This document shows, one piece after another, positions 1-64,000 of a DNA stretch of 64,000 bases. The notes under the pieces were generated by a model, which saw only the letters and a program-made list of their open reading frames with translations, did no database searches and was not told the DNA's origin. The position numbers were made by a program, and so were the translations under genes. The stretch's first letter is position 1. Each line of letters opens with the position of its first letter. Location of the stretch: NCBI GenBank assembly GCA_945903265.1, contig CAMDNQ010000010.1, forward strand, positions 6,372 through 70,371, read 5' to 3'. This DNA comes from Candidatus Sulfopaludibacter sp. SbA3. GTDB taxonomy: Bacteria > Acidobacteriota > Vicinamibacteria > Vicinamibacterales > UBA2999.

Positions 1-480
1 CATCAGGATCCCGATCGCCGCGCCGAAGTAGCCGCCATACACGCCGACAAAGAACTGGTAGAACATCACCCACGCGAACCAGCGAGACCGGGATTCGGGC
101 GGAACCGTCAGGTTGAACCGCTTCTGAATCGGCTCCTGCAGCATGAACAGCAGTGTCGCGAAGAGGATCAGGATTGGGACGAACCGATCGAAGAATCCGG
201 TCGGGGTCCGTTCGAGCAGCATGGCCCCGACGATGGAGCCGGCGATGCTGGGAATGATCAGCCAGTAGATACGCCGGTCGATGCCGCGGAGCTCGCGGCG
301 ATACGCCCAGACGCTCCCCAGCGTGCCGGGCCAGATCGCGACCGTGTTCGTCGCGTTCGCGATGACCGACGGAACGCCCAGCCAGATGAGGGTGGGAAAG
401 GTGACGAGAGACCCGCCGCCGGCCACCGAGTTGATACCGCCCGCGATGATGGCGGTCACAAAAACCAGCAGCTCGTGCAA
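1..480 (-). CDS. TauE/SafE-family anion exporter; N-terminal 160 codons, the rest lies outside the window
   Basis: The reverse frame is open from the window edge up to a TTG at 478-480, with an in-frame TAA four codons upstream. My translation is (M)HELLVFVTAIIAGGINSVAGGGSLVTFPTLIWLGVPSVIANATN..., a glycine-rich TM pattern typical of TauE/SafE. It is absent from the ORF track because it runs off the edge. Confidence 0.7.
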   Translation of the reverse strand, partial: MHELLVFVTAIIAGGINSVAGGGSLVTFPTLIWLGVPSVIANATNTVAIWPGTLGSVWAYRRELRGIDRRIYWLIIPSIAGSIVGAMLLERTPTGFFDRFVPILILFATLLFMLQEPIQKRFNLTVPPESRSRWFAWVMFYQFFVGVYGGYFGAAIGILM

Positions 481-497
481 TCTCTCTAATTATTCAC

Positions 498-1256
498 TTA
501 TTCACACTTCACCATCGGCCACGCGACCATGTCCTGCCGCTTCGAAAAGTGCAGCACCGGCGCCATCGAGGGCAGCCTGATGCCGGCTGCATCGGCCATC
601 GTGTTCGTCTGAAACATCGCTTCCGCGGATTGCAGCGGCCATGGCAGGTGGTGGATGTCGAGCCGCTGGACGTGAAAGCTGTCGTCCAGGGTGTAGAGAC
701 AGTAGCGTTCCGTGAGGAAGTATTCGAGCGTGCCTGGCTGCGGCGCCTGCACGGGCCCCGTGGGCCGGTACCGCGCCTGCAACGCAGCGACGGCCCCGGC
801 GTCGGTCCGCCGACTGCGATACGAGACCCACGCGCCTTCGGGCTCCACGTGCATTTCCGCGTTGAAATACGGCAGATGGAACATCGTCCGGGCGAGCGTC
901 ACGGCCAGCGGATTTGCAGCGTCGAGACTGAAAAAGAACACCCCGGACCGGCCGTGATGCGTGACGTACGTCCGCACATTCATCTCCGGAAACGCAGACA
1001 CCCAGGGCAGCGCCGGCACGCCGCGCGGGGCGACGTTCGTCATATGAAACGGGATGATGCCCAGCCACGCCTGGTTGTCGAAGAGATCGAGTTCCAGGCC
1101 AGGCGGGATCTTTTCGCGCAGCACATCGACCGCCACGGGCCAGTGCGCGAACAGCAGGTCGTGCCAGCTCTGGGTCATGATCCACGGACTGTCGGGCATC
1201 GGCCACGGCCGATGGCGGATCTCATCGACGATGCCGGATGGAAAGTCATTTTGCAC
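498..1256 (-). CDS. DUF2071 (YqjF-like) family protein
   Basis: 252-aa ORF. The Trp/His-rich pattern ...SWHDLLFAHWPV...GIIPFHM...ERYCLYT... matches my recollection of DUF2071 proteins. Confidence 0.6.
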   Translation of the reverse strand: MQNDFPSGIVDEIRHRPWPMPDSPWIMTQSWHDLLFAHWPVAVDVLREKIPPGLELDLFDNQAWLGIIPFHMTNVAPRGVPALPWVSAFPEMNVRTYVTHHGRSGVFFFSLDAANPLAVTLARTMFHLPYFNAEMHVEPEGAWVSYRSRRTDAGAVAALQARYRPTGPVQAPQPGTLEYFLTERYCLYTLDDSFHVQRLDIHHLPWPLQSAEAMFQTNTMADAAGIRLPSMAPVLHFSKRQDMVAWPMVKCE

Positions 1257-1347
1257 GATTACGCCCCAGCTGTGAGGGGAGCATGAACCGTTCCACCAGA
1301 GTCTTCCACCATAGAGTCAGCGTGGTATCCTGCGACCCTTTCCACCA

Positions 1348-2673
1348 TTGAAAGAACCGAGCGTGAGTCACGATTCGGGCGAAGCGTCGCTCGTCAAAGC
1401 CATCGGCGTCCGCCAGCTGACGGCGTCGATCGTTAATTCGACCGTCGGCGCGGGCATCTTCGTCCTGCCCGCGCTTGTTGCGCAGGGCGTCGGAGCGGCG
1501 GCGCCGCTCGCATTCGCGCTCTGTGCCGCGATGATGGCGTTGATGACGGTGACGATCGCCATCGCAGGCAGCCGCGTGACGTCGACCGGCGGAATGTACG
1601 CCTACGTTCAAGCGGCGTTCGGCCCCTATGTCTCGCTGCTCGCCGGCGTGCTGCAGTGGCTGAGTACGATTCTGGCGGTGTCCGGCGTGTCCGTCGCCAT
1701 GCTGGATCAGGCCGGCACCTTTGCACCGATCCTCGGCTCCCAGCCGGTGCGCGTCGCGCTGCTCGCTGCGATACTCGGCGGTCTGGCCTATCTCAACGCG
1801 CGGGGCGTCCGCCTGGGGATGCGGCTGATCGAGACGGTGACGCTCGCGAAACTCCTTCCGCTTCTGGTTTTCGTCGGCGTCGGCCTCTTCTTCGTGAATC
1901 CCGCGAGTCTCACCTGGCCCGGCCTGCCGGGCGGCGACACGGTTGCCCGTACCGTGCTCCTCCTGATTTTTGCGTATTCGGGTGTCGAGATTGCGCTGGC
2001 GCCCAGCGGCGAAGTACGGGACCCGGCGCGCACAGTGCCGCGGGCGGTGTTCTTCGCGCTCGCGATCATCACCGCGCTCTATGTCGCAATCCAGATTGTC
2101 GCCCAGGGCGTCCTCGGGCCGGCCCTCTCGCAGGAAACCGCGGCGCCACTGGCGTCGGCTGCCGGCCTGTTTCTGGGCCAGGCGGGCATCACGCTCCTGC
2201 TCCTTGGCGCCGTCTGCTCCATGTTCGGATTCCTGTGCGGCGACATGCTCAGCACGCCGCGGAGCTGGTACGCCCTGGCCCGTGACGGTTTCCTGCCACG
2301 GCCGCTCACGCGCATTCATCCGGTCTATCGCACCCCCAGCGTCGCCATCTGGACACACGGGGCGGTCGTCCTGATCCTCGCAAGCACTAACACGTTCGAG
2401 GGATTGGCCATCATCGCCAACGTCGCCCTCCTGTTGCTCTACCTGCTCTGTTGCGCTGCAGCCCTGCAGTTGACACGGCAGGGGGTTGTCGCGACGGAGG
2501 CGCCGTTCGCCATGCGGGGCGCCTCTCTGGCACCGATCCTTGCAGCAGTGCTGATGGTATGGGTTCTATCGACCGCCACGCTGCGGGAGTTCCTCTGGAC
2601 AGCGGTCGTACTGGGGGCGGCGACACTCGCGTACGTCGTCAAGGCGCGGCGCTCGCCTGCGCCCTCCTCCTAA
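1348..2673 (+). CDS. APC-superfamily amino acid permease
   Basis: 441-aa polytopic membrane ORF with a TTG start. It has the N-terminal GVRQLTASIVNSTVGAGIFVLPA signature and about 12 hydrophobic segments. Confidence 0.85.
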   Translation: MKEPSVSHDSGEASLVKAIGVRQLTASIVNSTVGAGIFVLPALVAQGVGAAAPLAFALCAAMMALMTVTIAIAGSRVTSTGGMYAYVQAAFGPYVSLLAGVLQWLSTILAVSGVSVAMLDQAGTFAPILGSQPVRVALLAAILGGLAYLNARGVRLGMRLIETVTLAKLLPLLVFVGVGLFFVNPASLTWPGLPGGDTVARTVLLLIFAYSGVEIALAPSGEVRDPARTVPRAVFFALAIITALYVAIQIVAQGVLGPALSQETAAPLASAAGLFLGQAGITLLLLGAVCSMFGFLCGDMLSTPRSWYALARDGFLPRPLTRIHPVYRTPSVAIWTHGAVVLILASTNTFEGLAIIANVALLLLYLLCCAAALQLTRQGVVATEAPFAMRGASLAPILAAVLMVWVLSTATLREFLWTAVVLGAATLAYVVKARRSPAPSS

Positions 2674-3035
2674 TTGCCGGAGCCGCCTCGAGCGCGTGCC
2701 GCCCTGGGGAACCGCTGCAGGTTGAATCGCTGCAGCTCGGCCGGACACTCAACTCCGACAACACCGTCAACGCACACACAACCCGCTTCAAGCCGGACCA
2801 GACGGTATACGTGTCGCTGCTGTCCGTGCAGCCCGGTTCGGGCACGGTCACCGTTCGCTGGGTATTGAACGGCCAGACGGTCAGCGAAGCCACGCGCGAC
2901 GTGTCATACACGCGCGAGGCCGCCACCGAGTTTCACCTGCAGAATTCAGGCGGGTTTCCGCCGGGCAGCTACCGCGTTGACGTCCTCGTCAACGGGCAGC
3001 CTGCCGGCAGCCGTCAGTTCACGGTCGAAAAATAA
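2559..3035 (+). CDS. small secreted or possible lipoprotein, hypothetical
   Basis: This is the frame of track ORF 2451..3035. The only plausible start downstream of 2451 is the ATG at 2559, which overlaps the permease 3' end. It has a hydrophobic leader ...ALACALLLIAGAASSAC followed by a beta-rich domain. The start is uncertain. Confidence 0.45.
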   Translation: MGSIDRHAAGVPLDSGRTGGGDTRVRRQGAALACALLLIAGAASSACRPGEPLQVESLQLGRTLNSDNTVNAHTTRFKPDQTVYVSLLSVQPGSGTVTVRWVLNGQTVSEATRDVSYTREAATEFHLQNSGGFPPGSYRVDVLVNGQPAGSRQFTVEK

Positions 3036-3038
3036 CTC

Positions 3039-4070
3039 TCAGTCTTCGACAGGCTTGTTCGTGTTGCCGCCGCCGTGCGTGAGCCCGCACCGGGGACAGG
3101 CCGTAGGTGGCTGCGTGTTGTCGACGCGATGCGCGACGCCGGGGATCGTCTTGAGGTAGGCGAACATCGCCTTCAGATCCTCGTCGGTCTGTTTGCCGTA
3201 CATCTGCCACGGCATGTAGTTGTTCAATTTTCGTGACCGCACCATCCCGGTGCGCATCATCTCGAGAAACAGATCCTCGGTGTAGTACGGAATCCCGCTC
3301 GCGTCCTGCGTGATGTTTCCCGATGCCACCTGGCCGTTGGGACTGATCATGGGGAATCCACCGGCAAACTCCATCCCGGGAATCGCCTGCCCCTGCTCGT
3401 CCATCGGCGTGTGACAGTCGCGGCACACGCCAATGCGCACCAGATAGTCGCCGTAGGCCACGCGATCGGTTTTGTCCGGTAACGGCACCGGCTCGGTCAG
3501 CGGCTCAGGAACCGCATTGATGAAGCGGTTCACCGGGAACGGAATCTCGGACGGCGGGAGCGGCTTGCGAACCGCAGGGATCGACCGGAGATAGACGATG
3601 ATCGCCGCGAGATCCTCGTCTGCCATGTACCGGAACTGGTGATACGGCATCAGCGGGAACAGCGCTCGGCCGTCGTGGGCGATACCTTCCCGGACGGCGC
3701 GCGCGATCATGTCGTCGGTCCAGGTGCCGGCACCGGTCTCCGGATCCGGCGTCAGGTTCGGGGCCGACAGCCAGGGGATGCCCTCCTCGGCCCAACTCCG
3801 CCCGCTTCCCTCCAGCCCCGCCTTCAGCAGAAATCCGCCCGTCCAGTCGACTTCCGAATGACAGCCGATGCACGGCGACACGGCGTTGGCGAGATACCGC
3901 CCGCGTTCGATCCGTTCAGGCGTTCGCTCGAAGGTGCGATCGCTCAGGGGTCGCGCGCGGGGGCCGATGATGGGGCGGATGCCGATGACGGCGGGAATGG
4001 CGACGATGAGGAGAACAATCAGCGCGAGAACAATGACGCCGAGACGCTTGAGCCATCGCATGGGGTGCAA
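3039..4070 (-). CDS. membrane-anchored dihaem c-type cytochrome
   Basis: 343-aa ORF with an N-terminal TM helix (LGVIVLALIVLLIVAIPAVIG) and two CxxCH haem-binding motifs (CIGCH, CRDCH). Confidence 0.85.
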   Translation of the reverse strand: MHPMRWLKRLGVIVLALIVLLIVAIPAVIGIRPIIGPRARPLSDRTFERTPERIERGRYLANAVSPCIGCHSEVDWTGGFLLKAGLEGSGRSWAEEGIPWLSAPNLTPDPETGAGTWTDDMIARAVREGIAHDGRALFPLMPYHQFRYMADEDLAAIIVYLRSIPAVRKPLPPSEIPFPVNRFINAVPEPLTEPVPLPDKTDRVAYGDYLVRIGVCRDCHTPMDEQGQAIPGMEFAGGFPMISPNGQVASGNITQDASGIPYYTEDLFLEMMRTGMVRSRKLNNYMPWQMYGKQTDEDLKAMFAYLKTIPGVAHRVDNTQPPTACPRCGLTHGGGNTNKPVED

Positions 4071-4102
4071 ATATACAACACGCCGATCGCCCGGCGGGGA
4101 GC

Positions 4103-6301
4103 CTAGCGCGAGAGCAGGTACGTCATCTTGATGACGACCTGCTGGTTGTGGAGGTCCGGACGACCGGGCAGATTCCCCTGCAGGCCGTCATAGACGACGT
4201 ACAGGTCGCTGCCAGGCTTGTAGATGAAGTTGTAGCGCACGCTGGTGCTGACCTGGCGCGTCGACGAGTTGTACTGCGAGAGGGACCGAATCGTCATCCG
4301 CGGCGAGAGGGTGTAATCGAGCCGCACGATCCCCAGGTTCACCACGAAGGCGCCCCAGGGCAGGTTCACGTCGTTGCGCTGGACGGTGAACTCCGCGGAG
4401 GCACGGCTCGAGGCGCGGACCCCCAGTGTGAAGTCCACGTCATGCCGAGTGCCGTCGTAGAACGTCTGCGGCTTGTAATTGACGCGCTCGTACACGCGCC
4501 GCGCGGGGTTGCTGTTGTAGGTCAGCGACCATTCGTAGAACCGGTACACGCCCGCGGGGATCGTGACGTTCCGCTGGATCGCGAACGGCTGGTCCAGCAC
4601 GTCGAGCCAGCGGTTCAGGATGATGTTCAGATACGACCCGTTCTGGAACCGGGTGCCCACCATGTGATGCAGCCGCCGCGTCACGAGGCGGTTCTGCTGA
4701 TCGGTGATGTAGTCCACGTTGAACATCGGCTCCATCACTCGAATCAGGCCTCCCGGGCGCGGATTCCGCTCGAGGTGCAGCGTCGTCTTCCGGATGCCGG
4801 TCCGCGGCACGAACCCGACTTCAGCATTGAAGTTCTCCTGGATGTCGGTGAACTCGCCGTAGGAGTTCCACTTGCTGTTCTGGAACCCGGCGCGCCCGTG
4901 AAACGCCATCTGGTCCTCGCTGACACCGGGGGACGCGGTCCTGGCGACAAACGAGTGGAGGGAAAAGCTCGGCGTCGGCGCCAGGAGCAGGTCAGCCGCG
5001 ATCGTCCGGTTGAACGCGGAATCGTGCATCGCCTCCTTGTTGACCACGAGGCCGCCGATCTTGGAGCGCTCGCCGAGGTCGCGGCTGTACCGGCCGACGA
5101 CGAAGTTCTCTCCCGGGCGGCCGAACGCATCTCCCGTCTGCAGCTGCATCAGCGCGACGTTGTGGTCGCCGAGCTTTCCCGTCATGCGGGCGCCGCCGAG
5201 AAGCGGAATCTGCTGGCCGGCGGACGACAGGCCGATGCGCCGGCTGAAGAAGAGATCCGCGATGCGCTGGTTGCCCTGGTTCCCGATGGTGAACTGGCCG
5301 GAGTTCTCGAGGAAGAAATCGCGTTTCTCGGGAAAGAACAGCGCGAACCGCGTCAGGTTCACCTGCTGCTCGTCCACTTCGGCCTGCGCAAAGTCGGTGT
5401 TGAGCGTGACGTCGAGCGCGAGGCCGGAGCTGATGCCGTACTTCGCGTCGAGCCCGATGTCGGTCAGCCCGCTCGCCGAGCTGCTCGATCCGCTGCGGTC
5501 CCGGCGTCCCCCCGTGACCAGGAACGGCTTGAGCCGCAGGTCGAGGCCGCGCGTCACGTCCTCCATGCCGGACACCGTCCCCGCCATGCTGACGCGCGTG
5601 ATGGTATACGGCTTGGGAATCGGCGCCCAGTACACCTGCTCGTTCTTCCGGCGGATGTTCCGCATGAAGTTGACGCCCCACGTCTGGACGTCGGCATCGG
5701 GCGACCGCACCGTCACCATCGGGATGACGATCTCCGCTGTCCATCCGTCCGCTGTCCGCTGCGCCGCGGCGTCCCAGACGCCGTTCCAGTCGCGGTTGAT
5801 GTTCGACGCGGCCCCGCGGAGGTTGCCGCCGCCCTCCTCGAACACCTGCTGCTCCAGCTTGGCGCCGAGCGGGTTGGTCACGAACATGTACCCCGAGCGG
5901 GAGTCCCGGAAGGTGTCGAGGATGACCTGAAAGTTGTCTTCTTCGAGCATCTGCGGCGAGTCGCGCCGCATCTCGGTCGCGATCACACCGGAGGGCAGGT
6001 CGTCGAACGCGCGGACCCCGATGTAGAAGTGCTCCGCGTCGTAGAGCAGACGGACTTCGGTGCGTTCGGACGCGGGGGCGCCGTCGGTCGGCTCCTGCTG
6101 CGTGAAGCTGTCCAGGACCGCCGCGTCGCGCCAGACCGCGTCGTCGAGCACGCCGTCGACCACGGGCGGCCGCGCCGCCCGTTTCGCGTCGATGTGATGT
6201 CGTTCGGAGGCGCCGTGGACGTGCTCCTGCCCGTAGGCAGGAGCCGTCGTCAGGAGCGCGCCAAGAAGGAATGCAAGAACCGGGGTCCCGTCGCGATGCA
6301 T
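4103..6301 (-). CDS. secreted DUF5916 / carbohydrate-binding-family-9-like protein
   Basis: 732-aa ORF with a signal peptide (...LLTTAPAYGQ). An N-terminal PVVDGVLDDAVWRDA... segment resembles CBM9, and the long C-terminal part is beta-rich. The family assignment is from memory. Confidence 0.65.
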   Translation of the reverse strand: MHRDGTPVLAFLLGALLTTAPAYGQEHVHGASERHHIDAKRAARPPVVDGVLDDAVWRDAAVLDSFTQQEPTDGAPASERTEVRLLYDAEHFYIGVRAFDDLPSGVIATEMRRDSPQMLEEDNFQVILDTFRDSRSGYMFVTNPLGAKLEQQVFEEGGGNLRGAASNINRDWNGVWDAAAQRTADGWTAEIVIPMVTVRSPDADVQTWGVNFMRNIRRKNEQVYWAPIPKPYTITRVSMAGTVSGMEDVTRGLDLRLKPFLVTGGRRDRSGSSSSASGLTDIGLDAKYGISSGLALDVTLNTDFAQAEVDEQQVNLTRFALFFPEKRDFFLENSGQFTIGNQGNQRIADLFFSRRIGLSSAGQQIPLLGGARMTGKLGDHNVALMQLQTGDAFGRPGENFVVGRYSRDLGERSKIGGLVVNKEAMHDSAFNRTIAADLLLAPTPSFSLHSFVARTASPGVSEDQMAFHGRAGFQNSKWNSYGEFTDIQENFNAEVGFVPRTGIRKTTLHLERNPRPGGLIRVMEPMFNVDYITDQQNRLVTRRLHHMVGTRFQNGSYLNIILNRWLDVLDQPFAIQRNVTIPAGVYRFYEWSLTYNSNPARRVYERVNYKPQTFYDGTRHDVDFTLGVRASSRASAEFTVQRNDVNLPWGAFVVNLGIVRLDYTLSPRMTIRSLSQYNSSTRQVSTSVRYNFIYKPGSDLYVVYDGLQGNLPGRPDLHNQQVVIKMTYLLSR

Positions 6302-6371
6302 CTAGCGCGCGACCGGTGCTACTGCGTCGTATACGACTCTGCCGCCCATAGAGCCTCCGATGAGATTCGAA

Positions 6372-7868
6372 TCAACGCTGCGCCGTGCTCGGCGCGGGGA
6401 AATTCGCGATGCGGCGCGCCGCCCCGCTCAACTCCAGGATGTGCAGGCCGGTGTTGGCGCGATCGCCGATATAGATGTAGCCGCGGTCGTCGACATCCGC
6501 GTTGTTGCTCTGGATGGCGATCTTGCACCGCTCCGTCTGGCCCTGGCCGATGCACCGCTTGTCGGTCTTGTCGGTCGTCGCCGGGATGAAATACGCGACT
6601 TCCTTGATCTCGTAGGGATCGCGGATGTCGAGCACACGCAGGCCGGCGTTGAAGAACGTGATGAACGCGAGACGCCCGTAATAGATCGGCGTCGCGTTCT
6701 CGTGCGACGAGTGCGCGCCGAAGCGGCCGCCGCGATCGCAGAAGTTGCCGCTCGCCTCGGGGACGTTCCAGGTCTCCACGCCCATCGGGCGATTTTCCCA
6801 GGTCACGTCATACATCCGGACGAACTGCCGGTTGTCCATGCATTCCTCGTCGGTCGTCTCGCCCACGACGAGCAGGAAGTCGCGATGCGGGCCGTTGGTC
6901 AGGCGCGGGATCTGGTCGCCATGCTCGTGGCCGGCGCCCGGCTGCGGGTCGTTCATGCCCGGCTTCTGCTTCGCGAATTCCGGCATCGGAATGCCCATCA
7001 GCGGGAGCGCCGTATGCGTCCCCGATTCCGGCGCGAGGTCGATCTGCTGGACGATCGGGTATTTGAGGTTCGCCTCGGTCGGCTCCTTGGGACCATTCAG
7101 CAGCTTCTCGCGGTCGACGATCTGAATGAGACCGTTGTTGCCGGTGCCGTGCGCGAAGTACACGCGGTTCGCCTTCACACCAAGCGAGATCGGACCGTGC
7201 AGTTCGGTCGGCACCGTGCCGGTCGACCCGGGCTGCTGGCCGTGCACACCGTAGTCGCGGATGAATTTCGGCGCCGCCGGGTTGCTCAGGTCGTAGATCT
7301 TCAGCATGCGGCGGGTGCGCCATGCCTTGTCGCCCGATACCAGGTACGCGATGCCCGTGTCGCATTCCCAGAAGTTCTTATGGGTGTTGCGCAGGTCGGA
7401 CACGACGGTGGAGACCTTTGCCGGCTTCTCGGGCGTCGTGACGTCCCACACTTCGTGGCCGGAGTTGCCGTATGAGCGCAGCAGGTACACCTTGCTGCGA
7501 TCGGCGTTCGGGAGGGTCGCGCCGTTGCAGACCCGCGCCATCTGCGCGCCGCCCTGCTCGCCCGCGCCGGCTTCACCGGGGATGTGGAACAGGTACCGCG
7601 GCTGCCGCGGATTCGTCACGTCGAGCACCGACGTGCCGTTGGGTTCCTCCTGCTTCGTCAACGGGTTCATCGCCCGGCCGCCGTGGTGGCCGACGTACGC
7701 AATGTAGCGGTCCCCCTGCCGATGGATGACCGGCGCGTACGCGCTGCGCGCCTGCAGATCGTTGTGCGCAAGGAGGTCCATGTTGCTGTCCTCCTGCTTG
7801 TTCTGGGCGGCGAGCCCGGCGGTCAGGCCGATTACCACTGCCGCCACCCCGAAATGCCAACGTGTCAT
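6372..7868 (-). CDS. secreted LVIVD-repeat-like beta-propeller protein
   Basis: 498-aa ORF with a signal peptide. It has repeated D-x-G-Y-IY / GL-x-I-L-type segments, e.g. DDRGYIYIGDRANTGLHILEL. Confidence 0.55.
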   Translation of the reverse strand: MTRWHFGVAAVVIGLTAGLAAQNKQEDSNMDLLAHNDLQARSAYAPVIHRQGDRYIAYVGHHGGRAMNPLTKQEEPNGTSVLDVTNPRQPRYLFHIPGEAGAGEQGGAQMARVCNGATLPNADRSKVYLLRSYGNSGHEVWDVTTPEKPAKVSTVVSDLRNTHKNFWECDTGIAYLVSGDKAWRTRRMLKIYDLSNPAAPKFIRDYGVHGQQPGSTGTVPTELHGPISLGVKANRVYFAHGTGNNGLIQIVDREKLLNGPKEPTEANLKYPIVQQIDLAPESGTHTALPLMGIPMPEFAKQKPGMNDPQPGAGHEHGDQIPRLTNGPHRDFLLVVGETTDEECMDNRQFVRMYDVTWENRPMGVETWNVPEASGNFCDRGGRFGAHSSHENATPIYYGRLAFITFFNAGLRVLDIRDPYEIKEVAYFIPATTDKTDKRCIGQGQTERCKIAIQSNNADVDDRGYIYIGDRANTGLHILELSGAARRIANFPAPSTAQR

Positions 7869-8056
7869 ATGACTCTCCTCGCAGATATGTGAGTGCGTGG
7901 GGGATTAGGTTTCGTACGCGTCACCCGCTTATAGAGGAAACAGCGGGCGCGGGTCAAATGGAGAAGTTTTCACCCTTTTCCCCCACAGTGTCCCACAGAC
8001 AGTCCCCCTAAACCCCTAAAGCCTAAGAATTTGGCGTCACAAACCGGGTACGTCGT

Positions 8057-9028
8057 TTGAACAAGGCTGGGTCGGAGAACCCAAGGGAACACCTCATGCG
8101 AATGCGAAAAGCCGTTCAGACCGATGCCGAACTCGGTCCCGAGACACGCTCAGAGCTGCACCGGTGGGTGCGCGAACGGCTGCCGCTGGCATCGTCCGAC
8201 GAGCAGTCGCTCCTGGAGGCCATCGACGCGGTGTTCCTGCAGCACGAACGGCTCTGGCAGCAATCCAAGCAGGAGGCGATTCAGGCCGTGTCCGCGGGCT
8301 TTACCGAGCGCCTGAACCGGATGCGCCAGGAGCTGACCGCGCGCGACGCCACCGTCAGCAGTATCTCCAACTATTTCGAGGAGCTCGTCGCCGACCTGAC
8401 GGACCGCGTCCATCGCGATCCGAAGACACGGCTGATGAACTTCCGCCGCTTCGTCGAGCAGCTCGAGGCCTTCCTCGCGCTCGAACAGCGCGGGCGCTGG
8501 TGCGCGGTCGGCCTGGTCGACATCACCGCGTTCAAGACGTTCAACGACACGTTCGGCCACGCGCTCGGGGACAAAGTCATCGACCGTGTGGCGCGGCTGC
8601 TGCGGGAACAGATCCGGGGCGAGGACCTGATCGCGCAGGACGTCGCCGACCCGCGCGCCACCCAGGAGCTGCACGCCCGCTTCGGCGGCGACGAGTTCTG
8701 CTTCCTGATTCCGGACCTCGACGAGTTCAGCAGCGCGTGGGTCATCGCCGAGCGGTTCCGCGAGGCCGTCGAACGCTACGACTGGAGCACCGAAGATCCG
8801 CGCCTCGCCGATCAACCCGTGCACGTCAACGTCGGCGTCGTCTGCCTGTTCCTCGGCGACGTCAACGAGCGCCGGCCGTTCGCGCGGCAGCTCGCCGACG
8901 ACCTGCTCTCACACGCCGATCGCCTGATGTACGACGCGAAGGCCCAGGGTGTCGGGCAGATCACCCCGGTGCGCATGCGAGTCATCGGGGGCGTGCTCGA
9001 AGAAATCGGTCCCGACGAACACGAGTAA
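8057..9028 (+). CDS. diguanylate cyclase (GGDEF domain) with uncharacterised N-terminal region
   Basis: Intact GGDEF motif in ...HARFGGDEFCFLIP... The start could be the TTG at 8057 or the ATG at 8096. Confidence 0.85.
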   Translation: MNKAGSENPREHLMRMRKAVQTDAELGPETRSELHRWVRERLPLASSDEQSLLEAIDAVFLQHERLWQQSKQEAIQAVSAGFTERLNRMRQELTARDATVSSISNYFEELVADLTDRVHRDPKTRLMNFRRFVEQLEAFLALEQRGRWCAVGLVDITAFKTFNDTFGHALGDKVIDRVARLLREQIRGEDLIAQDVADPRATQELHARFGGDEFCFLIPDLDEFSSAWVIAERFREAVERYDWSTEDPRLADQPVHVNVGVVCLFLGDVNERRPFARQLADDLLSHADRLMYDAKAQGVGQITPVRMRVIGGVLEEIGPDEHE

Positions 9029-9040
9029 CACCGCACCTGC

Positions 9041-9074
9041 GGTGCGAAGGCGCGGCGTGGGAGAGGTGCGAAGG
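9041..9074. repeat. two perfect copies of GGTGCGAAGG (9041-9050, 9065-9074) downstream of the GGDEF gene
   Basis: Read directly from the sequence. CCGCACC at 9031-9037 can pair with GGTGCG at 9041-9046 to form a short hairpin. Confidence 0.8.
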
Positions 9075-9078
9075 AGAA

Positions 9079-9154
9079 TGGGGCGGATGACGGGTCTCGA
9101 ACCCGCGACTTCCTGAGCCACAGTCAGGCGCTCTACCCCTGAGCTACATCCGCC
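9079..9154 (-). tRNA. tRNA-His (anticodon GTG)
   Basis: The reverse complement is GGCGGATGTAGCTCAGGGGTAGAGCGCCTGACTGTGGCTCAGGAAGTCGCGGGTTCGAGACCCGTCATCCGCCCCA. It folds as a cloverleaf with anticodon loop CTGTGGC, the extra 5' G typical of tRNA-His, and an encoded CCA. Confidence 0.93.
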
Positions 9155-9237
9155 ATACAGGGAAGAATCTCAAGTGTAACACGCAGGTTTTCGCGCTCGC
9201 CTCGCACCCGCGCGCCTGCGGCAACGGTTTTGAAGAG

Positions 9238-11405
<2,168 letters not shown>

Positions 11406-11409
<4 letters not shown>

Positions 11410-13301
11410 GCGTACAGCAGCGTCGTTCCACAGCGACGACGACCGAGGCGGATCTCCAGGAAGGCCGCGGCGCCTCAGGCCCGCCGCGCGAGACACGGAG
11501 GGTCATTATCGAGCGCGTTCAGCCGCAGATTGACGGCGGACGCTTCCCCATCAAGCGGACGCCCGGCGAGTCCGTCTCGATCACGGCCGACATCTTCGCT
11601 GATGGCCACGACACACTGGCCGGCGTTCTGAAGTACCGGTTCGTTCCGTCAGGTCGGCCTCCGGCCGGACCCGCCCCACGTACGTGGCAGGAGATCGCGC
11701 TCACGCCGCTCGGCAACGACGCCTGGAGCGCGTCGTTTGTCGTGAGCGAGCTTGGCGAGTACGAGTACGTGCTCGAAGCCTGGGTTGAGGGGGAGAGCGC
11801 GGACCGGTCACACGCAACCGTCTCTGAGCCTGTACTTCGCGTCACGGTCGATCCGGAGCGCGCGCGATTCAGCGCGTGGTACGAGATGTTTCCGCGATCG
11901 TGCACGCCTGATCCGGCGCGCGGGGGCACGTTGCGCGACGCGGAGGCCAGACTGCCCGCGATTGCCGCGATGGGGTTCGACGTCCTCTATCTCCCGCCGG
12001 TCCATCCCATTGGGCGGACCCATCGCAAAGGACGCAACAACGCGCTCACGGCGGCGCCGGGCGATCCGGGAAGTCCATGGGCCATCGGCGCTCCGGAAGG
12101 CGGCCACACCGCCGTCGATCCCGGCCTGGGCACGCTCGACGACTTCAACCGGTTTGTCCAGGCGGCCGAGCGGCACGGCATGGTCGTCGCGCTCGACATC
12201 GCCCTCCAGGCGTCACCGGACCATCCATGGGTCAAGGAGCACCCCCACTGGTTCAGGCATCGTCCGGACGGCTCGATCCAGTGCGCGGAAAATCCGCCGA
12301 AAAAATATGAGGACATCTACCCGTTCGACTTCGAGAGCCGCGACTGGCCGGCGCTCTGGGACGCGCTGCGCGATGTCTTCCTGTTCTGGTTGTCCCACGG
12401 CGTCCGCATCTTCCGCGTCGACAATCCGCACACAAAGCCGTTCCGCTTCTGGGAATGGGTCATCGGCGACGTGCGCCGCAGGCATCCCGACGCCATCTTC
12501 CTGGCCGAGGCGTTCACGCGGCCGGCACCGATGCGGCACCTGGCGAAGGCCGGCTTCAATCAGTCGTACACCTATTTCACCTGGCGCAACAGCGGCGGCG
12601 AGCTGCGCGAGTACCTCACAGAGCTGACACGTACGGAGCTGCAGCAGTACATGCGGCCGAACTTCTTTGCGAACACGCCAGACATCCTGCACGAGTACCT
12701 GCAGACGGGCGGAAGGCCGGCGTTCGAGGTGCGGTTGATCCTGGCGGCCACGCTGTCGGCGACGTACGGGATCTACAGCGGGTTCGAGCTCTGCGAGAAC
12801 ACTCCTGTCCGGCATGGGTCAGAGGAGTACCTGCACTCGGAGAAATACGAGCTGCGTCCGCGCGACTGGCACCAGGCCGGCAACCTCAACGAGCTCATCG
12901 CGCGCGTCAACGCCATCCGCCGCGCGCATCCCGCGCTGCAGTTCAACGACTCGCTGCAGTTTCACGACACCGATAATCCGGCACTGCTCTTCTTCAGCAA
13001 ATCCGTTCCCTCGCACCTCCGCACTCCCGCACCCTCGCACCACAGCAACCGGATTTTCGTCGTCGCCAATACGGATCCACATTTCCTCCAACACGGACAC
13101 GTGCGGGTTCCGACCGGTGAGCTCGGCCTGGGCGCCGGCCAGTCCTATGTCGTCGAGGACCTCCTGGACGACGCCACGTATGTCTGGCGGGGCGACTGGA
13201 ATTACGTGCGGCTCGAGCCGTCCGAACGCATGGCGCACATCCTGGTGATCAGGGATCAGGGATCAGGGATCAGGGGTCAGGGATCAGGGGTCAGGGACTA
13301 G
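11406..13301 (+). CDS. glgE: alpha-1,4-glucan:maltose-1-phosphate maltosyltransferase GlgE
   Basis: ...[25 protein letters not shown]... is the characteristic GlgE N-terminus. GH13 motifs [10 protein letters not shown] and FLAEAFTRP are present. The first in-frame start after the glgX stop is the GTG at 11406, which overlaps that stop as GTGA. The track start at 11253 lies inside glgX. Confidence 0.85.
13008..13046. repeat. four tandem ~8-nt units (reverse complement GTGCGRRG) inside glgE
   Basis: The plus strand reads CCCTCGCACCTCCGCACTCCCGCACCCTCGCACCACAGC and is translated as [12 protein letters not shown]. Confidence 0.7.
13247..13295. repeat. seven tandem heptamers GATCAGG/GGTCAGG forming the last codons of glgE
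   Basis: I counted the units directly at 13247-53, 54-60, 61-67, 68-74, 75-81, 82-88 and 89-95. They are translated as [17 protein letters not shown] before the stop. Confidence 0.9.
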
Positions 13302-16300
13302 TGGCCGATCCGCTCTGGTACAAGGACGCCATCATCTACGAGGCGCACGTCCGCGCCTTTTGCGACAGCAATGCGGACGGCATCGGGGACTTTCCGGGAC
13401 TCACGCAGAAGCTCCCCTATCTCCACGACCTGGGCGTCACCTGCGTGTGGCTGCTGCCGTTCTATCCATCCCCGCTCCGCGATGACGGGTATGACATCGC
13501 CGACTACACCTCGATCAATCCGATCTACGGCACCCTCGACGACTTCCGCCGGTTCGTCGACGCCGCGCACGCGCTCGATATCCGCGTCCTGACCGAGCTC
13601 GTCGTCAACCACACCTCCGACCAGCATCCGTGGTTCCAGCACGCGCGTCACGCCCCAAAGGGATCCCCCGAGCGCGATTACTACGTGTGGAGTGACACCG
13701 ACACGGCATACGCCGGTACGCGGATCATCTTCACCGATACCGAAAAATCGAACTGGAGCTACGACGCGGTCGCCGGCCAGTACTACTGGCACCGGTTCTT
13801 CGCGCACCAGCCCGACCTGAACCTCGACAACCCGGCGGTCCGCGCCGCCATCGTCGAGGTCATGCGGTTCTGGCTGGACCTCGGCGTCGATGCGCTGCGC
13901 CTCGACGCCATCCCCTATCTCATCGAACGGGAAGGCACCATCAACGAAAACCTCCCAGAAACCCACGACGTGCTGAAGGAGATGCGGCGCGAGCTGGACA
14001 AGACATATACGGGGCGGGCGCTCCTGGCGGAGGCGAATCAGTGGCCGTCCGACGTTCAGGCGTATTTCGGCGACGGCGACGAATGTCACATGGCGTTCCA
14101 CTTCCCCCTGATGCCGCGCATGTTCATGGCGGTCCGCCAGGAAGACCGCCATCCGATCGTCGAAATCATCAATCAGACGCCAGAGATTCCCCCGGGCTGC
14201 CAGTGGGCGATCTTCCTCCGCAACCATGACGAGCTCACGCTCGAAATGGTGACCGACGAAGAGCGCGACTACATGTATGCGCAGTACGCGGCCGATCCGC
14301 AGATGCGCATCAACGTCGGCATCCGCCGCCGGCTGGCCCCCTTGATGGAAAACAGCCGGCCCCGCATCGAGCTCATGACCAGCCTGCTGCTCTCGATGCC
14401 GGGGACGCCCATCATCTACTACGGCGACGAGATCGGGATGGGCGACAACGTCTACCTCGGCGATCGCAACGGCGTCCGGACGCCGATGCAGTGGAGCGGC
14501 GATCGCAACGCCGGCTTCTCGCGCGCGGACCCGGCGCGCCTCTATGCCCCCGTCATCATGGATGCGGTCTACGGCTACGAATCGATCAACGTCGAGGCGC
14601 AGGAGCGATCGCCCTTCTCGCTGCTCCAGTGGACGAAACGATTGATCGCGCTCCGCCGGCAGCATCCGGTGTTCGGCCGGGGCTCGATCGAGTTCATCCC
14701 CACCACGAACCGCAAGGTGCTGGCGTACGTGCGCCGGCTCGAGGGGGATATCGTCCTGTGCGTGGCGAACCTGTCGAGGACCGTCCAGCCGGCCGAGGTC
14801 CCGCTGGAAGCGTTCGCGGGCCTGGCGCCGGTTGAAATGCTCGGCCAGACCGAGTTTCCGCGCCTGGGCGAGCACCCCTACTTCCTCACCGTCGCGCCGT
14901 ACGGCTTTCTCTGGTTCCAGCTCGAACGGGCCGTCAAGCCGCTCACCGCCCGGACAGCGCAGGCGGCGCCTGCACCCGCAGCTGTCCCAGTGCTGTTCTC
15001 GGGGCCGGTGTGGGACACGACACTCGACAGCTCGTTACGGACCATCATCGAACGTCAGGTCCTGCCCGAGTACCTGCCACGTCAGCGCTGGTTCGGCGGC
15101 AAAGCGCGCGAGATCGGCGCCACACGGTTCAGTGACTGGACCACCTTGCGGAGAGGGCTGCATCCGGCGTTCCTCGCGTTCGTGGATGTCGAGTATCGCG
15201 ACGGTGGCGTCGAGCAATACGTCCTTCCGCTGGCGATGGCTGGCGGCTCCGACACGCCGGCTCAGGACAAGCTGCCGCCGTCGGCCATCGTCGCCCTCAT
15301 CTCTGGCGCGCGGAAAGGCGTCCTCTACGATGGGCTGTTCGACGATGACGTCTGCGCGATGCTGCTGAACATGGTGCGGGAGGACGGCGAGCGGCCCCTG
15401 CGTGAGGGCCGCCTTGCAGGGTCGAACCGCCCCGCCTCGAAGCGGGCGGACGCACAGCCGGACCGTCCGATCGTGCGCACCGCGCCGGATCAGAGCAACA
15501 CGTCGGTGCTGTTCGGCACGCGCTTCATCATGAAGCTGTTCCGGCGGGTCGAAGGCGGACCCCATCCCGAAGTCGAAGTCGGGGACGCGCTCGCGGCGGG
15601 CGGCTTTACCCGTATGCCGAACCTGGCGGGCGTCCTCTCATACGTCGGCGCAGACGCCGTCAGTGCGGTCGCCGTGGTGCAGGAATACGTCTCGAACCAG
15701 GGTAACGGGTGGCAGGTCTCGATCGACGAGCTGGGCAGGTACTTCGAGCGGGTGCTTCCGCTCCCGTCGCGGCAGACCATCCGCGAACGCTCCTCGTCCG
15801 CGTCGCTGCTTGACGATCTCGGCGAACCCGAGTCCCGGGTTGCGGAGGCGGTCGGCCCGTACCTGACGCTGGCCGGGATCCTCGGCAAACGCACCGGCGA
15901 ACTCCATCTCCGGCTGGCCGCCGACTCGCAGAACCCGGCGTTTGCGCCGGAACCCTTTACGCGGCATGACGTGCGCATGACGGCCGCGGCAATGCGGCGC
16001 AATGCGGAGGAGCAGCTGTCGCTCGTGGAGCGCCGCCTCGATGGCCTGGACGACCGGCGCCGCGGTCTCACCCTTCAGGTGCTCGCGCACCGCGATGACA
16101 CGTTGCGCCTGTTCGACCAGATCGACGGTATCGAAGGCAGCGGTCAGCGCATTCGATGCCACGGGGACTATCACCTCGGTCAGGTCCTCGTCACCGAAGG
16201 CGACGTCATCATTTTCGACTTCGAGGGAGAACCCGCGAGGCCGCTGGACGAGCGGCGCCAGAAGTGCTCGCCGCTGCGGGACGTGGCGGGCATGCTGCGG

Positions 16301-16630
16301 TCGTTCAGCTATGCCGCCCTGACCGGACTGACCGCCGCCACCGCCACCCGTCCCGAAGATCTGGAGCGGCTCGCGCCGTGGGCGGAGCTCTGGGAGCGCT
16401 GGGTCGGCGGCACATTCCTGCGCGCGTACCTCGACACCACCAGGACCTCGTCCCTCCTGCCCGTGCGTCCCGAGGATCTCGAGGCGCTGCTTCATCTGTT
16501 CCTGATGGACAAAGCGGCGCATGAGGTCAACTACGAATTGAACAACCGTCCCGACTGGGTGCACATTCCGCTGGCCGGCATGCTGCGCCTGCGCGCACCA
16601 GCGGGACACACCGTCCCACAGACCCGATAA
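13301..16630 (+). CDS. treS: fused trehalose synthase / maltokinase (TreS-Pep2/Mak)
   Basis: 1109 aa. The N-terminal half is GH13 TreS-like ([41 protein letters not shown]). The C-terminal ~450 aa are kinase-like ([12 protein letters not shown]). The GTG start shares one nucleotide with the glgE TAG stop. Confidence 0.9.
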
Positions 16631-16721
16631 CAGGAGGGCTGCCAGTGGCCATGCACAGCATCCAGGAACTCTTCGAGCACGTGGCCGAAGAAGTACAATC
16701 CGCCTGAAAGAGTGATTCGCC

Positions 16722-16958
16722 ATGGCGAAGAAAACTGCTGATGCGCTGTCAGTCCCCCGCCGCCGCACGACAGGAACACGCCGTGCGCCCGCTGCCGCCA
16801 AAGCGGCGCCAGGGTCCGTGAAAGAACCGACGTTCGAGGAAATCGCTGAGGCGGCGTACCACCGCTACCTCAAGCGCGGAGGCGATCAGGGCAAGGACTT
16901 CGACGACTGGCTCGAAGCCGAACGCGACCTGCGGGAGCGTCGCAAAACTCCCAGATAG
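16722..16958 (+). CDS. DUF2934 family small protein
   Basis: 78 aa. EIAEAAYHRYLKRGGDQGKDFDDWLEAERDL matches the DUF2934 pattern as I remember it. Confidence 0.6.
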   Translation: MAKKTADALSVPRRRTTGTRRAPAAAKAAPGSVKEPTFEEIAEAAYHRYLKRGGDQGKDFDDWLEAERDLRERRKTPR

Positions 16959-17000
16959 GGATCTGGGATTTGCAGGACAAAGCCGCATAAGCTGCTGAAC

Positions 17001-19067
17001 ATGTGGCGTGACGACCCGGCCGCCGTACGCCCCATGCTGGCCACGACCGGTGCCGCGCCGCTCGACTCCGCCGAGCTCGCCTACGAACCAAAATACGACG
17101 GCATTCGAGCCCTCGCCTCGGTCATCCCGACCCGCCGGGGCGCCGATGTGGCGTTCTGGTCTCGTCTCGGCAACGACAAGACCGCGCAGTATCCCGATAT
17201 AGCCGACGCCCTGGAGCGATGGGGCCGGACGCTCGACCGCCCGGTACTCGTGGACGGAGAGCTCGTCGCCCTCGACGATCGCGGCACGCCGCTCGGTTTC
17301 CAGCACCTCCAGCGGCTGCACATGACGGCCTCCTCCACTTCGCCCGGACCGCGCGTGGCGTATTTCCTCTTCGACATCCTTCGTGACGGCAACGACGACC
17401 TCCGGCCCCTCCCGCTCACTGAGCGGCGCGCCCGTCTCGTGGCGCTGGTAAAAGGCGTCAAGGACCCGCGGCTGCACATCAGTGAGCAGGTCGTTGCCGA
17501 TGGCCGGGAGATGCACGCGCGCGCGCACGCCGGCGGCTGGGAGGGACTTATCGCCAAGCGGCTCGATGCGCCGTACACCTCGGGCAAACGCTCGCCGCAC
17601 TGGCGCAAGCTGAAGCTGGTGAGCCGGCAGGCGTGCGTGATCGGCGGCTGGACCGACCCGCGCGGATCCCGTCCGTTCTTTGGCGCACTGCTGCTCGGCA
17701 TTCACGACGACGCCGGCCGGCTGCAGTACATCGGACACACGGGCGCCGGGTTCACCGATGCCGAACTGGGGCGCCTGTGGCGCAAGCTGCGCGCGAACGC
17801 CGCGAAGCGCTCGCCGTTTGCGAAGACGCCGAAGACCAACGCGCCTCCGCACTGGGTCGAGCCGACGCTCGTCGCCGAAGTGAAGTTCACGGAATGGACC
17901 GCCGACGCGAAGCTGCGCCATCCGACGTACATCGGCCTTCGGGAGGACATCAAGCCGGAGTCGGTCCGCAAGGAACCCGACACCGTCGTCCGCCAGGCGA
18001 TCCGGTCGGATGGTCGGCCCTTACAACGGGCGGCGGCAGGGGCCGGTCTTCAGGCCGGCCCGCGGCGCGACCGCGCGGCCGAACGGGCGAAATCCGCGGC
18101 GCTGAGCAAAACCACCATCGCCAGGCTGCTCGATCAGATCGACGCCATCCAGGACGGCTCTGGCAGCGGTGTACTGGAATTACCGGCCGGGGAACGACTC
18201 GAGATCACGAACCTCCGAAAGGTGTTCTGGCCGAAGCTGAAACTCACGAAGGGGGATCTCTTCCGGCATTACGTGCGGGTGGCGCCCTACCTCCTTCCGG
18301 TGCTGGCCGACCGGCCGCTCGTGATGAAGCGCTATCCGAACGGCGTTGACGCCAAGCCGTTCTATCAGCACCGCGCGCCGGACAAGTTCCCGTCCGGTGT
18401 GCGCGTCGAACAGGCGACGACGGAGACTGAGACGCGCGCGCACATCGTGGGGGGATCGCTCGTCACGCTTCTGTACACGGCACAGCTCGCGTCCATTTCG
18501 CAGGATCCCTGGTTCTCGCGCGTCCAGTCCGAGGAGACCGTCGATCACGTCGCCATCGATCTCGACCCGCCGGATGGCCTGCCGTTTCCGCGCGTCCTGG
18601 ACGTGGCGCAATGGGTGCGCGACGAGCTCGATGCCCTCAAGGCGCCCTGCTATCCGAAGACATCAGGCGCCGGGGGGCTGCACATCTACGTGCCGATGCC
18701 GCCGGGGACGTCCTACCAGGCCGGCCTGCTCTTCTGCCAGATTGTCGCAACGGTCGTGTCGAGGAAACACCCGAAGGTGGCGACTGTCGAACGGTCGCTG
18801 AAAGCGCGGGGCCGCCGGGTGTATATCGACTACCTGCAGAACAGCCGCGGGAAGACGCTTGCGAGCGCTTACAGCGCGCGTGCGAGCGAATTTGCGGGCA
18901 TGTCGACGCCGCTGACGTGGGCAGAAGTTGAGGACGGCGTGTCGCCGCGTGATTTCACGATTCGCACGGCTGCCGAACGGTTGGCGGCGGTCGGAGATTT
19001 GTGGGCACCGCTGCGGAGGTCGAAAGGACCCGACCTCCGCGCGGTGATGAAGTATGCGGAGCCCTAG
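17001..19067 (+). CDS. ligD: ATP-dependent DNA ligase LigD (ligase + polymerase/primase domains)
   Basis: 688 aa. The adenylation motif EPKYDGIRA is near the N-terminus. The C-terminal ~290 aa resemble the LigD polymerase domain (KVFWP...KGDLFRHY...RPLVMKRYPNGV...VDYLQN-like YIDYLQNSRGKT). No phosphoesterase domain is evident. Confidence 0.85.
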   Translation: MWRDDPAAVRPMLATTGAAPLDSAELAYEPKYDGIRALASVIPTRRGADVAFWSRLGNDKTAQYPDIADALERWGRTLDRPVLVDGELVALDDRGTPLGFQHLQRLHMTASSTSPGPRVAYFLFDILRDGNDDLRPLPLTERRARLVALVKGVKDPRLHISEQVVADGREMHARAHAGGWEGLIAKRLDAPYTSGKRSPHWRKLKLVSRQACVIGGWTDPRGSRPFFGALLLGIHDDAGRLQYIGHTGAGFTDAELGRLWRKLRANAAKRSPFAKTPKTNAPPHWVEPTLVAEVKFTEWTADAKLRHPTYIGLREDIKPESVRKEPDTVVRQAIRSDGRPLQRAAAGAGLQAGPRRDRAAERAKSAALSKTTIARLLDQIDAIQDGSGSGVLELPAGERLEITNLRKVFWPKLKLTKGDLFRHYVRVAPYLLPVLADRPLVMKRYPNGVDAKPFYQHRAPDKFPSGVRVEQATTETETRAHIVGGSLVTLLYTAQLASISQDPWFSRVQSEETVDHVAIDLDPPDGLPFPRVLDVAQWVRDELDALKAPCYPKTSGAGGLHIYVPMPPGTSYQAGLLFCQIVATVVSRKHPKVATVERSLKARGRRVYIDYLQNSRGKTLASAYSARASEFAGMSTPLTWAEVEDGVSPRDFTIRTAAERLAAVGDLWAPLRRSKGPDLRAVMKYAEP

Positions 19068-21206
19068 CTAGAACGTGAACCGCACCTCGCCGACAACCTG
19101 GCGCTTCAGCACGTCGCCGAAGATGTGCTGCATCACTTCCTGATTCGCGAGGTTCGTCACCTTGAGGCTGGTGACGACGCGCTCCCCAGACCAGCGCACG
19201 CCAAAGCCTGCATTCACGAGCGTGTAGGCGTCTGTCGTGCCCGCGAAACGCGCGTCGAGCACGTCCTGCCAGTACGCCTCGTCCGTGTAGTTGACGGACA
19301 TGTTGCCGAGAAACCGGCTGTAGCTGAAGTCGAACCCTGCATTGACGCGATTCTTCGCCGGCCAGTTCACGTCGTTGATCGACGTGCCAGGCGGCAAATC
19401 CTCGGCGACCGGCATCGCCTGGAACGAATAGTTCGCGAACGCGTTCACGAGACGGTTGAGGCGCCCGTCCACGCCAAGCTCGAATCCCTTGTCCCTGATG
19501 GTGCCGAGGTTCAGGTACGTGAACCGTGACGGGAGCAGCACGGGCGGACTCAGCGACGCGAGGATGCCGACCACGACCGGCGGCAGACCCGGCGGCGGCG
19601 CCAGCGGCGTATACGCGGCGTTGGGCGTGAAGTAGATCCCATCCTTGGTCACGTTCCAGTAAACCGCCGCCGTCACGGTGGCGCGATTGGCGACGACCCC
19701 GGTGTACCCGATTTCGTAGGCCGTCATCGTTTCCTGCCTGAGGTCCGCGTTGCCGACTGCGCGAATCGGGAACACGAAACGCGCGAACGCCGGAGAAATG
19801 GCGCCGAGGTTGACCTCGCTCAGGATGGTCGTATCGACGTGGTTGTTGATGAACGACGGTGCGCGGAACGCGCGATTGAACGACACGCGGAACGTCTGCG
19901 CGGCGCCGGGCTTGATCATGAACGTCGTCCGCGGCGAGAACACGGGATCGTCGATCGACGAGAATTTGTCGACGCGGCCGCCGAGCACCCACCGGAAATG
20001 ATCGTTCAGAAAGATCTCATCCTGGACGAACCCGCCGCCTTCGCTGCGGTCGTCGCCGGCCGGCGCCAGTGAAATGTCGAAGCTGTTGCGGCGGAAATTA
20101 CCGCCGTAGGTGAGGACGTGGCGCGTGCCGGCCGCGCGCACGTCTGAGGCCTCGACGTCGAACGTCTTGGTGTCGAAGTCGAGCGGCAGCGGCTGTCCGT
20201 TGGTGCCGCGCGCCACCAGGTTAGCCGCGTCCCCCTGGAGCATATTGGTGAAAAAGGCGATCCGGCGGCCGGCGTTCTGGTACCGGGTCGAGAGGTACGT
20301 CATCCGCGTATCGCTGTCGATATCGAACGGGCCGAGGCCGCTGTGGATCAGACCTTCCGTACCTGCGACGCCTCCGCTGATCGTGACGATGCCACCCGAG
20401 GCCAGGTCGTAATCGACGCGCCCGTCGAACTTCGGCTGGGAAGTGCCGTTGTTCGCGAACGGCGGGTAGGGCGTCCGGAACGCGTTGGGGATCGTCCCGA
20501 CCGGCCGCGCCAGCGGGTCCTGCGTGAAGTAGCCCGCCGACAGCTTGAATGCCCAGCGATCGCTGACCGCCTCGGCGTGCGACCCGTTCACGTAGAACAG
20601 CGACCCGCTGTCGGCGCCGGAGTCGGCGACGCTGCGGTTGAACGCCCCGACGCCGATTGTGAGCGACGTGCCCCCCTGCGCGGCGAGCTCGCGCGGCGTC
20701 TTCGTGATCACGTTGACGACGCCGGACATGGCGTTGGCGCCCCAGACGGCCGACGCCGGGCCGCGAATGACCTCGATCTGCCTGATGTCGTTCGGGTTCG
20801 ACGGCACCAGGTCCCACATCACCATGCCGAAGAAGTCTATGTAGACGCTGCGCCCGTCGACGAGCGCGAGTTGCGACGTGGAGAGCGTCGACGTCGCGCC
20901 ACGGGTCGTGATGTTGATGTCGCGCGCGGACGCCTGCATCACGTTGATGCCGGGGACCGACCGCAGCAGGTCGCCGATGTTGGTCGCCGGCGAGTTCTGG
21001 ATCGTCTGGGCGGAGACAAGGGTCACGGCGGCCGGAGCGTTGACCAGCTGCTGCTCTGACCGCGACGCGGTCACGACGACCTGTTCCTCGTAGACGGGCT
21101 GTTCTTCTTCCTGCGGGTCGGGCTGGGCCGGGGCCTGCTGCTGCGCGTAAGCCGGCACGGTCACCGACAACGCGGCGGCAACCAGAAGTGCGCGAATACA
21201 CATCAC
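19068..21206 (-). CDS. TonB-dependent outer-membrane receptor
   Basis: 712 aa with a signal peptide. Plug-domain motifs are present (VVVTASRSEQ, NIGDLLRSVPGINV) and the beta-barrel ends ...VRFTF. Confidence 0.88.
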   Translation of the reverse strand: MMCIRALLVAAALSVTVPAYAQQQAPAQPDPQEEEQPVYEEQVVVTASRSEQQLVNAPAAVTLVSAQTIQNSPATNIGDLLRSVPGINVMQASARDINITTRGATSTLSTSQLALVDGRSVYIDFFGMVMWDLVPSNPNDIRQIEVIRGPASAVWGANAMSGVVNVITKTPRELAAQGGTSLTIGVGAFNRSVADSGADSGSLFYVNGSHAEAVSDRWAFKLSAGYFTQDPLARPVGTIPNAFRTPYPPFANNGTSQPKFDGRVDYDLASGGIVTISGGVAGTEGLIHSGLGPFDIDSDTRMTYLSTRYQNAGRRIAFFTNMLQGDAANLVARGTNGQPLPLDFDTKTFDVEASDVRAAGTRHVLTYGGNFRRNSFDISLAPAGDDRSEGGGFVQDEIFLNDHFRWVLGGRVDKFSSIDDPVFSPRTTFMIKPGAAQTFRVSFNRAFRAPSFINNHVDTTILSEVNLGAISPAFARFVFPIRAVGNADLRQETMTAYEIGYTGVVANRATVTAAVYWNVTKDGIYFTPNAAYTPLAPPPGLPPVVVGILASLSPPVLLPSRFTYLNLGTIRDKGFELGVDGRLNRLVNAFANYSFQAMPVAEDLPPGTSINDVNWPAKNRVNAGFDFSYSRFLGNMSVNYTDEAYWQDVLDARFAGTTDAYTLVNAGFGVRWSGERVVTSLKVTNLANQEVMQHIFGDVLKRQVVGEVRFTF

Positions 21207-21292
21207 GGAGTTCTCCTTGTCAACGGGACTGGGGGAAGAAGCGCGGACATTGTGATCTGAGCGCCCGTCAGGTGCAAGCGACGGGAGAAGAG

Positions 21293-21369
21293 TGGTGCGC
21301 CCGACAGGATTCGAACCTGTGGCCCTCAGCTCCGGAGGCTGATGCTCTATCCAGCTGAGCTACGGGCGC
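21293..21369 (-). tRNA. tRNA-Arg (anticodon CCG)
   Basis: The reverse complement is GCGCCCGTAGCTCAGCTGGATAGAGCATCAGCCTCCGGAGCTGAGGGCCACAGGTTCGAATCCTGTCGGGCGCACCA. The anticodon loop is CTCCGGA. Confidence 0.93.
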
Positions 21370-21420
21370 GTGAGAGGTGTTGGCCTGCCAGCCGAAGCGC
21401 GGGCTTGCCGGCGCGAAGGC

Positions 21421-21497
21421 TGGCGCGCCCGGCAGGACTCGAACCTGCGACCTACGGATTCGAAGTCCGACGCTCTATCCAACTGAGCTACGGGCGC
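21421..21497 (-). tRNA. tRNA-Arg (anticodon TCG)
   Basis: The reverse complement is GCGCCCGTAGCTCAGTTGGATAGAGCGTCGGACTTCGAATCCGTAGGTCGCAGGTTCGAGTCCTGCCGGGCGCGCCA. The anticodon loop is CTTCGAA. Confidence 0.9.
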
Positions 21498-21504
21498 AAC
21501 GTGC

Positions 21505-21906
21505 TCAGTCTACCGCACTCCAGTCCTGAATCTTCCACGTCCCTGTGCGGCGAACCAGTGAAAAGCGCCATTCGAGTTCGCCGGCGTCTGACGTGGTGAT
21601 CCGGGTCGACGCCGTCGCGGCGTCGCAACCGATCGAGCCTGCTTCCCCTTCGACCTGGCTCACCGCCCCCGCACGCTCGCGAAGGGATGTGCCCTCAGCG
21701 GTCAGCATCGCGTCCGCGCCGTCCGCATCGTCAAGGTGACGCGCGGCCCGGTCATACCGCCCCGTCGCCAGTGACCGTACGAACTCCTCGGCGACGACTT
21801 CTGGAGGCGATACGAAGGTCATCGTGTCGTGACCAGGGCCGACGGCAAGTCCGACCACACCGAGGGCCAGCCCCGTGACACCGGCGATCCAGACGATCTC
21901 TTTCAT
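21505..21906 (-). CDS. membrane-anchored hypothetical protein
   Basis: The internal ATG at 21906 gives [22 protein letters not shown]... (a TM anchor) and overlaps the upstream stop as ATGA. The longer track ORF would overlap the upstream gene. Confidence 0.5.
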
Positions 21907-22160
21907 CGTGCGAGCCCGGCGCGGTATCGCACGTAGTCCACGGCGGCGTGCACCATGAATAACGATCCAGCCGCCACGACAAACACACTCGCATTGACTT
22001 CCGCCCACACGGCGTCGTCAACGAGGTCACCCGCGATCAGCGCCGTCACGAAGTCCAGGGGACTGGCGTGTTTGACGGTTGTCTTTCCTGCCAGACGGAC
22101 CAGGACCAGGAGCAGGACGTAGGCGCATGCGACCCGGACGACGATCCGCAGGGGATCCAT
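21903..22160 (-). CDS. short DUF421-N-terminal-like membrane protein (truncated paralog of the upstream gene)
   Basis: MDPLRIVVRVACAYVLLLVLVRLAGKTTVKHASPLDFVTALIAGDLVDD... parallels the N-terminus of the 22162..22803 product. The start is one nucleotide after that gene's stop. Confidence 0.5.
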   Translation of the reverse strand: MDPLRIVVRVACAYVLLLVLVRLAGKTTVKHASPLDFVTALIAGDLVDDAVWAEVNASVFVVAAGSLFMVHAAVDYVRYRAGLAR

Positions 22161-22161
22161 C

Positions 22162-22803
22162 TCAGGCCGCCTGTTTCGGTTTCCGGCTGACGGGCTGGTC
22201 CAGCGCGTAGGAAGAGTCGGTGCGCTTGTTTGGCGGCGGGGTCTCGGCATCGCCGATCACGTCCCTGCGCGCCTGGACTTCGTCTTTCACGACGTCGGAT
22301 TTCTGCGCGGCCTCGGCCCACGAATGTCTCAGGACGCTGACGCTGCCGTCGTGCTCGACGATGGCGAGGTCCACCTCGCGCATGTCGTGAATCCCCTGGT
22401 GCCGGAGCGAACCCAGCACATCTTTCTCGTTCATCCGCTCCGCGCGCATCCCTTTCCGATCGAACTCGCCGTTGCGGACGATGATCGTGGGCTTCCCTTC
22501 GAGGATCGATTCCATCCCGTGGTCGAAGTATGCGAGCCAGGAGTCCGCGTACGCCAGGGCACCGATCGCCACGATCGCCACCGTGCCCTGCATGAACCGG
22601 ACGTCACCGTAGATGATCTCGTCGACGACTTCGCCGAGCATCAGCGCGACGAGCAGGTCGAATGCCGAGAAATTTCCGACCGTCCGCTTGCCGAGCGCGC
22701 GGATGACGACAAGCATCAGGACGTAGACCGCGGCCGCGCGGGCGGCGGTCAGCAGAAGTTCGTTCGGGTCCATGCCCCACACGGCCTGCATCCGACGTTC
22801 CAT
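22162..22803 (-). CDS. DUF421 (YetF-like) membrane protein
   Basis: 213 aa. The N-terminal TM region is ...AAVYVLMLVVIRALGKRTVGNFSAFDLLVALMLGEVV..., followed by a soluble C-terminal part (PTIIVRNGEFDRKGMRAERMNEKDVLGSLRHQGI). Confidence 0.7.
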   Translation of the reverse strand: MERRMQAVWGMDPNELLLTAARAAAVYVLMLVVIRALGKRTVGNFSAFDLLVALMLGEVVDEIIYGDVRFMQGTVAIVAIGALAYADSWLAYFDHGMESILEGKPTIIVRNGEFDRKGMRAERMNEKDVLGSLRHQGIHDMREVDLAIVEHDGSVSVLRHSWAEAAQKSDVVKDEVQARRDVIGDAETPPPNKRTDSSYALDQPVSRKPKQAA

Positions 22804-22824
22804 GGGTTAGAATGTGATTTCGCT

Positions 22825-22900
22825 GGGGCGGTAGCTCAATTGGCAGAGCAGCAGACTCTTAATCTGCGGGTTGGGGGTTCGATTCCCCCCCGCCTCACCA
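22825..22900 (+). tRNA. tRNA-Lys (anticodon CTT)
   Basis: GGGGCGGTAGCTCAATTGGCAGAGCAGCAGACTCTTAATCTGCGGGTTGGGGGTTCGATTCCCCCCCGCCTCACCA. The anticodon loop is CTCTTAA. Confidence 0.93.
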
Positions 22901-23214
22901 CATCTATTCAGGCCGCGTCGTTGTTGTCGTGCTCCGATTCGCCAGGCAGTGGGATGCGGGGATTACGGCGCCGGTCGGGATAGAAAGGACGCCGCGACAG
23001 GGCCTCCCGCACGTATGTGCCTGTCCGCTCGGCTTCCCTGCACACGCCGTCGACACCCTCAATGAGGGCATCGAGTTTCTCCGACCAATCCTTCCGGCTG
23101 TCCACGCCTTCTTGGATCGCAAATCCTACGCCCAATTCAGCGTTGAACGGCTGAGGCGGTTTCTTTACAATGCATGCGCGTTCCGTTAATCTCGGCGGTC
23201 CACAGAAGGGGCTT

Positions 23215-24063
23215 ATGCGCAAATCCGCACTCTTGATTTCAGGTGTTCTCGTTGTGGCCGTGCTCGCCACGTCGCTGACAGCACAACAGGCCAAACCGGT
23301 CGCCACGACGCAGAAACCAACCGACGTCCCCACCCTGCTTTTCGAGATGGCCAACACGATGGGCATGCTGCGCGCCATCCAGCAGGAAGATTCGATCATC
23401 ACGCTGGAACACTGGGCCAAAGGCACGGTGACCGTCGGGACGCAGAAGTACGACGTCCCCGAGTACCGCATGAGCGTCAACTACGCGGTCCCGGGTGTGC
23501 GCGTCGACTATCAGCGCCAGATGGGCACGGGCAAGCCCCAGCGCACCATCGAGGTCGTTGCGGGCGGCGCCGCCTGGAACGAGACGGATCGCGGCATGGG
23601 CGCCACGGCGGCCCGCGACCAGGCCAAGCAGCGCGCGGTGCTGCTGTGGACCACCCCGATGGGCGTCGTCAAGGCGGCAAAGATGGCCGGCAACCGCGCG
23701 ACGATGAAGGCGGCCGGCGCGAACGCCTGGACGCTGACCTTCCCGCTGCCGGCACCCGCCGAGGACGTAACCGCCGTCGCGACGGTCCGCCAGGATGCCA
23801 GCCTCCTGGGGCGGGCGAATCCCGCGGCCCTCAAGATCCTGACCGGCACGTACGTCGCCCAGGTCGAAACGACGGGGGCGGTCGTGTCCCAGTCGACGTA
23901 CTCTGAATATGGCGACTGGAATTACGAGGATTACCTGGCGGATATCTTCCAGCCGCGCCGCATCACCCGGCGGGTGGGCGACACGACCTTCGACCTGACA
24001 ACGGTCAATACAAACACTTATAATCCGTACGTGATCATGCCGGTTCCGGCAAACGTCAAGTAA
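23215..24063 (+). CDS. secreted hypothetical protein (first gene of the DUF6152-linked cluster)
   Basis: The internal ATG at 23215 gives MRKSALLISGVLVVAVLATSLTAQQ... (a signal peptide). The mature part is beta-rich. Confidence 0.6.
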   Translation: MRKSALLISGVLVVAVLATSLTAQQAKPVATTQKPTDVPTLLFEMANTMGMLRAIQQEDSIITLEHWAKGTVTVGTQKYDVPEYRMSVNYAVPGVRVDYQRQMGTGKPQRTIEVVAGGAAWNETDRGMGATAARDQAKQRAVLLWTTPMGVVKAAKMAGNRATMKAAGANAWTLTFPLPAPAEDVTAVATVRQDASLLGRANPAALKILTGTYVAQVETTGAVVSQSTYSEYGDWNYEDYLADIFQPRRITRRVGDTTFDLTTVNTNTYNPYVIMPVPANVK

Positions 24064-24076
24064 AAGGAAGCTGCCA

Positions 24077-24487
24077 ATGAAACTCAAGAGCGCTTTTGGA
24101 ATCCTCGCCCTCGTGGCGATTGCGATGTTCTCCTCGTCCTCGGCGGTTGCGCACCACGCCATCCAGGCCGAGTACGAAATGGACCAGACCAAGGGCTTCA
24201 CGGGCGTCATGACGCGGTTCGCCATGATCAACCCGCACTGCCGCTGGTTCTTCGAAGAGACCAAGGCGGACGGCACCAAGGTGGTATGGGAAATGTCGGG
24301 CGCCGGTCCCGGCGCGCTGCGCGCCTCCGGCCTGGTCCGCATCTTCCAGATCGGCCAGCCCTACGAAGTGACCTTCGCTCCCGCCAAGAACGGCGCGAAC
24401 GTCGGCCGCGTGCGGACGATGAAGGGGCCCGATGGCAAGGTCATCACCTTGTTCCATGAGGATCCGACGAATCCGCTCAACAACTAA
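24077..24487 (+). CDS. DUF6152-like secreted protein
   Basis: 136 aa. The signal peptide ends ...SSSAVA and is followed by HHAIQAEYE. INPHCRWFF is the NPH motif shared with the paralogs at 29429..30424 and 36774..37193. Confidence 0.7.
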   Translation: MKLKSAFGILALVAIAMFSSSSAVAHHAIQAEYEMDQTKGFTGVMTRFAMINPHCRWFFEETKADGTKVVWEMSGAGPGALRASGLVRIFQIGQPYEVTFAPAKNGANVGRVRTMKGPDGKVITLFHEDPTNPLNN

Positions 24488-24508
24488 CGCCTTCGAAGGG
24501 ACGCAATC

Positions 24509-25378
24509 ATGATGCGACGTATTCGAACGAGCACCGTCCTGGCGGGCGTCCTCGGCGCTGCGCTCTGGCTCACCGCGGCCGATGCCACGATGCAGCAGGG
24601 TGGCGCCGCGAAGCCTGCCGGCCCGACGCCGCGCGTGGCGGACGGCAAGGTCGACTTCAGCGGCATGTGGGTGAACACCGGCGGCGGCGGCGACATCAAG
24701 CCGGACGAGAGCGGCAACGTCACGGTGCTGAGCCGCGGCCGTCCCTGCCACCCGGGCCAGGAGTGCAAGCCCGCCATCAATTTCGAGCGCGACAGCGGCG
24801 TCCGTCAGCGGCTCGCCTACGGCACGAACGTCCCCCTCTACAAGCCGGAGTACTGGGCGAAGGTCGAGTACAACGACGTGAACGGGAACTTCGTGGACCC
24901 GGAAATCAACTGCTATCCGGACGGGCTGCCGCGCATCGGCGCGCCGAGCAAGATCGTCCAGACGGCGAACGAGTTGATCCTCCTCTACGCGAGCCACAAC
25001 CAGTTCCGCGTGGTGCGGCTTGACGCAACCCAGCATGACCCGATCCGCTCGCAGGACCTCACCTATTTCGGTGACTCGATCACCAGGTGGGAAGGCGACA
25101 CCCTGGTCATCGAAAGCATCGGGTTCACCGACGAGTCGTGGCTCGGCTGGCCCGGGTACCTCCACTCGAACAACATGCGGGTGGTCGAGCGTGTGACGCG
25201 CAACGGGAATCAGCTCACCTGGCAGTTCGAGATTCACGATCCAGAGGTGCTGATGCAGCCGTGGACCATGACTCCGCTGCGCCGTGTCCTGAACGCGAAC
25301 CCGAAGGCGATGCTCATCGAGGACCTGCCCTGCGAGGCGCGCGACAACAAGCACATCGTCACGCGTGAGCGCGGCTAG
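24509..25378 (+). CDS. secreted partner protein of DUF6152 (unnamed family)
   Basis: 289 aa with a signal peptide. Motifs DGKVDFSGMWV, CYPDGLPR, RWEGDTLVIES and VVERV...DPEVLMQPW are shared with 35868..36746 and with the C-terminal half of 29429..30424. Confidence 0.7.
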   Translation: MMRRIRTSTVLAGVLGAALWLTAADATMQQGGAAKPAGPTPRVADGKVDFSGMWVNTGGGGDIKPDESGNVTVLSRGRPCHPGQECKPAINFERDSGVRQRLAYGTNVPLYKPEYWAKVEYNDVNGNFVDPEINCYPDGLPRIGAPSKIVQTANELILLYASHNQFRVVRLDATQHDPIRSQDLTYFGDSITRWEGDTLVIESIGFTDESWLGWPGYLHSNNMRVVERVTRNGNQLTWQFEIHDPEVLMQPWTMTPLRRVLNANPKAMLIEDLPCEARDNKHIVTRERG

Positions 25379-25400
25379 GAACACTCGAGAGTAAGATCAA

Positions 25401-25433
25401 GGGCAGCCCGCTTCGGCCGGCTGCCCTTTTTTT
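25401..25433 (+). terminator. Rho-independent terminator-like hairpin
   Basis: GGGCAGCC (25401-08) pairs with GGCTGCCC (25419-26), followed by a run of seven T. Confidence 0.7.
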
Positions 25434-25456
25434 GTGTCTATTGAGACGAGGACCGA

Positions 25457-26665
25457 ATGACCTTCAGAGCACGTCGTGGTTTCGTGGCTGCGGCCACCGT
25501 TGTGATCGTCTGCCTCCTGGGCGCTGGATATGAAGCGAGCCAGGCGCCCAAACCGGCCGCTCCGGCGCCAAAGCCCGCTGCACCCGCGGCACCGGCCGCT
25601 TCCGGCGCCGCCCAGGGCCAGCCCCCGATGGCCGAGAACGTCTATCTCAACGTCCAGGTCCTGAAGGGCATTCCGGTCGACCAGTTCAACGACGCGATGG
25701 GCATGTTCGCCTCCGCGCTGCTGCTCGACTGCGTCGGCTGCCACCACGGCACGATCACATCGGACCCGAAGGCGTTCGCCATCTCGACGCCGCGCATCGA
25801 GCGCGCGCGGCAGATGGTCGTGATGATGAACAACATCAACAGGCTGTACTTCGGCGGCCAGAAGCGCGTCACCTGCTTCACGTGCCACGCGGGCGACCCG
25901 ACGCCGGAGCCCTCGCCGAGCCTGAGGCTGCAGTACTCGGAACTCATTACCGACACGACATCGTTCGAGTTCTTCCCGGACATCGCCGCGCCGCCCGCGG
26001 AAAAGGTGCTCGCCCGCTACATTGAGGCATCCGGCGGGGCGAAGGCACTGGCGTCGCTGCGCAGCTTTGCGGCCACCGGGACCTATCTGGGCTTCGAAAC
26101 AAGTGACACGGAAGTGCCGTTCGAAGCCGTCGTCCGCGCTCCCGAGCAGCGTGCGGAAAAGGCGGAAACAGGTGCCAACGACCTGCTCTGGTACTTCAAC
26201 GGCAATCAGGCCGGCCGGTACCATCCCGACACACCAATCCCGCTCATTCAGTTCACCGGCTGGAGCCTGATTGGCTCGAAGATCGACACCAAGAGCTTCT
26301 TCCCCACCGAACTGGCCAAGGCGTTCCAGACGTTCCAGATGGGATACGGCGAGGTGGAAGGCAAGGAAACCATCGTCGCCAGGGGAATCAACAAGGGCGA
26401 ATCGCCGGTCAATCTCCACTTCGACAGCGCGACGGGCCTCCTGGTCCGTCTGGTGCGCTGGGTGGACACGCTTGCGGGCCCGGTGCCCGTCCAGATCGAT
26501 TATTCTGACTTCCGCGACGTGGCGGGAGTGAAGATGCCGTTTGCCTGGACGCGGACCTGGACCAACGGTCAAGGGATCATCAAGATCAAGGACATCCGGC
26601 CGAACGTGCAGGTGAACGACGCGCAGTTCGCGCGGCCCAACGTGCCCACGACATCGCTTCGATAG
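25457..26665 (+). CDS. secreted c-type cytochrome (reaction-centre-cytochrome-like N-domain) fused to a beta-rich C-domain
   Basis: 402 aa. Two CxxCH motifs (CVGCH, CFTCH) lie in the context ...YLNVQVLKGIPVDQFNDAMGMFASALLLDCVGCHH..., which resembles the PRC cytochrome c subunit family. The C-terminal ~250 aa have no motif I recognise. Confidence 0.75.
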   Translation: MTFRARRGFVAAATVVIVCLLGAGYEASQAPKPAAPAPKPAAPAAPAASGAAQGQPPMAENVYLNVQVLKGIPVDQFNDAMGMFASALLLDCVGCHHGTITSDPKAFAISTPRIERARQMVVMMNNINRLYFGGQKRVTCFTCHAGDPTPEPSPSLRLQYSELITDTTSFEFFPDIAAPPAEKVLARYIEASGGAKALASLRSFAATGTYLGFETSDTEVPFEAVVRAPEQRAEKAETGANDLLWYFNGNQAGRYHPDTPIPLIQFTGWSLIGSKIDTKSFFPTELAKAFQTFQMGYGEVEGKETIVARGINKGESPVNLHFDSATGLLVRLVRWVDTLAGPVPVQIDYSDFRDVAGVKMPFAWTRTWTNGQGIIKIKDIRPNVQVNDAQFARPNVPTTSLR

Positions 26666-26675
26666 CGGAGGACCC

Positions 26676-27137
26676 GTGAAAAGACTCAGCGCCTGCATCA
26701 TCGTCGGCCTCGCGGCCATCCTGACGGCCGGTTCGGTCGCCGGCCAGAGCACCGACACGCTCGTGGTCTGGGGGGACCTGACGTATTTCTTCGGCCCCGG
26801 CAAGCCGCTCAACTGCACCATGAGCAACCGCTACAAACGCGGCGAGCCGGTCGGCTTCCGCGCCACGGCGATCAATCCGACGACCAACGTGCGTGACAAG
26901 GGGACGAAGCTCGTCGTCCACCTGTCGTACGCGGGCCGCACGCTCGACATCCCGATGCGCGATCGACAGACGGCGCAGCAGCCGGAGCGCGAGTTCTGGG
27001 TGGCGAAGTGGATCGTGCCCGAGGACGCGCCGGTCGGAGTCGTGCGCTACACCATTACGGCGACGGATCCGCAGGGCCGCACGGGCGAGTTCAAACCGTT
27101 CGACGTGGCGGCGTCGCACCTGACGATCATCGAATAG
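26676..27137 (+). CDS. small secreted hypothetical protein
   Basis: 153 aa with a signal peptide (MKRLSACIIVGLAAILTAGSVAGQ). It is beta-rich and is the last gene before a terminator. Confidence 0.6.
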   Translation: MKRLSACIIVGLAAILTAGSVAGQSTDTLVVWGDLTYFFGPGKPLNCTMSNRYKRGEPVGFRATAINPTTNVRDKGTKLVVHLSYAGRTLDIPMRDRQTAQQPEREFWVAKWIVPEDAPVGVVRYTITATDPQGRTGEFKPFDVAASHLTIIE

Positions 27138-27160
27138 CATCGGCTGTTCGCGTAACATCG

Positions 27161-27202
27161 AGCCGGGCTCCCGTGTCTCACGACGGGGGCCCGGCTTTTT
27201 TT
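27161..27202 (+). terminator. Rho-independent terminator-like hairpin
   Basis: AGCCGGGCTCCCGT...ACGGGGGCCCGGCT forms the stem and is followed by TTTTTTT. Confidence 0.7.
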
Positions 27203-28000
27203 ATGTTCCCACTTGTGTCGCAGCGCGTGAACGCCGAGCGGATCGTGGTCCTGGGCTGGCCGCGCGCCATTCTGATGCAGCTGGCGCACCCGCTTGTCGC
27301 GGCCGGCGTCGCGGACCACAGCTCGTTCCGCACGAGCCGCGTCACCGCGGTGAAGCGGCTGCACTACACGATCCGCGCGATGCTCGCCCTGACGTTCGGC
27401 GACGATCAGGGCCGTCGAACGGCCCTCGAGGGCATCAGGACGATTCATCGCCGCGTCAACGGCACGCTGCGCCACGCCACCGGCATCTTCCCCGCGGGCA
27501 CCCGGTACTCCGCCGAGGATCCGGATCTCGTGTTGTGGGTGCATGCCACGCTGCTCGAGACACTTCCGCTCGTCTACGGCCTGCTCGTCGGCCCCATGAC
27601 GCCAGGGGAGCGCGACGCGTACTGCGCGGAGGCGGCGCCAGTGGCGATCGACCTCGGGGCCAGGCCCGCGGACGTTCCGCGAACATGGACGGAGACCTCC
27701 AACTACCTGGCTCGGATGTACGCGGCGGGTGCGATTGCCGTCGGCCGCGATGGGATGGATCTGCAGGCGGCGGTCCTGTCGCCACTTGGGGCGATCGCGG
27801 CGCCAGCCGCCTGGATGAATCGCCTGCTCACCGTTGGGCTGCTCCCCTCCCCCATCCGCGCCCAGTATGGATGGACGTGGAGCGACCGGGATGCACGCTC
27901 GTTCCGGGGCCTCACAACAGCAATCCGGGCGGGACGCCGCCTCGCGCCCGCGCCGGTGGCGCTGTGGCCCGAAGCAAGGCGTGTATCATCCCGGACGTGA
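27203..28000 (+). CDS. MpaB/DUF2236-family oxygenase-like protein
   Basis: The ATG at 27203, directly after the terminator T-run, gives MFPLVSQRVNAERIVVLGWPRAILMQLAHPLVAAGVADHS..., which matches the DUF2236 pattern from memory. The track start at 27008 lies inside the upstream gene. Confidence 0.65.
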   Translation: MFPLVSQRVNAERIVVLGWPRAILMQLAHPLVAAGVADHSSFRTSRVTAVKRLHYTIRAMLALTFGDDQGRRTALEGIRTIHRRVNGTLRHATGIFPAGTRYSAEDPDLVLWVHATLLETLPLVYGLLVGPMTPGERDAYCAEAAPVAIDLGARPADVPRTWTETSNYLARMYAAGAIAVGRDGMDLQAAVLSPLGAIAAPAAWMNRLLTVGLLPSPIRAQYGWTWSDRDARSFRGLTTAIRAGRRLAPAPVALWPEARRVSSRT

Positions 28001-29304
28001 AGCTTCACAATAAGCTGGCGATCGCGCTGATCGCCGGCATCGCGCTCGGCACAGCCCTTCACGGGTACGCCGATTCCCCCGCGCTCGCGGCGTTCAACTT
28101 TCACATCCTGCGGCCAATCGGCCAGATTTTCCTGCGCGGCATCTTCATGATCGTCGTGCCGATGGTGTTCTCGGCGCTCGTGGTCGGGGTGTATCAACTA
28201 GGCCGCGGGCGGGATCTGTCTGGTGTGGCGGGCCGCACCCTGGCGTACACCGTGCTCCTGAGCGGCGCGTCGGTGCTCATCGGCCTGGCGCTGGTGAATC
28301 TGCTCCGCCCTGGCGACAACGTGCAGCTGGCGGGCGATGCCGCCGCCGTGCAGACGATCCAGGCGAACGCGGCGGCATCGAAGCCGCTCAGCGACGTGCT
28401 GATCGAGCTCGTGCCGAGGAATCCGCTCGATTCCGCGGTTCGCGCGCTTGACGGTGAAATGCTGCCGCTGATGGTGTTCGCCGTGATCTTCGGCGTCGCG
28501 ATCAGCCGGATTGCCCAGCGGACCCGAGCGGTGCCCATGAAAGGGGCTCTGGAGCTCCACGAGGACGACGCTCCGCTGCTCATCCGCTTCTTCGAGCAGA
28601 TCTTCGACGCCTGCATGTGGATCGTGCATTTCGTCATGCTGCTCGCCCCGTTCGCGGTCTTCGCCATCGTCTTCAACACCGCGTTCACGTTCGGACTGGA
28701 CGTGATCAGGACACTGCTCTTCTACGTCGCCACTGTGGTAGCGGGCCTGCTCCTGCAGCAATTCGTCGTCTACTCCGCCGCGCTCTGGACAATCGCGCGC
28801 CGCTCGCCGCTCGAGTTTTTCCGCGCCTGCCGCGAGGTGTACCTCTACGCATTCTCGACAGCCTCGTCCAACGCGACATTGCCGCTCGCGCTCGACGTGG
28901 CCGATCGGAAGCTGCATCTCCCGCCGGATATTGCGCGGTTCGTGCTGACCGTCGGATCGACGGCGAACCAGAACGGCACGGCGCTGTTCGAGGGCGTGAC
29001 GGTGCTGTTCCTGGCGCAGGTCTATGGACTGGATCTCACCGTCGCACAGCAGGTGCACGTGATGTTGATGTCCATCCTCGCTGGTGTGGGCACGGCTGGG
29101 ATTCCGGGCGGGTCGCTGCCGATGGTCATGATCGTCGCGCAGTCGGTTGGCATCCCGGCCGAAGGCATGGCGATCATTCTTGGCGTCGACCGCTTCCTCG
29201 ACATGTGCCGGACGGCGGTGAACGTCAGCGGCGACCTGGTGATCGCCGCGCTGGTCAGCGCGAAAGAAGGCGCGGCTCAAGAAGGCGCGACAGAGAGGAG
29301 ATGA
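27997..29304 (+). CDS. dicarboxylate/amino acid:cation symporter (DAACS, GltP/DctA-like)
   Basis: The GTG at 27997 overlaps the upstream stop as GTGA. The product VKLHNKLAIALIAGIALG...FSTASSNATLP...VGSTANQNGTALFEG...GIPGGSL carries DAACS signatures. Confidence 0.85.
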   Translation: MKLHNKLAIALIAGIALGTALHGYADSPALAAFNFHILRPIGQIFLRGIFMIVVPMVFSALVVGVYQLGRGRDLSGVAGRTLAYTVLLSGASVLIGLALVNLLRPGDNVQLAGDAAAVQTIQANAAASKPLSDVLIELVPRNPLDSAVRALDGEMLPLMVFAVIFGVAISRIAQRTRAVPMKGALELHEDDAPLLIRFFEQIFDACMWIVHFVMLLAPFAVFAIVFNTAFTFGLDVIRTLLFYVATVVAGLLLQQFVVYSAALWTIARRSPLEFFRACREVYLYAFSTASSNATLPLALDVADRKLHLPPDIARFVLTVGSTANQNGTALFEGVTVLFLAQVYGLDLTVAQQVHVMLMSILAGVGTAGIPGGSLPMVMIVAQSVGIPAEGMAIILGVDRFLDMCRTAVNVSGDLVIAALVSAKEGAAQEGATERR

Positions 29305-29305
29305 G

Positions 29306-29392
29306 TGGTGCGGAAGAAAGGACTCGAACCTTCATGACCTTGCGGCCACTAGCTCCTGAGGCTAGCGCGTCTGCCAATTCCGCCACTTCCGC
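29306..29392 (-). tRNA. tRNA-Leu (anticodon CAG), long variable arm
   Basis: The reverse complement is GCGGAAGTGGCGGAATTGGCAGACGCGCTAGCCTCAGGAGCTAGTGGCCGCAAGGTCATGAAGGTTCGAGTCCTTTCTTCCGCACCA. The anticodon loop is CTCAGGA. Confidence 0.9.
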
Positions 29393-29428
29393 ACAGAAGG
29401 ACCGCCGAGGCAGGAAACTTAGTTTACC

Positions 29429-30424
29429 TTACTGAAACGTAAAACGCCTGGCCTGCTCCGGCTCGCAGCCGAACCGCTGGAGCCGCTGCTGGGGAACGTA
29501 GTCCCATTCCGCGCTCGCGGTCAGCGGCTCTGCCAGGTATTCGGGGTCTTCGACGAGGAAGTCGATGAGCATCCTCGTCCCGTCCTCGCTGAGGCGGTAC
29601 CGCTCGACGACATGCTTTTGCGATCCTGCCGGCAGGCCGGCCGCGAACGCCGACCCGAACGAATTCCCTACGCGGTGGTCGGCAAACAGTACCGTGTCGA
29701 CTACCAGCACGTTCTTCTCCCAACGCCCAATCGAGTGCCCCTGCCTGGTGCGCATGCCGTCCCGTGGATGCGGCCGCCCATCCATGTGGACCGTGCGGTC
29801 CACGTTGAAGAACTCGCTGCGCATGATGACGCTGTCGCCGCGGACGTCGATTTCGGTCAGGTACGGCAGCGTGGGCAGCTGCGGGGCGACGTGCGGGACG
29901 CACTCGGCGATCGGACTCGCGGCCTCGTTGAACGCTTTCATGGCCGCCAGGCCCTTCGGCGTCGGCGTCAACGTCCCGAAACGCCGCTGGCCGAAGCCAC
30001 GCAGGCTGTTCCAGACGCCGGCCAGGCTGGTGGCGCGGACGGCCGTTCGGGCCGCCGGCGCGCGGGGGACGAGGACCGGCCCGGTCCCGGTCGAGAGCGA
30101 GACCAGAAGGGCGTGATTCCGGCTCCTGTTCCGATCCGGGTTTGCGCGCACCGTCACCGTTGCGCCGACCTTCACGGAGTCACGGGTCCAGCCGCTGCGC
30201 GTGAGAATGGGGGTCGCGTCCGTCTCAATCATCCAGCGCTCGGCCGCCCCGCTCGCGCCCTTTGTATCGATATGGATATACACGTGCGGGTTCGTCCACT
30301 CCACGCGCGCAACCGTCCCCTGGATCGTGACCGGGGACGCCGGGTCGAACTGGGACGCGCTGTGGTGAGCGGACGCTGGATTCGCGGCGGCAAGACCGGC
30401 CGCGAGCACGCAGATGGCTTTCAT
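29429..30424 (-). CDS. secreted fusion protein: DUF6152-like N-domain + partner-family C-domain
   Basis: 331 aa. The signal peptide ends ...ANPASA and is followed by HHSASQFD...VEWTNPHVYIHID (DUF6152-like). The C-terminal half has LAGVW, ECVPHVAPQLP, GRWEKNVLVVDT and VVERYRL...VEDPEYLAEPL, matching the 24509 and 35868 proteins. Confidence 0.7.
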   Translation of the reverse strand: MKAICVLAAGLAAANPASAHHSASQFDPASPVTIQGTVARVEWTNPHVYIHIDTKGASGAAERWMIETDATPILTRSGWTRDSVKVGATVTVRANPDRNRSRNHALLVSLSTGTGPVLVPRAPAARTAVRATSLAGVWNSLRGFGQRRFGTLTPTPKGLAAMKAFNEAASPIAECVPHVAPQLPTLPYLTEIDVRGDSVIMRSEFFNVDRTVHMDGRPHPRDGMRTRQGHSIGRWEKNVLVVDTVLFADHRVGNSFGSAFAAGLPAGSQKHVVERYRLSEDGTRMLIDFLVEDPEYLAEPLTASAEWDYVPQQRLQRFGCEPEQARRFTFQ

Positions 30425-30446
30425 GTTTGGCTTCCCTACCTGAGTC

Positions 30447-31172
30447 TTATTCCGTGGCGAAACAGTAGAACAATCCGACGCCGCCCCAGCTGACGAGATC
30501 TCGCTGGCTGCAGGCCGTCGTGGCGTGCGACGAGTTCCATGACTGATTGCCGTTGCCGATGCGATCAGAGTGGCCTACCTGGGCCGACCCCGCGCCGTTG
30601 CTCGTCCAGTTGTTGCAGGTGTGGTCGGCGGTGTCTGCGAAGGCACGACCATCCGGTTGCGATCCGGTCAGGATGTCGTGGCGAGTTGGCATCGGGTCAC
30701 CGATGCCGTTGACCAGCTCGCCTTTCTCCGTCAGCGCGAACTCCTTCGTCAGGTTGCTGCCCCGGCGCGCCTCGTCCAGCGTGTCCCCATGGATCTCCGA
30801 CGAGATAATTGGCCGGCTCAAACGACGGTTCAGATAGTCCGGGACGCGCTCCTTCGCGCTGAACCACGGTCCCTTGCCGATCCGATCGCGAGCGTTGACC
30901 GCGGGCTGTCCCGGACGGGCCTGGGTACTGAGATACGCCCGCCACGTCCTGCTGCCAGCGCCCACCGCCGTCGCCAGCGTCTGGCAATGAGCGTCGGCGC
31001 CCGCCAGGCCGCCCAGATTCCCCCCGTCGCCGATAGGCTCGCTTGTCACGAAGAACGTCATCAGGCTGGAGGGAATGCGATCAGGGGGCGGGATCGGGCC
31101 GGAACCCTGTGCGTCCGCCGCGCCAGGCGCGGCGACGATGCCGACAAACAGCCACCAACAAAGGCGTTTCAT
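30447..31172 (-). CDS. secreted Cys-containing lectin/endostatin-like (DUF1554-like) protein, paralog 1
   Basis: 241 aa with a signal peptide. Motifs are TFFVTSEPIGDGGNLGGLAGADAHCQ, HTCNNWTS and the C-terminal LFYCFA. The family assignment is from memory. Confidence 0.6.
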   Translation of the reverse strand: MKRLCWWLFVGIVAAPGAADAQGSGPIPPPDRIPSSLMTFFVTSEPIGDGGNLGGLAGADAHCQTLATAVGAGSRTWRAYLSTQARPGQPAVNARDRIGKGPWFSAKERVPDYLNRRLSRPIISSEIHGDTLDEARRGSNLTKEFALTEKGELVNGIGDPMPTRHDILTGSQPDGRAFADTADHTCNNWTSNGAGSAQVGHSDRIGNGNQSWNSSHATTACSQRDLVSWGGVGLFYCFATE

Positions 31173-31179
31173 GGCTTCC

Positions 31180-31965
31180 TCAGTTGATCGCGAAGCAATA
31201 GAACATCCCCACGCCGTGGGTCCTGTTCAGCGCGGTCTGACTGCACCCGTTTGTGCCGTGCGAGGAATTCCATGAGCCATTGCCGCCGCCGTTGCGATCG
31301 GGAAACCCAATCTGCGCATTCGGCTTCCCAGGCGCAGGCCCCATCCCTCCGGGCTGTCCGGGAGCGGGATCGGCGCTGCTCGTCCAGTTGCTGCACGTGT
31401 AGTCCATGTCCGGCGGAAACGCCCGGCCGTCCAGCTGGGATCCGGTGAGCATCTCGTGCCGGTTGGTATACGGAGTCGTCCTGCTGTACTCCCAGTCAGA
31501 GTCGCGGGGCACCTGGTAGTCATTGAGCCCCGGCACAATCTGACCCTTCTCGGTCAGTCCCGATCGCTTGTGCAGGTTGTTCCCCAGCCGCGCGAGCTCG
31601 ATCGTGTCTCCGTGCAGGTGGGCGACACTGCTGGCGATCATCACGCCGTCGACGTTGTGCCAGGGGCCGGCGCCGATGCGGTCGCGCGCGTTGACGGCCG
31701 GCTGGCCGGGACGGGCCTGGGTGCTGAGATACGCCCGCCACGTCCGGTTGCCCGCGCCGACGGCCGTCGCCAGCGCCTGACAGTGCGCGTCCGCGCCGGC
31801 CAGGCCACCCAGATTGCCGCCCTCGCCGATCGGCTCGCTGGTCACGAAAAACGTCATGGGCGTTCCACCCGGCATGCCGGACTGCGCGTTCGCGACCGAC
31901 GGCGCCAGGCCGCACAGCGCCACGAGGGCGGCGGGAACGACACCCGCTTTCATCCATCGCTTCAT
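31180..31965 (-). CDS. secreted lectin/endostatin-like (DUF1554-like) protein, paralog 2
   Basis: The ATG at 31965 gives MKRWMKAGVVPAALVALCGLAPSVANAQ... The protein shares long near-identical blocks with paralog 1 (TFFVTSEPIGEGGNLGGLAGADAHCQALATAVGAGNRTWRAYLSTQARPGQPAVNARDRIG). The track ORF extends upstream without support. Confidence 0.6.
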   Translation of the reverse strand: MKRWMKAGVVPAALVALCGLAPSVANAQSGMPGGTPMTFFVTSEPIGEGGNLGGLAGADAHCQALATAVGAGNRTWRAYLSTQARPGQPAVNARDRIGAGPWHNVDGVMIASSVAHLHGDTIELARLGNNLHKRSGLTEKGQIVPGLNDYQVPRDSDWEYSRTTPYTNRHEMLTGSQLDGRAFPPDMDYTCSNWTSSADPAPGQPGGMGPAPGKPNAQIGFPDRNGGGNGSWNSSHGTNGCSQTALNRTHGVGMFYCFAIN

Positions 31966-32004
31966 GTCGGGGCATTCTAAGCTACCGGCGCCCCGCTCCA
32001 TATA

Positions 32005-33489
32005 ATGTCGCGCATGGCAAAAGACGGACTGACACGGCGCCGAGTGCTGAAAACCGCGGGCAGCCTGGTCGTGGCTGCCGGCCTGCCGGGGCCGGCCGCA
32101 GCCGGCCGGCGGCAGGCCACATCGGCGCCCGCCAGCGGCGACGTGACGGGACGGCTCGCCCGTTACATGGTGGCCGCGCGCGACCGGGATCTCCCACCCG
32201 ACGTGGTCCGCGAGGCCAAGCACCGCATCCTCGACACGATCGGCGCCATCGTGTCGGGCGCGCATATGAAGCCGGGCGAGGCGGCGATCACGTTCGTCCG
32301 CGGCCAGGGCGGGACGCCTGAAGCCACCGTCCTCACGACCAACATCCGGACGTCAGCCATCAATGCCGCCCTCGCCAACGGCATGTTCGGGCATGCCGAC
32401 GAGACCGACGATTTCGAACCGGTGACCAAAGCCCATCCAGGCTGCGCCGTGGTGCCGGCCGCCTTTGCACTCGCCGAACGTGAGGGGCGCTCGGGTACCG
32501 AATTCCTCCGCGCGGTGACGCTTGGGTACGACCTCTGTTGCCGATTCCTGATGGCGCTCGGGCCGGATCACGTGCGCGCGACCCATCGATCCGCCGAAGG
32601 CACCAGCGCCACGTTTGGTGCGGTGGGAGCGGCGGCATCGCTTGCGCGGCTGAACGAGGAGCAGATGCGGTACGCGCTGTCGTACGCGGCGCAGCAGGTG
32701 TCGGGACTCTGGAGCTGGGTACGCGACAACGAGCACATCGAAAAGGCGTTCGACTTCGGCGGCATGGGCGCGCGCAACGGCGTCACCGCCGCCCTGATGG
32801 TGCAGTCCGGATTCACAGGGGTTCGTGAGGTGCTCGACGGCGAGCACAACATGATCGACGCGATGTCCAGGGAACCCCGCCCGGAGGAGATGGTCGCCGG
32901 CCTCGGCACCCGGTTCTTTGTCACCGAAACCGCGATCAAGACCTTCTCGGTGGGCTATCCGATTCAGGCCCCGCTCGATGCGCTGCTCACGCTGCGCCGC
33001 CAACACGGTCTCACTGCCGACAACGTCGAGCGCATCGTCGCCCGCCTCCCCGAGGATGGGGCGAACATCGTCAACGGCCGGGCGATGCCCGACGTCAACA
33101 TTCAGTACATCCTGGCGGTCGGCCTGCTGGACGGTACTGTGACGTTCACTGACAGTCACTCGTTCGAGAAGCTCAAGGATCCGCGGGTGATGGCCGTGAT
33201 GAAGCGCGTGGAGCTTGTCGGCGACCGCGCCCTGGTCGTGCCTGACGCACCGCGCAGCGGCCACGTCGAGGTGACGCTGCGCGACGGGCGCCGGGTCAGC
33301 CACTTCACCCGGCACGCGCCCGGCACGAAGGAAAATCCGGTCGACGCCGCAGCCATCAATGCAAAGGTTCGCGACCTCATGACACCCGTGATCGGCGCAC
33401 CGCGCACGGAGGAAGTCATCAGAACCGTCCACGCCATCGAACAGGTGAAGGACGTGCGCGAGTTCGTCCGGTCGCTGCTGGGCGCATAG
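32005..33489 (+). CDS. MmgE/PrpD-family protein with a twin-arginine-like leader
   Basis: 494 aa. The N-terminus [34 protein letters not shown] looks like a Tat signal. The body matches the MmgE/PrpD pattern (...[13 protein letters not shown]..., [15 protein letters not shown]). Confidence 0.75.
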
Positions 33490-33491
33490 TC

Positions 33492-33962
33492 ATGGAACGA
33501 CGAATCCTCGACCGTGGAACGCTGGGCGAATTCCGCACCTTCATCGCCCGCGGCAACGTGATGGATCTGGCCGTCGGCGTCATCATCGGGGCCGCCTTCA
33601 GCAAGATCGTGACATCGCTCGTCGAGGGCATCCTCATGCCGCCTCTGGGGCTCGTGCTGGGCCGTGTGGACTTCTCGAGCCTGTTCACCGTGCTCGATTA
33701 TTCGAACGGGGTGCCCCAGTCGCTGGCCGAGGCCAAAGCGCGGGGAATCCCGGTCATCGCCTACGGGCAGTTCATCAACGACGTGATCGGGTTTCTGATT
33801 GTGGCCCTCACCGTCTTCCTTCTGATCAAACAGGTGAATCGACTGAAGCGGCCCGCCGAGATTCCGCCCGAGACTCCGGCGAGCAGGGAGTGCCCCTTCT
33901 GCGTCTCGGCCATCGCGGTCCGCGCGACCCGGTGCCCGCACTGCACGTCCGCGCTCGCGTGA
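33492..33962 (+). CDS. mscL: large-conductance mechanosensitive channel MscL with C-terminal CxxC...CxxC tail
   Basis: [40 protein letters not shown] is the MscL signature. The tail is [24 protein letters not shown]. Confidence 0.88.
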
Positions 33963-33975
33963 GGCCGCACGAACG

Positions 33976-34629
33976 ATGCGCTTGATCTTCGAACAGATCC
34001 GGTCGGGCGGCGACCGGAACTTCGGATATTTCCTTGCCGACCGCGAGGCGCGAGCGGGTGTCTTGATCGACCCGTCGTATGCGCCGGAGATCTTCGTGCA
34101 GCGGGCGGAAGACCAGGGCATCACGGTGACGCACGTCATCAATACGCATTCCCATCCCGATCATGTCAACGGCAACGAGGTGGCGCTGTCACGCACGCGG
34201 GCGCCGCTCGTCGCGCACAGCAGCGCCCCGACGTCGCCGTCTGTGACGGTCGAAGACGGCGACGAACTGAAGGTCGGAAGCCTGCGCCTGCGGTTTCTCC
34301 ACGTGCCCGGCCACTGCCACGACCACATCGTGATCTTCGAGCCGAACTACAAGCTGCTGATAACCGGAGATCTGTTGTTCGTCGGGAAGGTTGGCGGGAC
34401 GCGGTCCGAGGAGGATGCGCGGACCGAGTGGAACAGCCTGCAGCATGTCGTCCAGGCGATTCCCCGCGACGCCACCGTCTGGCCGGGGCACGACTACGGC
34501 ATCAGGCCGAGTACAACGATGGCGCTCGAGCTCGAGACGAATCCGTTCCTGCTCTGCGCGGACCTCGCCGCGTTTCTGCGATTGAAGGCAGACTGGGTCC
34601 AGGTGAAGACCGCGCTGGGGCTCAAGTAG
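33976..34629 (+). CDS. MBL-fold metallo-hydrolase
   Basis: 217 aa with the HxHxDH motif (NTHSHPDHVNG) and downstream His/Asp ligands (HVPGHCHDH, GD). Confidence 0.8.
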   Translation: MRLIFEQIRSGGDRNFGYFLADREARAGVLIDPSYAPEIFVQRAEDQGITVTHVINTHSHPDHVNGNEVALSRTRAPLVAHSSAPTSPSVTVEDGDELKVGSLRLRFLHVPGHCHDHIVIFEPNYKLLITGDLLFVGKVGGTRSEEDARTEWNSLQHVVQAIPRDATVWPGHDYGIRPSTTMALELETNPFLLCADLAAFLRLKADWVQVKTALGLK

Positions 34630-34635
34630 CCCCCC

Positions 34636-34917
34636 TCAGTCCCCCGCGTCATTCCACACATACAGAAACTCGTCGTCGCTGGCCGTCGCGACGCGCCGGT
34701 GAGACTTCCGCGTGGCGCGATTCAGCGCCGATCTGACGTTTTCCTTCCCCTCGACGAGCTGCGCCAGCGGTACCTTCAGCGCCGCTCCGTCCTTCAGCTG
34801 ATCCAGGTCCGACAGGATCTTGGTGACGATGCCCTTGTGCTTGCCATTGCGGCCTTGCGGCACGTCCGCCTGCTGCATGCTTTTGAAGTTCATCGCGCCG
34901 TTTTTCGACCCTGCCAT
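34636..34917 (-). CDS. small hypothetical protein
   Basis: 93-aa ORF in an otherwise ORF-poor region. I recognise no family. Confidence 0.45.
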   Translation of the reverse strand: MAGSKNGAMNFKSMQQADVPQGRNGKHKGIVTKILSDLDQLKDGAALKVPLAQLVEGKENVRSALNRATRKSHRRVATASDDEFLYVWNDAGD

Positions 34918-35090
34918 TGCCCCCTCCCGGACGGCCTAACTCATACGTTAAACTAACGTGACGCTATCGTATCCTAAAGATACCCGTCCTGTCACTCCCG
35001 CACTCCTTTAGAAAAACCTGTGCCAAAACCGGCGCGATTTACCCCCAAAACAGGTGACCCGTAGGGCCATACGGCGTGTAGGGTTGGGCA

Positions 35091-35258
35091 ATGGACGACA
35101 AGGAAACACACGGGCAGACCCATTTCGAGCAGGTCCCCCTCGAGACCGTCAAAACAATCATGCGCAGGGGCCTGACAGTGGTCGTTCGCGAAGGCCGTTT
35201 TGAGAAGACGGAACCCTACAGCGTCCCGCCGACCAGATTGAAACAAAATGGCCGCTAG
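35091..35258 (+). CDS. possible 55-aa small protein (not in ORF track)
   Basis: My translation is MDDKETHGQTHFEQVPLETVKTIMRRGLTVVVREGRFEKTEPYSVPPTRLKQNGR. By hand count 41 of 55 codons end in G or C although the surrounding DNA is relatively AT-rich. The 3' end overlaps the next gene's ATG. Confidence 0.3.
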   Translation: MDDKETHGQTHFEQVPLETVKTIMRRGLTVVVREGRFEKTEPYSVPPTRLKQNGR

Positions 35259-35783
35259 GCCCGCGGCCACGGTGGCCGGCGCGCCTGAACGGCCCGCCTT
35301 GCTGTTCGTTGACACTGAGGCCGCAACGCAATCGCTGGCGCCCGCGCTGCGAAGTGCCTTCGCATTGACGTCGCATTCCGACGTAACAGCGGCGCGCGAA
35401 GCCCTCCAGCGGATGCGGCCGGCGCTCGTGACGGTCGACGCCGACATGATGGGGGCCGCAGCAGCCGATTTCTGCCGCGCGGCGAAAGCTCTGACGTGCC
35501 GTCCGACCGTCCTGGTCACAACAGAAGCGGTGGAGCATGTGCCCGGGTTGCTTGCGGCAGGCTGCGACGAGGTGCTCCTCAAGCCGTACGCACCCCACCT
35601 GCTGTATACGCGGATCGGCGGCTGCTCCGTTCACCTCGAGCGACCGCACGCGCCTCAACGTGCCCGCATTGCGCGCAGGATGCCGCCAGGCGCTTCGAGT
35701 TCGCGAGTCACCGGCGCGCCTGGTATGCCTGTCTCGCATGCAACCAGGTATGGCTGGCGAAAGCGCTCCAGCACCTCTCCTGA
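35248..35783 (+). pseudogene. response-regulator receiver domain + C-terminal zinc ribbon, interrupted by a -1 frame change near 35616
   Basis: The frame from 35248 encodes receiver hallmarks (LLFVDTE, VTVDADM, VLVTTE, LLKPY). After ...LLYTRI the high-GC3 signal moves to the frame ending at 35783, giving RRLLRSPRATARASTCPHCAQDAARRFEFASHRRAWYACLACNQVW. Hand-counted GC3 over 35640-35787 is about 79% for that frame and about 60% for the original frame. Confidence 0.5.
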
Positions 35784-35867
35784 ATAGCCGCCTCACATAA
35801 AAAGGGCCGACCCGAAGGCCGGCCCATTTCCCGAGCACCGAAGTACCCGCGAACGCGTGAACCGCTC

Positions 35868-36746
35868 TTAGCCGCGTTCCTTCGTGACCATGTGCTGCAG
35901 GTCGCGCTCGAAACACGGCAGGTCTTCCTCGAGCTCCGCATTCGGATCCGGATTTAGCCGGATCATGCGCGGTGCGAGGACCCACGGCTGCAGGAAGAAC
36001 GGGTCTTCGACGGTCGCCTGCCAGCGCAGCATGTTGCCCTCGCGGCGGAGACGCTCGGTCACCTTCATGTCGATCGAGTGGATCCATCCGGGCCATCCGA
36101 GCCAGGTTTCGTCGTTGAAGTCCACAGTCTCGATGACGAGCTCGTCGCCTTCCCAGCGGCCGCGCGACACGCCGTTCCACAGCCCGATCCATTCGGCCAC
36201 GGGCGGCATTGGACGCCCGTCGATCGGGATGATGCGCGTCATGCGCATGCCGTACAGGAAGATCAGTTCCTTCGGTGTCTGGACGATCTTCTCGGGGGGC
36301 CCCATGCGGGGGACGCCTTCGGGCAGGCACCTGAACGCCGGGTCCGCGGCGTTGCCGTCCTTATCGAGCTGATTGATCTTCTCCCAGTGCTCCGGTTTGT
36401 ACATCGGCCGGTTGCGCACGGCGCGCTGCGACAGGCCGCTGTCGCGCTCGAAGTTCAGGATGGCATGCGCGTAGTTGGCGTCGGTGCCTGCTGGAGCCGT
36501 CTTGTCCAGTTCGGGCGTCCGCGCGCGCAGCAACGCCACGACGCGATCGTCATCGACCGGAGCCGCATTCGCATTAATGGCTCCGCCGCCACCGCCGCCG
36601 GCCCAGATCCCGCTCAGGTCCGGCTTGCCGTCCGCGGTGCGTGGCGTCGCACCCGCCGGTGCGGTCGCCGCCTGCTGCTGGGCGGCGAGTCCGGCCGTGG
36701 ACGCCGCAAGAAATCCCGCCAGGAGAATGGATACGGGTGCCTTCAT
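35868..36746 (-). CDS. secreted partner protein of DUF6152 (paralog of 24509..25378)
   Basis: Motifs DGKPDLSGIWA, CLPEGVPR, RWEGDELVIET, VTERL...VEDPFFLQPW and the C-terminal ...DLPCFERDLQHMVTKERG align with the 24509 protein. The ATG at 36746 is preferred because a GGAG lies 8 nt upstream. The track start is the GTG at 36755. Confidence 0.7.
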   Translation of the reverse strand: MKAPVSILLAGFLAASTAGLAAQQQAATAPAGATPRTADGKPDLSGIWAGGGGGGAINANAAPVDDDRVVALLRARTPELDKTAPAGTDANYAHAILNFERDSGLSQRAVRNRPMYKPEHWEKINQLDKDGNAADPAFRCLPEGVPRMGPPEKIVQTPKELIFLYGMRMTRIIPIDGRPMPPVAEWIGLWNGVSRGRWEGDELVIETVDFNDETWLGWPGWIHSIDMKVTERLRREGNMLRWQATVEDPFFLQPWVLAPRMIRLNPDPNAELEEDLPCFERDLQHMVTKERG

Positions 36747-36773
36747 CGTCATCACTCCAGGAACCTCAGGCGT

Positions 36774-37193
36774 TTACTTCGCGAGATCGGCTTCGCCGTA
36801 GACGCCGCGCGTGAACGTGCGCCCGTCGGCAAATGTGATCGACCTCAGGAGGCCGGTGGTCGATCCGTCGCGCGCCGCAAACGCCGTCGCCGTAATCGGA
36901 TCGCCAATCTTCGCACCGCCGCGGGCCGACAGCGGGAAGCCGTTGCGCCGCAGCTGGTTGGCCGCCGCCATCTGGAGCTCCCAGTCTTCTTCCTTGCCGG
37001 TCTGCTCGTTCTTCACCGTGATGAACAGCTTGGCGTGCGGATTGATCCACTCGGTCTTCTTGAGGGTGCCCTTGATGGTCACCGCCGGCTTGTTGATGTC
37101 GAACTGCGCCTGCACGGCGTGATGCGCGGCAACAGGCGTCCCGGCGACGAGCAGCGCGGCGGCGAGGAATCCACCCAGAAATCGGAATGACAT
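36774..37193 (-). CDS. DUF6152-like secreted protein (paralog)
   Basis: The ATG at 37193 is preceded by GGAGG. The signal peptide ends ...GTPVAA and is followed by HHAVQAQFD...TEWINPHAKLFI. Confidence 0.7.
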   Translation of the reverse strand: MSFRFLGGFLAAALLVAGTPVAAHHAVQAQFDINKPAVTIKGTLKKTEWINPHAKLFITVKNEQTGKEEDWELQMAAANQLRRNGFPLSARGGAKIGDPITATAFAARDGSTTGLLRSITFADGRTFTRGVYGEADLAK

Positions 37194-37268
37194 AGTGCCT
37201 CCAGCTAGTGCGTTGAAACTGGGCTCATTGTGCATCGCGCCGAGGTCTCTGTCCAGACCGCGGAACGG

Positions 37269-38222
37269 TCAATCTTCAGGCGTCCGCAGCCGCGAAAGGA
37301 GGCCCGACAGATCGCGTGGCAGCGGGGCTTCGAACACCATCAACCGCCCGGTTCGTGGATGCGTAAACGAGAGTTTCGCCGCGTGAAGCGCCTGGCGTGG
37401 AAAGGCAATCGGGCGGTCGGTCTCCGGACCGTGGACATACAGACGTTCGCCAACCATCATGTGGCCGTGCAGCCGCGCCTGGATGCGGATCTGATTGCGC
37501 TTGCCGGTCTCGAGGCGCACTTCGACAAGCGATGCGCCCTCCAGTTCCTCGACGACGGCGTAGTGGCTGATTGCCTCCTTGCCGTGTTCCTCGCGCGGGT
37601 GGGCCTGCTTCTGCAGCAGCGCATTGGCGTCCCACTTCAAGTGATCGCGCCACGTGCCGCGCGACGGCTGTGGATGGCCGTAGAGCACGGCGAGGTAGAC
37701 CCGCTCCGGCCTGCGCCGCTCGAAGTCCGCCTTCAGCGCCTGCTGCGCGCGCACGCTTTTCGCAAACACCACCAGGCCCGAGGTATCGCGATCAATCCGA
37801 TGGACGACGAGCGGGGCGCGCTTGCGCGCGTGCAGATGTACGGCGAGATGTTCCTGCACCGACGCGGCCTCGCTGCGCTGCGCCAGCGGAACGGTCAATA
37901 AGCCCGCAGGTTTGTTGACGACAATGACCTCGTCGTCTTCGTACACGATCGCGAGCGAGCCGCCGGCAAGGCTGCCGCGGCGCCTGCGGGAGCTGCCGGG
38001 ACGATCCTCCCAGTACTGGACCACGTCGCCCAGGTGCACGTGGCGACCGGCGTCGCGCAGACGCATTTCGGTGCCATTGAGGAATAGTTTTCCCTTTCTG
38101 ATGTATTCGACGACGCGCCCGCGCGACCCGACGCGGTCCGGGGCGGCGAGAAACTTGTCGAGGCGCGCGCCGGAATCATTGGCGCTAACGGTCCACGAGG
38201 GCTGCTTTGACGTGAGTGGCAC
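37269..38222 (-). CDS. RluA-family 23S rRNA pseudouridine synthase (RluD-like, with S4 domain)
   Basis: 317 aa with a GTG start. Motifs are RLDKFLA (S4 region), VVNKPAGLLTVP and the catalytic HRIDRDTSGLVVFAK. Confidence 0.85.
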   Translation of the reverse strand: MPLTSKQPSWTVSANDSGARLDKFLAAPDRVGSRGRVVEYIRKGKLFLNGTEMRLRDAGRHVHLGDVVQYWEDRPGSSRRRRGSLAGGSLAIVYEDDEVIVVNKPAGLLTVPLAQRSEAASVQEHLAVHLHARKRAPLVVHRIDRDTSGLVVFAKSVRAQQALKADFERRRPERVYLAVLYGHPQPSRGTWRDHLKWDANALLQKQAHPREEHGKEAISHYAVVEELEGASLVEVRLETGKRNQIRIQARLHGHMMVGERLYVHGPETDRPIAFPRQALHAAKLSFTHPRTGRLMVFEAPLPRDLSGLLSRLRTPED

Positions 38223-38245
38223 TTTTTCTGCTCAACCGGGGGTAC

Positions 38246-40153
38246 ATGTTCCTATTCCCAGCTCTGCGCGGCCGAGTAGTCATTCTCTGCTCAATCGCCG
38301 CCATTTGTCTGCTCCCGGCGTCTCCGCGGGCCGACGAACAGAGCGTCACGTGGACCAACGTCGTCAACGCGTCGGTGTCGTCAGAGAACACTCTGACGAA
38401 GACAGGCGGACAGAATCAGTCGGACGACGCGGGCGCCACCTCGGCCGAGGAACTGACCGCGGGCGAGGGCTACGTGGAATTTACGGTCGGCGCAGCCAAT
38501 ATGGAAGCGCTCGTCGGCTTGAATCACGGCAGCCAGGGCACGTGGTACTACGAGATCGATTTCGCGTTCCGATTCATGCCTTCCGGGTCCGCCGACGTCA
38601 TTGAGAACGGCGTCTACCTGAATGGGGGCGACACTCCGTACACGGTCGGCGACCGCTTTCGCATCGCGGTCGTCGACGGCCGCGTTCGTTTCAGCCGGAA
38701 CGGCATCTTCCTGACGGAGAGCACCAATCCCGTCACGTACCCGCTTGTGCTCGACGTCTCGATGTTCTCGATGGGCGCCGCCGTCGCGGACCCGGTGCTC
38801 GGCGTGACGCCGCCTCCGCCGCCGGGTGGCGGGTTCTTCGAGACTTCCGGGTTCCAAACCCCTCGACCGCGGTACACGCCGGAGCAGATCAACGCATTCC
38901 TCCCGACTGGCGGCGCCGCCGGCGCGTTCCAGTTTCCCGCGCCGTATAACACCGCGGCCGTTCGCCTGACCGACGCCTCGCTCTGCGCGGAGGGGCAGGA
39001 CTGCCTCTGGTACGCCGGGTACTCCTACTGGCGCAACATGAACAATCACGTCGGCAGCGCCGACATGTATATCTTCCTGGGGACCGATCCTGCGCGCGGC
39101 GGCGCCGGACCGACGTTGATCCGGTACAACAAGGCGCTGGACGCGGTGCAGGACGTCCAGCCGATGTTCGACGAGGCGAGTCCGTACCGGTACAGCACCG
39201 GGGAAGGGTGGTACTTCAGCGCCCAGTTCCCCACCCGCCTGTATGCGACGCGCGTCGGGTCGTCGCAGCTTCGACGCTACGACATTCTTGTCCGCCAGTT
39301 CGAGACCGCGCCGGTCTTCGACCTGTCGGCGTGCGCCCGTCCGCGCGTGTGTCCACGCGGCGCGGCATCCATCACGCAGGCGCATTCGAGCGATGACGAT
39401 CTGGTGCACTCCGCAACGGTGCAGGATGTGAACTGGGCGCGTATCGGCTGCGTCGTGTACCAGACCGCCGCCCGCCGCTTCACGTACTACGCGCCTCCGA
39501 AGAATTACGCGCTTGACGAATGCCACGTCGACAAGTCCGGCCGGTGGCTGATGCTGCTCGAGACACGCGCCGACGGCTCGCGTCACAACCGCGTCGTCAA
39601 TCTCGCGACCGGAAAGATACGGACGATCACCGATGTGAACGGAGCGCTCGGGCATCTCGACATGGGACATGGATACGCGATTGGCGCGGACACCTTCAGC
39701 GCGCTGCCGAACGCCACGATCCGGCTGGACTTCCCTGTCGCGACCACCACGCGCCCGATCGGGCCCATGGTGCATTTCAATAACCGATGGGACGTGGCTG
39801 CGGCCAATCACATCGCCCATGGCAATGCCCGCCCGTTGATGACCGGCGAGCGCCCCTATGCGTGCGGGAGCAACGCCAGCCGCGTGGGCGACGTCGCCGA
39901 CGAGGTGGTCTGCTTCTTTGCCGACGGCGCGACGAACGCCGACGGCGCGCTGGATGTGCTGGTCATTGCCCAGGTCCTGACCGACCTGGACGCCGCGGGC
40001 GGGAACGATGTCGACGGCGATGACTACGAACAGACCCCGAAAGGCAACCTCGATGTCACGGGCCGCTACTTCCTGTGGACCACCAACCTCGGGGGTGGGC
40101 GCCTGGACGCGGTATTGGTGAAGATCCCTGCGGAACGGTTTACCGGCCGCTAG
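38246..40153 (+). CDS. large secreted hypothetical protein
   Basis: The ATG at 38246 gives MFLFPALRGRVVILCSIAAICLLPASPRADEQ (a signal peptide). An N-terminal ~170-aa beta-rich module, a PPPPPGGG linker and a ~440-aa C-terminal part follow. I recognise no family. Confidence 0.6.
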   Translation: MFLFPALRGRVVILCSIAAICLLPASPRADEQSVTWTNVVNASVSSENTLTKTGGQNQSDDAGATSAEELTAGEGYVEFTVGAANMEALVGLNHGSQGTWYYEIDFAFRFMPSGSADVIENGVYLNGGDTPYTVGDRFRIAVVDGRVRFSRNGIFLTESTNPVTYPLVLDVSMFSMGAAVADPVLGVTPPPPPGGGFFETSGFQTPRPRYTPEQINAFLPTGGAAGAFQFPAPYNTAAVRLTDASLCAEGQDCLWYAGYSYWRNMNNHVGSADMYIFLGTDPARGGAGPTLIRYNKALDAVQDVQPMFDEASPYRYSTGEGWYFSAQFPTRLYATRVGSSQLRRYDILVRQFETAPVFDLSACARPRVCPRGAASITQAHSSDDDLVHSATVQDVNWARIGCVVYQTAARRFTYYAPPKNYALDECHVDKSGRWLMLLETRADGSRHNRVVNLATGKIRTITDVNGALGHLDMGHGYAIGADTFSALPNATIRLDFPVATTTRPIGPMVHFNNRWDVAAANHIAHGNARPLMTGERPYACGSNASRVGDVADEVVCFFADGATNADGALDVLVIAQVLTDLDAAGGNDVDGDDYEQTPKGNLDVTGRYFLWTTNLGGGRLDAVLVKIPAERFTGR

Positions 40154-40383
40154 GGTTCCTGCTGCTCCTGATCCTGCTCTAATTCTTCGATCTGCCAGTC
40201 GGCCAGCGGTTGCGGGCCGGGGACGATATCCGCGATGTCGGGATCGATCCCGTCAGCAGGCCGCTCCTGCTCCGCCTTCCGCTGTTTGACGTCCAGCCGC
40301 TTGGCGGCCTTGTCCTTCCGCTTCTCGGTCAGCGCCTTTTCGCGCTCGCGTTTCGCTGCTGTCGGTCGAGCATTTCGTGCCAT
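40150..40383 (-). CDS. small highly charged hypothetical protein
   Basis: 77 aa with a Lys/Arg/Glu-rich N-terminal half and an acidic tail (EELEQDQEQQEP). Its stop overlaps the convergent gene's stop as CTAG. Confidence 0.4.
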   Translation of the reverse strand: MARNARPTAAKREREKALTEKRKDKAAKRLDVKQRKAEQERPADGIDPDIADIVPGPQPLADWQIEELEQDQEQQEP

Positions 40384-40460
40384 GCCGTACTCCCAGGCGT
40401 TCAGTCCGCCATCAGGCGGATGTCGGGCCGGCTGATCCCGCCCTCAATTATTCATCGTGG

Positions 40461-40829
40461 TTACCAGCGCGGGTCGGTGCGACGTCCGCCGCCTCCGCCC
40501 CTGCCGCCACCACCGCCGCCGCGGCCGCCGCGGCCACGATCGCTGCCGCCGCCGCCAAATCCACCGCCGGCGCCGCGCGGCGCTTCCGGACGCGCCTCAT
40601 TGACGGTGAGCGCGCGGCCGCCCATCTGGTGGCCGTTGAACTGCGTCGTGGCCTTCTGCGCATCCTCGTCGTTCGCCATTTCGACGAAGGCAAATCCGCG
40701 TGCCCGGCCCGTCATCCGATCGCGGACGACCGTGACCGTCTCCACCGCTCCGGCTTGCCCGAATAACGCTTCGAGGTCCTGCTCGGTCGTTTCGTATGGC
40801 AGGTTCCCGACGAAGAGTTTGCGACTCAT
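40461..40829 (-). CDS. RRM-type RNA-binding protein with Gly/Arg-rich tail
   Basis: The ATG at 40829 gives MSRKLFVGNLPYETTEQDLEALF...RGFAFVEM (RNP2 and RNP1 motifs) followed by an RGG-type tail. The N-terminal extension in the track is unsupported. Confidence 0.85.
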   Translation of the reverse strand: MSRKLFVGNLPYETTEQDLEALFGQAGAVETVTVVRDRMTGRARGFAFVEMANDEDAQKATTQFNGHQMGGRALTVNEARPEAPRGAGGGFGGGGSDRGRGGRGGGGGGRGGGGGRRTDPRW

Positions 40830-41008
40830 GACCCTGTCCTCCTGCGGCCTCAGGCTCTGGCTCGTGAGCGCGAAGATGCGAGTCCGGAGGCTCGGATCCG
40901 AAGCGCAGTAGGCGGGCTCAGCGTCGGGCGGCACGCCCAGCATACCACCGATCAACTGGCCTCCCGGGCGAGGCCGCGTGCTACGATTTCGCTCTGCCCG
41001 CCGCCCGC

Positions 41009-41950
41009 ATGCGTGAGATTTCCCTGAGCGATATCGAAGACGCCGCGCGTCATATCTACGGCCCGGTTGTGCGTACGCCGCTGGTGCAACTCCACGAGAA
41101 TCTGTTCCTGAAACTCGAGTCGCTCCAGCCGACCGGCTCGTTCAAACTGCGCGGCGCGCAGAACGCCCTCCGCTCGATCCCGGCGAGCCAGCTGGCATCC
41201 GGCGTCTGGACGGTGAGCGCGGGCAACGCGGCACTCGGCGTCGCGTACGCGGCGCACCGCGCCGGAGTCCCCTGCTCGGTCATGGTGGTCGATACGGCGC
41301 CCGCCACGAAGCTCGAGGCCCTCAGGCGTCTCGACGCGCGCATCGTGCCCGCGCCGTACGAGGAATGCTGGCGCACCGTCGAGACGCACGGATCGGAGCG
41401 GATGCGGGGCGCATTCATTCACCCGTTTGACGACGATCGGTTCATTGCCGGCAACGGCACCGCAGGGCTCGAGATTGTCGATGCGCTGCCCGACGTGGAT
41501 ACCGTGGTCGCGGCGGTGGGCGGTGGAGGCCTGCTGGCCGGCGTCGCATCAGCCCTCAAGGCGCTGCGGCCGGGCGCCAGGGTGTTTGCGGCAGAGCCCG
41601 AAACCGCGTCGCCGTTTGCGGTCTCCCTCGCACAGGGCCGTGCGAGTACATTCGAGGGGTGGCAGCGCTCGTTCGTCGACGGCGCCGGCGGCCGCTCGGT
41701 GCTGCCGAGCATGTGGCCGCTGTTGTCGCGCCTCGCCGCCGGCTCGATCGTCGTCAGCCTCGCCGACATCGCGGCGGCGATGAAGCTGGCGGCGGAACGC
41801 TGTCATGTGATTGCCGAGGGCGCCGCGGCATGCGCCATCGCCGCCGCGTTGACGGGCCGCGTGACAGGAAAGGTCGTCGCCATCGTCTCTGGCGGCAACA
41901 TCGATTTGCCGACGTTCGCCTCGCTCGTCGGCGCATCCAAGGAGCAGTAA
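41009..41950 (+). CDS. PLP-dependent threonine/serine dehydratase-family enzyme
   Basis: 313 aa with the PLP-lysine motif ...QPTGSFKLRGA... and a glycine loop GGGGLLAG. Confidence 0.8.
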   Translation: MREISLSDIEDAARHIYGPVVRTPLVQLHENLFLKLESLQPTGSFKLRGAQNALRSIPASQLASGVWTVSAGNAALGVAYAAHRAGVPCSVMVVDTAPATKLEALRRLDARIVPAPYEECWRTVETHGSERMRGAFIHPFDDDRFIAGNGTAGLEIVDALPDVDTVVAAVGGGGLLAGVASALKALRPGARVFAAEPETASPFAVSLAQGRASTFEGWQRSFVDGAGGRSVLPSMWPLLSRLAAGSIVVSLADIAAAMKLAAERCHVIAEGAAACAIAAALTGRVTGKVVAIVSGGNIDLPTFASLVGASKEQ

Positions 41951-41954
41951 ACGC

Positions 41955-44081
41955 GTGAGTCCGCGCCACGATCTGAATCGCCTCGCAGAGCTCGCGCACA
42001 ACCTGTGGTGGAGCTGGACGCCTGACGCCAGAAACGTGTTCAGGCGCCTCGACTACCCGTTGTGGCGCGATACGTCGCACAACCCCGTGCGCATGCTCAA
42101 TCTCGTCGCGCCGGAGGCCCTCGAACGCGCGGTGGCCGATCCCGCGTGGCTGGCCAACTATGAGCGGGCGCTCGCCAGGCTGGAAGCCGCCAGGGATGCG
42201 CGCGGCACCTGGTTCCAACGCGAGTGCCCCGAACAGATCGGAAAGACCATCGCGTACTTTTCCGCGGAGTTCGCCCTGCACCAGTCGCTGCCGATCTATG
42301 CCGGCGGTCTCGGCGTGCTCGCGGGCGACCATTGCAAGGAGGCCAGCGACCTGGGCGTGCCGCTCGTCGGCGTCGGGTTCATGTATCCGCAGGGCTACTT
42401 CCATCAGGAAGTGTCGGCGGATGGCTGGCAGCAGGAAATCTACGAAAAACTCAACTGGGGCGATGCCCCGGTCACGCAGGCGCTGACACCCAACGGGACG
42501 CCGTGCGTCACGGCCGTCCCTCTCGGCAGCCGGACGGTGCTGATGTCGGTCTGGCAGGTGCGCGCGGGACGCGTGACGCTATACCTCCTGGATACCGACC
42601 TGGAAGAAAACGCGCCGTGGGATCGCGCCCTGTCCGCGCGTCTGTACGGCGGCGACCGCGAAACGCGCGTGCAGCAGGAAATCCTCCTCGGCGTCGGGGG
42701 CGTGCGGGCGCTGAAGCTGCTGGGCATCCAGCCGAGCGTCTATCACCTCAACGAAGGGCACGCAGCCTTCGCCTCGCTCCAGCGCATCCGGGACCTGGCC
42801 GAAAACGGCGCCGGCTTCGATGCGGCGCTCGCCGAAGTCCGTCGCAGCACCGTGTTCACGACGCACACGCCTGTGGCCGCCGGCCACGACGCATTCCCGT
42901 TCCACATGGTCGAAACCCATCTTGCGGGAGCCTGGGGCGATCTCGGCACGTATCGCGAGCGCTTCTTCGCCCTGGCCCAATACGACAACGGCAGCGGACC
43001 GATGTTCAACATGACCGCGCTGGCACTTCGCACCGCCGGCGCCGTCAACGGCGTCAGCCAGCTGCACGGCGAAGTCACGAAGACGATGTGGCAGCCGATC
43101 TGGCCCGAGACGCCGCGCGAGCAGCTGCCCGTCGCGTTCGTCACCAACGGGGTCCACGTCCCCACGTGGATGTCGTCCGAGATTGCGGCGCTCCTGGAGA
43201 AGCACCTCGGGGCCGACTGGATCGATCACCATGACGATCCCGCCTTCTGCCAGCGCGTGATGGACATCCCCGACGGCGAGCTCTGGGAGGCGCGGCAGGC
43301 GCTGCGCAGCTTTCTGTTCGGCTTCATTCGCGAGCGCGCCCGCAACCGCTGGACGCAGGACGGCGTCGCCGCCACGCGCATCGTCGCCGCCGGCACGATG
43401 CTCGATCACAATTCGCTGACGATCGGGTTCGCGCGCCGGTTCACGGGATACAAGCGGCCGGAGCTGATCTTCTCGGACGCCGATCGGCTCGCCCGGATCC
43501 TCAGCGCGCACGGCCGGCCCGTCCAGATTCTCTTCGCGGGCAAGGCGCATCCGGCCGATGACGTCGGCAAGCACCACCTGCAGGACATCTACCGCCGCAC
43601 CCTCGACCCGAAGTTCGGCGGCCGCATCGCGTTTCTCGAGGACTACGACCTTCACGTGGCGCACTTCCTCGTCCAGGGATGCGACGTCTGGCTGAACAAC
43701 CCGCGCAAGCCGCTCGAAGCCAGCGGCACCAGCGGGATGAAGGCGGCCATCAACGGCACCCCGCATCTCTCGATCGGCGATGGATGGTGGGCGGAAGGCT
43801 TCACCGGCACCAACGGGTGGCTGATCGAGGGGCAGGCCGACCCGAACGATCACGGGGCCCAGGACTGGGCGGACGCCCAGGCGCTCTACGCCATCATCGA
43901 GGAGCAGCTGGTACCAGCCTTCTACGAGCGAGACGATCGCGGCATTCCGCGCCGCTGGCTCAAGATCGTCAAGCAGTCGATCCGGACGGTGCTGCCGCAG
44001 TTCAGCGCGCGCCGGATGGTCAAGGAATACGTGAAGACGATGTATCAGCCAGCACTCGGCGGCCAGCCCGTCGCGCGGTAA
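41955..44081 (+). CDS. glgP: alpha-glucan family phosphorylase
   Basis: 708 aa with a GTG start. Motifs are AYFSAEFALHQSLPIYAGGLGVLAGDHCKEASDLGVPLVGVGFMYPQGYF and EASGTSGMKAAINGT (PLP lysine). Confidence 0.88.
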   Translation: MSPRHDLNRLAELAHNLWWSWTPDARNVFRRLDYPLWRDTSHNPVRMLNLVAPEALERAVADPAWLANYERALARLEAARDARGTWFQRECPEQIGKTIAYFSAEFALHQSLPIYAGGLGVLAGDHCKEASDLGVPLVGVGFMYPQGYFHQEVSADGWQQEIYEKLNWGDAPVTQALTPNGTPCVTAVPLGSRTVLMSVWQVRAGRVTLYLLDTDLEENAPWDRALSARLYGGDRETRVQQEILLGVGGVRALKLLGIQPSVYHLNEGHAAFASLQRIRDLAENGAGFDAALAEVRRSTVFTTHTPVAAGHDAFPFHMVETHLAGAWGDLGTYRERFFALAQYDNGSGPMFNMTALALRTAGAVNGVSQLHGEVTKTMWQPIWPETPREQLPVAFVTNGVHVPTWMSSEIAALLEKHLGADWIDHHDDPAFCQRVMDIPDGELWEARQALRSFLFGFIRERARNRWTQDGVAATRIVAAGTMLDHNSLTIGFARRFTGYKRPELIFSDADRLARILSAHGRPVQILFAGKAHPADDVGKHHLQDIYRRTLDPKFGGRIAFLEDYDLHVAHFLVQGCDVWLNNPRKPLEASGTSGMKAAINGTPHLSIGDGWWAEGFTGTNGWLIEGQADPNDHGAQDWADAQALYAIIEEQLVPAFYERDDRGIPRRWLKIVKQSIRTVLPQFSARRMVKEYVKTMYQPALGGQPVAR

Positions 44082-44090
44082 GATTCAGAC

Positions 44091-44552
44091 ATGGCTCGCA
44101 AGTCCACGGTAGCCAAATCGAAGTGCGCCCTCTGCGGCGCCAAGGACGTCTCAGAGCCGCGCGGCGAGGAACGCTACTGCCGCGACTGCTGGGAAAAGAA
44201 GATTGCGGTCGAGGAGATCGTCGCCCGCGAGTTCGCCCTGAAGCGGTACATCCGCGCCCACAGCGCGGAGAAGTACCTGATCTATCACTCGACGATCAAG
44301 CGGCCGTGCGGCCAGATCATCGTGGTCGACGACGGCTACGACCTGTTTCTGACGATGGTGCTCTACCCGAACTTCGGATGGGAGGAAGAGGCCTACCACC
44401 TCGAAGGCGACCCTGAAGGACGGACGTTCGCGGAGATCCTCGTCGACGTCGTCGCCACCGAAGTCATCGAGCCGTGGGGCGGCGGCAAATGGCACCTGGA
44501 AATCTTCCGGTCCTCGAATCCGGAGCCCGAGGACTGGAACGGCGAAATGTAA
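44091..44552 (+). CDS. hypothetical protein with N-terminal CxxC...CxxC zinc-ribbon-like motif
   Basis: 153 aa with CALCG...CRDCW near the N-terminus. I recognise no family. Confidence 0.5.
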   Translation: MARKSTVAKSKCALCGAKDVSEPRGEERYCRDCWEKKIAVEEIVAREFALKRYIRAHSAEKYLIYHSTIKRPCGQIIVVDDGYDLFLTMVLYPNFGWEEEAYHLEGDPEGRTFAEILVDVVATEVIEPWGGGKWHLEIFRSSNPEPEDWNGEM

Positions 44553-44606
44553 CCCCATATAATGCCGAGTCGCGTGACGGGAGTACCCGTCCGGGAGGAC
44601 TTCATC

Positions 44607-45077
44607 ATGAAATTCGAAAGATTCGCAGCGCTGGCGGTAGCCGGCGTTCTCGCAGCAGCAGTCACGGCAACGGCCCAGGCTCCGAAGCCAGCCACCCCGG
44701 CGTCACCCGCAGCACCCGCGGCCCAGGGCGCACGTCCGCGCCTGCTCGCGCCGGTCCGCGGCCTCGCGCAGATCAGTTTCACCAAGCCCAACGTGAAGCG
44801 GGGCAAGGTCGGGGGCAAGGACTTCGTCATCACCACCATGCAGATCAAGAACATGGCAACGGGGCCGATTGCCGGCCTGAAGGTCGATGACTTCTGGTAC
44901 GACCGCGCCGGAGCCCCGCTCCCGAGCGACAGTTATCGGCACCCGCGTCCGATGCTTCCCGGCGAAGTGATCACGGTCACCCTGGAAACGCCGGCCGATC
45001 CGCGGATGAATCGTAATCAGTGGCAGTTCTCGCACGCCAACGGCGAGATCAAGCCGATGCTGGTTGCGAAGATGTAG
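44607..45077 (+). CDS. secreted hypothetical protein
   Basis: The ATG at 44607 is preceded by GGGAGGA. MKFERFAALAVAGVLAAAVTATAQA is a signal peptide. Confidence 0.6.
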   Translation: MKFERFAALAVAGVLAAAVTATAQAPKPATPASPAAPAAQGARPRLLAPVRGLAQISFTKPNVKRGKVGGKDFVITTMQIKNMATGPIAGLKVDDFWYDRAGAPLPSDSYRHPRPMLPGEVITVTLETPADPRMNRNQWQFSHANGEIKPMLVAKM

Positions 45078-45423
45078 CAAGCCGATCGACCCACCGGGCG
45101 GCGACGGGTATCCTCCACTCGTCGCCGCGCGCCACTTTCCACATCGTGACCCCCCACAGCAGCACGCCCGCCGTCCACGTCGCCATCGCCGCGGTGACGA
45201 GGAACCCGAAGGTCGAGGGAAGGAAGGACAGCGACGCGAGCGCCAGTCCGCCGAGCAGTGCGATCAGCAACGCGGCGGATCCGAAGACGACCACCGCCTG
45301 AGCGGCATGGAAGCGAACGACCGGATCCCGCCGCTCAACAATCCAGAGAATGGTCCCGGTGACCCACCACCCGCTGTAGGCGAGCGCCGCCGCAGCGCGT
45401 GAGGAGAGACCGAGGGAGCTCAT
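45049..45423 (-). CDS. small integral membrane protein (DUF4870-like)
   Basis: 124 aa. ...YSGWWVTGTILWIVERRDPVVRFHAAQAVVVFG... is followed by further TM segments. The family name is from memory. Confidence 0.5.
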   Translation of the reverse strand: MSSLGLSSRAAAALAYSGWWVTGTILWIVERRDPVVRFHAAQAVVVFGSAALLIALLGGLALASLSFLPSTFGFLVTAAMATWTAGVLLWGVTMWKVARGDEWRIPVAARWVDRLATSSQPASA

Positions 45424-45452
45424 GCCCGAGGCCGCTGCAACGGCGAGGCCAG

Positions 45453-47510
45453 CTATTGGACCCTGATGAGCACGTCGCGGCCGGCGGTGACATCCCCGCC
45501 TGACGCGCGGGAACGGCCTTCGACGCGAATCACGTAGGTGCCGGGCTCGAACTCGCTGAGCGGAATCCGGACGCTGAATCCGTACCCGCCGGACTTTCCC
45601 TGCAAATCGGTCGAGGACCGCTGTTCGCGATTCTCGAACACGACGCGGCCGTCATTCGCGCGCACCGTGGCGCTGAGATCGATCCCGTGCGGCGGCGCGT
45701 TCCGGACGTTCTCGTAGAACTCGGCGAACAGCGCAATCGTGTCGTTTCGGCCGAACTCACGCAGCGCCGCCATGGGGCCAGGCAGCACATCGCGCAGCGG
45801 ATCCTGCGCCCGGACGGACGGCGTGGCGCTCGCACCGGCGGACGTGACCGCGACCCCGCTCATCGCGAACGGCGCGGCATGAAAATCAGGCACATCGAGG
45901 TCAAAGAACCCGCTGCCGGATCGATTCGCGCCTTCCTCCGCCGCGCCCACACGCAGCTGATATCGCCCCGGCGGCAACTGGACCTCCGAGACGAGCCGCA
46001 TCCCGCGCGCGCGCGTGGCCGCGGCTGTCGCCGGTGTCATCTCCATCGTCAAAACGTGTTTCTGGCCGGGCCGCACGACGCCCTTGGCGTCGAGCGTCGA
46101 AAACGCGACCTCCACGCGGTCGAACAGCATGTCCCCCTTCTCGGCGAACGTGAAGGCATCGGCGCGCATCTCCACGGAGAGCGCCACGGCCGCGTTCGGC
46201 GCGGTGCCCTTGAACGCCGCCGCCGAGACGGTGAGAGGGATACCGGTTGTCGGGACCGGGCTGTTGAGCGCCAGTCCCACGGCGGCGTCCAGCGGAGCGC
46301 CGCCGCCGGCGCGCGTGTTCGGGGCGCGTCCGCGCGGCGCGACGTAGCCCCGGCGCGACCGCACCTGCAGCCCCGGGCGCTTCACGCGCACCTCGATACG
46401 GCGGAAGCGACCGTCGCGCCGATCGTTCGTCGTGTTGTAGCCGAGGACGTAGTAGGTGCTGTTCTCGCGAACGACCCGCTCGAATGCGCCCGCGAAGTCA
46501 TTGCGGTTGATCGCGGCAAAGCCGCCCGTCTCGTCGGCGAGCACCTGCAGGCTCTGCTGGGAGAGCCGCTGGGAGTCGAACAGCGTGCGCTGGAGATTGA
46601 AATCGCCCGGCGGCACGTCGCTCGGCGTGCCGCTCGCCTCAATTCCCTCATCGAAGCCGCCCAGGCCGCGCGGATCGATCGCGTAAATCGCCATGTTGGC
46701 CCGAGTTGCGGCCGCCACGGCCTCATTCGCCTGCTGAAGAATGATGCCGGCCGACGAATTGTTGATGACGTCGTAGACGTTGTAGCTGATCCCCTCGCTG
46801 ATGAGCAGCATCGATTTCCGCCTGCCGCGGACGCCCTCGAGGAAGGACGCGAGATCCCGAACGGCGGTCAGCGTCGTGCGCGCGTGGTAGGCACGCTCCA
46901 TCTCCAGGGGATCCATGAGCTTCAACTCCCGGTCGCTCGACGGATCGCGAACTGACGTGTTCAGGGAATCGGCGATCTCCAGCGCCTCCGCGCGGGGGCG
47001 CCGGCCGGTGAACCGGTCGATGGCCTCGAGCAGCAGGCGCCGGCTGTTCGTGAACTCCTGCCCGGCGGTCGCGCGGCCGCTCGTATGGACGATTGCCGCA
47101 AGGTCATTGGCGCCGAAGTTCCGCTCGACGAACTCGCGGAGGAAGCGTTTGACGCGAGGCGTGTTGGTGAAGTTCGTATGGAGGTCGTCGAGGACAATCA
47201 GGTAAATGCGGCCGTCCACCACCGTGTTGGCCTGGACGTCCGGCTCGATGGGGGCCCCCGCGAACAGCGGCTGCACCCCGCGCTCGATCGGCAGGTCGAC
47301 CAGTGAAAAAGCCGTCACCTTCTGCGGCCGCCCGTCTTCGAGCACCTCGAACTCGGCCTGGGTCAGGTCCGTAACGATCCGGCCTTCGGCGTCGGTCACC
47401 ACGGCATCGACCTCGACGTAGTTCACCTCGGCGCGGAAGGTCACCTGGGCGCCAGCGGCCGAAGCCGCGGCGCACGCCAGGAGCAGGGCAACGAGCAAAC
47501 GGGCTCTCAT
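45453..47510 (-). CDS. VWA-domain protein of the VWFA-related acidobacterial type
   Basis: 685 aa with a signal peptide. FRAEVNYVEVDAVVTDAEGRIVTDLTQAEFEVLEDGRPQKVTAF is the characteristic N-terminal module, and a VWA-like middle region (IYLIVLDDLH...) follows. Confidence 0.8.
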   Translation of the reverse strand: MRARLLVALLLACAAASAAGAQVTFRAEVNYVEVDAVVTDAEGRIVTDLTQAEFEVLEDGRPQKVTAFSLVDLPIERGVQPLFAGAPIEPDVQANTVVDGRIYLIVLDDLHTNFTNTPRVKRFLREFVERNFGANDLAAIVHTSGRATAGQEFTNSRRLLLEAIDRFTGRRPRAEALEIADSLNTSVRDPSSDRELKLMDPLEMERAYHARTTLTAVRDLASFLEGVRGRRKSMLLISEGISYNVYDVINNSSAGIILQQANEAVAAATRANMAIYAIDPRGLGGFDEGIEASGTPSDVPPGDFNLQRTLFDSQRLSQQSLQVLADETGGFAAINRNDFAGAFERVVRENSTYYVLGYNTTNDRRDGRFRRIEVRVKRPGLQVRSRRGYVAPRGRAPNTRAGGGAPLDAAVGLALNSPVPTTGIPLTVSAAAFKGTAPNAAVALSVEMRADAFTFAEKGDMLFDRVEVAFSTLDAKGVVRPGQKHVLTMEMTPATAAATRARGMRLVSEVQLPPGRYQLRVGAAEEGANRSGSGFFDLDVPDFHAAPFAMSGVAVTSAGASATPSVRAQDPLRDVLPGPMAALREFGRNDTIALFAEFYENVRNAPPHGIDLSATVRANDGRVVFENREQRSSTDLQGKSGGYGFSVRIPLSEFEPGTYVIRVEGRSRASGGDVTAGRDVLIRVQ

Positions 47511-47610
47511 GGGTCTGACCTCCCGAAAATTATAGAACCGACTTTTCGCCGGGGTCTCTCGTCAGACCAAGTGTAGGGCCGGCGAAGGTGGGGCGGCTGG
47601 ACCCGCCATA

Positions 47611-48804
47611 ATGAAAGACGTGGCGCTCGATATTCCCGCGGTTCAGCGCGCGCTCCGGACGGACGGGCTCGATGGCTGGCTGCTCTACGACTTTCACGGA
47701 TCGAATCCCATTGCCGGACGTCTTGCGGGCCTGACCGGCGGCGGGCACATGACGACGCGGCGGTGGTTCTACCTGATTCCGGCCGCGGGGGAACCGCGAG
47801 GCGTGGTGCATGCAATTGAGCGGCACAACCTGGATCGGCTTCCCGGCGCGAAGGTCGTCTACGCGGGGCGGCACCAGCTGGAGGCGGCGCTGACGCAGCT
47901 GCTTGCGGGCATGTCGACGGTGGCGATGGAGTACTCGGCCGACTGCGCGATTCCGTATCTCTCGCGGCTCGATGCGGGCACGGCGGAAAGCATCCGTCGG
48001 CGTGGCGTGACGATTCGGTCTTCGGGCGACCTGGTGCAGCAGTTCGAAGCGGCATGGGACGAGGATCAGCTGGCGTCGCACAGGCTCGCGTCGGAGGCCC
48101 TGTATCGGATCAAGGACCGCGCGTTTGCGGCGGTGGTCCAGGCGCTCAAAGACGGCGTCACGCTGACGGAGTTCGAGCTGCAGCAGCAGATGGTCCGGTG
48201 GTTCGACGACGAGCGGCTCGAGACCGACTCGCCGCCAGTGGTGGCGATCGGCGGCAACGCAGGCGATCCGCACTACTTGCCGTCAGCAATTGGGAGCCGC
48301 CCGATCGTTGCGGACGAGGTGCTGCTCCTGGATCTGTGGGGAAAACAGAGGGATGTCCCGGCCGTGTTCGCGGACATTACCTGGGTCGGTTTTACCGGTC
48401 GCACCGTTCCCAGTCCGGTCGCCGAGGCGTTTCGGGCCATAGTTGAGGCACGCGACGCGGCCGTCACGCTGGTCGAGGACGCGGCGGGCTCCGGCCGGGA
48501 CTTGCGAGGCTGGGAAATCGATCAGGCTGCACGGGCCGTGCTGATCCGCGCCGGATACGAGGACCGTATCCTGCATCGGACCGGGCATAGCCTGGGGGAG
48601 CAGGTGCACGGCAACGGCGTCCATCTCGACGATTTCGAGACGCACGACGATCGGCGGGTGCTTCCAGGCGCGGGCTTCACCATCGAGCCCGGCCTCTATT
48701 TCGAGACGTTCGGCGTGCGCACGGAAATCAACATGTACCGGAGCTCGCACGCGGCGTTAGTGACGGGTCCGCGCCAGATGGAGATAATTCGTTTAGTGGA
48801 GTGA
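47611..48804 (+). CDS. M24-family metallopeptidase (Xaa-Pro aminopeptidase-like)
   Basis: 397 aa. Pita-bread-fold ligands are visible (DLWG..., HRTGHSLG, FTIEPGLY, RTEINM). Confidence 0.8.
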   Translation: MKDVALDIPAVQRALRTDGLDGWLLYDFHGSNPIAGRLAGLTGGGHMTTRRWFYLIPAAGEPRGVVHAIERHNLDRLPGAKVVYAGRHQLEAALTQLLAGMSTVAMEYSADCAIPYLSRLDAGTAESIRRRGVTIRSSGDLVQQFEAAWDEDQLASHRLASEALYRIKDRAFAAVVQALKDGVTLTEFELQQQMVRWFDDERLETDSPPVVAIGGNAGDPHYLPSAIGSRPIVADEVLLLDLWGKQRDVPAVFADITWVGFTGRTVPSPVAEAFRAIVEARDAAVTLVEDAAGSGRDLRGWEIDQAARAVLIRAGYEDRILHRTGHSLGEQVHGNGVHLDDFETHDDRRVLPGAGFTIEPGLYFETFGVRTEINMYRSSHAALVTGPRQMEIIRLVE

Positions 48805-48814
48805 GGGTCGTTCA

Positions 48815-50362
48815 ATGACGAATCGTAAGACAACACTTTTCTACGCTGTGCTCATCGCCATCGCGTCGCTCGCGGTCGGAATGGTGATTTCGTCCCGGCT
48901 GGGCATGACGCCCTCGTCGTCCGCACAGTCAGTCGCCCCGCCGATGAACAGCGCCCCCATTACGGGAGCGCTCACGGCGACGACGTTTCGGGACATCGCC
49001 AAGGCGGTCTCGCCGGCGGTCGTCAATATCCGCACCGAGTCGCGGCAGCGGGGCCAGGATCTCAACGACTTCTTCGGCGGCCAGGGAGGCGGCGATCTCT
49101 TCGAGCGCTTCTTCGGCCAGCCGATGCCGCGGCAGCAGCAACCGCAGCAGCCGCGGGATCAGCTCGTGCAGGCCGCCGGCACCGGCTTCATCATCGACAA
49201 GGCCGGCTTCATCCTGACCAACAACCATGTCGTCGAAGGCGCCACCCGCATTCAGGTGTCGCTTTACGGCGAGGACGAGGACCAGACGTACGACGCGCGC
49301 ATCGTCGGCCGCGACCCGCTGACCGACAGCGCCCTGATCGAATTGACGGAAAAGCCTGACCACGTCCTCCCCGAAGTGAAGTTCGGCGATTCGGGCCAGG
49401 TCTTCCCGGGTGACTGGGTCGTCGCGATCGGTAATCCGTTCGGCCTGGCGCACACCGTCACGGTCGGCGTGATCAGCGCCATCGAGCGTCCGTTCCCGAT
49501 TGCCGAGTCGCGTTTTGCGCAGGTGCTGCAGACCGACGCGGCCATCAACCCGGGCAACTCCGGCGGCCCGCTGCTGAACCTTCGCGGCGAGGTGGTCGGC
49601 ATTAACACCGCCATCATCAGCGAGGGACGGCCCGGGAACGTCGGCGTCGGATTCGCGATGCCGATCAACGTCGTGCGGGAGCTGCTGCCGCAGCTGCGGG
49701 TCGGCAAGATCACCCGCGGACGTATCGGGGTCGGCATCGGCTCCGTGCCGATGGACGCCGTCGACGAGTTCGGGCTGAAGGATCGCAGCGGCGCTGTCGT
49801 GCTGAACATCGTCCCGGGAGGCGCAGCGGCGAAAGCCGGTCTCGAGCCGGGCGATGTCATCATTTCCTACAACGGCAAACCCATTCGCAACCGCGACGAG
49901 CTCGTGGCGATGGTCACCGCGACCAAGCCCGGCACGAGCGTGCCAGTCCGGATCGTCCGCGACAGGCAGGAACGCACGATCACCGTCAACGTCGAGGAGC
50001 TCGACCTCGAGGCCGAGAGCTCGCAGCGAGCGGCCAACAGCGACAACAACAACGGCGGCGGTGCGCAGGAAACGACCAGCGGGTTCGGCATCACGCTCGG
50101 CAACGTCACGCCCGACGTGGCGCAGCGCCTGCGGCTTAATCGCAACGCGCAGGGCGCGGTGGTGATGAATGTGGAGCAAGGCAGCGCCGCGGCGCGCGCC
50201 GGTCTTGCGGAAGGCGACGTCATCGTGCGCGTCGGCCGCGAGAACATCACGAGCGCCACGGAAGCAAGCCGGGAGCTCGGACGGGTCTCAGCCGGCGGTA
50301 CGGCGTTTCTCCGCGTGCTGCGCAACGGCCAGGAGACGTTTGTGGCCGTGACCAAGGAGTAG
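48815..50362 (+). CDS. Do/HtrA-family periplasmic serine endopeptidase with two PDZ domains
   Basis: 515 aa. The catalytic triad context is TNNHVV, D...ALIEL and GNSGGPLLN. Two PDZ-like segments are present. Confidence 0.88.
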   Translation: MTNRKTTLFYAVLIAIASLAVGMVISSRLGMTPSSSAQSVAPPMNSAPITGALTATTFRDIAKAVSPAVVNIRTESRQRGQDLNDFFGGQGGGDLFERFFGQPMPRQQQPQQPRDQLVQAAGTGFIIDKAGFILTNNHVVEGATRIQVSLYGEDEDQTYDARIVGRDPLTDSALIELTEKPDHVLPEVKFGDSGQVFPGDWVVAIGNPFGLAHTVTVGVISAIERPFPIAESRFAQVLQTDAAINPGNSGGPLLNLRGEVVGINTAIISEGRPGNVGVGFAMPINVVRELLPQLRVGKITRGRIGVGIGSVPMDAVDEFGLKDRSGAVVLNIVPGGAAAKAGLEPGDVIISYNGKPIRNRDELVAMVTATKPGTSVPVRIVRDRQERTITVNVEELDLEAESSQRAANSDNNNGGGAQETTSGFGITLGNVTPDVAQRLRLNRNAQGAVVMNVEQGSAAARAGLAEGDVIVRVGRENITSATEASRELGRVSAGGTAFLRVLRNGQETFVAVTKE

Positions 50363-50369
50363 TCCGAGG

Positions 50370-50924
50370 CTGGTAGAACGCGAAGTCAAACTGCGGTTCG
50401 ACACGCCCGAAGGGGCGCGTCGAACCATCCTCGCCGCCGGCGCGACATTGCTTCGTGGCCGGCGGCTCCAGGAAGACGCCCTTCTCGATACGCCTGACGG
50501 AACGCTGCGCCAGCGGCAGTGCGCGCTGCGTGTCCGTACCGAGTCGGGCCGCAGCATCGTCACGTTCAAGGGCCCCGTGCAACCCGGCACGATGAAGATC
50601 CGGGAAGAAATCGAAACAGCCGTCGGCGACGGCGACGTCCTGCTGCAGGTCTTCGAGCAGCTCGGATTCCGGGTCTGGTTCCGGTACGAAAAGTACCGGG
50701 AGGAATACGCCGGCGACGACCTCGTCGTGGCGATCGACGAGACGCCGGTCGGGACCTTCGTGGAGCTCGAGGGCGGCGAAGCGGCGATTCAGGCCATGAC
50801 CCACGCGCTGGGCAGGACGGAAGCCGACTACGTGCTCGACTCCTATCGCGGCCTCTTTCTGCAGCACCAGCAGAAGTACGGCTACGAGACGCCCCACATG
50901 TTTTTTCTCGACGACGACGAATGA
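50370..50924 (+). CDS. CYTH-domain protein (class IV adenylate cyclase / triphosphatase family), probable CTG start
   Basis: The frame opens after a TGA at 50349-51. AAGGAG at 50354-59 precedes the CTG at 50370 by 10 nt. The ExExK motif (EREVK, 50376-50390) lies upstream of the first TTG (50448) used by the ORF track. Confidence 0.6.
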   Translation: MVEREVKLRFDTPEGARRTILAAGATLLRGRRLQEDALLDTPDGTLRQRQCALRVRTESGRSIVTFKGPVQPGTMKIREEIETAVGDGDVLLQVFEQLGFRVWFRYEKYREEYAGDDLVVAIDETPVGTFVELEGGEAAIQAMTHALGRTEADYVLDSYRGLFLQHQQKYGYETPHMFFLDDDE

Positions 50925-51868
50925 TTCCGGCGCTGGTGCTCACGGCGGGTCTCGCGACGCGGCTGCGTCCGCTGTCGCTGGTGCGCGCGAAAGCCGCCAT
51001 GCCGGTGGCTGGCGAGCCGCTCGTCCGGCGCATTCTGCGGCAGCTGCGCGACGCGGACATCACCGACGCCGTGCTCAACCTCCACTACCTCCCGCACACC
51101 ATCACCCAGGTCGTCGGCGACGGCGCCGATGTCGGGGTGCGCGTCAGATATTCGTGGGAGGTGCCGCTGCTGGGCTCGGCCGGTGGCCCGCGGCAGGCGC
51201 TCGCGCTCATCGGGGCGTCGCCGTTTCTCATCGTCAACGGCGATACGCTGACAGGAATTGATCTCTCCCGGCTTGTCACCGCGCACCGGCACTCCGACGC
51301 GCTCGTCACCATGGCCGTCGTGCCGCGGACGGAGCCGGAACGGTACGGCGGCGTCCGCGTGAACGACGAAGGGGCCGTCGTCGGGTTCACGCGGCGCGGA
51401 TCCGATGACGATTCGTTCCATTTCGTCGGTGCGCAGGTCGTCGAAGCGGAGGCCTTTGCGACGCTGCCGGCCGGCACGCCGGTCGAGTCCGTGTCCGACC
51501 TCTACCCACGGCTGATGCGAAAAGCATCAGGGCTGGTGCAGGCGCATGTGTGCGAGGGCGAATTCTTCGACATCGGGACACCCGATGACTACCTGCGAAC
51601 ATCACTCACGCTCTCGAAACGCGAGGCGCATGGGAATGGCGACGGCACACGCACGCGGGTCGATCCGACAGCAGATGTGCGCGAATCAATTCTCTGGGAC
51701 GATGTCAGCGTGGGAGCGGACGCGCGGCTGGAACGCTGCGTCGTGACGGACGGTGTCGCGGTGCCGGCGGGCAGCACGTGGACGCGCAGCACGCTGCGGC
51801 GCGCCGAAGGCGACCTGGCGCCTGGCGAACGGCGCGTGGGCGACCTGGCGGTGGCGGAATTCAAATGA
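50921..51868 (+). CDS. nucleotidyltransferase-family sugar-1-phosphate nucleotidylyltransferase (MurU-like context)
   Basis: The ATG at 50921 overlaps the CYTH stop as ATGA. MIPALVLTAGLATRLRPLS is the NTP-transferase G-x-G-T-R-L motif. The C-terminal extension may be a beta-helix. Confidence 0.75.
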   Translation: MIPALVLTAGLATRLRPLSLVRAKAAMPVAGEPLVRRILRQLRDADITDAVLNLHYLPHTITQVVGDGADVGVRVRYSWEVPLLGSAGGPRQALALIGASPFLIVNGDTLTGIDLSRLVTAHRHSDALVTMAVVPRTEPERYGGVRVNDEGAVVGFTRRGSDDDSFHFVGAQVVEAEAFATLPAGTPVESVSDLYPRLMRKASGLVQAHVCEGEFFDIGTPDDYLRTSLTLSKREAHGNGDGTRTRVDPTADVRESILWDDVSVGADARLERCVVTDGVAVPAGSTWTRSTLRRAEGDLAPGERRVGDLAVAEFK

Positions 51869-52896
51869 GTACCGAGCGGCGAACATCGGACGGCGCCGAC
51901 GCCCGCGCTCGCATCGATCAGTTCCTCGAAGAGGCGGGCCTTCGAAACAGCGGCGCCCGGATCGTGCCGCTGACGGGCGACGCGTCGGATCGGCGCTATT
52001 TCCGGATTCTGCTGCGCGACGCGCCGTCGCAGGTGCTGGCGGTTCATCCCGGCGCCATCGACTTCGACCGGCTGCCTTTCGTCAACGTGGCGCGGCTGTT
52101 CAGCGCGATGCCGGTGCCCGTGCCGCGGATTCTCGGGCATTCGAATGCGCTCGGCGTGATGGCGCTCGACGATCTGGGCGACGTGACGCTCCAGGCGCAT
52201 CTTGGCGCCGCGTCACCGGCCGAGCATGCGGCCCTCTACCGCGAAGCGGTCTCCCTCATCGCGACCATCCAGTCGCGCGGCCGCGAGCTCGAATCCCCTG
52301 ATTACGTTCCGTACGGCGTGGCGTTCGACGTCGAGAAGCTCACCTGGGAGCTGAACTTCTTCACGAAACACTTCCTGGAAGGATACCGAGGCGCGGCGCT
52401 GACCGCCTCGGAGCGCACTGTTCTTGACGCCGAATTCGCGGCCATCGCCACGGAGCTGGCCTCAGAGCCGCGCGTGCTGTGTCATCGCGATTACCACAGC
52501 CGCAATCTGATGCTGCATGACGGCAGCCTCTACATCATCGACTTCCAGGACGCCCGCATGGGGCCGGACACCTACGACCTCGTCTCGCTGCTGCGCGACT
52601 CCTATGTGGACTTCACGGAGCAGCAGATCGAGGAACTGATCGCGTTCTTCCTCGCGAAGCGGAGCGGGCCGTCCGCCGGCGAGGACGATTTCCGGCGCCG
52701 GTTCGACCTGATGGCCCTGCAGCGGAACCTGAAGGCGCTCGGCACGTTCGGGTTCCAGACCATGTCGCGCGGCAACACGGTCTACATCCAGTACATCCCG
52801 CGCACGTTGACCTACGCGCGCGACAACCTTGTCCGCTATCCGCGTTTCGGCCGCCTCCACCAGCTGCTCGCCTCGCACCTCGACGAGCTTCGCTGA
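51865..52896 (+). CDS. aminoglycoside-phosphotransferase-fold sugar kinase (AmgK-like)
   Basis: The ATG at 51865 overlaps the upstream stop as ATGA. Motifs are LTGDASDRRYFRI, HRDYHSRNLML and IDFQDA. Confidence 0.75.
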   Translation: MSTERRTSDGADARARIDQFLEEAGLRNSGARIVPLTGDASDRRYFRILLRDAPSQVLAVHPGAIDFDRLPFVNVARLFSAMPVPVPRILGHSNALGVMALDDLGDVTLQAHLGAASPAEHAALYREAVSLIATIQSRGRELESPDYVPYGVAFDVEKLTWELNFFTKHFLEGYRGAALTASERTVLDAEFAAIATELASEPRVLCHRDYHSRNLMLHDGSLYIIDFQDARMGPDTYDLVSLLRDSYVDFTEQQIEELIAFFLAKRSGPSAGEDDFRRRFDLMALQRNLKALGTFGFQTMSRGNTVYIQYIPRTLTYARDNLVRYPRFGRLHQLLASHLDELR

Positions 52897-52930
52897 GCCC
52901 TCGGAGGTTGCGGAGGGAACGGGACAGGAT

Positions 52931-52955
52931 CACAGGAGTAGCGGAGGCACGGAGG
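52931..52955. repeat. left arm of an imperfect inverted repeat bracketing the low-GC cassette
   Basis: CACAGGAGTAGCGGAGGCACGGAGG compared with the reverse complement of 55470-55494, CACAGGAGGAACGGAGAAACGGAGG, gives 20 of 25 identities by hand alignment. Confidence 0.5.
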
Positions 52956-53199
52956 CGCGCGGAGGCCAGAAGGCGATGATGCGCGGTCCGCCCGATGCGA
53001 GGGCAGACGCCGATGCAGCGACGTCCGCCGTGCAATTCCTGCTACGCCAACCCGCATGTCCCGCCCCGCAGCGCGCCCATCCTTCCACCCTAAGGCACAC
53101 GCCATGAGCGAGTTCTAACACTTTTGAAGGTCTCCGTCCGTGGCGCTACACTGCAGCCCTCGTAGACGCATTGAATTATCCAGATCCGCGTACTATTCG

Positions 53200-53228
53200 T
53201 TGACCGCGCTCGAGCCAGTACCAAGAAT
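53200..53228 (+). promoter_or_regulatory. candidate sigma70-like promoter (TTGACC-17 nt-AAGAAT) ending 6 nt before the ATG at 53235
   Basis: The hexamers and spacing were read directly. No Shine-Dalgarno sequence lies between them and the ATG, so the transcript would be leaderless or nearly so. Confidence 0.25.
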
Positions 53229-53234
53229 CACCAT

Positions 53235-53981
53235 ATGCCACACGAGCCAATCAACAGGAGCCTCGACATCCTCGGCGTGAAACCGATTGCTGACGCGGTT
53301 GATACGGCCACTACGGGTGTCGTCAAGGGCGCGAGCGCCTTCCTAAGCCGCATTTGCCTGCCAGCAGCGGAGGAATTTGGCTTGCTCCTGCAAGACAAGG
53401 TTAGGTTGTGGCGCGCCAGGAATGCCGCCGCGGTCGCTCAGAAGGCGGAGCGGATTCTCGGGCCGGATAACGGTCCGACTGTACAAGCACATCCGAGATT
53501 GGTTGGTGTCGTCCTGGAGGAGGGTTCGTGGATGGATGTCGATCAGGTCCAAGAGATGTGGGCCGGCCTCTTGGCATCATCTTGCAGTCCCGCTGGTGAT
53601 GACGACAGCAACCTGATGTTTGCGGATCTGCTTGCAAGACTGTCCGTTTCACAAGCGCGTCTGCTGAACCATGTCTGTTCCGTTGCTACGAAGGGTTTGA
53701 GCCCAGGCGGGCTTCTAGTGGCCGAGGGGCTTTGCCCAACCCTGCAAGAGCTGCAGGCGATCTCGGGTGTGACAGATGTGCACAGATTGGACAGAGAAAT
53801 CGACCACATGCGAAGCATGGAACTGCTGACAATCAGCAGCGGGTTCTCGCCTCGCTCGAAGAACCAAGCTGACCTGACTCCGACCACTCTTGCTATTCAA
53901 ATGTACGCACGCTGTAAGGGCCATCGGGGCGAGCCGGAGAGCTATTTCGGACTCTCGCCCGTCGCGGGCCCAGCAGCCTAG
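53235..53981 (+). CDS. Abi-alpha / DUF4393-like protein
   Basis: 248 aa. ...GVKPIADAVDTATTGVVKGASAFLSRICLPAAEEFGLLLQDKVRLWRARNA...HPRLVGVVLEEGSWMDVDQVQEMWAGLLASS... matches my memory of the Abi_alpha family pattern. The gene has lower GC than its flanks. Confidence 0.6.
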   Translation: MPHEPINRSLDILGVKPIADAVDTATTGVVKGASAFLSRICLPAAEEFGLLLQDKVRLWRARNAAAVAQKAERILGPDNGPTVQAHPRLVGVVLEEGSWMDVDQVQEMWAGLLASSCSPAGDDDSNLMFADLLARLSVSQARLLNHVCSVATKGLSPGGLLVAEGLCPTLQELQAISGVTDVHRLDREIDHMRSMELLTISSGFSPRSKNQADLTPTTLAIQMYARCKGHRGEPESYFGLSPVAGPAA

Positions 53982-54165
53982 CAAAGGAATGGAGCCGACG
54001 GGCGAGCGCGCGCGGATCATTTCATGGCGGACGCGATCGCGATCGGCACCGCACTCGCTTAACACGGTTTGCAGCCGCCGGCGGATGCCGTGACAATGAC
54101 GCGCAGGTGAAAACTTGGCTGTTAGGTGGACAGCATCACATGAAGCTCGAACGGGGGGAACTCTC

Positions 54166-54795
54166 GTGGCATTGACCGAAGCATACGTTCAGACACCAGG
54201 GGTGATCCCAGAACTGTTCCGGCAGATCCGCCAAGGCCAAGCTCCCAGTCAGTTCACGGTCCAGCACCTAAAGGACTTGGGGTACGGTTCATCGAATCAC
54301 CGGTTGTTTCTTCCGTTGCTGAAGGCGCTGGGGTTTCTGACAGCAGATGGCAAGCCCACTGCCCGCTACTCAGAGTACCGTGACGAAACTCAGTCACGAC
54401 GAGTGCTGGCAGATGCCCTCAAGCAAGCCTATGCCGACCTCTTCGTACTTCGGTCCAAGCCGGCCGACGCCGACCGGGCGCTCTTCGAGGGCAAGTTCAA
54501 GAGCACCCACAACACCAGCGATCGAATGGCCAAGTTGATGGCCTCTACTTTCTTCGCGCTGTTGCCACTCGCGGATCTCGACGCGAGTCCAAAACAGGCT
54601 AGCGCAGAAGAGCGGAAGACGGACGTCGTCGGAAAGGAAGACGCCGGCAAGGGAGATGAACAAGGGCAGCGCGGAACTGGTCGACGGGCGGGGACGAGCT
54701 TGCACTACAACATCCAGATCCACCTTCCGGCGACGAAAGATATCGAGGTCTACAACTCGATTTTCAAGTCTCTTCGGGAGCATCTCCTTGAGTAG
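54166..54795 (+). CDS. DUF5343-like protein
   Basis: The GTG at 54166 is preceded by GGGGGG. ...YVQTPGVIPELFRQIRQGQAPSQFTVQHLKDLGYGSSNHRLFLPLLKALGFLTADGKPTARYSEYR... matches the DUF5343 pattern from memory. The C-terminal tail is LHYNIQIHLPATKDIEVYNSIFKSLREHL. The track start at 54115 is also possible. Confidence 0.6.
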   Translation: MALTEAYVQTPGVIPELFRQIRQGQAPSQFTVQHLKDLGYGSSNHRLFLPLLKALGFLTADGKPTARYSEYRDETQSRRVLADALKQAYADLFVLRSKPADADRALFEGKFKSTHNTSDRMAKLMASTFFALLPLADLDASPKQASAEERKTDVVGKEDAGKGDEQGQRGTGRRAGTSLHYNIQIHLPATKDIEVYNSIFKSLREHLLE

Positions 54796-55375
54796 TGACC
54801 TGAAGGACTTCAGAGACTTTCTATTTCGTGGCCTGATGCTGGAGTCGGAGGCGGGCAGCTTTCAGGCTGCTGGTATTCAGGTCGGCGCCGATATAGGCCA
54901 GGCCGAGGAGCGTCTTCTTTCAGACGCCATCGCACCCTTCGGCGTGGTGCTTCGCAACAGGGCCATTGAGATGGGGCGCCTTTACGTGGTTCTTCATTGC
55001 TTTGAGAACTCGATCCGTACTTTTATCCGTGAAACCCTTGAGGAAAAAGACGGGCCGGCCTGGGCGGAGAAGCTGCCAGCCAAGGTAAAGAAGTACGCCG
55101 AGGACCGTCAGAAGGAGTCCATCGAGGATTCGTGGCTCGAAGGGGAGAAGGGTGATCTGCTCGGCTACGTCGACTTCGCCCACTTGGCGTCCATCATCAT
55201 TGAAAAGTGGGCTCACTTTGAGGACATCGTTCCATCGCAGCATTGGCTCAAGCAGCGAATGGAAGAGATGGAAAAGGCAAGGCACTTCATCGCTCACAAT
55301 CGGATGCTCCTGCCGACAGAGTTCCAACGCCTTTACATGTACATCGCCGATTGGAATCGCATCATCGGGTTGTGA
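54788..55375 (+). CDS. Swt1-like HEPN-domain protein (putative RNase)
   Basis: The frame of track ORF 54656..55375 was used. The TTG at 54788 overlaps the upstream stop by 8 nt; the alternative is the ATG at about 54836. ...CFENSIRTFIRETLEEKDGPAWAEKLP...LLGYVDFAHLASIIIEKWAHFED...ARHFIAHNRML contains an Rx4H HEPN motif (RHFIAH). Confidence 0.6.
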   Translation: MSSDLKDFRDFLFRGLMLESEAGSFQAAGIQVGADIGQAEERLLSDAIAPFGVVLRNRAIEMGRLYVVLHCFENSIRTFIRETLEEKDGPAWAEKLPAKVKKYAEDRQKESIEDSWLEGEKGDLLGYVDFAHLASIIIEKWAHFEDIVPSQHWLKQRMEEMEKARHFIAHNRMLLPTEFQRLYMYIADWNRIIGL

Positions 55376-55469
55376 AGCCGCCTAACCACGGCTGCAGCCG
55401 TTGGCGGTTCTCCTAACGCGAAGGCGGGCGTTGCCGGCCAAGATGTAGTTGCCGTCGCGATCCGTTCGT

Positions 55470-55494
55470 CCTCCGTTTCTCCGTTCCTCCTGTG
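55470..55494. repeat. right arm of the inverted repeat bracketing the low-GC cassette
   Basis: See the left arm at 52931-52955. Confidence 0.5.
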
Positions 55495-55549
55495 AAACCG
55501 TTGCCTCTGCGTCCTCCGCCACCGGAGTCCTCCTGTTACCATTAACTGC

Positions 55550-56422
55550 TTGTCCGATCACCGCTTCGGCGTCTCGACGCATCTCTTTCATGAATCGCGG
55601 CTGACGCGCGATCACCTCGTCCACATCGCGGCCCATGGCTTCGAGACCGTCGAGCTCTTTGCCACCCGATCCCATTTCGATTATCACGATGAGAAGGCGG
55701 TCGCGGCGCTGGCGGAGTGGCTGGCCGACACGCGCCTCGAGCTGCACTCGGTGCACGCCCCGATTTTCGACGGACTTCGCGCGGGACAGTGGGTCGGTCC
55801 CTTCTCGAGCGGCGCCTCGGACGCCGCCGAGCGCGACAAGGCCGTCCGCGAGGCGCGTGCGGCCATCGATCTCGCGCGCCGGCTCCCCTACCGATATCTC
55901 GTGCTGCATCTGGGTGTCCCCGACGCGGCACCGGGCGCCACGCGCAGCAACCAGCGTGACTCCGCGCGGCGGAGCCTCGAGGAGATTGCGGCTGCGGCAG
56001 CCGACGCGGGCGTCGAGGTGGCCGTGGAAGTCATCCCGAACGTGCTCTCGAGCGCCGAAGCGCTGGTGGATCTGATCGAGGAGCAACTGGACGGCATCGA
56101 CGTGGGGATTTGCCTGGACTACGGTCACGCGCATCTGATGGGCGACCTCGGCGAGGCAATCGAATGCGTTGGAGGCCACTTGACAACGACGCACGTCCAC
56201 GACAATCGCGGCCGCGAGGACGATCATCTCGTGCCGTTCGCCGGATCCATCAACTGGGATACCGCGATGATGGAAACCCAGAAGATTGGCTACGACGGCG
56301 TGCTGATGTTCGAGGTCGCCGACACGGGCAACCCGATCGACGTGCTCACGCGCGCGGCGGCAGCGCGCGAACGACTCGAAAACACGTTCGTCACGTTTGA
56401 GGAACTACCCCAGGAACCCTAG
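55550..56422 (+). CDS. sugar phosphate isomerase/epimerase (xylose-isomerase-like TIM barrel)
   Basis: 290 aa with a TTG start. It has the pattern of conserved His/Glu/Asp (ELFA..., LVLHLG, EVIPN, DYGHAHL, HVHDN). Confidence 0.75.
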
Positions 56423-57828
56423 AACGCGGCGTGGCCCGGCGTGCGCGGGAACGGAATGACGTCGCGAATGTTCGCCATCCCAGTCGCGTAAATGATGGTC
56501 CGCTCCAGCCCGAGGCCGAATCCCGCATGCGGCACGGTGCCAAATCGCCGCAGATCCCGGTACCACCAGTAGGCCTGCGGATCGAGATGCTGCTCGACAA
56601 GGCGGCGGTCCAGCACGTCAAGGCGCTCTTCGCGCTGTGACCCGCCGATGATCTCTCCGATCCCGGGCGCGAGCACGTCCATCGCAGCGACCGTCTTCCC
56701 GTCGTCGTTCATCCGCATGTAGAACGCCTTGATCTCCTTCGGGTAGTTCATCACGATGACCGGCCCCTTCACGTGGGCTTCGGTCAGCCAGCGCTCGTGT
56801 TCCGACTGCAGATCCATGCCCCAGCGAACGGGAAACTCGAACGTCGTTCCGCTCCGCTCGAGCGCGGCGATCGCGTCCGTATATGTCATGCGCTCGAACG
56901 ACGACCCGACGAACGCTTCCACGCGCGACAGGCAGGTCTTGTCGATCCGCTCCGCAAAGAACTTCATGTCGTCGCCGCGTTCGTTCAGCAGCGCAGTGAA
57001 GATGTACTTGAGGAACGATTCCGCCAGGTCAGCGTCGGCCGAGAGATCGGCAAACGCGATCTCGGGCTCGACCATCCAGAATTCCGCGAGATGGCGGCTG
57101 GTGTTGCTGTTCTCGGCCCGGAACGTGGGGCCGAACGTGTAGACCTTGGAGAGCGCGAGGCAGTAGGTCTCGACGTTCAACTGCCCGCTGACCGTCAGGA
57201 ACGCTTCCCTGCCGAAGAAGTCCCTGCTGAAATCGATCGCGCCATCCGGCAGCCGCGGGATGTCGGCCAGCTTCGCAAAATCCAGCGTGCTGACGCGGAA
57301 CATCTCGCCGGCGCCTTCCGCATCGCTGGCCGTGATGATAGGCGTGTGCACCCAGAAGAACCCGCGCTCGTGAAAGTACCGATGAATCGCCATGCTCAGG
57401 CAGTGACGGACGCGCGCGATCGCGCCGAGCGTGTTGGTCCGCGGCCGCAGGTGGGCGACCTCACGCAGGTACTCGAACGACGTCTTCTTCGGCTGAATCG
57501 GGTACGCCTCGGGGTCCTCAACGCCTCCCACCACCTCGATCGCGTCGGCGTGCACTTCCACCGCCTGCCCCTGTCCCTGGCTGGCGGTCAGCACGCCCGT
57601 CGCGATGACTGAACATCCGGAGGTGAGCTTCAGCACCTCGCTCTCGTAGTTCGGGAGTTGCGCGGGCGCCACGACCTGGATTGGGTTGAAACACGACCCG
57701 TCGTGCACGTGGATGAACGACAGGCCGGCTTTCGAATCCCGGCGTGTGCGGACCCAGCCGCGAACGGTGACCCGGCTTCCCACCGGAACCGTGCCGCTGA
57801 TGAGTGCTGAGATGTCGGCGGGCGACAT
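56419..57828 (-). CDS. asnS: asparagine--tRNA ligase
   Basis: 469 aa. The N-terminal OB fold ([27 protein letters not shown]) and class II motifs ([29 protein letters not shown]) are present. Confidence 0.9.
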
Positions 57829-57872
57829 GCGGATACCTGTATCCTAGATCGATCGAACCCCCCGGAAATCGC

Positions 57873-59294
57873 ATGAAGATTGGAATGATCTCGCTCGGCT
57901 GCCCGAAGAACCTCGTCGATTCCGAGGTCATGCTCGGTCTTGCCCAGCAGGCCGGCCACGAACTGACGCGCGACGCGGCGGACGCCGACGTGCTTGTCGT
58001 CAATACGTGCGCGTTCATCGACAAGGCCAAGCAGGAGTCGATCGACGCCATCCTCGAGATGGCGGAGCTGAAAAAGAACGGCCGCTGTCAGCGCCTCGTG
58101 GTCACCGGCTGCATGGCCGAGCGCTACCGCGACGAGCTCAAGGCGCAAATCCCGGAGATCGACGCCGTGCTCGGAACCGGCGAGGTGCCGGAGATCGTCA
58201 ATGCGATCGGCGGGATCGGGGATCAGGGATCAGGGATCCGGACGATTCCGCTTCTGCGTTCGAACGGAGAACCGCTGAACCCCGGATCCCGGATCCCGGG
58301 TCCCGGATCCCTTCCCACGTACATCTACGACGCCGAGACACCTCGTCTCCTCGCCACGCCGCGCCATTACGCCTACCTGAAGATCGCCGAAGGATGCGAC
58401 TACAAGTGCGCCTTCTGCATCATCCCGACGCTGCGCGGGAAGTATCGCAGCCGATCGGCCGACTCGATCGTCCGTGAGGCGACCGCCCTTGCGGAACGGG
58501 GCGTTAAGGAACTGCTGCTCATTTCGCAGGACACGACGTTCTACGGCATCGATCGCGGAGAGCGGGGGGCACTGGCGCAGCTCCTCCGGCGGCTCAACAC
58601 AGTCGATGGACTGGAATGGATCCGGCTCCTCTACCTCTATCCCACGACGATCACCGACGACGTCCTGGCGGCGATTGCAGAGAGCGAAAAAGTCTGCCCG
58701 TACATCGACCTTCCCCTGCAGCATGCATCCGACGCCGTGCTGAAGCGCATGAAGCGCCCCGGGACGCGCGCCACGTACGAGCGGCTGCTGGACCGGATCC
58801 GTGCGCGCGTACCTGGCGCCACACTCCGCACGACCTTCATCGTCGGCTTCCCCGGCGAGTCGGAGCAGGACTTCGCCGAGCTGCAGAGCTTTGTGGAGTC
58901 CGTTCAGTTCGACCATCTGGGCGTCTTCACGTATTCGCACGAAGACGGCACGTCGGCGCGCGACCTGGACGATGACGTGCCGGCCCGGACCAAGCGCAGC
59001 CGGCAGGCTCAGCTGATGCGCGCCCAGAAACGGATCGTCGAACGGGCGCAGAAAAAGCGCGTGGGGACCCGCGCCCGGCTGCTCGTCGACGGTCCCGCAG
59101 CGGAGCATGAGCTCGTCCTGCGCGGGCGGCTTCAGGGCCAGGCGCCGGACATCGACCCGATGGTCTACCTGACCGACTGCGACCCCTCCGAGTTCGCCCC
59201 TGGCTCGCTGATCGACGTCCAGATCGTCGGCCATCGCGGGTACGACCTGGTCGCCCAACCCCTCGGCTGTGTTACAGTTATGGGTCGCACCTAG
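57873..59294 (+). CDS. rimO: ribosomal protein S12 methylthiotransferase RimO
   Basis: The ATG at 57873 gives MKIGMISLGCPKNLVDSE... The radical-SAM motif is CDYKCAFCIIP and a TRAM-like C-terminus follows. The track start at 57804 overlaps asnS. Confidence 0.88.
   Translation: MKIGMISLGCPKNLVDSEVMLGLAQQAGHELTRDAADADVLVVNTCAFIDKAKQESIDAILEMAELKKNGRCQRLVVTGCMAERYRDELKAQIPEIDAVLGTGEVPEIVNAIGGIGDQGSGIRTIPLLRSNGEPLNPGSRIPGPGSLPTYIYDAETPRLLATPRHYAYLKIAEGCDYKCAFCIIPTLRGKYRSRSADSIVREATALAERGVKELLLISQDTTFYGIDRGERGALAQLLRRLNTVDGLEWIRLLYLYPTTITDDVLAAIAESEKVCPYIDLPLQHASDAVLKRMKRPGTRATYERLLDRIRARVPGATLRTTFIVGFPGESEQDFAELQSFVESVQFDHLGVFTYSHEDGTSARDLDDDVPARTKRSRQAQLMRAQKRIVERAQKKRVGTRARLLVDGPAAEHELVLRGRLQGQAPDIDPMVYLTDCDPSEFAPGSLIDVQIVGHRGYDLVAQPLGCVTVMGRT
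58212..58311. repeat. inverted arrays of four GGGATCN heptamers (58212-58239) and four GGATCCC/GGGTCCC heptamers (58284-58311) around a 44-nt spacer, inside rimO
   Basis: Counted directly. The arms are complementary at 24 of 28 positions by hand alignment. The segment is translated in frame as [33 protein letters not shown]. Confidence 0.85.
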
Positions 59295-59310
59295 GTGGAG
59301 TAAGACTCCA

Positions 59311-59334
59311 AGTGGGCTCGTGCCCACTTTTTTT
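59311..59334 (+). terminator. Rho-independent terminator after rimO
   Basis: AGTGGGC-TCG-TGCCCACT forms the hairpin and is followed by TTTTTTT. Confidence 0.75.
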
Positions 59335-59372
59335 ATTTAGGCCGACCTCACGGGCCGGCCTCGACGAGAAAC

Positions 59373-59849
59373 TTGGAGCCTCTGGCGCATATCCGGACCA
59401 TTGCTGAGCGGGTGGCGGCGGAGCGGGGCCTGACCGTCTGGGACGTGCAGAGCCGCCGCGAGGCCGTGGGGCACGTGGTCCGCGTGGTAATCGACCGCCC
59501 GGGTCCGGCGGCGACGCCTGAGGACAGCGTGAGCATCCAGGATTGCGAGCAGGTCAACCGCGAGATGAGCACGATTCTCGACGTCGAGGACCCGCTGCCC
59601 TTCGCCTACACCCTCGAGGTGTCGTCGCCGGGACTGACGCGGCCGCTGCGCGAGGCGGGCGACTACGGGCGATTCTCCGGACGGCTGGCGAAGATAGTAG
59701 TAAGCGAGGCGGTAGATAACCAGAAGGCCTTTGAAGGCCGGCTGCGCGGCGTCGACAACGGCGACGTGCTCCTCGAAGCATCAAACGGACGTATGCACCG
59801 GCTGCCGATGCGACTGATAACGCGCGGACGGCTGGAAGTGGAGTTTTAA
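59373..59849 (+). CDS. rimP: ribosome maturation factor RimP
   Basis: 158 aa with a TTG start. The gene sits directly upstream of nusA, and the pattern ...YTLEVSSPGLTRPL... is present. Confidence 0.85.
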   Translation: MEPLAHIRTIAERVAAERGLTVWDVQSRREAVGHVVRVVIDRPGPAATPEDSVSIQDCEQVNREMSTILDVEDPLPFAYTLEVSSPGLTRPLREAGDYGRFSGRLAKIVVSEAVDNQKAFEGRLRGVDNGDVLLEASNGRMHRLPMRLITRGRLEVEF

Positions 59850-59867
59850 GCGGTGGGAACGACAGCA

Positions 59868-61118
<1,251 letters not shown>

Positions 61119-61139
61119 GCCTGGAGCGAAGGAAGCGAT

Positions 61140-63902
61140 TTGGCAACAGTCCGGATTTATAAAGTTGCGGAGCTACTGGGCACGACCAGCCAGGAAGTGC
61201 TGGCACTGCTCAAGCGCGATCACGGCATCGAGCTGAAGAGCGCCTCGAGCACGCTCGAGGAAGTCGTCGCACGTTCCTTCGTCGAGCGTCTCGCGAAGCA
61301 GCGGAAGATCGCGCTCCCCGGCCGCGACATGTTTGCCGAAACGCCCGCGGCACCGGTGAAGGGCGGAAGCAAGAAGGCGGCAGTCGCGAAAAAGGCCGAA
61401 CCGCCGAAGCCCGCCGCTCCCGTCCTCGGTCCCCCGCGTCTCGTCAAGACGATCAAACCGGTCACGCCCGCGCCAGAGGCTGAAGCGCCGGAAGAAGAAG
61501 CGCTTGCCGAGCCGGATCCGGAACCGGAGATCGAAACACCTGAGCCGATTGAAGAACCAGTCGCTCCGGCGGCTGTCGTCGTCGAACAACCGCCGGCAGA
61601 CGAACCCGTCGTCGAAGAGGTAGCCGCCAGTCCGGAGCCGGAAGCGGAAGCGCCGGTCACTCCTTCGGCTCCAGCAACGCCTGCGGGCCCGCGGATCGTG
61701 CCGCCGACCCTCCGCCTGCGAATCGAGCAGCCGGGACAGCCCGTGCAGCCCGCTCGCCCGCTGGCGCCAGCGAAGCGGCCGGCGCAGAGCCAGCCGACGA
61801 TGCTCCACAAGCCGGCGGCAACGCCCGCGGCGGCCACCAAGCCAGGCGCCCCCGCGGCGCCTGGGGTCAAGCGGCCTGGCGCGCCAGGTGCCCCGCGGCC
61901 CGGGTATCCGCCGCCGCCGCGACCCACAACTCCTGCGATGCTCGGCGGGCCGCGCCCGCTCCCCTCGCAGCCTATTCGTCCGGCGGGCCAGCAGGCGCGC
62001 CCCGGCATGCCGCCGCCGCGCCCGAACTATCCGCAGCGCCCGGGCATGCATCGGCCGATCGGGTCGAGACCGGTCACGTCACGCCGCGAGCGTCCGTCTG
62101 CGCCGACGATTGCCGCACCGCTGCCGCCGCCGCCGATCACCAGGACCATCACGCTTGCCGAAGGCATGACGGTGAAGGACCTGGCCGACAAACTCGACAT
62201 GCGCGTCAAGGACGTCCTCGCCAAGCTGCTGATGAAGCGCATGATGATGACGATCAACAGCACGCTCGACATCGAGACGGCGAAGGACATCTCGCGTGAA
62301 TTCGGCGCCGAAGTCGAGATGCGGAGCTTCGAGGAAGAGCTCGTGTCCGCGGAAGCCGTCGACGCGAATCCGGAAGACATCGGCACGCGCGCGCCGGTCG
62401 TGACCGTCATGGGCCACGTCGACCACGGCAAGACGTCGCTCCTCGACGCGATCCGTGAAACGCGGGTCGCCGAGCGCGAAGCGGGCGGCATCACGCAGCA
62501 CATCGGCGCCTATCACGTCGACGTCGGCGACGGCCGCAGCGTCGTGTTCCTCGATACGCCGGGGCACGAAGCGTTCACGCTCATGCGCGCCCGCGGCGCC
62601 AAGGTCACCGACATCGTGGTGCTCGTGGTGGCCGCCGACGACGGCGTCATGCCGCAGACGCGGGAAGCGGTCGACCATGCGAAGGCGGCAAACGTGCCGA
62701 TCGTCGTGGCGATCAACAAGATCGACAAGCCGGGCTCCAACGCGGAAAACGTCAAGCGCGAGCTGGCGGAAATCGGGCTGCAGCCGGAAGACTGGGGCGG
62801 CACCGTCGTCATGGTGCCCGTCTCGGCGAAGAAGAAGCAGAACCTCGACCAGCTGCTCGAGATGATTCTGCTGTCGAGCGACATCCTGGAACTCAAGGCC
62901 AACCCACGCCGGCCGGCATCGGGCACCGTGCTCGAAGCCAAGCTGGATCGCGGCCGCGGCCCGGTCGCGACCGTGCTGGTGCAGGACGGCACGCTCAGCG
63001 TGGGCGACAATTTCATCGCCGGCCCTGTCGTCGGCCGTGTGCGCGCCCTGATCGACGACCGCGGGCGCCCCGTGAAATCAGCGGGCCCTTCGACGCCGGT
63101 CGAGGTGCTCGGCCTGACGAGCCTTCCGCAGCCGGGCGATCCCTTCCAGACCGTCGCGGACGCCGCCAAGGCGCGGCAGATCGCCACGTTCCGCCAGGCG
63201 CGCGCCAAGGATCGCGCGCTGGGGGCAAAGGGCGGCCGTCTCACGCTCGAATCGCTGAAGGAGCAGATCGCCGAAGGCGGCATCAAGGATCTGCCGATCA
63301 TCGTCAAGTCTGACGTGCAGGGGTCGGCGGAAGTGCTGGCCGATACGCTGACCAAGCTGTCTGACGAGAAGGTCAAGATCAACATCATCCGATCGGGCGT
63401 CGGCGCCATCAACGAATCCGACGTCCTGCTGGCCTCGGCGTCCAACGCGATCGTCATCGGCTTCAACGTCCGCCCGGATCGCAATGCGGCCGACGTGGCC
63501 GAGCGCGAGCGCGTCGACATCCGCCTGCACTCGGTGATTTACAACGTCACCGACGAAATCAAGAAGGGGATGGAGGGGCTGCTCGACCCGACGTACAAGG
63601 AAGTGCGGCTCGGCGCGGCAACCGTTCGCGAAGTCTTCAAGGTGCCGAAGATCGGCGCCATTGCCGGCTGCCTCGTCAACGAGGGGCGCATAACCCGCAG
63701 CGGCGACGCCCAGGCCAGACTGCTTCGCGACAACATCATGATCCACGAGGGCAAAATCGGCTCGCTGCGGCGCTTCAAGGACGACGTGTCCGAAGTGAAG
63801 ACGGGCTTCGAATGCGGCATCGGCCTCGAGAAGTACAACGACATCAAGGTCGGTGATGTCATCGAAGTCTTCGCGATGGAGCGCGTCCTCGCGCGGGCCT
63901 GA
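61140..63902 (+). CDS. infB: translation initiation factor IF-2
   Basis: 920 aa with a TTG start. A Pro/Ala-rich N-terminal region is followed by the GTPase motifs [13 protein letters not shown] and NKID. Confidence 0.93.
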
Positions 63903-63910
63903 GCCCGGGG

Positions 63911-64000
63911 ATGGCCCAGGGACACAGGCCCGACCGGGTCGGCGATCAGATTCGGCAGGAGGTCAGCGACCTGCTGGCGCGCGGCGCCGTTCATGACCCC
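63911..64000 (+). CDS. rbfA: ribosome-binding factor A, first 30 codons (cut by window edge)
   Basis: MAQGHRPDRVGDQIRQEVSDLLARGAVHDP lies directly after infB. Both the position and the sequence pattern are typical of RbfA. Confidence 0.8.
   Translation, partial: MAQGHRPDRVGDQIRQEVSDLLARGAVHDP

Follow-up and report, generated by a model that had tools for sequence, protein, structure and literature searches.

Recurrent fusion of DUF6152 proteins to an unnamed exported family points to a two-part periplasmic unit

With the DUF6152 module denoted A and its partner module, an unnamed family defined by a profile, denoted B, the analysis supports the view that A and B together constitute one periplasmic unit, with the fused gene at 29429..30424 (minus strand) of the window as its single-chain form. 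This reading was assigned a probability of about 0.9. The window is the whole stretch of 64,000 nucleotides that was analyzed. Both families are exported, occur as neighbors or in one chain across several phyla and reach 40 to more than 150 copies per genome; they probably make up an undescribed periplasmic unit that is linked to metal and to cytochromes.

The fused gene encodes a protein of 331 residues composed of a signal peptide (residues 1–19, with predicted cleavage between ...ASA and HH), a DUF6152 domain, a linker of ~20 residues and a B barrel domain. As delimited by the HMM envelope, the A domain is encoded at 30062..30382, while the B domain was matched at 29438..30049 (E = 3e-43), both on the minus strand. 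The two modules are also encoded by separate genes. A1 (24077..24487, plus strand, 136 aa), with a signal peptide ending in ...AVA before HH, is followed 21 nt downstream by B1 (24509..25378, plus strand, 289 aa), which has its own signal peptide. A2 (36774..37193, minus strand, 139 aa) has B2 (35868..36746, minus strand, 292 aa) directly downstream. An earlier note on this DNA had described these three configurations, namely a plus-strand pair, a minus-strand pair and one fused frame, and all five open reading frames were recovered at those coordinates. Two gene starts may need correction: an alternative ATG at 37235 would extend A2 to 153 residues, and B2 may begin at a GTG at 36755. A signal-peptide-like segment opens all five products, and sequence-based prediction places cleavage between AxA and HH in all three A modules. 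The B part of the fusion lacks a separate signal peptide but retains the first B strand (LAGVW).

The DUF6152-like identity that the earlier note had given to the three A modules was borne out by Pfam matches to PF19649 above the curated gathering cut-off of 27 bits. A1 scored 42.5 bits (E = 7e-11), A2 78.2 bits (E = 5e-22) and residues 12–102 of the fusion 106.8 bits (E = 6e-31). B1, B2 and the C-terminal part of the fusion showed no Pfam or NCBIfam match. B1 and B2 are 49% identical (BLASTP 7e-67), and residues ~168–304 of the fusion were aligned by BLASTP with B1 (2e-9, 27% identity) and with B2 (2e-7). A B profile made from the genome's own paralogues gave E-values of 5e-64 for B1, 5e-66 for B2 and 3e-43 for the fusion; the matches covered at least 207 of its 214 positions, with 207 in the fusion. 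Pairwise and profile alignments thus agree that the C-terminal half of the fused protein is homologous to the proteins encoded at 24509..25378 and 35868..36746. The motifs proposed earlier for the partner module were all present, namely xSG[IVM]W, CxPxGxP, GRWExxxLV, V[VT]ER and EDPxxLxxP; the first of these reads LAGVW in the fusion. A and B therefore occur in the window both as separate genes and as one open reading frame with both halves homologous, which is the pattern of a Rosetta stone.

Full-length relatives of the fusion number in the thousands in the databases, and the best 120 of them were all about 320–340 residues long with PF19649, at identities falling from 94% to 50%. A scan of one genome per species returned 549 stretches encoding fusion relatives, of which 78 loci were kept. 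These belong to the Acidobacteriota (Vicinamibacterales, Terriglobia), the Alphaproteobacteria (Micropepsaceae, Rhodospirillaceae) and the Gammaproteobacteria (Ca. Rariloculaceae, Arenicellaceae and others). As searched with the A and B profiles, the 78 loci held 128 fused units, with A at the N-terminus in every one, together with 46 split same-strand A/B pairs in either gene order, often arrayed. The adjacency that the earlier note had reported from this genome is hence kept far outside it. A frameshift or assembly artefact was considered as the source of the fused frame and rejected, given the more than 120 listed full-length PF19649 relatives of ~330 residues and the 128 fused units in the loci of other genomes. 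The 331-residue fusion of the window is a genuine, conserved single-chain gene, and the fusion is old.

The genome to which the window belongs (3.52 Mb) was surveyed with iterated A and B profiles over all open frames; gene calls there are crude, so the counts rest on profile matches, not on annotated genes. It holds 43 A domains and 50 B domains, and these 93 domains place ~3% of the roughly 2,800 genes of this soil acidobacterium in the two families. Fused genes comprise one A=B, that of the window, and two B=B. Fusion to B, or a B domain within 400 nt on the same strand, was found for 23 of the 43 A domains against an expected 1.1 (binomial 1.6e-25). Among these linked domains the order is A-then-B in 17 cases and B-then-A in five, and one is fused. 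The claim that the partner family lies next to DUF6152 proteins twice more holds for the window, where both pairs exist, but it is a great understatement of the pairing seen genome-wide. No A/B partner was present within 400 nt of 20 of the 43 A and 24 of the 50 B domains in this genome, B–B tandems were frequent, and B=B fusions without A were common. These unpartnered copies, tandems and B=B fusions imply that the A:B ratio is not fixed at 1:1. Dense A/B arrays were also observed, for example at 49–68 kb of contig C2 of the same genome.

When 301 evenly sampled genomes from the phylum were profiled, B was detected in 29 and DUF6152 in 30, with both in 27, A only in three and B only in two; the carriers form about five to seven family-level groups, so the 27 are not independent events. 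One of the two B-only genomes is 75% complete. The A/B copy numbers were 76/94, 104/140 and at least 150/at least 150 in three proteobacterial genomes and 43/50 in the window's own genome, and the two numbers increase together, related genomes in all of these counts being non-independent samples. In addition, the distances of A domains correlate with those of the adjacent B domains (Mantel r 0.55–0.58, 0/5000 permutations), both in the own genome and in the other loci.

In a B tree of 227 tips, the window fusion lies inside an all-fused clade of 92–94 tips (support 99), and further fused clades are nested among split forms. Changes between the fused and split states numbered 10 on the B tree and 12 on the A tree, as compared with ~70 for shuffled labels on the A tree. 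The few changes and the nested fused clades indicate that fusion is recurrent. Rosetta-stone or domain-fusion inference, reportedly set out by Marcotte and by Enright in 1999, takes proteins that are separate somewhere and fused elsewhere to be functional partners. The A/B case goes beyond a classical single Rosetta stone in its several independent fusions, in a second B partner (cytochrome c) and in the B=B fusions, and recurrent fusion is stronger evidence than one Rosetta stone. Chance adjacency of A and B is effectively excluded. The partnership that the earlier note had argued from adjacency plus fusion is supported by linkage, recurrent fusion, co-divergence and the fusion model, from which we infer a physical complex.

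The fusion was modeled with AlphaFold from a 66-sequence alignment, giving a mean pLDDT of 86.3 and a pTM of 0.81; the latter value is consistent with A packing on B in a fixed way in the model. Domain A is predicted to consist of three strands, a short helix and two strands, in the order of an OB-like topology (b1-b2-b3-helix-b4-b5). The predicted mature N-terminus of the fusion's A domain is H20–H21. Among 223 A domains, conservation was observed for H20, H21, N45-P46-H47, W64 and R76. H20, H21, P46 and H47 are conserved at 99–100% and are present in all three window copies, each of which carries the DUF6152 signature of HH after Ala at the predicted cleavage site plus NPH. Profile searches with three profiles showed nothing significant among PDB sequences for either A or B. 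A full-text literature search found no paper mentioning DUF6152 or PF19649, and none combining a histidine brace, an OB-fold and a periplasmic location.

When the fusion model was compared with the PDB by Foldseek, the matches were CRABP, CRBP, FABP and tardigrade SAHS proteins (E from 7e-5, probability 1.0, target TM 0.55–0.63). These FABP-type barrels superimpose with an RMSD of 6–7 Å over ~185 columns, so the predicted likeness of B to them is at the fold level only. A separate AF2 model of B1 (pLDDT 72.8) again placed SAHS and FABP on top, more weakly (E = 2e-3). The FABP, CRABP, CRBP and SAHS calycins are small barrels enclosing a hydrophobic ligand, and as judged from the models they are the best structural match for B. 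B has no sequence relationship to them and differs in being exported, in its length of ~200–290 residues, in an invariant Cys pair and in its occurrence with A or with a cytochrome c domain. A Pfam search with 59 B members gave no match at E ≤ 1, to the lipocalin and FABP families or to any other, and a profile search of B against PDB sequences gave no match at E ≤ 10.

Over 238 B domains the conserved residues, in fusion numbering, are C175, C320, R210, G229, S231, W235, E274, R275, D293-P294 and P300, and a C175–C320 disulfide is likely. The motifs of the family are GxW, CxPxGxPR, GxSxGRWEGDxL, ER, DP...P and a C-terminal Cys, and the window copies match them. The conserved Arg, Ser, Trp, Glu, Arg and Asp residues of B give no pointer to any known cofactor. 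Among 1.84 billion proteins, the B profile matched 22,625 cluster representatives (E ≤ 1e-3).

The gene following B1 (25457..26665, plus strand) encodes a PufC-like c-type cytochrome with a beta-rich C-terminal domain, as assigned by Pfam and NCBIfam. Throughout the own genome, PufC-like cytochromes (9 of 10), dihaem cytochromes (7 of 11), DUF2231/DUF6644 membrane proteins (7 of 8) and CarboxypepD_reg-type outer-membrane receptors (15 of 38) were found at most 5 kb from an A or B gene; this zone covers 12.8% of the genome, and the enrichment p-values take clustered paralogues as independent. TonB-dependent receptors were rejected as an obligate partner, with those 15 of 38 within 5 kb and none among the recurrent neighbors of the 78 loci.

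Cytochrome c is a second module to which B is fused. The chimeras form a large family of ~330–390 residues, made up of a monohaem cytochrome c (PF13442) and B, and operons encoding them also hold DUF6152 in all four sampled loci (62–100% identity). Gene orders in the four loci are B, cytochrome c=B, B, DUF6152, or cytochrome c=B followed by DUF6152, and a PQQ dehydrogenase adjoins the operon in three of them. Such operons, encoding A together with a cytochrome c=B fusion, are new here. No cytochrome family was present among the recurrent neighbors of the 78 fused-subfamily loci.

Genomes with a single A share a conserved locus of B, B′ and A with two convergent genes for DUF6644 membrane proteins. 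DUF6644 is present in A-carrying genomes, and A adjoins it in all three A-only genomes. A DUF6644 pair lies beside one A per genome in Acidobacteriota and Proteobacteria alike; the three proteobacterial genomes contain 3–7 DUF6644 genes versus 76 to at least 150 A domains, again with the pair beside one A. DUF6644 was found near the fused subfamily in 2 of 78 loci only. The contrast between A/B families of more than 100 copies and only a few DUF6644 genes is likewise new, and the picture is one of many A-B units served by few membrane partners. DUF6644 gave a weak, sub-threshold match to DUF2214 (E = 0.004–0.02) and none to CopD; DUF2214 is a family that we take to be CopD-like, with four membrane helices, and the match serves as a lead only. 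No CopD-family membrane partner lies near the three modules within the window, and copper-homeostasis genes were absent from the recurrent A/B neighbors.

As to chemistry, we lean somewhat towards a single two-part periplasmic unit in which a His-tipped metal site and a ligand barrel are coupled to c-type cytochromes. Part A would be a small OB-like domain on which predicted signal-peptide cleavage leaves a free N-terminal His-His, and this end together with the invariant His of NPH (H47) would most likely form the metal site. Part B would be an FABP-type calycin barrel braced by a disulfide, most likely holding a small ligand that is probably hydrophobic. The two parts would act as one complex, the fusion tethering A to B. 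Were the unit to trade electrons with c-type cytochromes, as the cytochrome c=B fusions and the gene neighborhoods suggest, it would be a redox-active binding or catalytic module, and its many paralogues may differ in the ligand taken. A bolder version, distinctly unlikely as it stands, would make A-B units periplasmic metallo-oxidoreductases of a new class, with a copper-bearing, histidine-brace-like OB center, a small hydrophobic substrate in the calycin barrel, electrons supplied or removed by dedicated c-type cytochromes and a DUF6644 membrane hub, and tens or hundreds of substrate-specific paralogues in each genome. If true, the arrangement would parallel, in bacteria and for small molecules, the logic of LPMOs and their cytochrome donors.

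Co-duplication in variable regions could by itself make A and B neighbors and leave the fusion as an accident without function. The many copies in dense arrays are in keeping with this, and tandem duplication alone yields some co-divergence. Nevertheless, the linkage spans phyla, fusion has recurred, the fused forms make up a large and conserved clade (92–94 tips with support 99, and thousands of relatives), presence and absence of A and B agree across the 301 genomes and the fusion model is confidently predicted and compact, so that co-duplication as the sole cause is very improbable. Copper capture and hand-over is a different proposal, in which A would bind Cu at its histidine-brace-like N-terminus and pass it to the DUF6644 pair, with B as an accessory. 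Histidine-brace copper proteins occur with membrane partners, as in CopC-CopD, YobA-YebZ and YcnI-YcnJ, and also include LPMOs. A resembles them in being exported, in the N-terminal His freed by predicted cleavage as part of an invariant His-His end, and in a third conserved, distal His (H47). A possible parallel to the CopC-CopD type is that one A per genome directly adjoins paired genes for small four-helix membrane proteins, the weakly DUF2214-like DUF6644, in Acidobacteriota and Proteobacteria and in the three A-only genomes. The predicted fold of A is at odds with this family, however, with an OB-like order rather than the Ig- or cupredoxin-like beta-sandwich of CopC, YcnI and LPMOs, and no sandwich-fold copper protein was among the top 50 Foldseek matches of the fusion model. 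A/B also differs from the CopC-CopD type in its far higher copy numbers and in a barrel partner and cytochrome c fusions that have no counterpart there. A single-metal chaperone would not need 43 to more than 150 paralogues with only 3–13 DUF6644 genes, the recurrent neighbors include no copper-homeostasis genes, and hand-over leaves the barrel, the cytochrome c=B fusions and the PQQ dehydrogenases without a role. Copper hand-over is therefore considered unlikely.

The barrel and the copy numbers are better accommodated if A-B units are diversified periplasmic binding proteins that take TonB-imported ligands to a few shared membrane partners. Very many paralogues accompany few membrane partners, the FABP-like fold binds small hydrophobic ligands and 15 of the 38 CarboxypepD_reg-type receptors have A or B within 5 kb. 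Bug/TctC receptors, which greatly outnumber the TctAB membrane components, offer a precedent for a periplasmic family expanded to tens to more than 100 copies against few membrane components. They differ from A/B in their unrelated fold, and neither a His triad nor cytochrome links are Bug features. The invariant His-His end and His triad would be unusual for a plain binding protein, while the cytochrome c=B fusions and the cytochrome enrichment point to redox chemistry. Moreover, 23 of the 38 outer-membrane receptors are farther away, the recurrent neighbors of the 78 loci include no such receptor, and DUF6644 is not a known transporter. We regard a role as plain solute receptors as improbable, and the two-part unit with a putative metal site, a ligand barrel and cytochrome coupling is the reading carried forward.

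The Pfam entry for DUF6152 describes a sequence family without function and covers only the A domain of ~100 residues. Neither the partner domain nor its pairing or fusion with A was found in Pfam, NCBIfam, PDB sequences or the full-text papers searched, and no characterized relative was found for A, B or DUF6644. The B family is large, comprising more than 22,000 clusters in public data at 50% identity, yet no Pfam model, structure or paper was found for it. For the window itself, the analysis adds the whole-genome census, the tree-based fusion count and the profiles over 301 genomes. Such large expansions usually mark proteins facing chemically diverse substrates. The link of a His-tipped domain, a ligand barrel and cytochromes suggests that bacteria of soils and sediments carry out a large, unexplored body of periplasmic chemistry. 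The fusion makes it accessible in practice, as a single mature protein of 312 residues holds both parts.

Further genes accompany the modules in the window. Just upstream of A1 lies a gene (23170..24063, plus strand) for an exported protein of 297 residues with no Pfam match. A relationship of this protein to the C-terminal domain of the PufC-like cytochrome was considered and was not supported (BLASTP E = 1.5). In its family, six of seven paralogues have an A or B gene within 5 kb. A scan for promoters and terminators around the fusion operon gave nothing above shuffle expectation. Upstream of the fusion and co-oriented with it are two tandem genes for exported, Cys-rich, DUF1554-like proteins (30447..31965, minus strand), with gaps of 7 and 22 nt. 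The pair and the fusion probably form one operon, and the DUF1554-like family was found beside fusion relatives in 6 of the 78 loci.

Among the 78 loci with a fused relative of the 331-aa gene, in which a DUF6152 domain (A) is joined to the exported barrel family B, the commonest other neighbor of the fusion gene is an exported NHL-repeat β-propeller protein of about 430 aa. It was found in 16 loci, at L001:4004-5311 and in 15 further fused loci. A metallo-β-lactamase-fold protein is the next commonest (11/78). In the window, the fusion is closely preceded by two tandem exported Cys-rich DUF1554-like genes (30447-31965, minus strand) in the same orientation, and the gaps in this three-gene run are 7 and 22 nt. 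The DUF1554-like family adjoins fusion relatives in 6 of the 78 loci, as at L001:6204-7058.

Family B is also joined in one chain to a monoheme cytochrome c (PF13442), and these proteins form a large family, exemplified by L095:8001-9424. Four such loci were sampled (L095, L099, L100 and L101). A DUF6152 gene lies one or two genes downstream of the cytochrome c–B fusion in all four, additional B genes flank the fusion in three of the four, and a PQQ dehydrogenase adjoins it in 3/4.

At L079:8149-11549 the gene order is B, B′ and DUF6152, then two convergent genes for DUF6644 four-helix membrane proteins. The same layout is present in L080-L089; it is conserved and single-copy, and spans several acidobacterial families. 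Outside the window, the window's own genome has two A genes with DUF6644 directly after (G000:C3:49551-50910 and G000:C13:32510-33334). Both seem solitary with respect to B and adjoin DUF6644, so some "lone" A genes have the membrane component as their partner instead. Elsewhere in this genome, a single membrane protein (G000:C2:47096-48157) has a DUF2231 N-terminal half and a DUF6644-like C-terminal half, and is a further fusion linking two DUF families.

Copy numbers were high in three proteobacterial genomes: at least 150 DUF6152 and at least 150 B matches in G301 (source of L015, Ca. Rariloculaceae), 76 and 94 in G302 (L005, Micropepsaceae), and 104 and 140 in G303 (L041, Ca. Rariloculus). 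Both families probably rank with the biggest sets of paralogs that these genomes contain.

A gene of the MpaB/Lcp family (rubber-oxygenase catalytic domain; 27206-28000, plus strand; Pfam E = 7e-53) lies directly 3′ of the exported five-gene cluster containing the split pair A1 and B1. At G000:C7:139654-143935, in the same genome but outside the window, a 708-aa fusion of cytochrome b (bc1/b6 type), a PufC-like cytochrome c and a β-rich domain is convergent to an A-B-B gene triplet.

Follow-up and report, generated by a model that had tools for sequence, protein, structure and literature searches.

The window analyzed here, by which we mean the whole 64-kb stretch of DNA, contains a segment (52897-55549) in which three genes lie on one strand (+) between the housekeeping genes amgK and an isomerase gene. 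ORF1 (53235..53981, +, 248 aa) belongs to the Abi-alpha family (PF14337), ORF2 (54166..54795, +, 209 aa) to DUF5343, and ORF3 (54788..55375, +, 195 aa) to the Swt1-type HEPN proteins. Public gene calls on identical contigs concur with the three genes, and the starts of the last two were corrected in agreement with homologue alignments, ORF2 to GTG 54166 (209 aa instead of 226) and ORF3 to TTG 54788 (195 aa instead of 239), leaving an overlap of 8 nt. The G+C content of the segment is 58.8%, versus 65.9% for the remainder of the window, and among 1,227 sliding windows of equal length (mean, 65.6%; standard deviation, 1.66%) the lowest ones all overlap it. GC3 is 0.655 in ORF1, 0.686 in ORF2, and 0.694 in ORF3, compared with 0.80 to 0.89 in ten flanking genes, so that the three cargo genes show a deficit of 0.12 to 0.23. 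The first-pass annotation had described a compositionally foreign stretch of three same-strand genes from the Abi_alpha, DUF5343, and Swt1-like HEPN families, rich in A/T-ending codons, and on these points it was right: the windowed calculation confirms the deviation, the codon remark holds because GC3 is lower in all three genes, and the family assignments all lie above the curated Pfam cut-offs. It had also seen no mobility gene or tRNA at the borders, in agreement with our search: the nearest tRNA is 23 kb off, no integrase, transposase, or other recombinase domain occurs among the genes within about 8 kb, and the hallmarks of an integron cassette, a transposon, or an integrative island (integrase, transposase, tRNA attachment site) are absent at the borders. 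The Rfam search over 52700-55700 matched no family, NCBIfam returned nothing for ORF1, ORF2, or ORF3, and a sequence search of the PDB with the three proteins found no relative.

The insert measures 2.3 to 2.5 kb and is strain specific. A synteny comparison, which the first-pass annotation had proposed, revealed that amgK and the isomerase gene directly adjoin in 73 of 74 related metagenome loci, with spacers of -4 to 159 nt. The sister strain L087 matches the window at 97.6% identity as far as 52965 and from 55463 onward, and between these points it has a GNAT acetyltransferase gene, while in a 90% relative (L089 and L090) a PemK toxin-antitoxin pair occupies the same amgK-isomerase slot. These data support the segment as a foreign insert not present in relatives, and the insertion is a strain-level polymorphism of the slot content rather than the small fixed cargo cassette that had been supposed. 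A native origin of the genes, with housekeeping or RNA-processing functions in this lineage and an incidental composition dip, which their position between conserved operons and the borders without a mobility gene might suggest, is refuted by synteny and composition and has a negligible probability, as the genes are missing from those 73 loci and from the sister strain, have the lowest G+C of the window with a clear drop in GC3, and have homologues scattered over unrelated phyla.

ORF1 matches Pfam Abi_alpha with an E value of 2.4e-13 and 51 bits (curated cut-off, 29 bits; residues 67-211 aligned to positions 9-155 of the 196-position profile). It has more than 1,000 homologues, and the annotation of homologues is Abi-alpha family. 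Its AlphaFold2 model (pLDDT 90) consists of a long N-terminal helix and a globular domain whose C-terminal part resembles a winged helix. With this model, Foldseek found nothing in the PDB at E <= 0.001, the matches being weak and of winged-helix type only. The sole PADLOC match of ORF1 was PDC-S47 and nonsignificant (0.006), the match in PHROGs was marginal, and the ORF1 subfamily was not found in 50,697 phage and 72,556 plasmid records. The Enterococcus prototype, EF2833 from prophage 6 of Enterococcus faecalis V583, is known to cause an abortive-infection phenotype with premature lysis of infected cells (PMC6356687). ORF1 shares with it the Pfam family PF14337 (formerly DUF4393), a similar format (248 versus 272 aa), and the single-gene organization, whereas EF2833 is prophage-borne in a Gram-positive host and the ORF1 subfamily is chromosomal, solitary, and not seen in the phage and plasmid collections. 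Judged from the profile-level match only, the kinship of ORF1 to the phenotype-bearing Abi-alpha is distant. By analogy with the prototype, ORF1 may be a stand-alone, single-gene abortive-infection protein that would kill or lyse the infected cell early.

A spacer of 184 nt (53982..54165) separates ORF1 from ORF2; no terminator-like site was found in it, and by eye it carries a Shine-Dalgarno-like GGGGGGA about 6 to 12 nt before the ORF2 GTG. ORF2 matches Pfam DUF5343 (2.7e-41, above the curated cut-off) and no other Pfam family, and it can be divided into an N-domain (codons 1-140, 54166-54585, +), a nonconserved linker (codons 141-177, 54586-54696, +), and an ultra-conserved C-terminal motif (codons 178-209, 54697-54792, +). 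The pLDDT values of the AlphaFold2 model are above 90 in the N-domain, below 50 in the linker, and about 70 to 76 in the C-terminal strand and helix; in the same order, conservation (the fraction of sequences with the commonest residue) is 0.69, 0.20, and 0.89, and dN/dS is 0.026, about 1.0, and 0.057. No other stretch of either pair protein is as conserved as the C-terminal motif, which is still present at 30% identity, and the N-domain is conserved throughout a wide family (1,193 cluster representatives). The modeled N-domain has the order helix-helix-helix-hairpin, and the term winged helix is a mere reading of this order of secondary structures because DUF5343 has no significant structural match: ORF2 has no PDB relative by sequence or fold, and the best Foldseek matches, GntR/FCD regulators, have E values of about 0.8. 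Profile-profile comparison detected no homology between the DUF5343 and Abi-alpha families (probability, 0.8%). No operator-like conserved palindrome was found 5' of the pair, where a weak GTTRG motif occurs in just 15 of 78 loci. In a distant DUF5343 relative, P0527, the contig ends within the downstream ORF, which cannot be recognized as HEPN.

ORF3 matches Pfam HEPN_Swt1 (PF18731) with 1.2e-12 and 48.6 bits (curated cut-off, 27.5 bits) and is predicted to be an endoribonuclease. It retains an intact motif of the Rx4-6H type, R165-x4-H170 (R165-HFIA-H170; 55280-55297, +), in which R165 and H170 are invariant among 49 homologues and the following N171 is nearly so. No relative of ORF3 was found in the PDB by sequence, and the phage and plasmid collections are essentially empty for the HEPN protein. 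Just 3' of the ORF3 stop lies a palindrome-containing stretch, CGGCTGCAGCCG (55379..55407, +), which lacks a T-run but could be a terminator stem. A weak direct repeat of this stretch occurs at 54056-54084 (family D1, 72% over 29 nt), so that the two copies flank the pair; by our estimate, however, 3 kb of sequence would yield a match this strong by chance, and the repeat was therefore discounted.

Scanning one genome per species yielded 424 relatives, of which the best 80 loci were kept. In all 80 of these best loci, which span many phyla, a HEPN gene lies immediately 3' of the DUF5343 gene, and the pairing holds at 35% identity. When four copies of the window locus and the related locus L001 are added to the 80, the two genes overlap by 8 nt in 52, by 11 nt in 12, and by 4 nt in 4 of the 85 loci. 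Two homologue searches for the pair returned similar numbers of matches (2,183 and 1,999). L001 carries a pair 89% and 96% identical to that of the window; its neighbors there include an integrase, an IS110 element, and a type I restriction-modification system. The DNA homology between the window and L001 coincides with the coding region 54166-55380, whose limits we considered as the border of a mobile unit; this reading was dropped because dS between the two copies is 0.5 to 0.8, which makes noncoding flanks unalignable regardless. The pair genes are under purifying selection, with dN/dS of 0.02 to 0.06 outside the linker (0.024 for ORF3 against the L001 copy); this and the invariance of R165 and H170 speak for functional genes.

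The first-pass annotation had taken the three genes for one cassette and a candidate undescribed defense module, and some features do point to a three-component system: they are adjacent on the same strand with similarly low G+C, no terminator-like site separates ORF1 from ORF2, and 18 contigs from several samples carry an identical trio. However, these 18 contigs all represent the same organism (99.99% identity), the only one in which the trio is seen. No ORF1 relative accompanies the pair in any of the best 80 loci of the scan, in L001, where the pair sits behind an unrelated gene, or in two viral contigs with the pair; conversely, the pair is missing from four ORF1-family contexts other than the window, and the ORF1 relatives in L086, L177, and L178 are solitary genes without it. 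The 184-nt spacer before ORF2 also contrasts with the 8-nt overlap within the pair. The co-occurrence counts thus largely refute a single three-component system, which we regard as very improbable, and gene neighborhoods demonstrate a strict pairing of ORF2 with ORF3, with ORF1 as an independent gene. Hence the foreign origin and the families of the proposed cassette stand, but the trio is not a unit. In this strain, ORF1 may be cotranscribed with the pair, given their common orientation and the failure to detect an intervening terminator. Taken together, the insert probably represents two conflict modules, each horizontally mobile and independent of the other, that became neighbors by chance, namely, the Abi-alpha gene and the DUF5343-HEPN pair (54166-55375).

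The pair is also not undescribed. ORF2 matches the PADLOC model PDC-M34A at 2.1e-73 (the long ORF aligns through its residues 19-224 to model positions 2-207 of 208), ORF3 matches PDC-M34B at 2.8e-63 (model positions 4-191 of 192), and the genes have the PDC-M34 layout, with A followed by B, adjacent, on the same strand, and overlapping by 8 nt. PDCs are phage defense candidates, defined by their embedding in defense systems (Payne et al., bioRxiv 10.1101/2024.01.29.577857); PDC-M34 is cassette CAS_00130 (FAM_01148>>FAM_01657) and was chosen for its embedding in BREX, DISARM, or type I restriction-modification loci. The window copy differs in that it sits in a housekeeping operon beside an Abi-alpha gene instead of such a locus. 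Our literature search met no main-text mention of PDC-M34 or DUF5343 and no later assay of M34. According to these profile matches, ORF2-ORF3 is already catalogued as the candidate PDC-M34, and ORF1 falls into a named abortive-infection family.

Among known two-gene systems, HEPN-MNT (HepT-MntA) is a toxin-antitoxin system in which a HEPN RNase toxin with the Rx4-6H motif has a cognate upstream partner, and the pair resembles it in its two genes, the HEPN motif, and the upstream partner. The partner in HEPN-MNT is a minimal nucleotidyltransferase, whereas Pfam detects no nucleotidyltransferase domain in ORF2; AMPylation-type neutralization is therefore not expected for the pair. The HEPN proteins also differ, that of HEPN-MNT belonging to the nucleotidyltransferase-associated clade and ORF3 to the Swt1/Abi2 clade. 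The HEPN survey that covers the two-gene HEPN-MNT layout (PMC3710099) places AbiD/AbiF (Abi2) and Swt1 in one defense-linked HEPN clade (Anantharaman et al. 2013). AbiD/AbiF are single proteins with a proposed noncoding RNA partner, whereas ORF3 has a dedicated and strictly conserved protein partner. In addition, the pair has the layout of a type II toxin-antitoxin system, a small bicistronic operon whose upstream gene overlaps the next by 8 nt.

We infer that ORF3 is the effector or toxin of the module and that ORF2, translationally coupled to it through the 8-nt overlap, would keep the HEPN RNase silent. The C-terminal strand-helix motif of ORF2, carried on a flexible linker, may dock onto the HEPN protein, while the helical, winged-helix-like N-domain might bind nucleic acid or sense a trigger. 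Upon infection or stress, DUF5343 would be lost, titrated, or modified, and the freed RNase would cause growth arrest or abortive infection.

It seems unlikely, yet worth considering, that DUF5343 instead has an activating role, as a sensor or adaptor directing the HEPN RNase to a target (foreign nucleic acid, for instance), in which case activity would need both proteins. The tight constraint on the N-domain, its conservation throughout the family, and the retention of the C-terminal motif in distant members would agree with such a role, and in P0397, a single metagenomic DUF5343 representative, transmembrane segments replace the tail, as in sensor-effector fusions. However, antitoxin-toxin systems usually have this layout, in which the upstream gene overlaps that of its partner, the fold search gave no sign of ligand or nucleic-acid binding, and P0397 is one sequence.

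Similarly improbable is that the pair is a selfish addiction module without a role in phage defense, with ORF1 as a likewise selfish or decaying passenger. The pair is a small operon of two overlapping genes, distributed patchily across phyla and usually found as a lone islet amid housekeeping genes instead of in large defense islands, and a related strain has the classical PemK pair in the same slot. In 37 genomes, the neighbors of the pair are heterogeneous, with no recurrent third gene, and mostly housekeeping, with sporadic AbiU, AbiGi, restriction-modification, and DrmA genes; a plain addiction (toxin-antitoxin) module would produce such a pattern no less than a defense system, and the defense association of the pair is weak. 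On the other hand, PDC-M34 was selected for its embedding in BREX, DISARM, or type I restriction-modification loci, the closest relative lies directly upstream of hsdM, the sporadic neighbors include defense genes, strong purifying selection speaks against decay, and toxin-antitoxin and abortive-infection roles are compatible. Two independent conflict modules with a possible anti-phage function remain our preferred reading. The value of this finding is limited and practical: a tempting new three-gene system turns out to be two catalogued modules side by side, which avoids a misdirected experiment, and the PDC-M34 candidate gains an anatomy, with putative effector residues R165/H170, a neutral linker, an ultra-conserved C-terminal motif, and strict pairing across phyla. 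Tentatively, and as a less probable prospect, DUF5343-HEPN may represent a toxin-antitoxin or abortive-infection family with a new mechanism, in which a sensor-like helical domain holds a Swt1-type RNase via a tethered, near-invariant C-terminal strand-helix peptide.

The cargo seen in the slot to date comprises a GNAT gene, the PemK toxin-antitoxin pair, and Abi-alpha with PDC-M34. The slot is bounded by an inverted repeat, whose left arm (52897..52965, about 60 nt, imperfect, with CGGAG(G) units) begins straight after the amgK stop and whose right arm (55463..55540, with CCTCCG units) begins where the homology to L087 restarts, ahead of the isomerase start at 55550. In its core, the 26 nt at 52930-52955 are 85% complementary to 55470-55495; the arms are also present in L087, and five arm sequences could be aligned. 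When the two arms were joined by an artificial GAAA loop, the folding computation gave a hairpin of about 60 bp with -86.6 kcal/mol (z = -6.6). Both modules sit where a long hairpin in the amgK-isomerase interval would have had its apex. Different strains of the lineage have different cargo at this site, and the locus is a clean natural example of strain-level turnover of small defense or addiction cargo at a hairpin-marked site in a housekeeping operon. After the left arm comes a noncoding spacer (52966..53126) with about 76% identity to a relative (L091/L092); it is missing from L087 and has no Rfam match and no credible small ORF. Next to it, directly 5' of the slot's cargo, a conserved block (53127..53205, +) emerged from a three-way alignment of the window, L087 (GNAT cargo), and L091. 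It is conceivable, with the same tentative standing as the new-family reading above, that the intergenic hairpin apex is a recombinase-independent hot spot, where promoter-less cargo may be exchanged behind this conserved promoter/leader block. By eye, promoter-like hexamers TTGAAG (53124-53129) and TACACT (53147-53152) with a 17-nt spacer are recognizable there as a consensus match only. A second promoter-like site, TTGACC-17-AAGAAT (53200-53228), ends 7 nt 5' of the ORF1 ATG. The inverted repeat is confined to this slot within the 64 kb and, among 1.7 Mb of loci compared, to this lineage.

The segment between the stop codon of the amgK-like kinase gene (52896) and the start of the isomerase gene (55550) is real, foreign and built of conflict-type genes. 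These do not form a single new system: one gene adds a member to the Abi-alpha family, and the other two are a separate new member of the PDC-M34 candidate pair, with the two modules stacked at a strain-variable site within a housekeeping operon. The G+C content of the segment is 58.8% versus 65.9% in the rest of the window, and of 1,227 sliding windows of equal length (mean 65.6%, sd 1.66%), those poorest in G+C all overlap it. Three genes lie here on one strand, with public gene calls on identical contigs in agreement, and their GC3 values (0.655 for ORF1, 0.686 for ORF2 and 0.694 for ORF3) compare with 0.80 to 0.89 in ten flanking genes. These values uphold the foreign composition proposed in the first-pass annotation. 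Its description of borders free of mobility markers also stands, as integrase and transposase domains are absent from the neighboring genes and no tRNA lies within 23 kb of the segment.

The proposed family assignments were borne out by Pfam matches of all three genes. ORF1 (53235-53981, 248 aa) matches Abi_alpha (2.4e-13, 51 bits against a cut-off of 29), while its PADLOC match to PDC-S47 (0.006) is not significant. ORF2 (209 aa, from GTG at 54166, shorter than the longest-ORF start would give) matches DUF5343 (2.7e-41), and ORF3 (195 aa, from TTG at 54788) matches HEPN_Swt1 (1.2e-12, 48.6 bits against a cut-off of 27.5). The TTG start makes the ORF2/ORF3 overlap 8 nt, and both corrected starts are backed by profile coordinates and by the conserved N termini of homologues. 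The suggestion that the module was undescribed has to be withdrawn, because ORF2 and ORF3 match the catalogued PADLOC components PDC-M34A (2.1e-73) and PDC-M34B (2.8e-63), and ORF1 belongs to the Abi-alpha family. PDC-M34 belongs to a set of 145 untested "phage defence candidates", picked out by their position inside loci for BREX, DISARM or type I restriction-modification; the supplement enters it as a cassette of two families, FAM_01148>>FAM_01657, and gives its count as 97 (bioRxiv 10.1101/2024.01.29.577857). The literature searched has no main-text mention of DUF5343 or PDC-M34, and PDC-M34 is not among the systems of the later validation study checked. EF2833, encoded by prophage 6 of E. 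faecalis V583, has been named Abi-alpha and aborts infection by phage Idefix via premature lysis (PMC6356687).

A DUF5343 scan using one genome per species yielded 424 relatives, and the best 80 of these 424 loci were kept, spanning Proteobacteria, Acidobacteriota, Bacteroidota, Chloroflexota, Verrucomicrobiota, Planctomycetota, Spirochaetota and others. In all 80, an ORF3 homologue sits immediately 3' of the DUF5343 gene, and none contains an ORF1 relative. The pairing is kept down to 35% identity, in two viral contigs. Overlaps between the two genes were tabulated for 85 loci, among them L001 (the locus with the closest pair relative) and the window's own locus in four copies; 52 loci have an overlap of 8 nt, 12 have one of 11 nt and 4 have one of 4 nt. 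The L001 proteins are 89% (ORF2) and 96% (ORF3) identical to ours, with an unrelated 259-aa gene in front and a phage-type integrase, an IS110 transposase and a type I restriction-modification system alongside. Conversely, the closest non-identical relative of ORF1 (76%, locus L086) has no such pair next to it and adjoins genes for an integrase and an IS91 transposase, and two more ORF1 relatives are solitary genes flanked by housekeeping genes. The idea of a three-gene module is therefore contradicted from both sides. Across 37 genomes, the neighbors of the pair are heterogeneous (ribonucleotide reductase, CTP synthase, tRNA synthetase), with restriction-modification, AbiU, AbiGi, DrmA and TniB genes appearing sporadically and no recurrent third gene.

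Two neighboring genes in these loci were also noted. The 259-aa gene directly 5' of the L001 pair (L001:7114-7893) is unannotated and low in G+C, and may be another stacked cargo gene between the integrase and the type I restriction-modification system. In L086, an ASCH-domain gene (L086:7831-8316) lies on the same strand 80 nt 3' of the ORF1 relative and adjoins the integrase and IS91 transposase.

By comparing related metagenome loci (isomerase 63-83% identical), we found amgK and the isomerase adjacent, without the insert, in 73 of the 74 where both genes are visible, separated by -4 to 159 nt (median, 52); this adjacency is the ancestral state. Up to 52965 and from 55463 onward, the sister strain (L087) matches the window at 97.6% identity, and between these points it carries a 144-aa GNAT acetyltransferase; in a 90% relative (L089 and L090), a PemK toxin and its antitoxin lie directly 5' of the isomerase. 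The cassette is thus polymorphic at the strain level and not fixed, as had been supposed. Assemblies break at variable sites. L091 and L092, the amgK-side contigs from the samples of L089 and L090, end 334 nt past amgK, and their ends and the starts of L089 and L090 coincide exactly with the slot (52897-55549), which suggests that several slot alleles coexist in these communities.

The cargo is bracketed by an imperfect inverted repeat of about 60 nt made of CGGAG(G) units (52897-52965 and 55463-55540), which is unique within the window and seen only in this lineage; L087 has the same repeat and L091 its left arm. In insert-less relatives, the spacer is often a long hairpin of short tandem repeats of lineage-specific sequence, such as CAATGC/GCATTG and GGCTTT/AAAGCC (L101, L102, L104, L108, L121 and L148), and z is -3 or lower for 9 of the 38 distinct spacers that reach 40 nt. 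When an artificial loop joins the window's two arms, the resulting hairpin has a folding energy of -86.6 kcal/mol (z = -6.6). The arms look like halves of such a spacer hairpin split by the cargo, and we infer that the cargo sits at the apex of a hairpin that once lay between the two genes.

In a three-way alignment, about 75 nt (53127-53205; L087:7470-7545; L091:9255-9335) form a conserved block directly 5' of the cargo, which differs between the three lineages, so the truly cargo-specific DNA is about 53206-55462. The block contains the promoter-like hexamers TTGAAG and TACACT separated by 17 nt, has no match in Rfam, and behaves like a fixed expression platform.

A second promoter-like site, TTGACC-17-AAGAAT (53200-53235 region), ends 7 nt 5' of the ORF1 ATG, which has no Shine-Dalgarno sequence before it; with this arrangement, translation of ORF1 could start on a leaderless mRNA. 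Of 78 loci, 15 have the motif GTT[AG]G[GCT]...ACA at 25 to 60 nt 5' of the start of the DUF5343 gene (background, 3.8%), among them the window (54121-54140) and L008, L011, L012, L033-L035, L044, L055, L062 and L080; it may serve the pair as a promoter or operator element. A 29-nt direct repeat of 72% identity (54056-54084 and 55379-55407) that holds a CGGCTGCAGCCG palindrome brackets the pair, and we estimate it to be within chance expectation for 3 kb.

In ORF3, R165 and H170 are invariant across 49 homologues, and comparison with the L001 copy gives a dN/dS of 0.024. The DUF5343 protein consists of an N-domain (residues 1-140; pLDDT >90, conservation 0.69, dN/dS 0.026) predicted to start helix-helix-helix-hairpin and continue as a helical bundle, a linker (141-177; pLDDT <50, conservation 0.20, dN/dS ~1.0) and a C-terminal strand-helix motif, LHYNIQIHLPATKDIEVYN.IFKSL.EHL (178-209; pLDDT ~70-76, dN/dS 0.057), whose conservation of 0.89 is the highest in either protein and which is still present in relatives of 30-40% identity. 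Neither sequence nor fold comparison linked DUF5343 to a solved structure. The most economical reading is that the pair is a toxin-antitoxin-like or abortive-infection module, in which DUF5343 would restrain the predicted HEPN RNase via the tethered C-terminal motif; the main alternative is that DUF5343 acts as an activating adaptor rather than a restrainer. One DUF5343 representative, P0397 (L176:1322-2077), has a hydrophobic, transmembrane-like tail in place of the usual linker and C-terminal motif and no recognizable HEPN gene 3' of it; this could reflect a different effector architecture or an artefact of assembly.

The AlphaFold2 model of ORF1 is confident (pLDDT 90): a long helix forms the N terminus, next to a globular domain whose C-terminal part is winged-helix-like, and the PDB has no significant match to it. 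Elsewhere in the window, public gene calls disagree on a CYTH-domain gene (50448-50924) upstream of the NDP-sugar transferase, giving 110 aa on the window's own contig but, in the sister strain, 158 aa that include a CYTH match, suggesting a start-codon or frameshift difference.

Follow-up and report, generated by a model that had tools for sequence, protein, structure and literature searches.

Many immune systems, Cas13, Csm6, RNase L and several Abi systems among them, use HEPN ribonucleases as effectors, and how each of these enzymes stays silent is the key mechanistic question. A locus in the genome of Candidatus Sulfopaludibacter sp. SbA3 raises it anew: in the 64,000-nucleotide (nt) stretch of DNA analysed here (the window), a gene for a DUF5343 protein (gene A) overlaps the start of a gene for a HEPN protein (gene B). 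What is this pair, and could A be what controls B? Such pairs are widespread in environmental bacteria, and A is a protein without a known fold relative or function. Placing them turns two genes annotated as hypothetical or DUF into a defined candidate defence or toxin–antitoxin (TA) cassette.

Both proteins matched the component profiles of the PADLOC system PDC-M34 from end to end. Residues 1–207 of A aligned with positions 1–207 of the 208 in PDLC04589 (PDC-M34A; E = 1.8e-74), and residues 3–194 of B with positions 3–191 of the 192 in PDLC04592 (PDC-M34B; E = 8.9e-64). The two genes are adjacent on the same strand, and nothing structural distinguishes the window copy from PDC-M34, of which the pair is, judged by sequence, a clear member. 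PDC-M34 is a computational candidate in PADLOC-DB (candidate anti-phage or TA-like), and the kind of system is thus already catalogued. In Pfam, A matched DUF5343 (PF17278; residues 7–141, E = 2.2e-41; 141.9 bits, threshold 27) and B matched HEPN_Swt1 (PF18731; E = 7.7e-13; 49.2 bits, threshold 27.5), with HEPN_SAV2148 as a second, weaker match. PHROGs and NCBIfam held no family for either protein, and the full-text literature yielded no published experiment or paper on PDC-M34, DUF5343, PF17278, PF18731 or HEPN_Swt1. The protein P0001 is 100% identical to B and likewise 195 amino acids (aa) long. The features of the locus are collected in Table 1.

Table 1. Features of the A–B locus and its neighbour, in window coordinates.
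Feature	Position	Strand	Description
Abi_alpha gene	53235–53981	+	248 aa; Pfam PF14337, E = 2.4e-13
Gene A, DUF5343 protein (PDC-M34A)	54166–54795	+	209 aa; GTG start, TAG stop at 54793–54795
A N-terminal domain, residues 1–142	54166–54591	+	Basic, helical, winged-helix-like start
A linker, residues 143–177	54592–54696	+	Disordered, P/E/K-rich, variable in length
A C-terminal tail, residues 178–209, SLHYNIQIHLPATKDIEVYNSIFKSLREHLLE	54697–54792	+	Best-conserved part of A, 32 residues
Shine–Dalgarno-like GGGAG	54776–54780	+	Inside the last codons of A, 7 nt 5′ of the TTG
Gene B, Swt1-type HEPN protein (PDC-M34B)	54788–55375	+	195 aa; TTG start
B N-terminal 50 residues	54788–54937	+	Acidic, strongly conserved, low-confidence model
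E73-N74-x2-R77 (Ex3R) motif	55004–55018	+	Within long helix 53–88
R165-x4-H170 (RHFIAH), predicted RNase catalytic dyad	55280–55297	+	End of helix 151–169; R165 at 55280–55282, H170 at 55295–55297

A first-pass annotation, made from the sequence of the window, had read B as a HEPN protein with an Rx4H motif preceded by the helix ENSIRTFIRE, and had proposed conservation of the arginine and histidine as a check. Both elements are present, the motif as EKARHFIAHNRML and the helix segment beginning at position 55004. Across 78 sequences from many phyla (the window copy and those of 77 other species genomes), R165 and H170 are invariant, as are E73, N74 and R77, and residue 166 is N in 60 sequences and H in 18. 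HEPN domains carry an Rx4–6H motif, its arginine followed by a polar residue, where core helix 3 ends, and an Ex3[KR] motif is their second conserved feature (PMC3710099). B is accordingly classed here as a Swt1-clade HEPN protein. Its predicted activity is that of a metal-independent endoribonuclease in which R165 and H170 form the catalytic dyad, assisted by N/H166 and E73/R77.

The predicted structure fits this assignment in part. An AlphaFold2 (AF2) model of B (mean pLDDT 75.7) places helices at residues 36–48 and 53–88, followed by inserts, and then at 151–169, ending in the Rx4H motif, and 176–193, an order that in the model fits the canonical H1–H2–insert–H3(Rx4H)–H4 HEPN layout. The order of the modelled helices is thus compatible with the four-helix up-down HEPN bundle expected of B, but a Foldseek search of the Protein Data Bank (PDB) did not confirm the fold, returning no match with E < 1 and ranking the best HEPN entry, 4nqf, 36th (E = 5.5). 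At the sequence level, profiles of A and B likewise found nothing of substance in the PDB, which has no relative of B detectable in this way. Ahead of these helices, residues 4–36 have pLDDT values below 50, and E19, F25, G29 and G33 are invariant among homologues. We infer from these features that the N-terminal 50 residues are a candidate partner-binding segment.

Gene A encodes a protein of a different build. Its homologues begin with MALT(D/E)AYVQ, and the AF2 model of its N-terminal domain (pLDDT 85–93) has helices at residues 11–23, 32–37 and 43–55, others up to residue 135, and bridge residues at 58 and 64. Foldseek found no significant structural match to the A model in the PDB or BFVD (nothing with E < 0.5). 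Residues 143–180 have pLDDT values below 50, and the linker, which ranges from 28 to 43 residues among homologues, has column conservation of 0.17–0.40. The tail, quoted at first reading as the conserved-looking NIQIHLPATKDIEVYNSIFKSLREHL, is present and proved to be the most conserved part of A: its column conservation by successive 10-residue block is 0.98, 0.91 and 0.82, and it is retained even in relatives that are about 30% identical overall. Third codon positions in the tail vary, showing that conservation acts at the protein level. A distant DUF5343 subfamily, in which the tail is also conserved, has its partner in another Rx4H family (about 177 aa, with the motif RNECAH, labelled PF27235); a profile–profile comparison gave no significant similarity between this family and the Swt1-type HEPN partners (hhalign probability 0.7).

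The two genes had been proposed to be translationally coupled, with the HEPN frame open across the DUF5343 stop codon and a TTG start at 54788. Both details were confirmed: the B frame is open from 54656 to 55375, and the TTG (54788–54790) overlaps the end of A by 8 nt. The window also offers an in-frame ATG at 54656. Among 77 related loci, no start codon precedes the overlapping one in the B reading frame in 68, and at most five sense codons separate it from the previous in-frame stop in 59; gene callers return the 209-aa and 195-aa products with the 8-nt overlap. Together with the PADLOC profile alignment, these observations identify the TTG as the correct start of B. Conservation of the arrangement supports coupling, because 77 of 79 loci keep the overlapping start and 71 of the 79 use TTG; the overlap is most often 8 nt (53 loci), less often 11 nt (20 loci) or 4 nt (3 loci). 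A Shine–Dalgarno-like element is found in 51 of the 77 related loci, usually as AAGGAG from Lys-Glu codons, and the loci that lack it are mostly Bacteroidota. A frameshift fusion of A and B is excluded, given that the B frame is closed just 5′ of the start in most loci. No conserved RNA structure was detected at the junction, for which RNAalifold predicted zero pairs and the window sequence gave z = −1.1.

The association of the two families, which the first-pass annotation had asked to see in other genomes, is strict. We examined 80 genome loci, in one of which the contig ends before the upstream gene, and in all 79 that could be judged, from more than 10 phyla, a DUF5343 gene lies immediately 5′ of the HEPN gene. 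This adjacency and the invariance of R165 and H170 confirm that the pairing is not chance: A is an obligate partner of B. Occurrence is sporadic and scattered over the phylogeny: of 185,579 species genomes, at least 145 carry the pair; a search of 72,556 plasmid records gave one distant match, and the pair was not found in phages. Identity across phyla is 65–81%, which is exceptional among genes of defence or TA systems, and purifying selection is strong (dS saturated; dN 0.12–0.27 for B and 0.29–0.49 for A). The pair is usually solitary, sometimes lying near MazE/PIN, HicB, HigBA-like or HipA genes, insertion sequence (IS) elements or integrases. Its neighbourhoods are not conserved between genomes, and many are plain metabolic surroundings rather than defence islands. 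At one locus (L077) an IS element separates A from its tail, with the tail kept and B intact, and one protein (P0372) is a transposase–A chimera that also keeps the tail; these fit the tail being the part that the cell cannot lose, although they are two cases only.

In the window, the GC content drops to 0.55–0.60 over about 53000–55500, a stretch that includes the pair and the Abi_alpha gene upstream of it and is probably a small acquired insert of conflict genes. Abi_alpha was ruled out as a third component: no homologue adjoins the pair in any of the 80 other loci, so it is not part of the conserved unit. Inverted and direct repeats bracketing the insert and the pair were dismissed as at or near chance, since 2 and 4 of 40 shuffled sequences, respectively, did as well.

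How might such a pair work? Our preferred reading, to which we assign a probability of roughly 55%, is that the two genes form a self-contained conflict module of PDC-M34 type, TA-like or abortive-infection, in which A restrains the RNase B. A combines a basic, winged-helix-like N-terminal domain with a flexible, probably protease-sensitive linker and a strand-plus-helix tail of 32 residues. B would be translated only from the weak TTG inside the last codons of A, behind a Shine–Dalgarno element supplied by the Lys-Glu codons of A, and so would be made together with A, probably in smaller amounts. A would keep B inactive, the likeliest contact being that of the A tail with the conserved N-terminal segment of B, a segment that the model of B alone leaves disordered. 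Loss or displacement of A, for example through phage-induced shut-off of host expression or a ligand of the N-terminal domain, would release B, and the freed toxin would cleave RNA, so that growth stops or infection aborts.

Several observations do not sit easily with this scheme. The high cross-phylum identity, the near-absence from plasmids, the absence from phages and the metabolic neighbourhoods count against it. Two small co-transcribed genes with a sporadic, horizontally spread distribution are what is expected of a type II TA pair, and that is what we find; in such systems, however, the antitoxin also shuts down its own promoter at a conserved operator, and across 71 loci the 120–160 nt preceding A contained no palindrome or shared dyad above shuffle level, in a crude test that would miss divergent operators. 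The classical picture of a self-repressing antitoxin is therefore not supported. The tail, in turn, might bind something other than B, since it is conserved in the subfamily with the different partner family.

These points leave room for A as an activator. In a heteromeric RNase, the N-terminal domain of A would bind nucleic acid or a phage component and deliver B, or switch B on, through the long linker and tail, a possibility that we hold to be doubtful but worth keeping in view. B would then be inert without A, and A would act as a sensor or adaptor, not as an antitoxin. The charge distribution suits such an enzyme: the isoelectric point is 9.1 for the N-terminal domain of A (median of 72 homologues), about 5.5 for B and 4.6 (median) for the N-terminal segment of B, and an acidic B with a basic A domain fits a nucleic-acid-binding activator equally well as an antitoxin. 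The missing operator points the same way, and the IS-disrupted A beside an intact B is easily explained if B alone is harmless. One A architecture also serves two different Rx4H partner families, and the very strong conservation of both proteins suggests a conserved cellular or nucleic-acid ligand. However, the tail-coding part is kept in both disrupted cases. The gene order argues against an activator too: a partner gene first, with the toxin behind it on a weak coupled start, is the usual TA arrangement that keeps the toxin sub-stoichiometric.

The same small size, overlapping genes and sporadic occurrence across phyla would suit a purely selfish TA cassette, maintained by post-segregational killing and horizontal transfer with no anti-phage role, and so would the TA pairs, IS elements and integrases among its neighbours and the many copies outside recognisable defence islands. 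We regard this as unlikely: addiction modules pay off on plasmids, from which the pair is nearly absent, and purifying selection that has stayed strong across deep divergence points to a function from which the host benefits. The PADLOC curators, moreover, list the pair as a defence candidate, and in the window an Abi_alpha gene adjoins it. A housekeeping RNA-processing enzyme with an accessory subunit would account for the very high sequence conservation and for some of the metabolic neighbourhoods, but it is very improbable and already largely refuted by the distribution data, given the small number of species genomes that carry the pair, their phylogenetic scatter, the differing neighbourhoods and the low-GC insert in the window.

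DUF5343 itself might be a portable control module, in which a basic, winged-helix-like sensor, a flexible tether and a highly conserved strand–helix tail plug into at least two Rx4H RNase families, Swt1-type HEPN and PF27235, by a mode new for HEPN systems. We offer this tentatively. The tail could fold onto the N terminus of the RNase, or A could bring the substrate to an acidic RNase that is inert by itself; each of these, if true, would make the pair a new class of HEPN toxin–partner system. The cassette is compact, at about 1.2 kb, natural variants with a different RNase partner exist, and R165, H170 and the tail are obvious targets for mutation, which makes the pair an easy place to look for a novel mode of control over a HEPN nuclease.

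Known systems resemble the pair in one respect or another. AbiEi-type antitoxins have a comparable layout, with a winged-helix N-terminal domain and a C-terminal part that neutralises the toxin. A shows no sequence match or significant structural match, AbiEi is autoregulatory and acts at conserved repeats in its promoter whereas A has no conserved operator upstream, and the AbiE toxin is a nucleotidyltransferase whereas B is a HEPN protein. RnlA–RnlB and LsoA–LsoB combine a HEPN RNase toxin with a small protein partner, which neutralises the toxin by direct binding, and are tied to anti-phage abortive infection. Their toxins are much larger and multidomain, the toxin gene comes first, the reverse of the A–B order, and neither A nor B is related to them in sequence. 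PMC3710099 counts the RNase LS family, that of these toxins, among the HEPN proteins and places Abi2 as the sister group of the Swt1-type HEPN domains. Abi2, AbiD/AbiF and PrrC–EcoprrI are latent HEPN RNases of conflict systems, silenced by a partner until phage infection; PrrC, however, has an ATPase domain and is masked by a restriction–modification enzyme, AbiD and AbiF are single genes, and none has a DUF5343 partner.

Another parallel in organisation is HEPN–MNT (HepT/MntA, type VII TA), a small mobile two-gene cassette in which an upstream partner gene controls an Rx4H HEPN RNase encoded downstream of it and, as here, overlapping it. Our description of HEPN–MNT rests partly on PMC3710099. 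The partner there is a minimal nucleotidyltransferase, whereas here it is a DUF5343 protein: A matched only DUF5343, and no nucleotidyltransferase family was matched in 30 diverse relatives, so control of the toxin by AMPylation is not expected. The HEPN domains differ as well, that of HEPN–MNT belonging to the MNT-associated clade and that of B to the Abi2/Swt1 clade.

Judged by sequence comparison, the copy in the window is a clear member of PDC-M34, a catalogued computational candidate system that is experimentally untouched. The upstream protein, A, matches Pfam DUF5343 (E = 2.2e-41) and, end to end, the PADLOC-DB component M34A (E = 1.8e-74). Its partner, B, exceeds the curated cut-off for HEPN_Swt1 (E = 7.7e-13), matches HEPN_SAV2148 more weakly and aligns end to end with M34B (E = 8.9e-64). 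Full-text searches for PDC-M34, DUF5343, PF17278, PF18731 and HEPN_Swt1 turned up nothing published on the pair, their single hit being the HEPN survey of 2013, which covers the Abi2/Swt1 clade without mention of a DUF5343 partner (PMC3710099). The kind itself is not new. The present analysis adds the three-part anatomy of A with its highly conserved tail, the junction with its conserved TTG overlap, the unusual depth of purifying selection on the pair, the finding that no operator is conserved, and a second partner family.

Features of the pair and its surroundings in the window
Feature	Position	Strand	Remarks
Inverted repeat, 26 nt	52930-52955 / 55470-55495		imperfect (22/26)
Abi_alpha (PF14337) gene	53235-53981	+	185 nt upstream of the pair, same low-GC stretch
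Direct repeat, 29 nt	54056-54084 / 55379-55407		72% identical; just 5' of A / just 3' of B
Gene A (DUF5343)	GTG 54166 to TAG 54793-54795	+	209-aa ORF
GGGAG	54776-54780	+	7 nt 5' of the TTG of B
Gene B (Swt1-type HEPN)	TTG 54788 to TGA 55373-55375	+	195-aa ORF
ENSIRTFIRE in B	begins 55004	+	read from sequence
EKARHFIAHNRML in B	R165, 55280-55282; H170, 55295-55297	+	read from sequence
N-domain of A	residues 1-142		AF2 pLDDT 85-93; median pI 9.1
Linker of A	residues 143-177		28-43 residues, length variable; P/E/K-rich; disordered
Tail of A	residues 178-209		32 residues, LHYNIQIHLPATKDIEVYNAIFKSLKEHLLE; predicted strand and amphipathic helix

The first-pass annotation, whose quoted peptides are all found in the window, had started B at the TTG that overlaps the DUF5343 stop codon. 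This start is borne out by other loci and by public gene calls, which give products of 209 and 195 aa and the same 8-nt overlap as seen in the window; most B relatives among the 1999 database matches listed are exactly 195 aa long. Across loci, the B start overlaps the A stop in 77 of 79, by 8 nt in 53, 11 nt in 20 and 4 nt in 3, and the start codon is TTG in 71. In 68 loci the ORF has no start codon before the overlapping one, and at most five sense codons separate it from the preceding in-frame stop in 59 of 77. In the window the frame of B is open as far upstream as an alternative in-frame ATG at 54656; an extension to this codon was rejected as not real from comparison with other genomes. 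An SD-like element lies in the 15 nt 5' of the B start in 51 of 77 loci, usually as AAGGAG, made by Lys-Glu codons of A's tail. Loci without one are mostly from Bacteroidota, a phylum that relies little on SD sequences. The A/B junction shows no conserved RNA structure, and third-codon-position wobble in the junction DNA alignment indicates that conservation acts at the protein level.

Among 185,579 genomes, one per species, B relatives occur in at least 145. The 80 best matches, at 65-81% identity, span Acidobacteriota, several proteobacterial classes, Bacteroidota, Planctomycetota, Chloroflexota, Verrucomicrobiota, Nitrospinota, Omnitrophota, Zixibacteria and further groups. Of these 80 loci, 79 have a DUF5343 homologue directly upstream (a contig end truncates the other one), so the expected adjacency of the two families in other genomes was found. 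Because dS is saturated at a dN of 0.12-0.27 for B and 0.29-0.49 for A, the cross-phylum similarity is attributed to long-term purifying selection and not to recent spread.

B is predicted to be an RNase, and its active site is intact and does not vary. Active HEPN RNases carry an Rx4-6H motif that ends helix 3, with a polar residue after the arginine, and an Ex3[KR] motif upstream (PMC3710099). B has these listed features: all 78 of 78 sequences carry R165 and H170, upholding the earlier claim of an intact Rx4H motif; position 166 holds N (60 sequences) or H (18); and E73, N74 and R77, which form the Ex3R motif, are likewise invariant (78/78). The AF2 model (mean pLDDT 75.7) places helices at 36-48, 53-88, 151-169, with the motif at its end, and 176-193, with inserted helices at 92-144, an arrangement that fits the canonical HEPN order, in which an insert usually separates helices 2 and 3. 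For this model Foldseek found nothing significant in the PDB, where no B relative is detectable by sequence either, so support for the proposed HEPN fold consists of the profile match and the modelled topology. High conservation and an acidic character (pI 4.6) mark the first 50 residues of B, which are nevertheless modelled at pLDDT <50.

A consists of an N-domain, a linker and a tail, an architecture kept in relatives only ~30% identical (1764 clusters at 50% identity, E up to 0.001). The modelled N-domain has three helices and a short hairpin, a winged-helix-like beginning, followed by five more helices. The ending singled out earlier as conserved-looking, NIQIHLPATKDIEVYNSIFKSLREHL, is present as quoted and proves to lie in the most conserved part of A (0.98, 0.91 and 0.82 per block). 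No significant structural neighbour of A was found in the PDB or BFVD, and 30 diverse family members matched no other Pfam family.

The tail also occurs with another partner. In all 66 complete metagenomic loci of a distant DUF5343 subfamily (E = 1.1e-52 against the PDC-M34A profile; loci L091-L170, alignments A4 and A5), the gene is followed, at a gap of -17 to +12 nt, by one for a ~177-aa protein with an LRCxEN helix and, close to the C terminus, an RN(E/D)C(A/G)H motif that is invariant. This protein matches neither the B profile nor our local Pfam-A copy nor PADLOC, and would be missed as PDC-M34B; its family carries the label PF27235.1 in a protein database that contains 2042 relatives. 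Single members give sub-threshold matches to three different HEPN families, and this is probably a divergent HEPN family. Profile-profile comparison with B was not significant; DUF5343 thus seems to serve as a module for at least two Rx4H protein families.

B is always encoded behind A and is translatable only from a weak, overlapping start codon inside it. The most economical reading, to which we give a probability of about 0.55, is a toxin-antitoxin-like or abortive-infection module with A keeping B silent. The two-component observation of the first-pass annotation is confirmed and its effector-partner interpretation supported. In such a silencing module, A would hold B inactive, the tail of A and the N terminus of B would be the natural candidate interface because both are conserved yet unstructured in isolation, and the disordered linker would be a natural site for proteolytic turnover. 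Should the tail prove a new way of controlling HEPN nucleases, the system would gain in interest.

An activator or adaptor role, in which A brings substrate to B or activates it, is a more tentative proposal, kept alive by three points against a simple antitoxin: no palindrome or dyad 5' of A is conserved across 71 loci, which argues against a classical self-repressing antitoxin; A is basic and B acidic, so that their charges are complementary; and the same tail is conserved in the subfamily with a different partner. Two natural disruptions of A, both retaining the tail, fit the idea that A silences B, if anecdotally (n = 2): at L077 (4007-6582, Aridibacter MAG OZ244151.1) an IS3-type element (orfA and orfB, 4581-5860) lies inside the linker, with the tail left as an ORF of its own (5784-6005) and the HEPN gene intact, and in the protein P0372 a DDE_5 transposase fragment is fused to DUF5343 residues 99-209. 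Copies elsewhere are stand-alone cassettes, some neighboured by MazE/PIN, HicB, Gp49/HTH, HipA, Tae4, NucS, IS elements or integrases and others set among metabolic genes. The pair is essentially missing from 72,556 plasmids, with one distant B homologue that lacks a DUF5343 partner, and neither 50,697 phage records nor PHROGs contain it. We consider a purely selfish toxin-antitoxin cassette unlikely and give a housekeeping role very little weight.

In the window, the pair and the Abi_alpha gene occupy a low-GC stretch (~53000-55500; GC 0.55-0.60 versus 0.63-0.71 around) flanked by housekeeping genes (upstream, a phosphotransferase-like gene; downstream, an AP_endonuc_2 TIM-barrel gene, AsnRS, RimO, RimP and NusA). 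The pair and Abi_alpha have the appearance of a small, acquired insert of conflict genes; Abi_alpha neighbours the pair in none of 80 loci elsewhere. The inverted repeat bracketing the insert resembles mobile-element ends and is marginal (same score in 2 of 40 region shuffles); the direct repeat is at chance level (matched by 4 of 40).

The lone plasmid match (L090, 4057-5435, Sphaerospermopsis plasmid AP018315.1) encodes a 249-aa Swt1-type HEPN protein (E = 2.6e-41 against the PDC-M34B profiles) behind a 174-aa protein that is not DUF5343, has no matches and may be a different partner. Directly 3' of the pair at L077, a 263-aa ORF (6698-7489, +) carries RRRNQIVH, an Rx4H-type motif that suggests a second HEPN-like gene. 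At L174 (5365-6008, on a 1.56-Mb contig) the DUF5343 gene is split into 64 and 133 aa; L175 (1247-1888, on a short contig of the SRR5580868 Logan assembly) has the same HEPN protein and an intact 213-aa DUF5343 gene. Rather than marking a pseudogene, the split probably stems from an indel in assembly or sequencing. Two assemblies of one lineage (L083, 1-430; L084, 1-310) encode the identical HEPN protein and end within the DUF5343 gene or immediately before it, with an 89-aa fragment (P0244) as cluster representative; strain variation could account for these breaks, as could faulty assembly at the linker.
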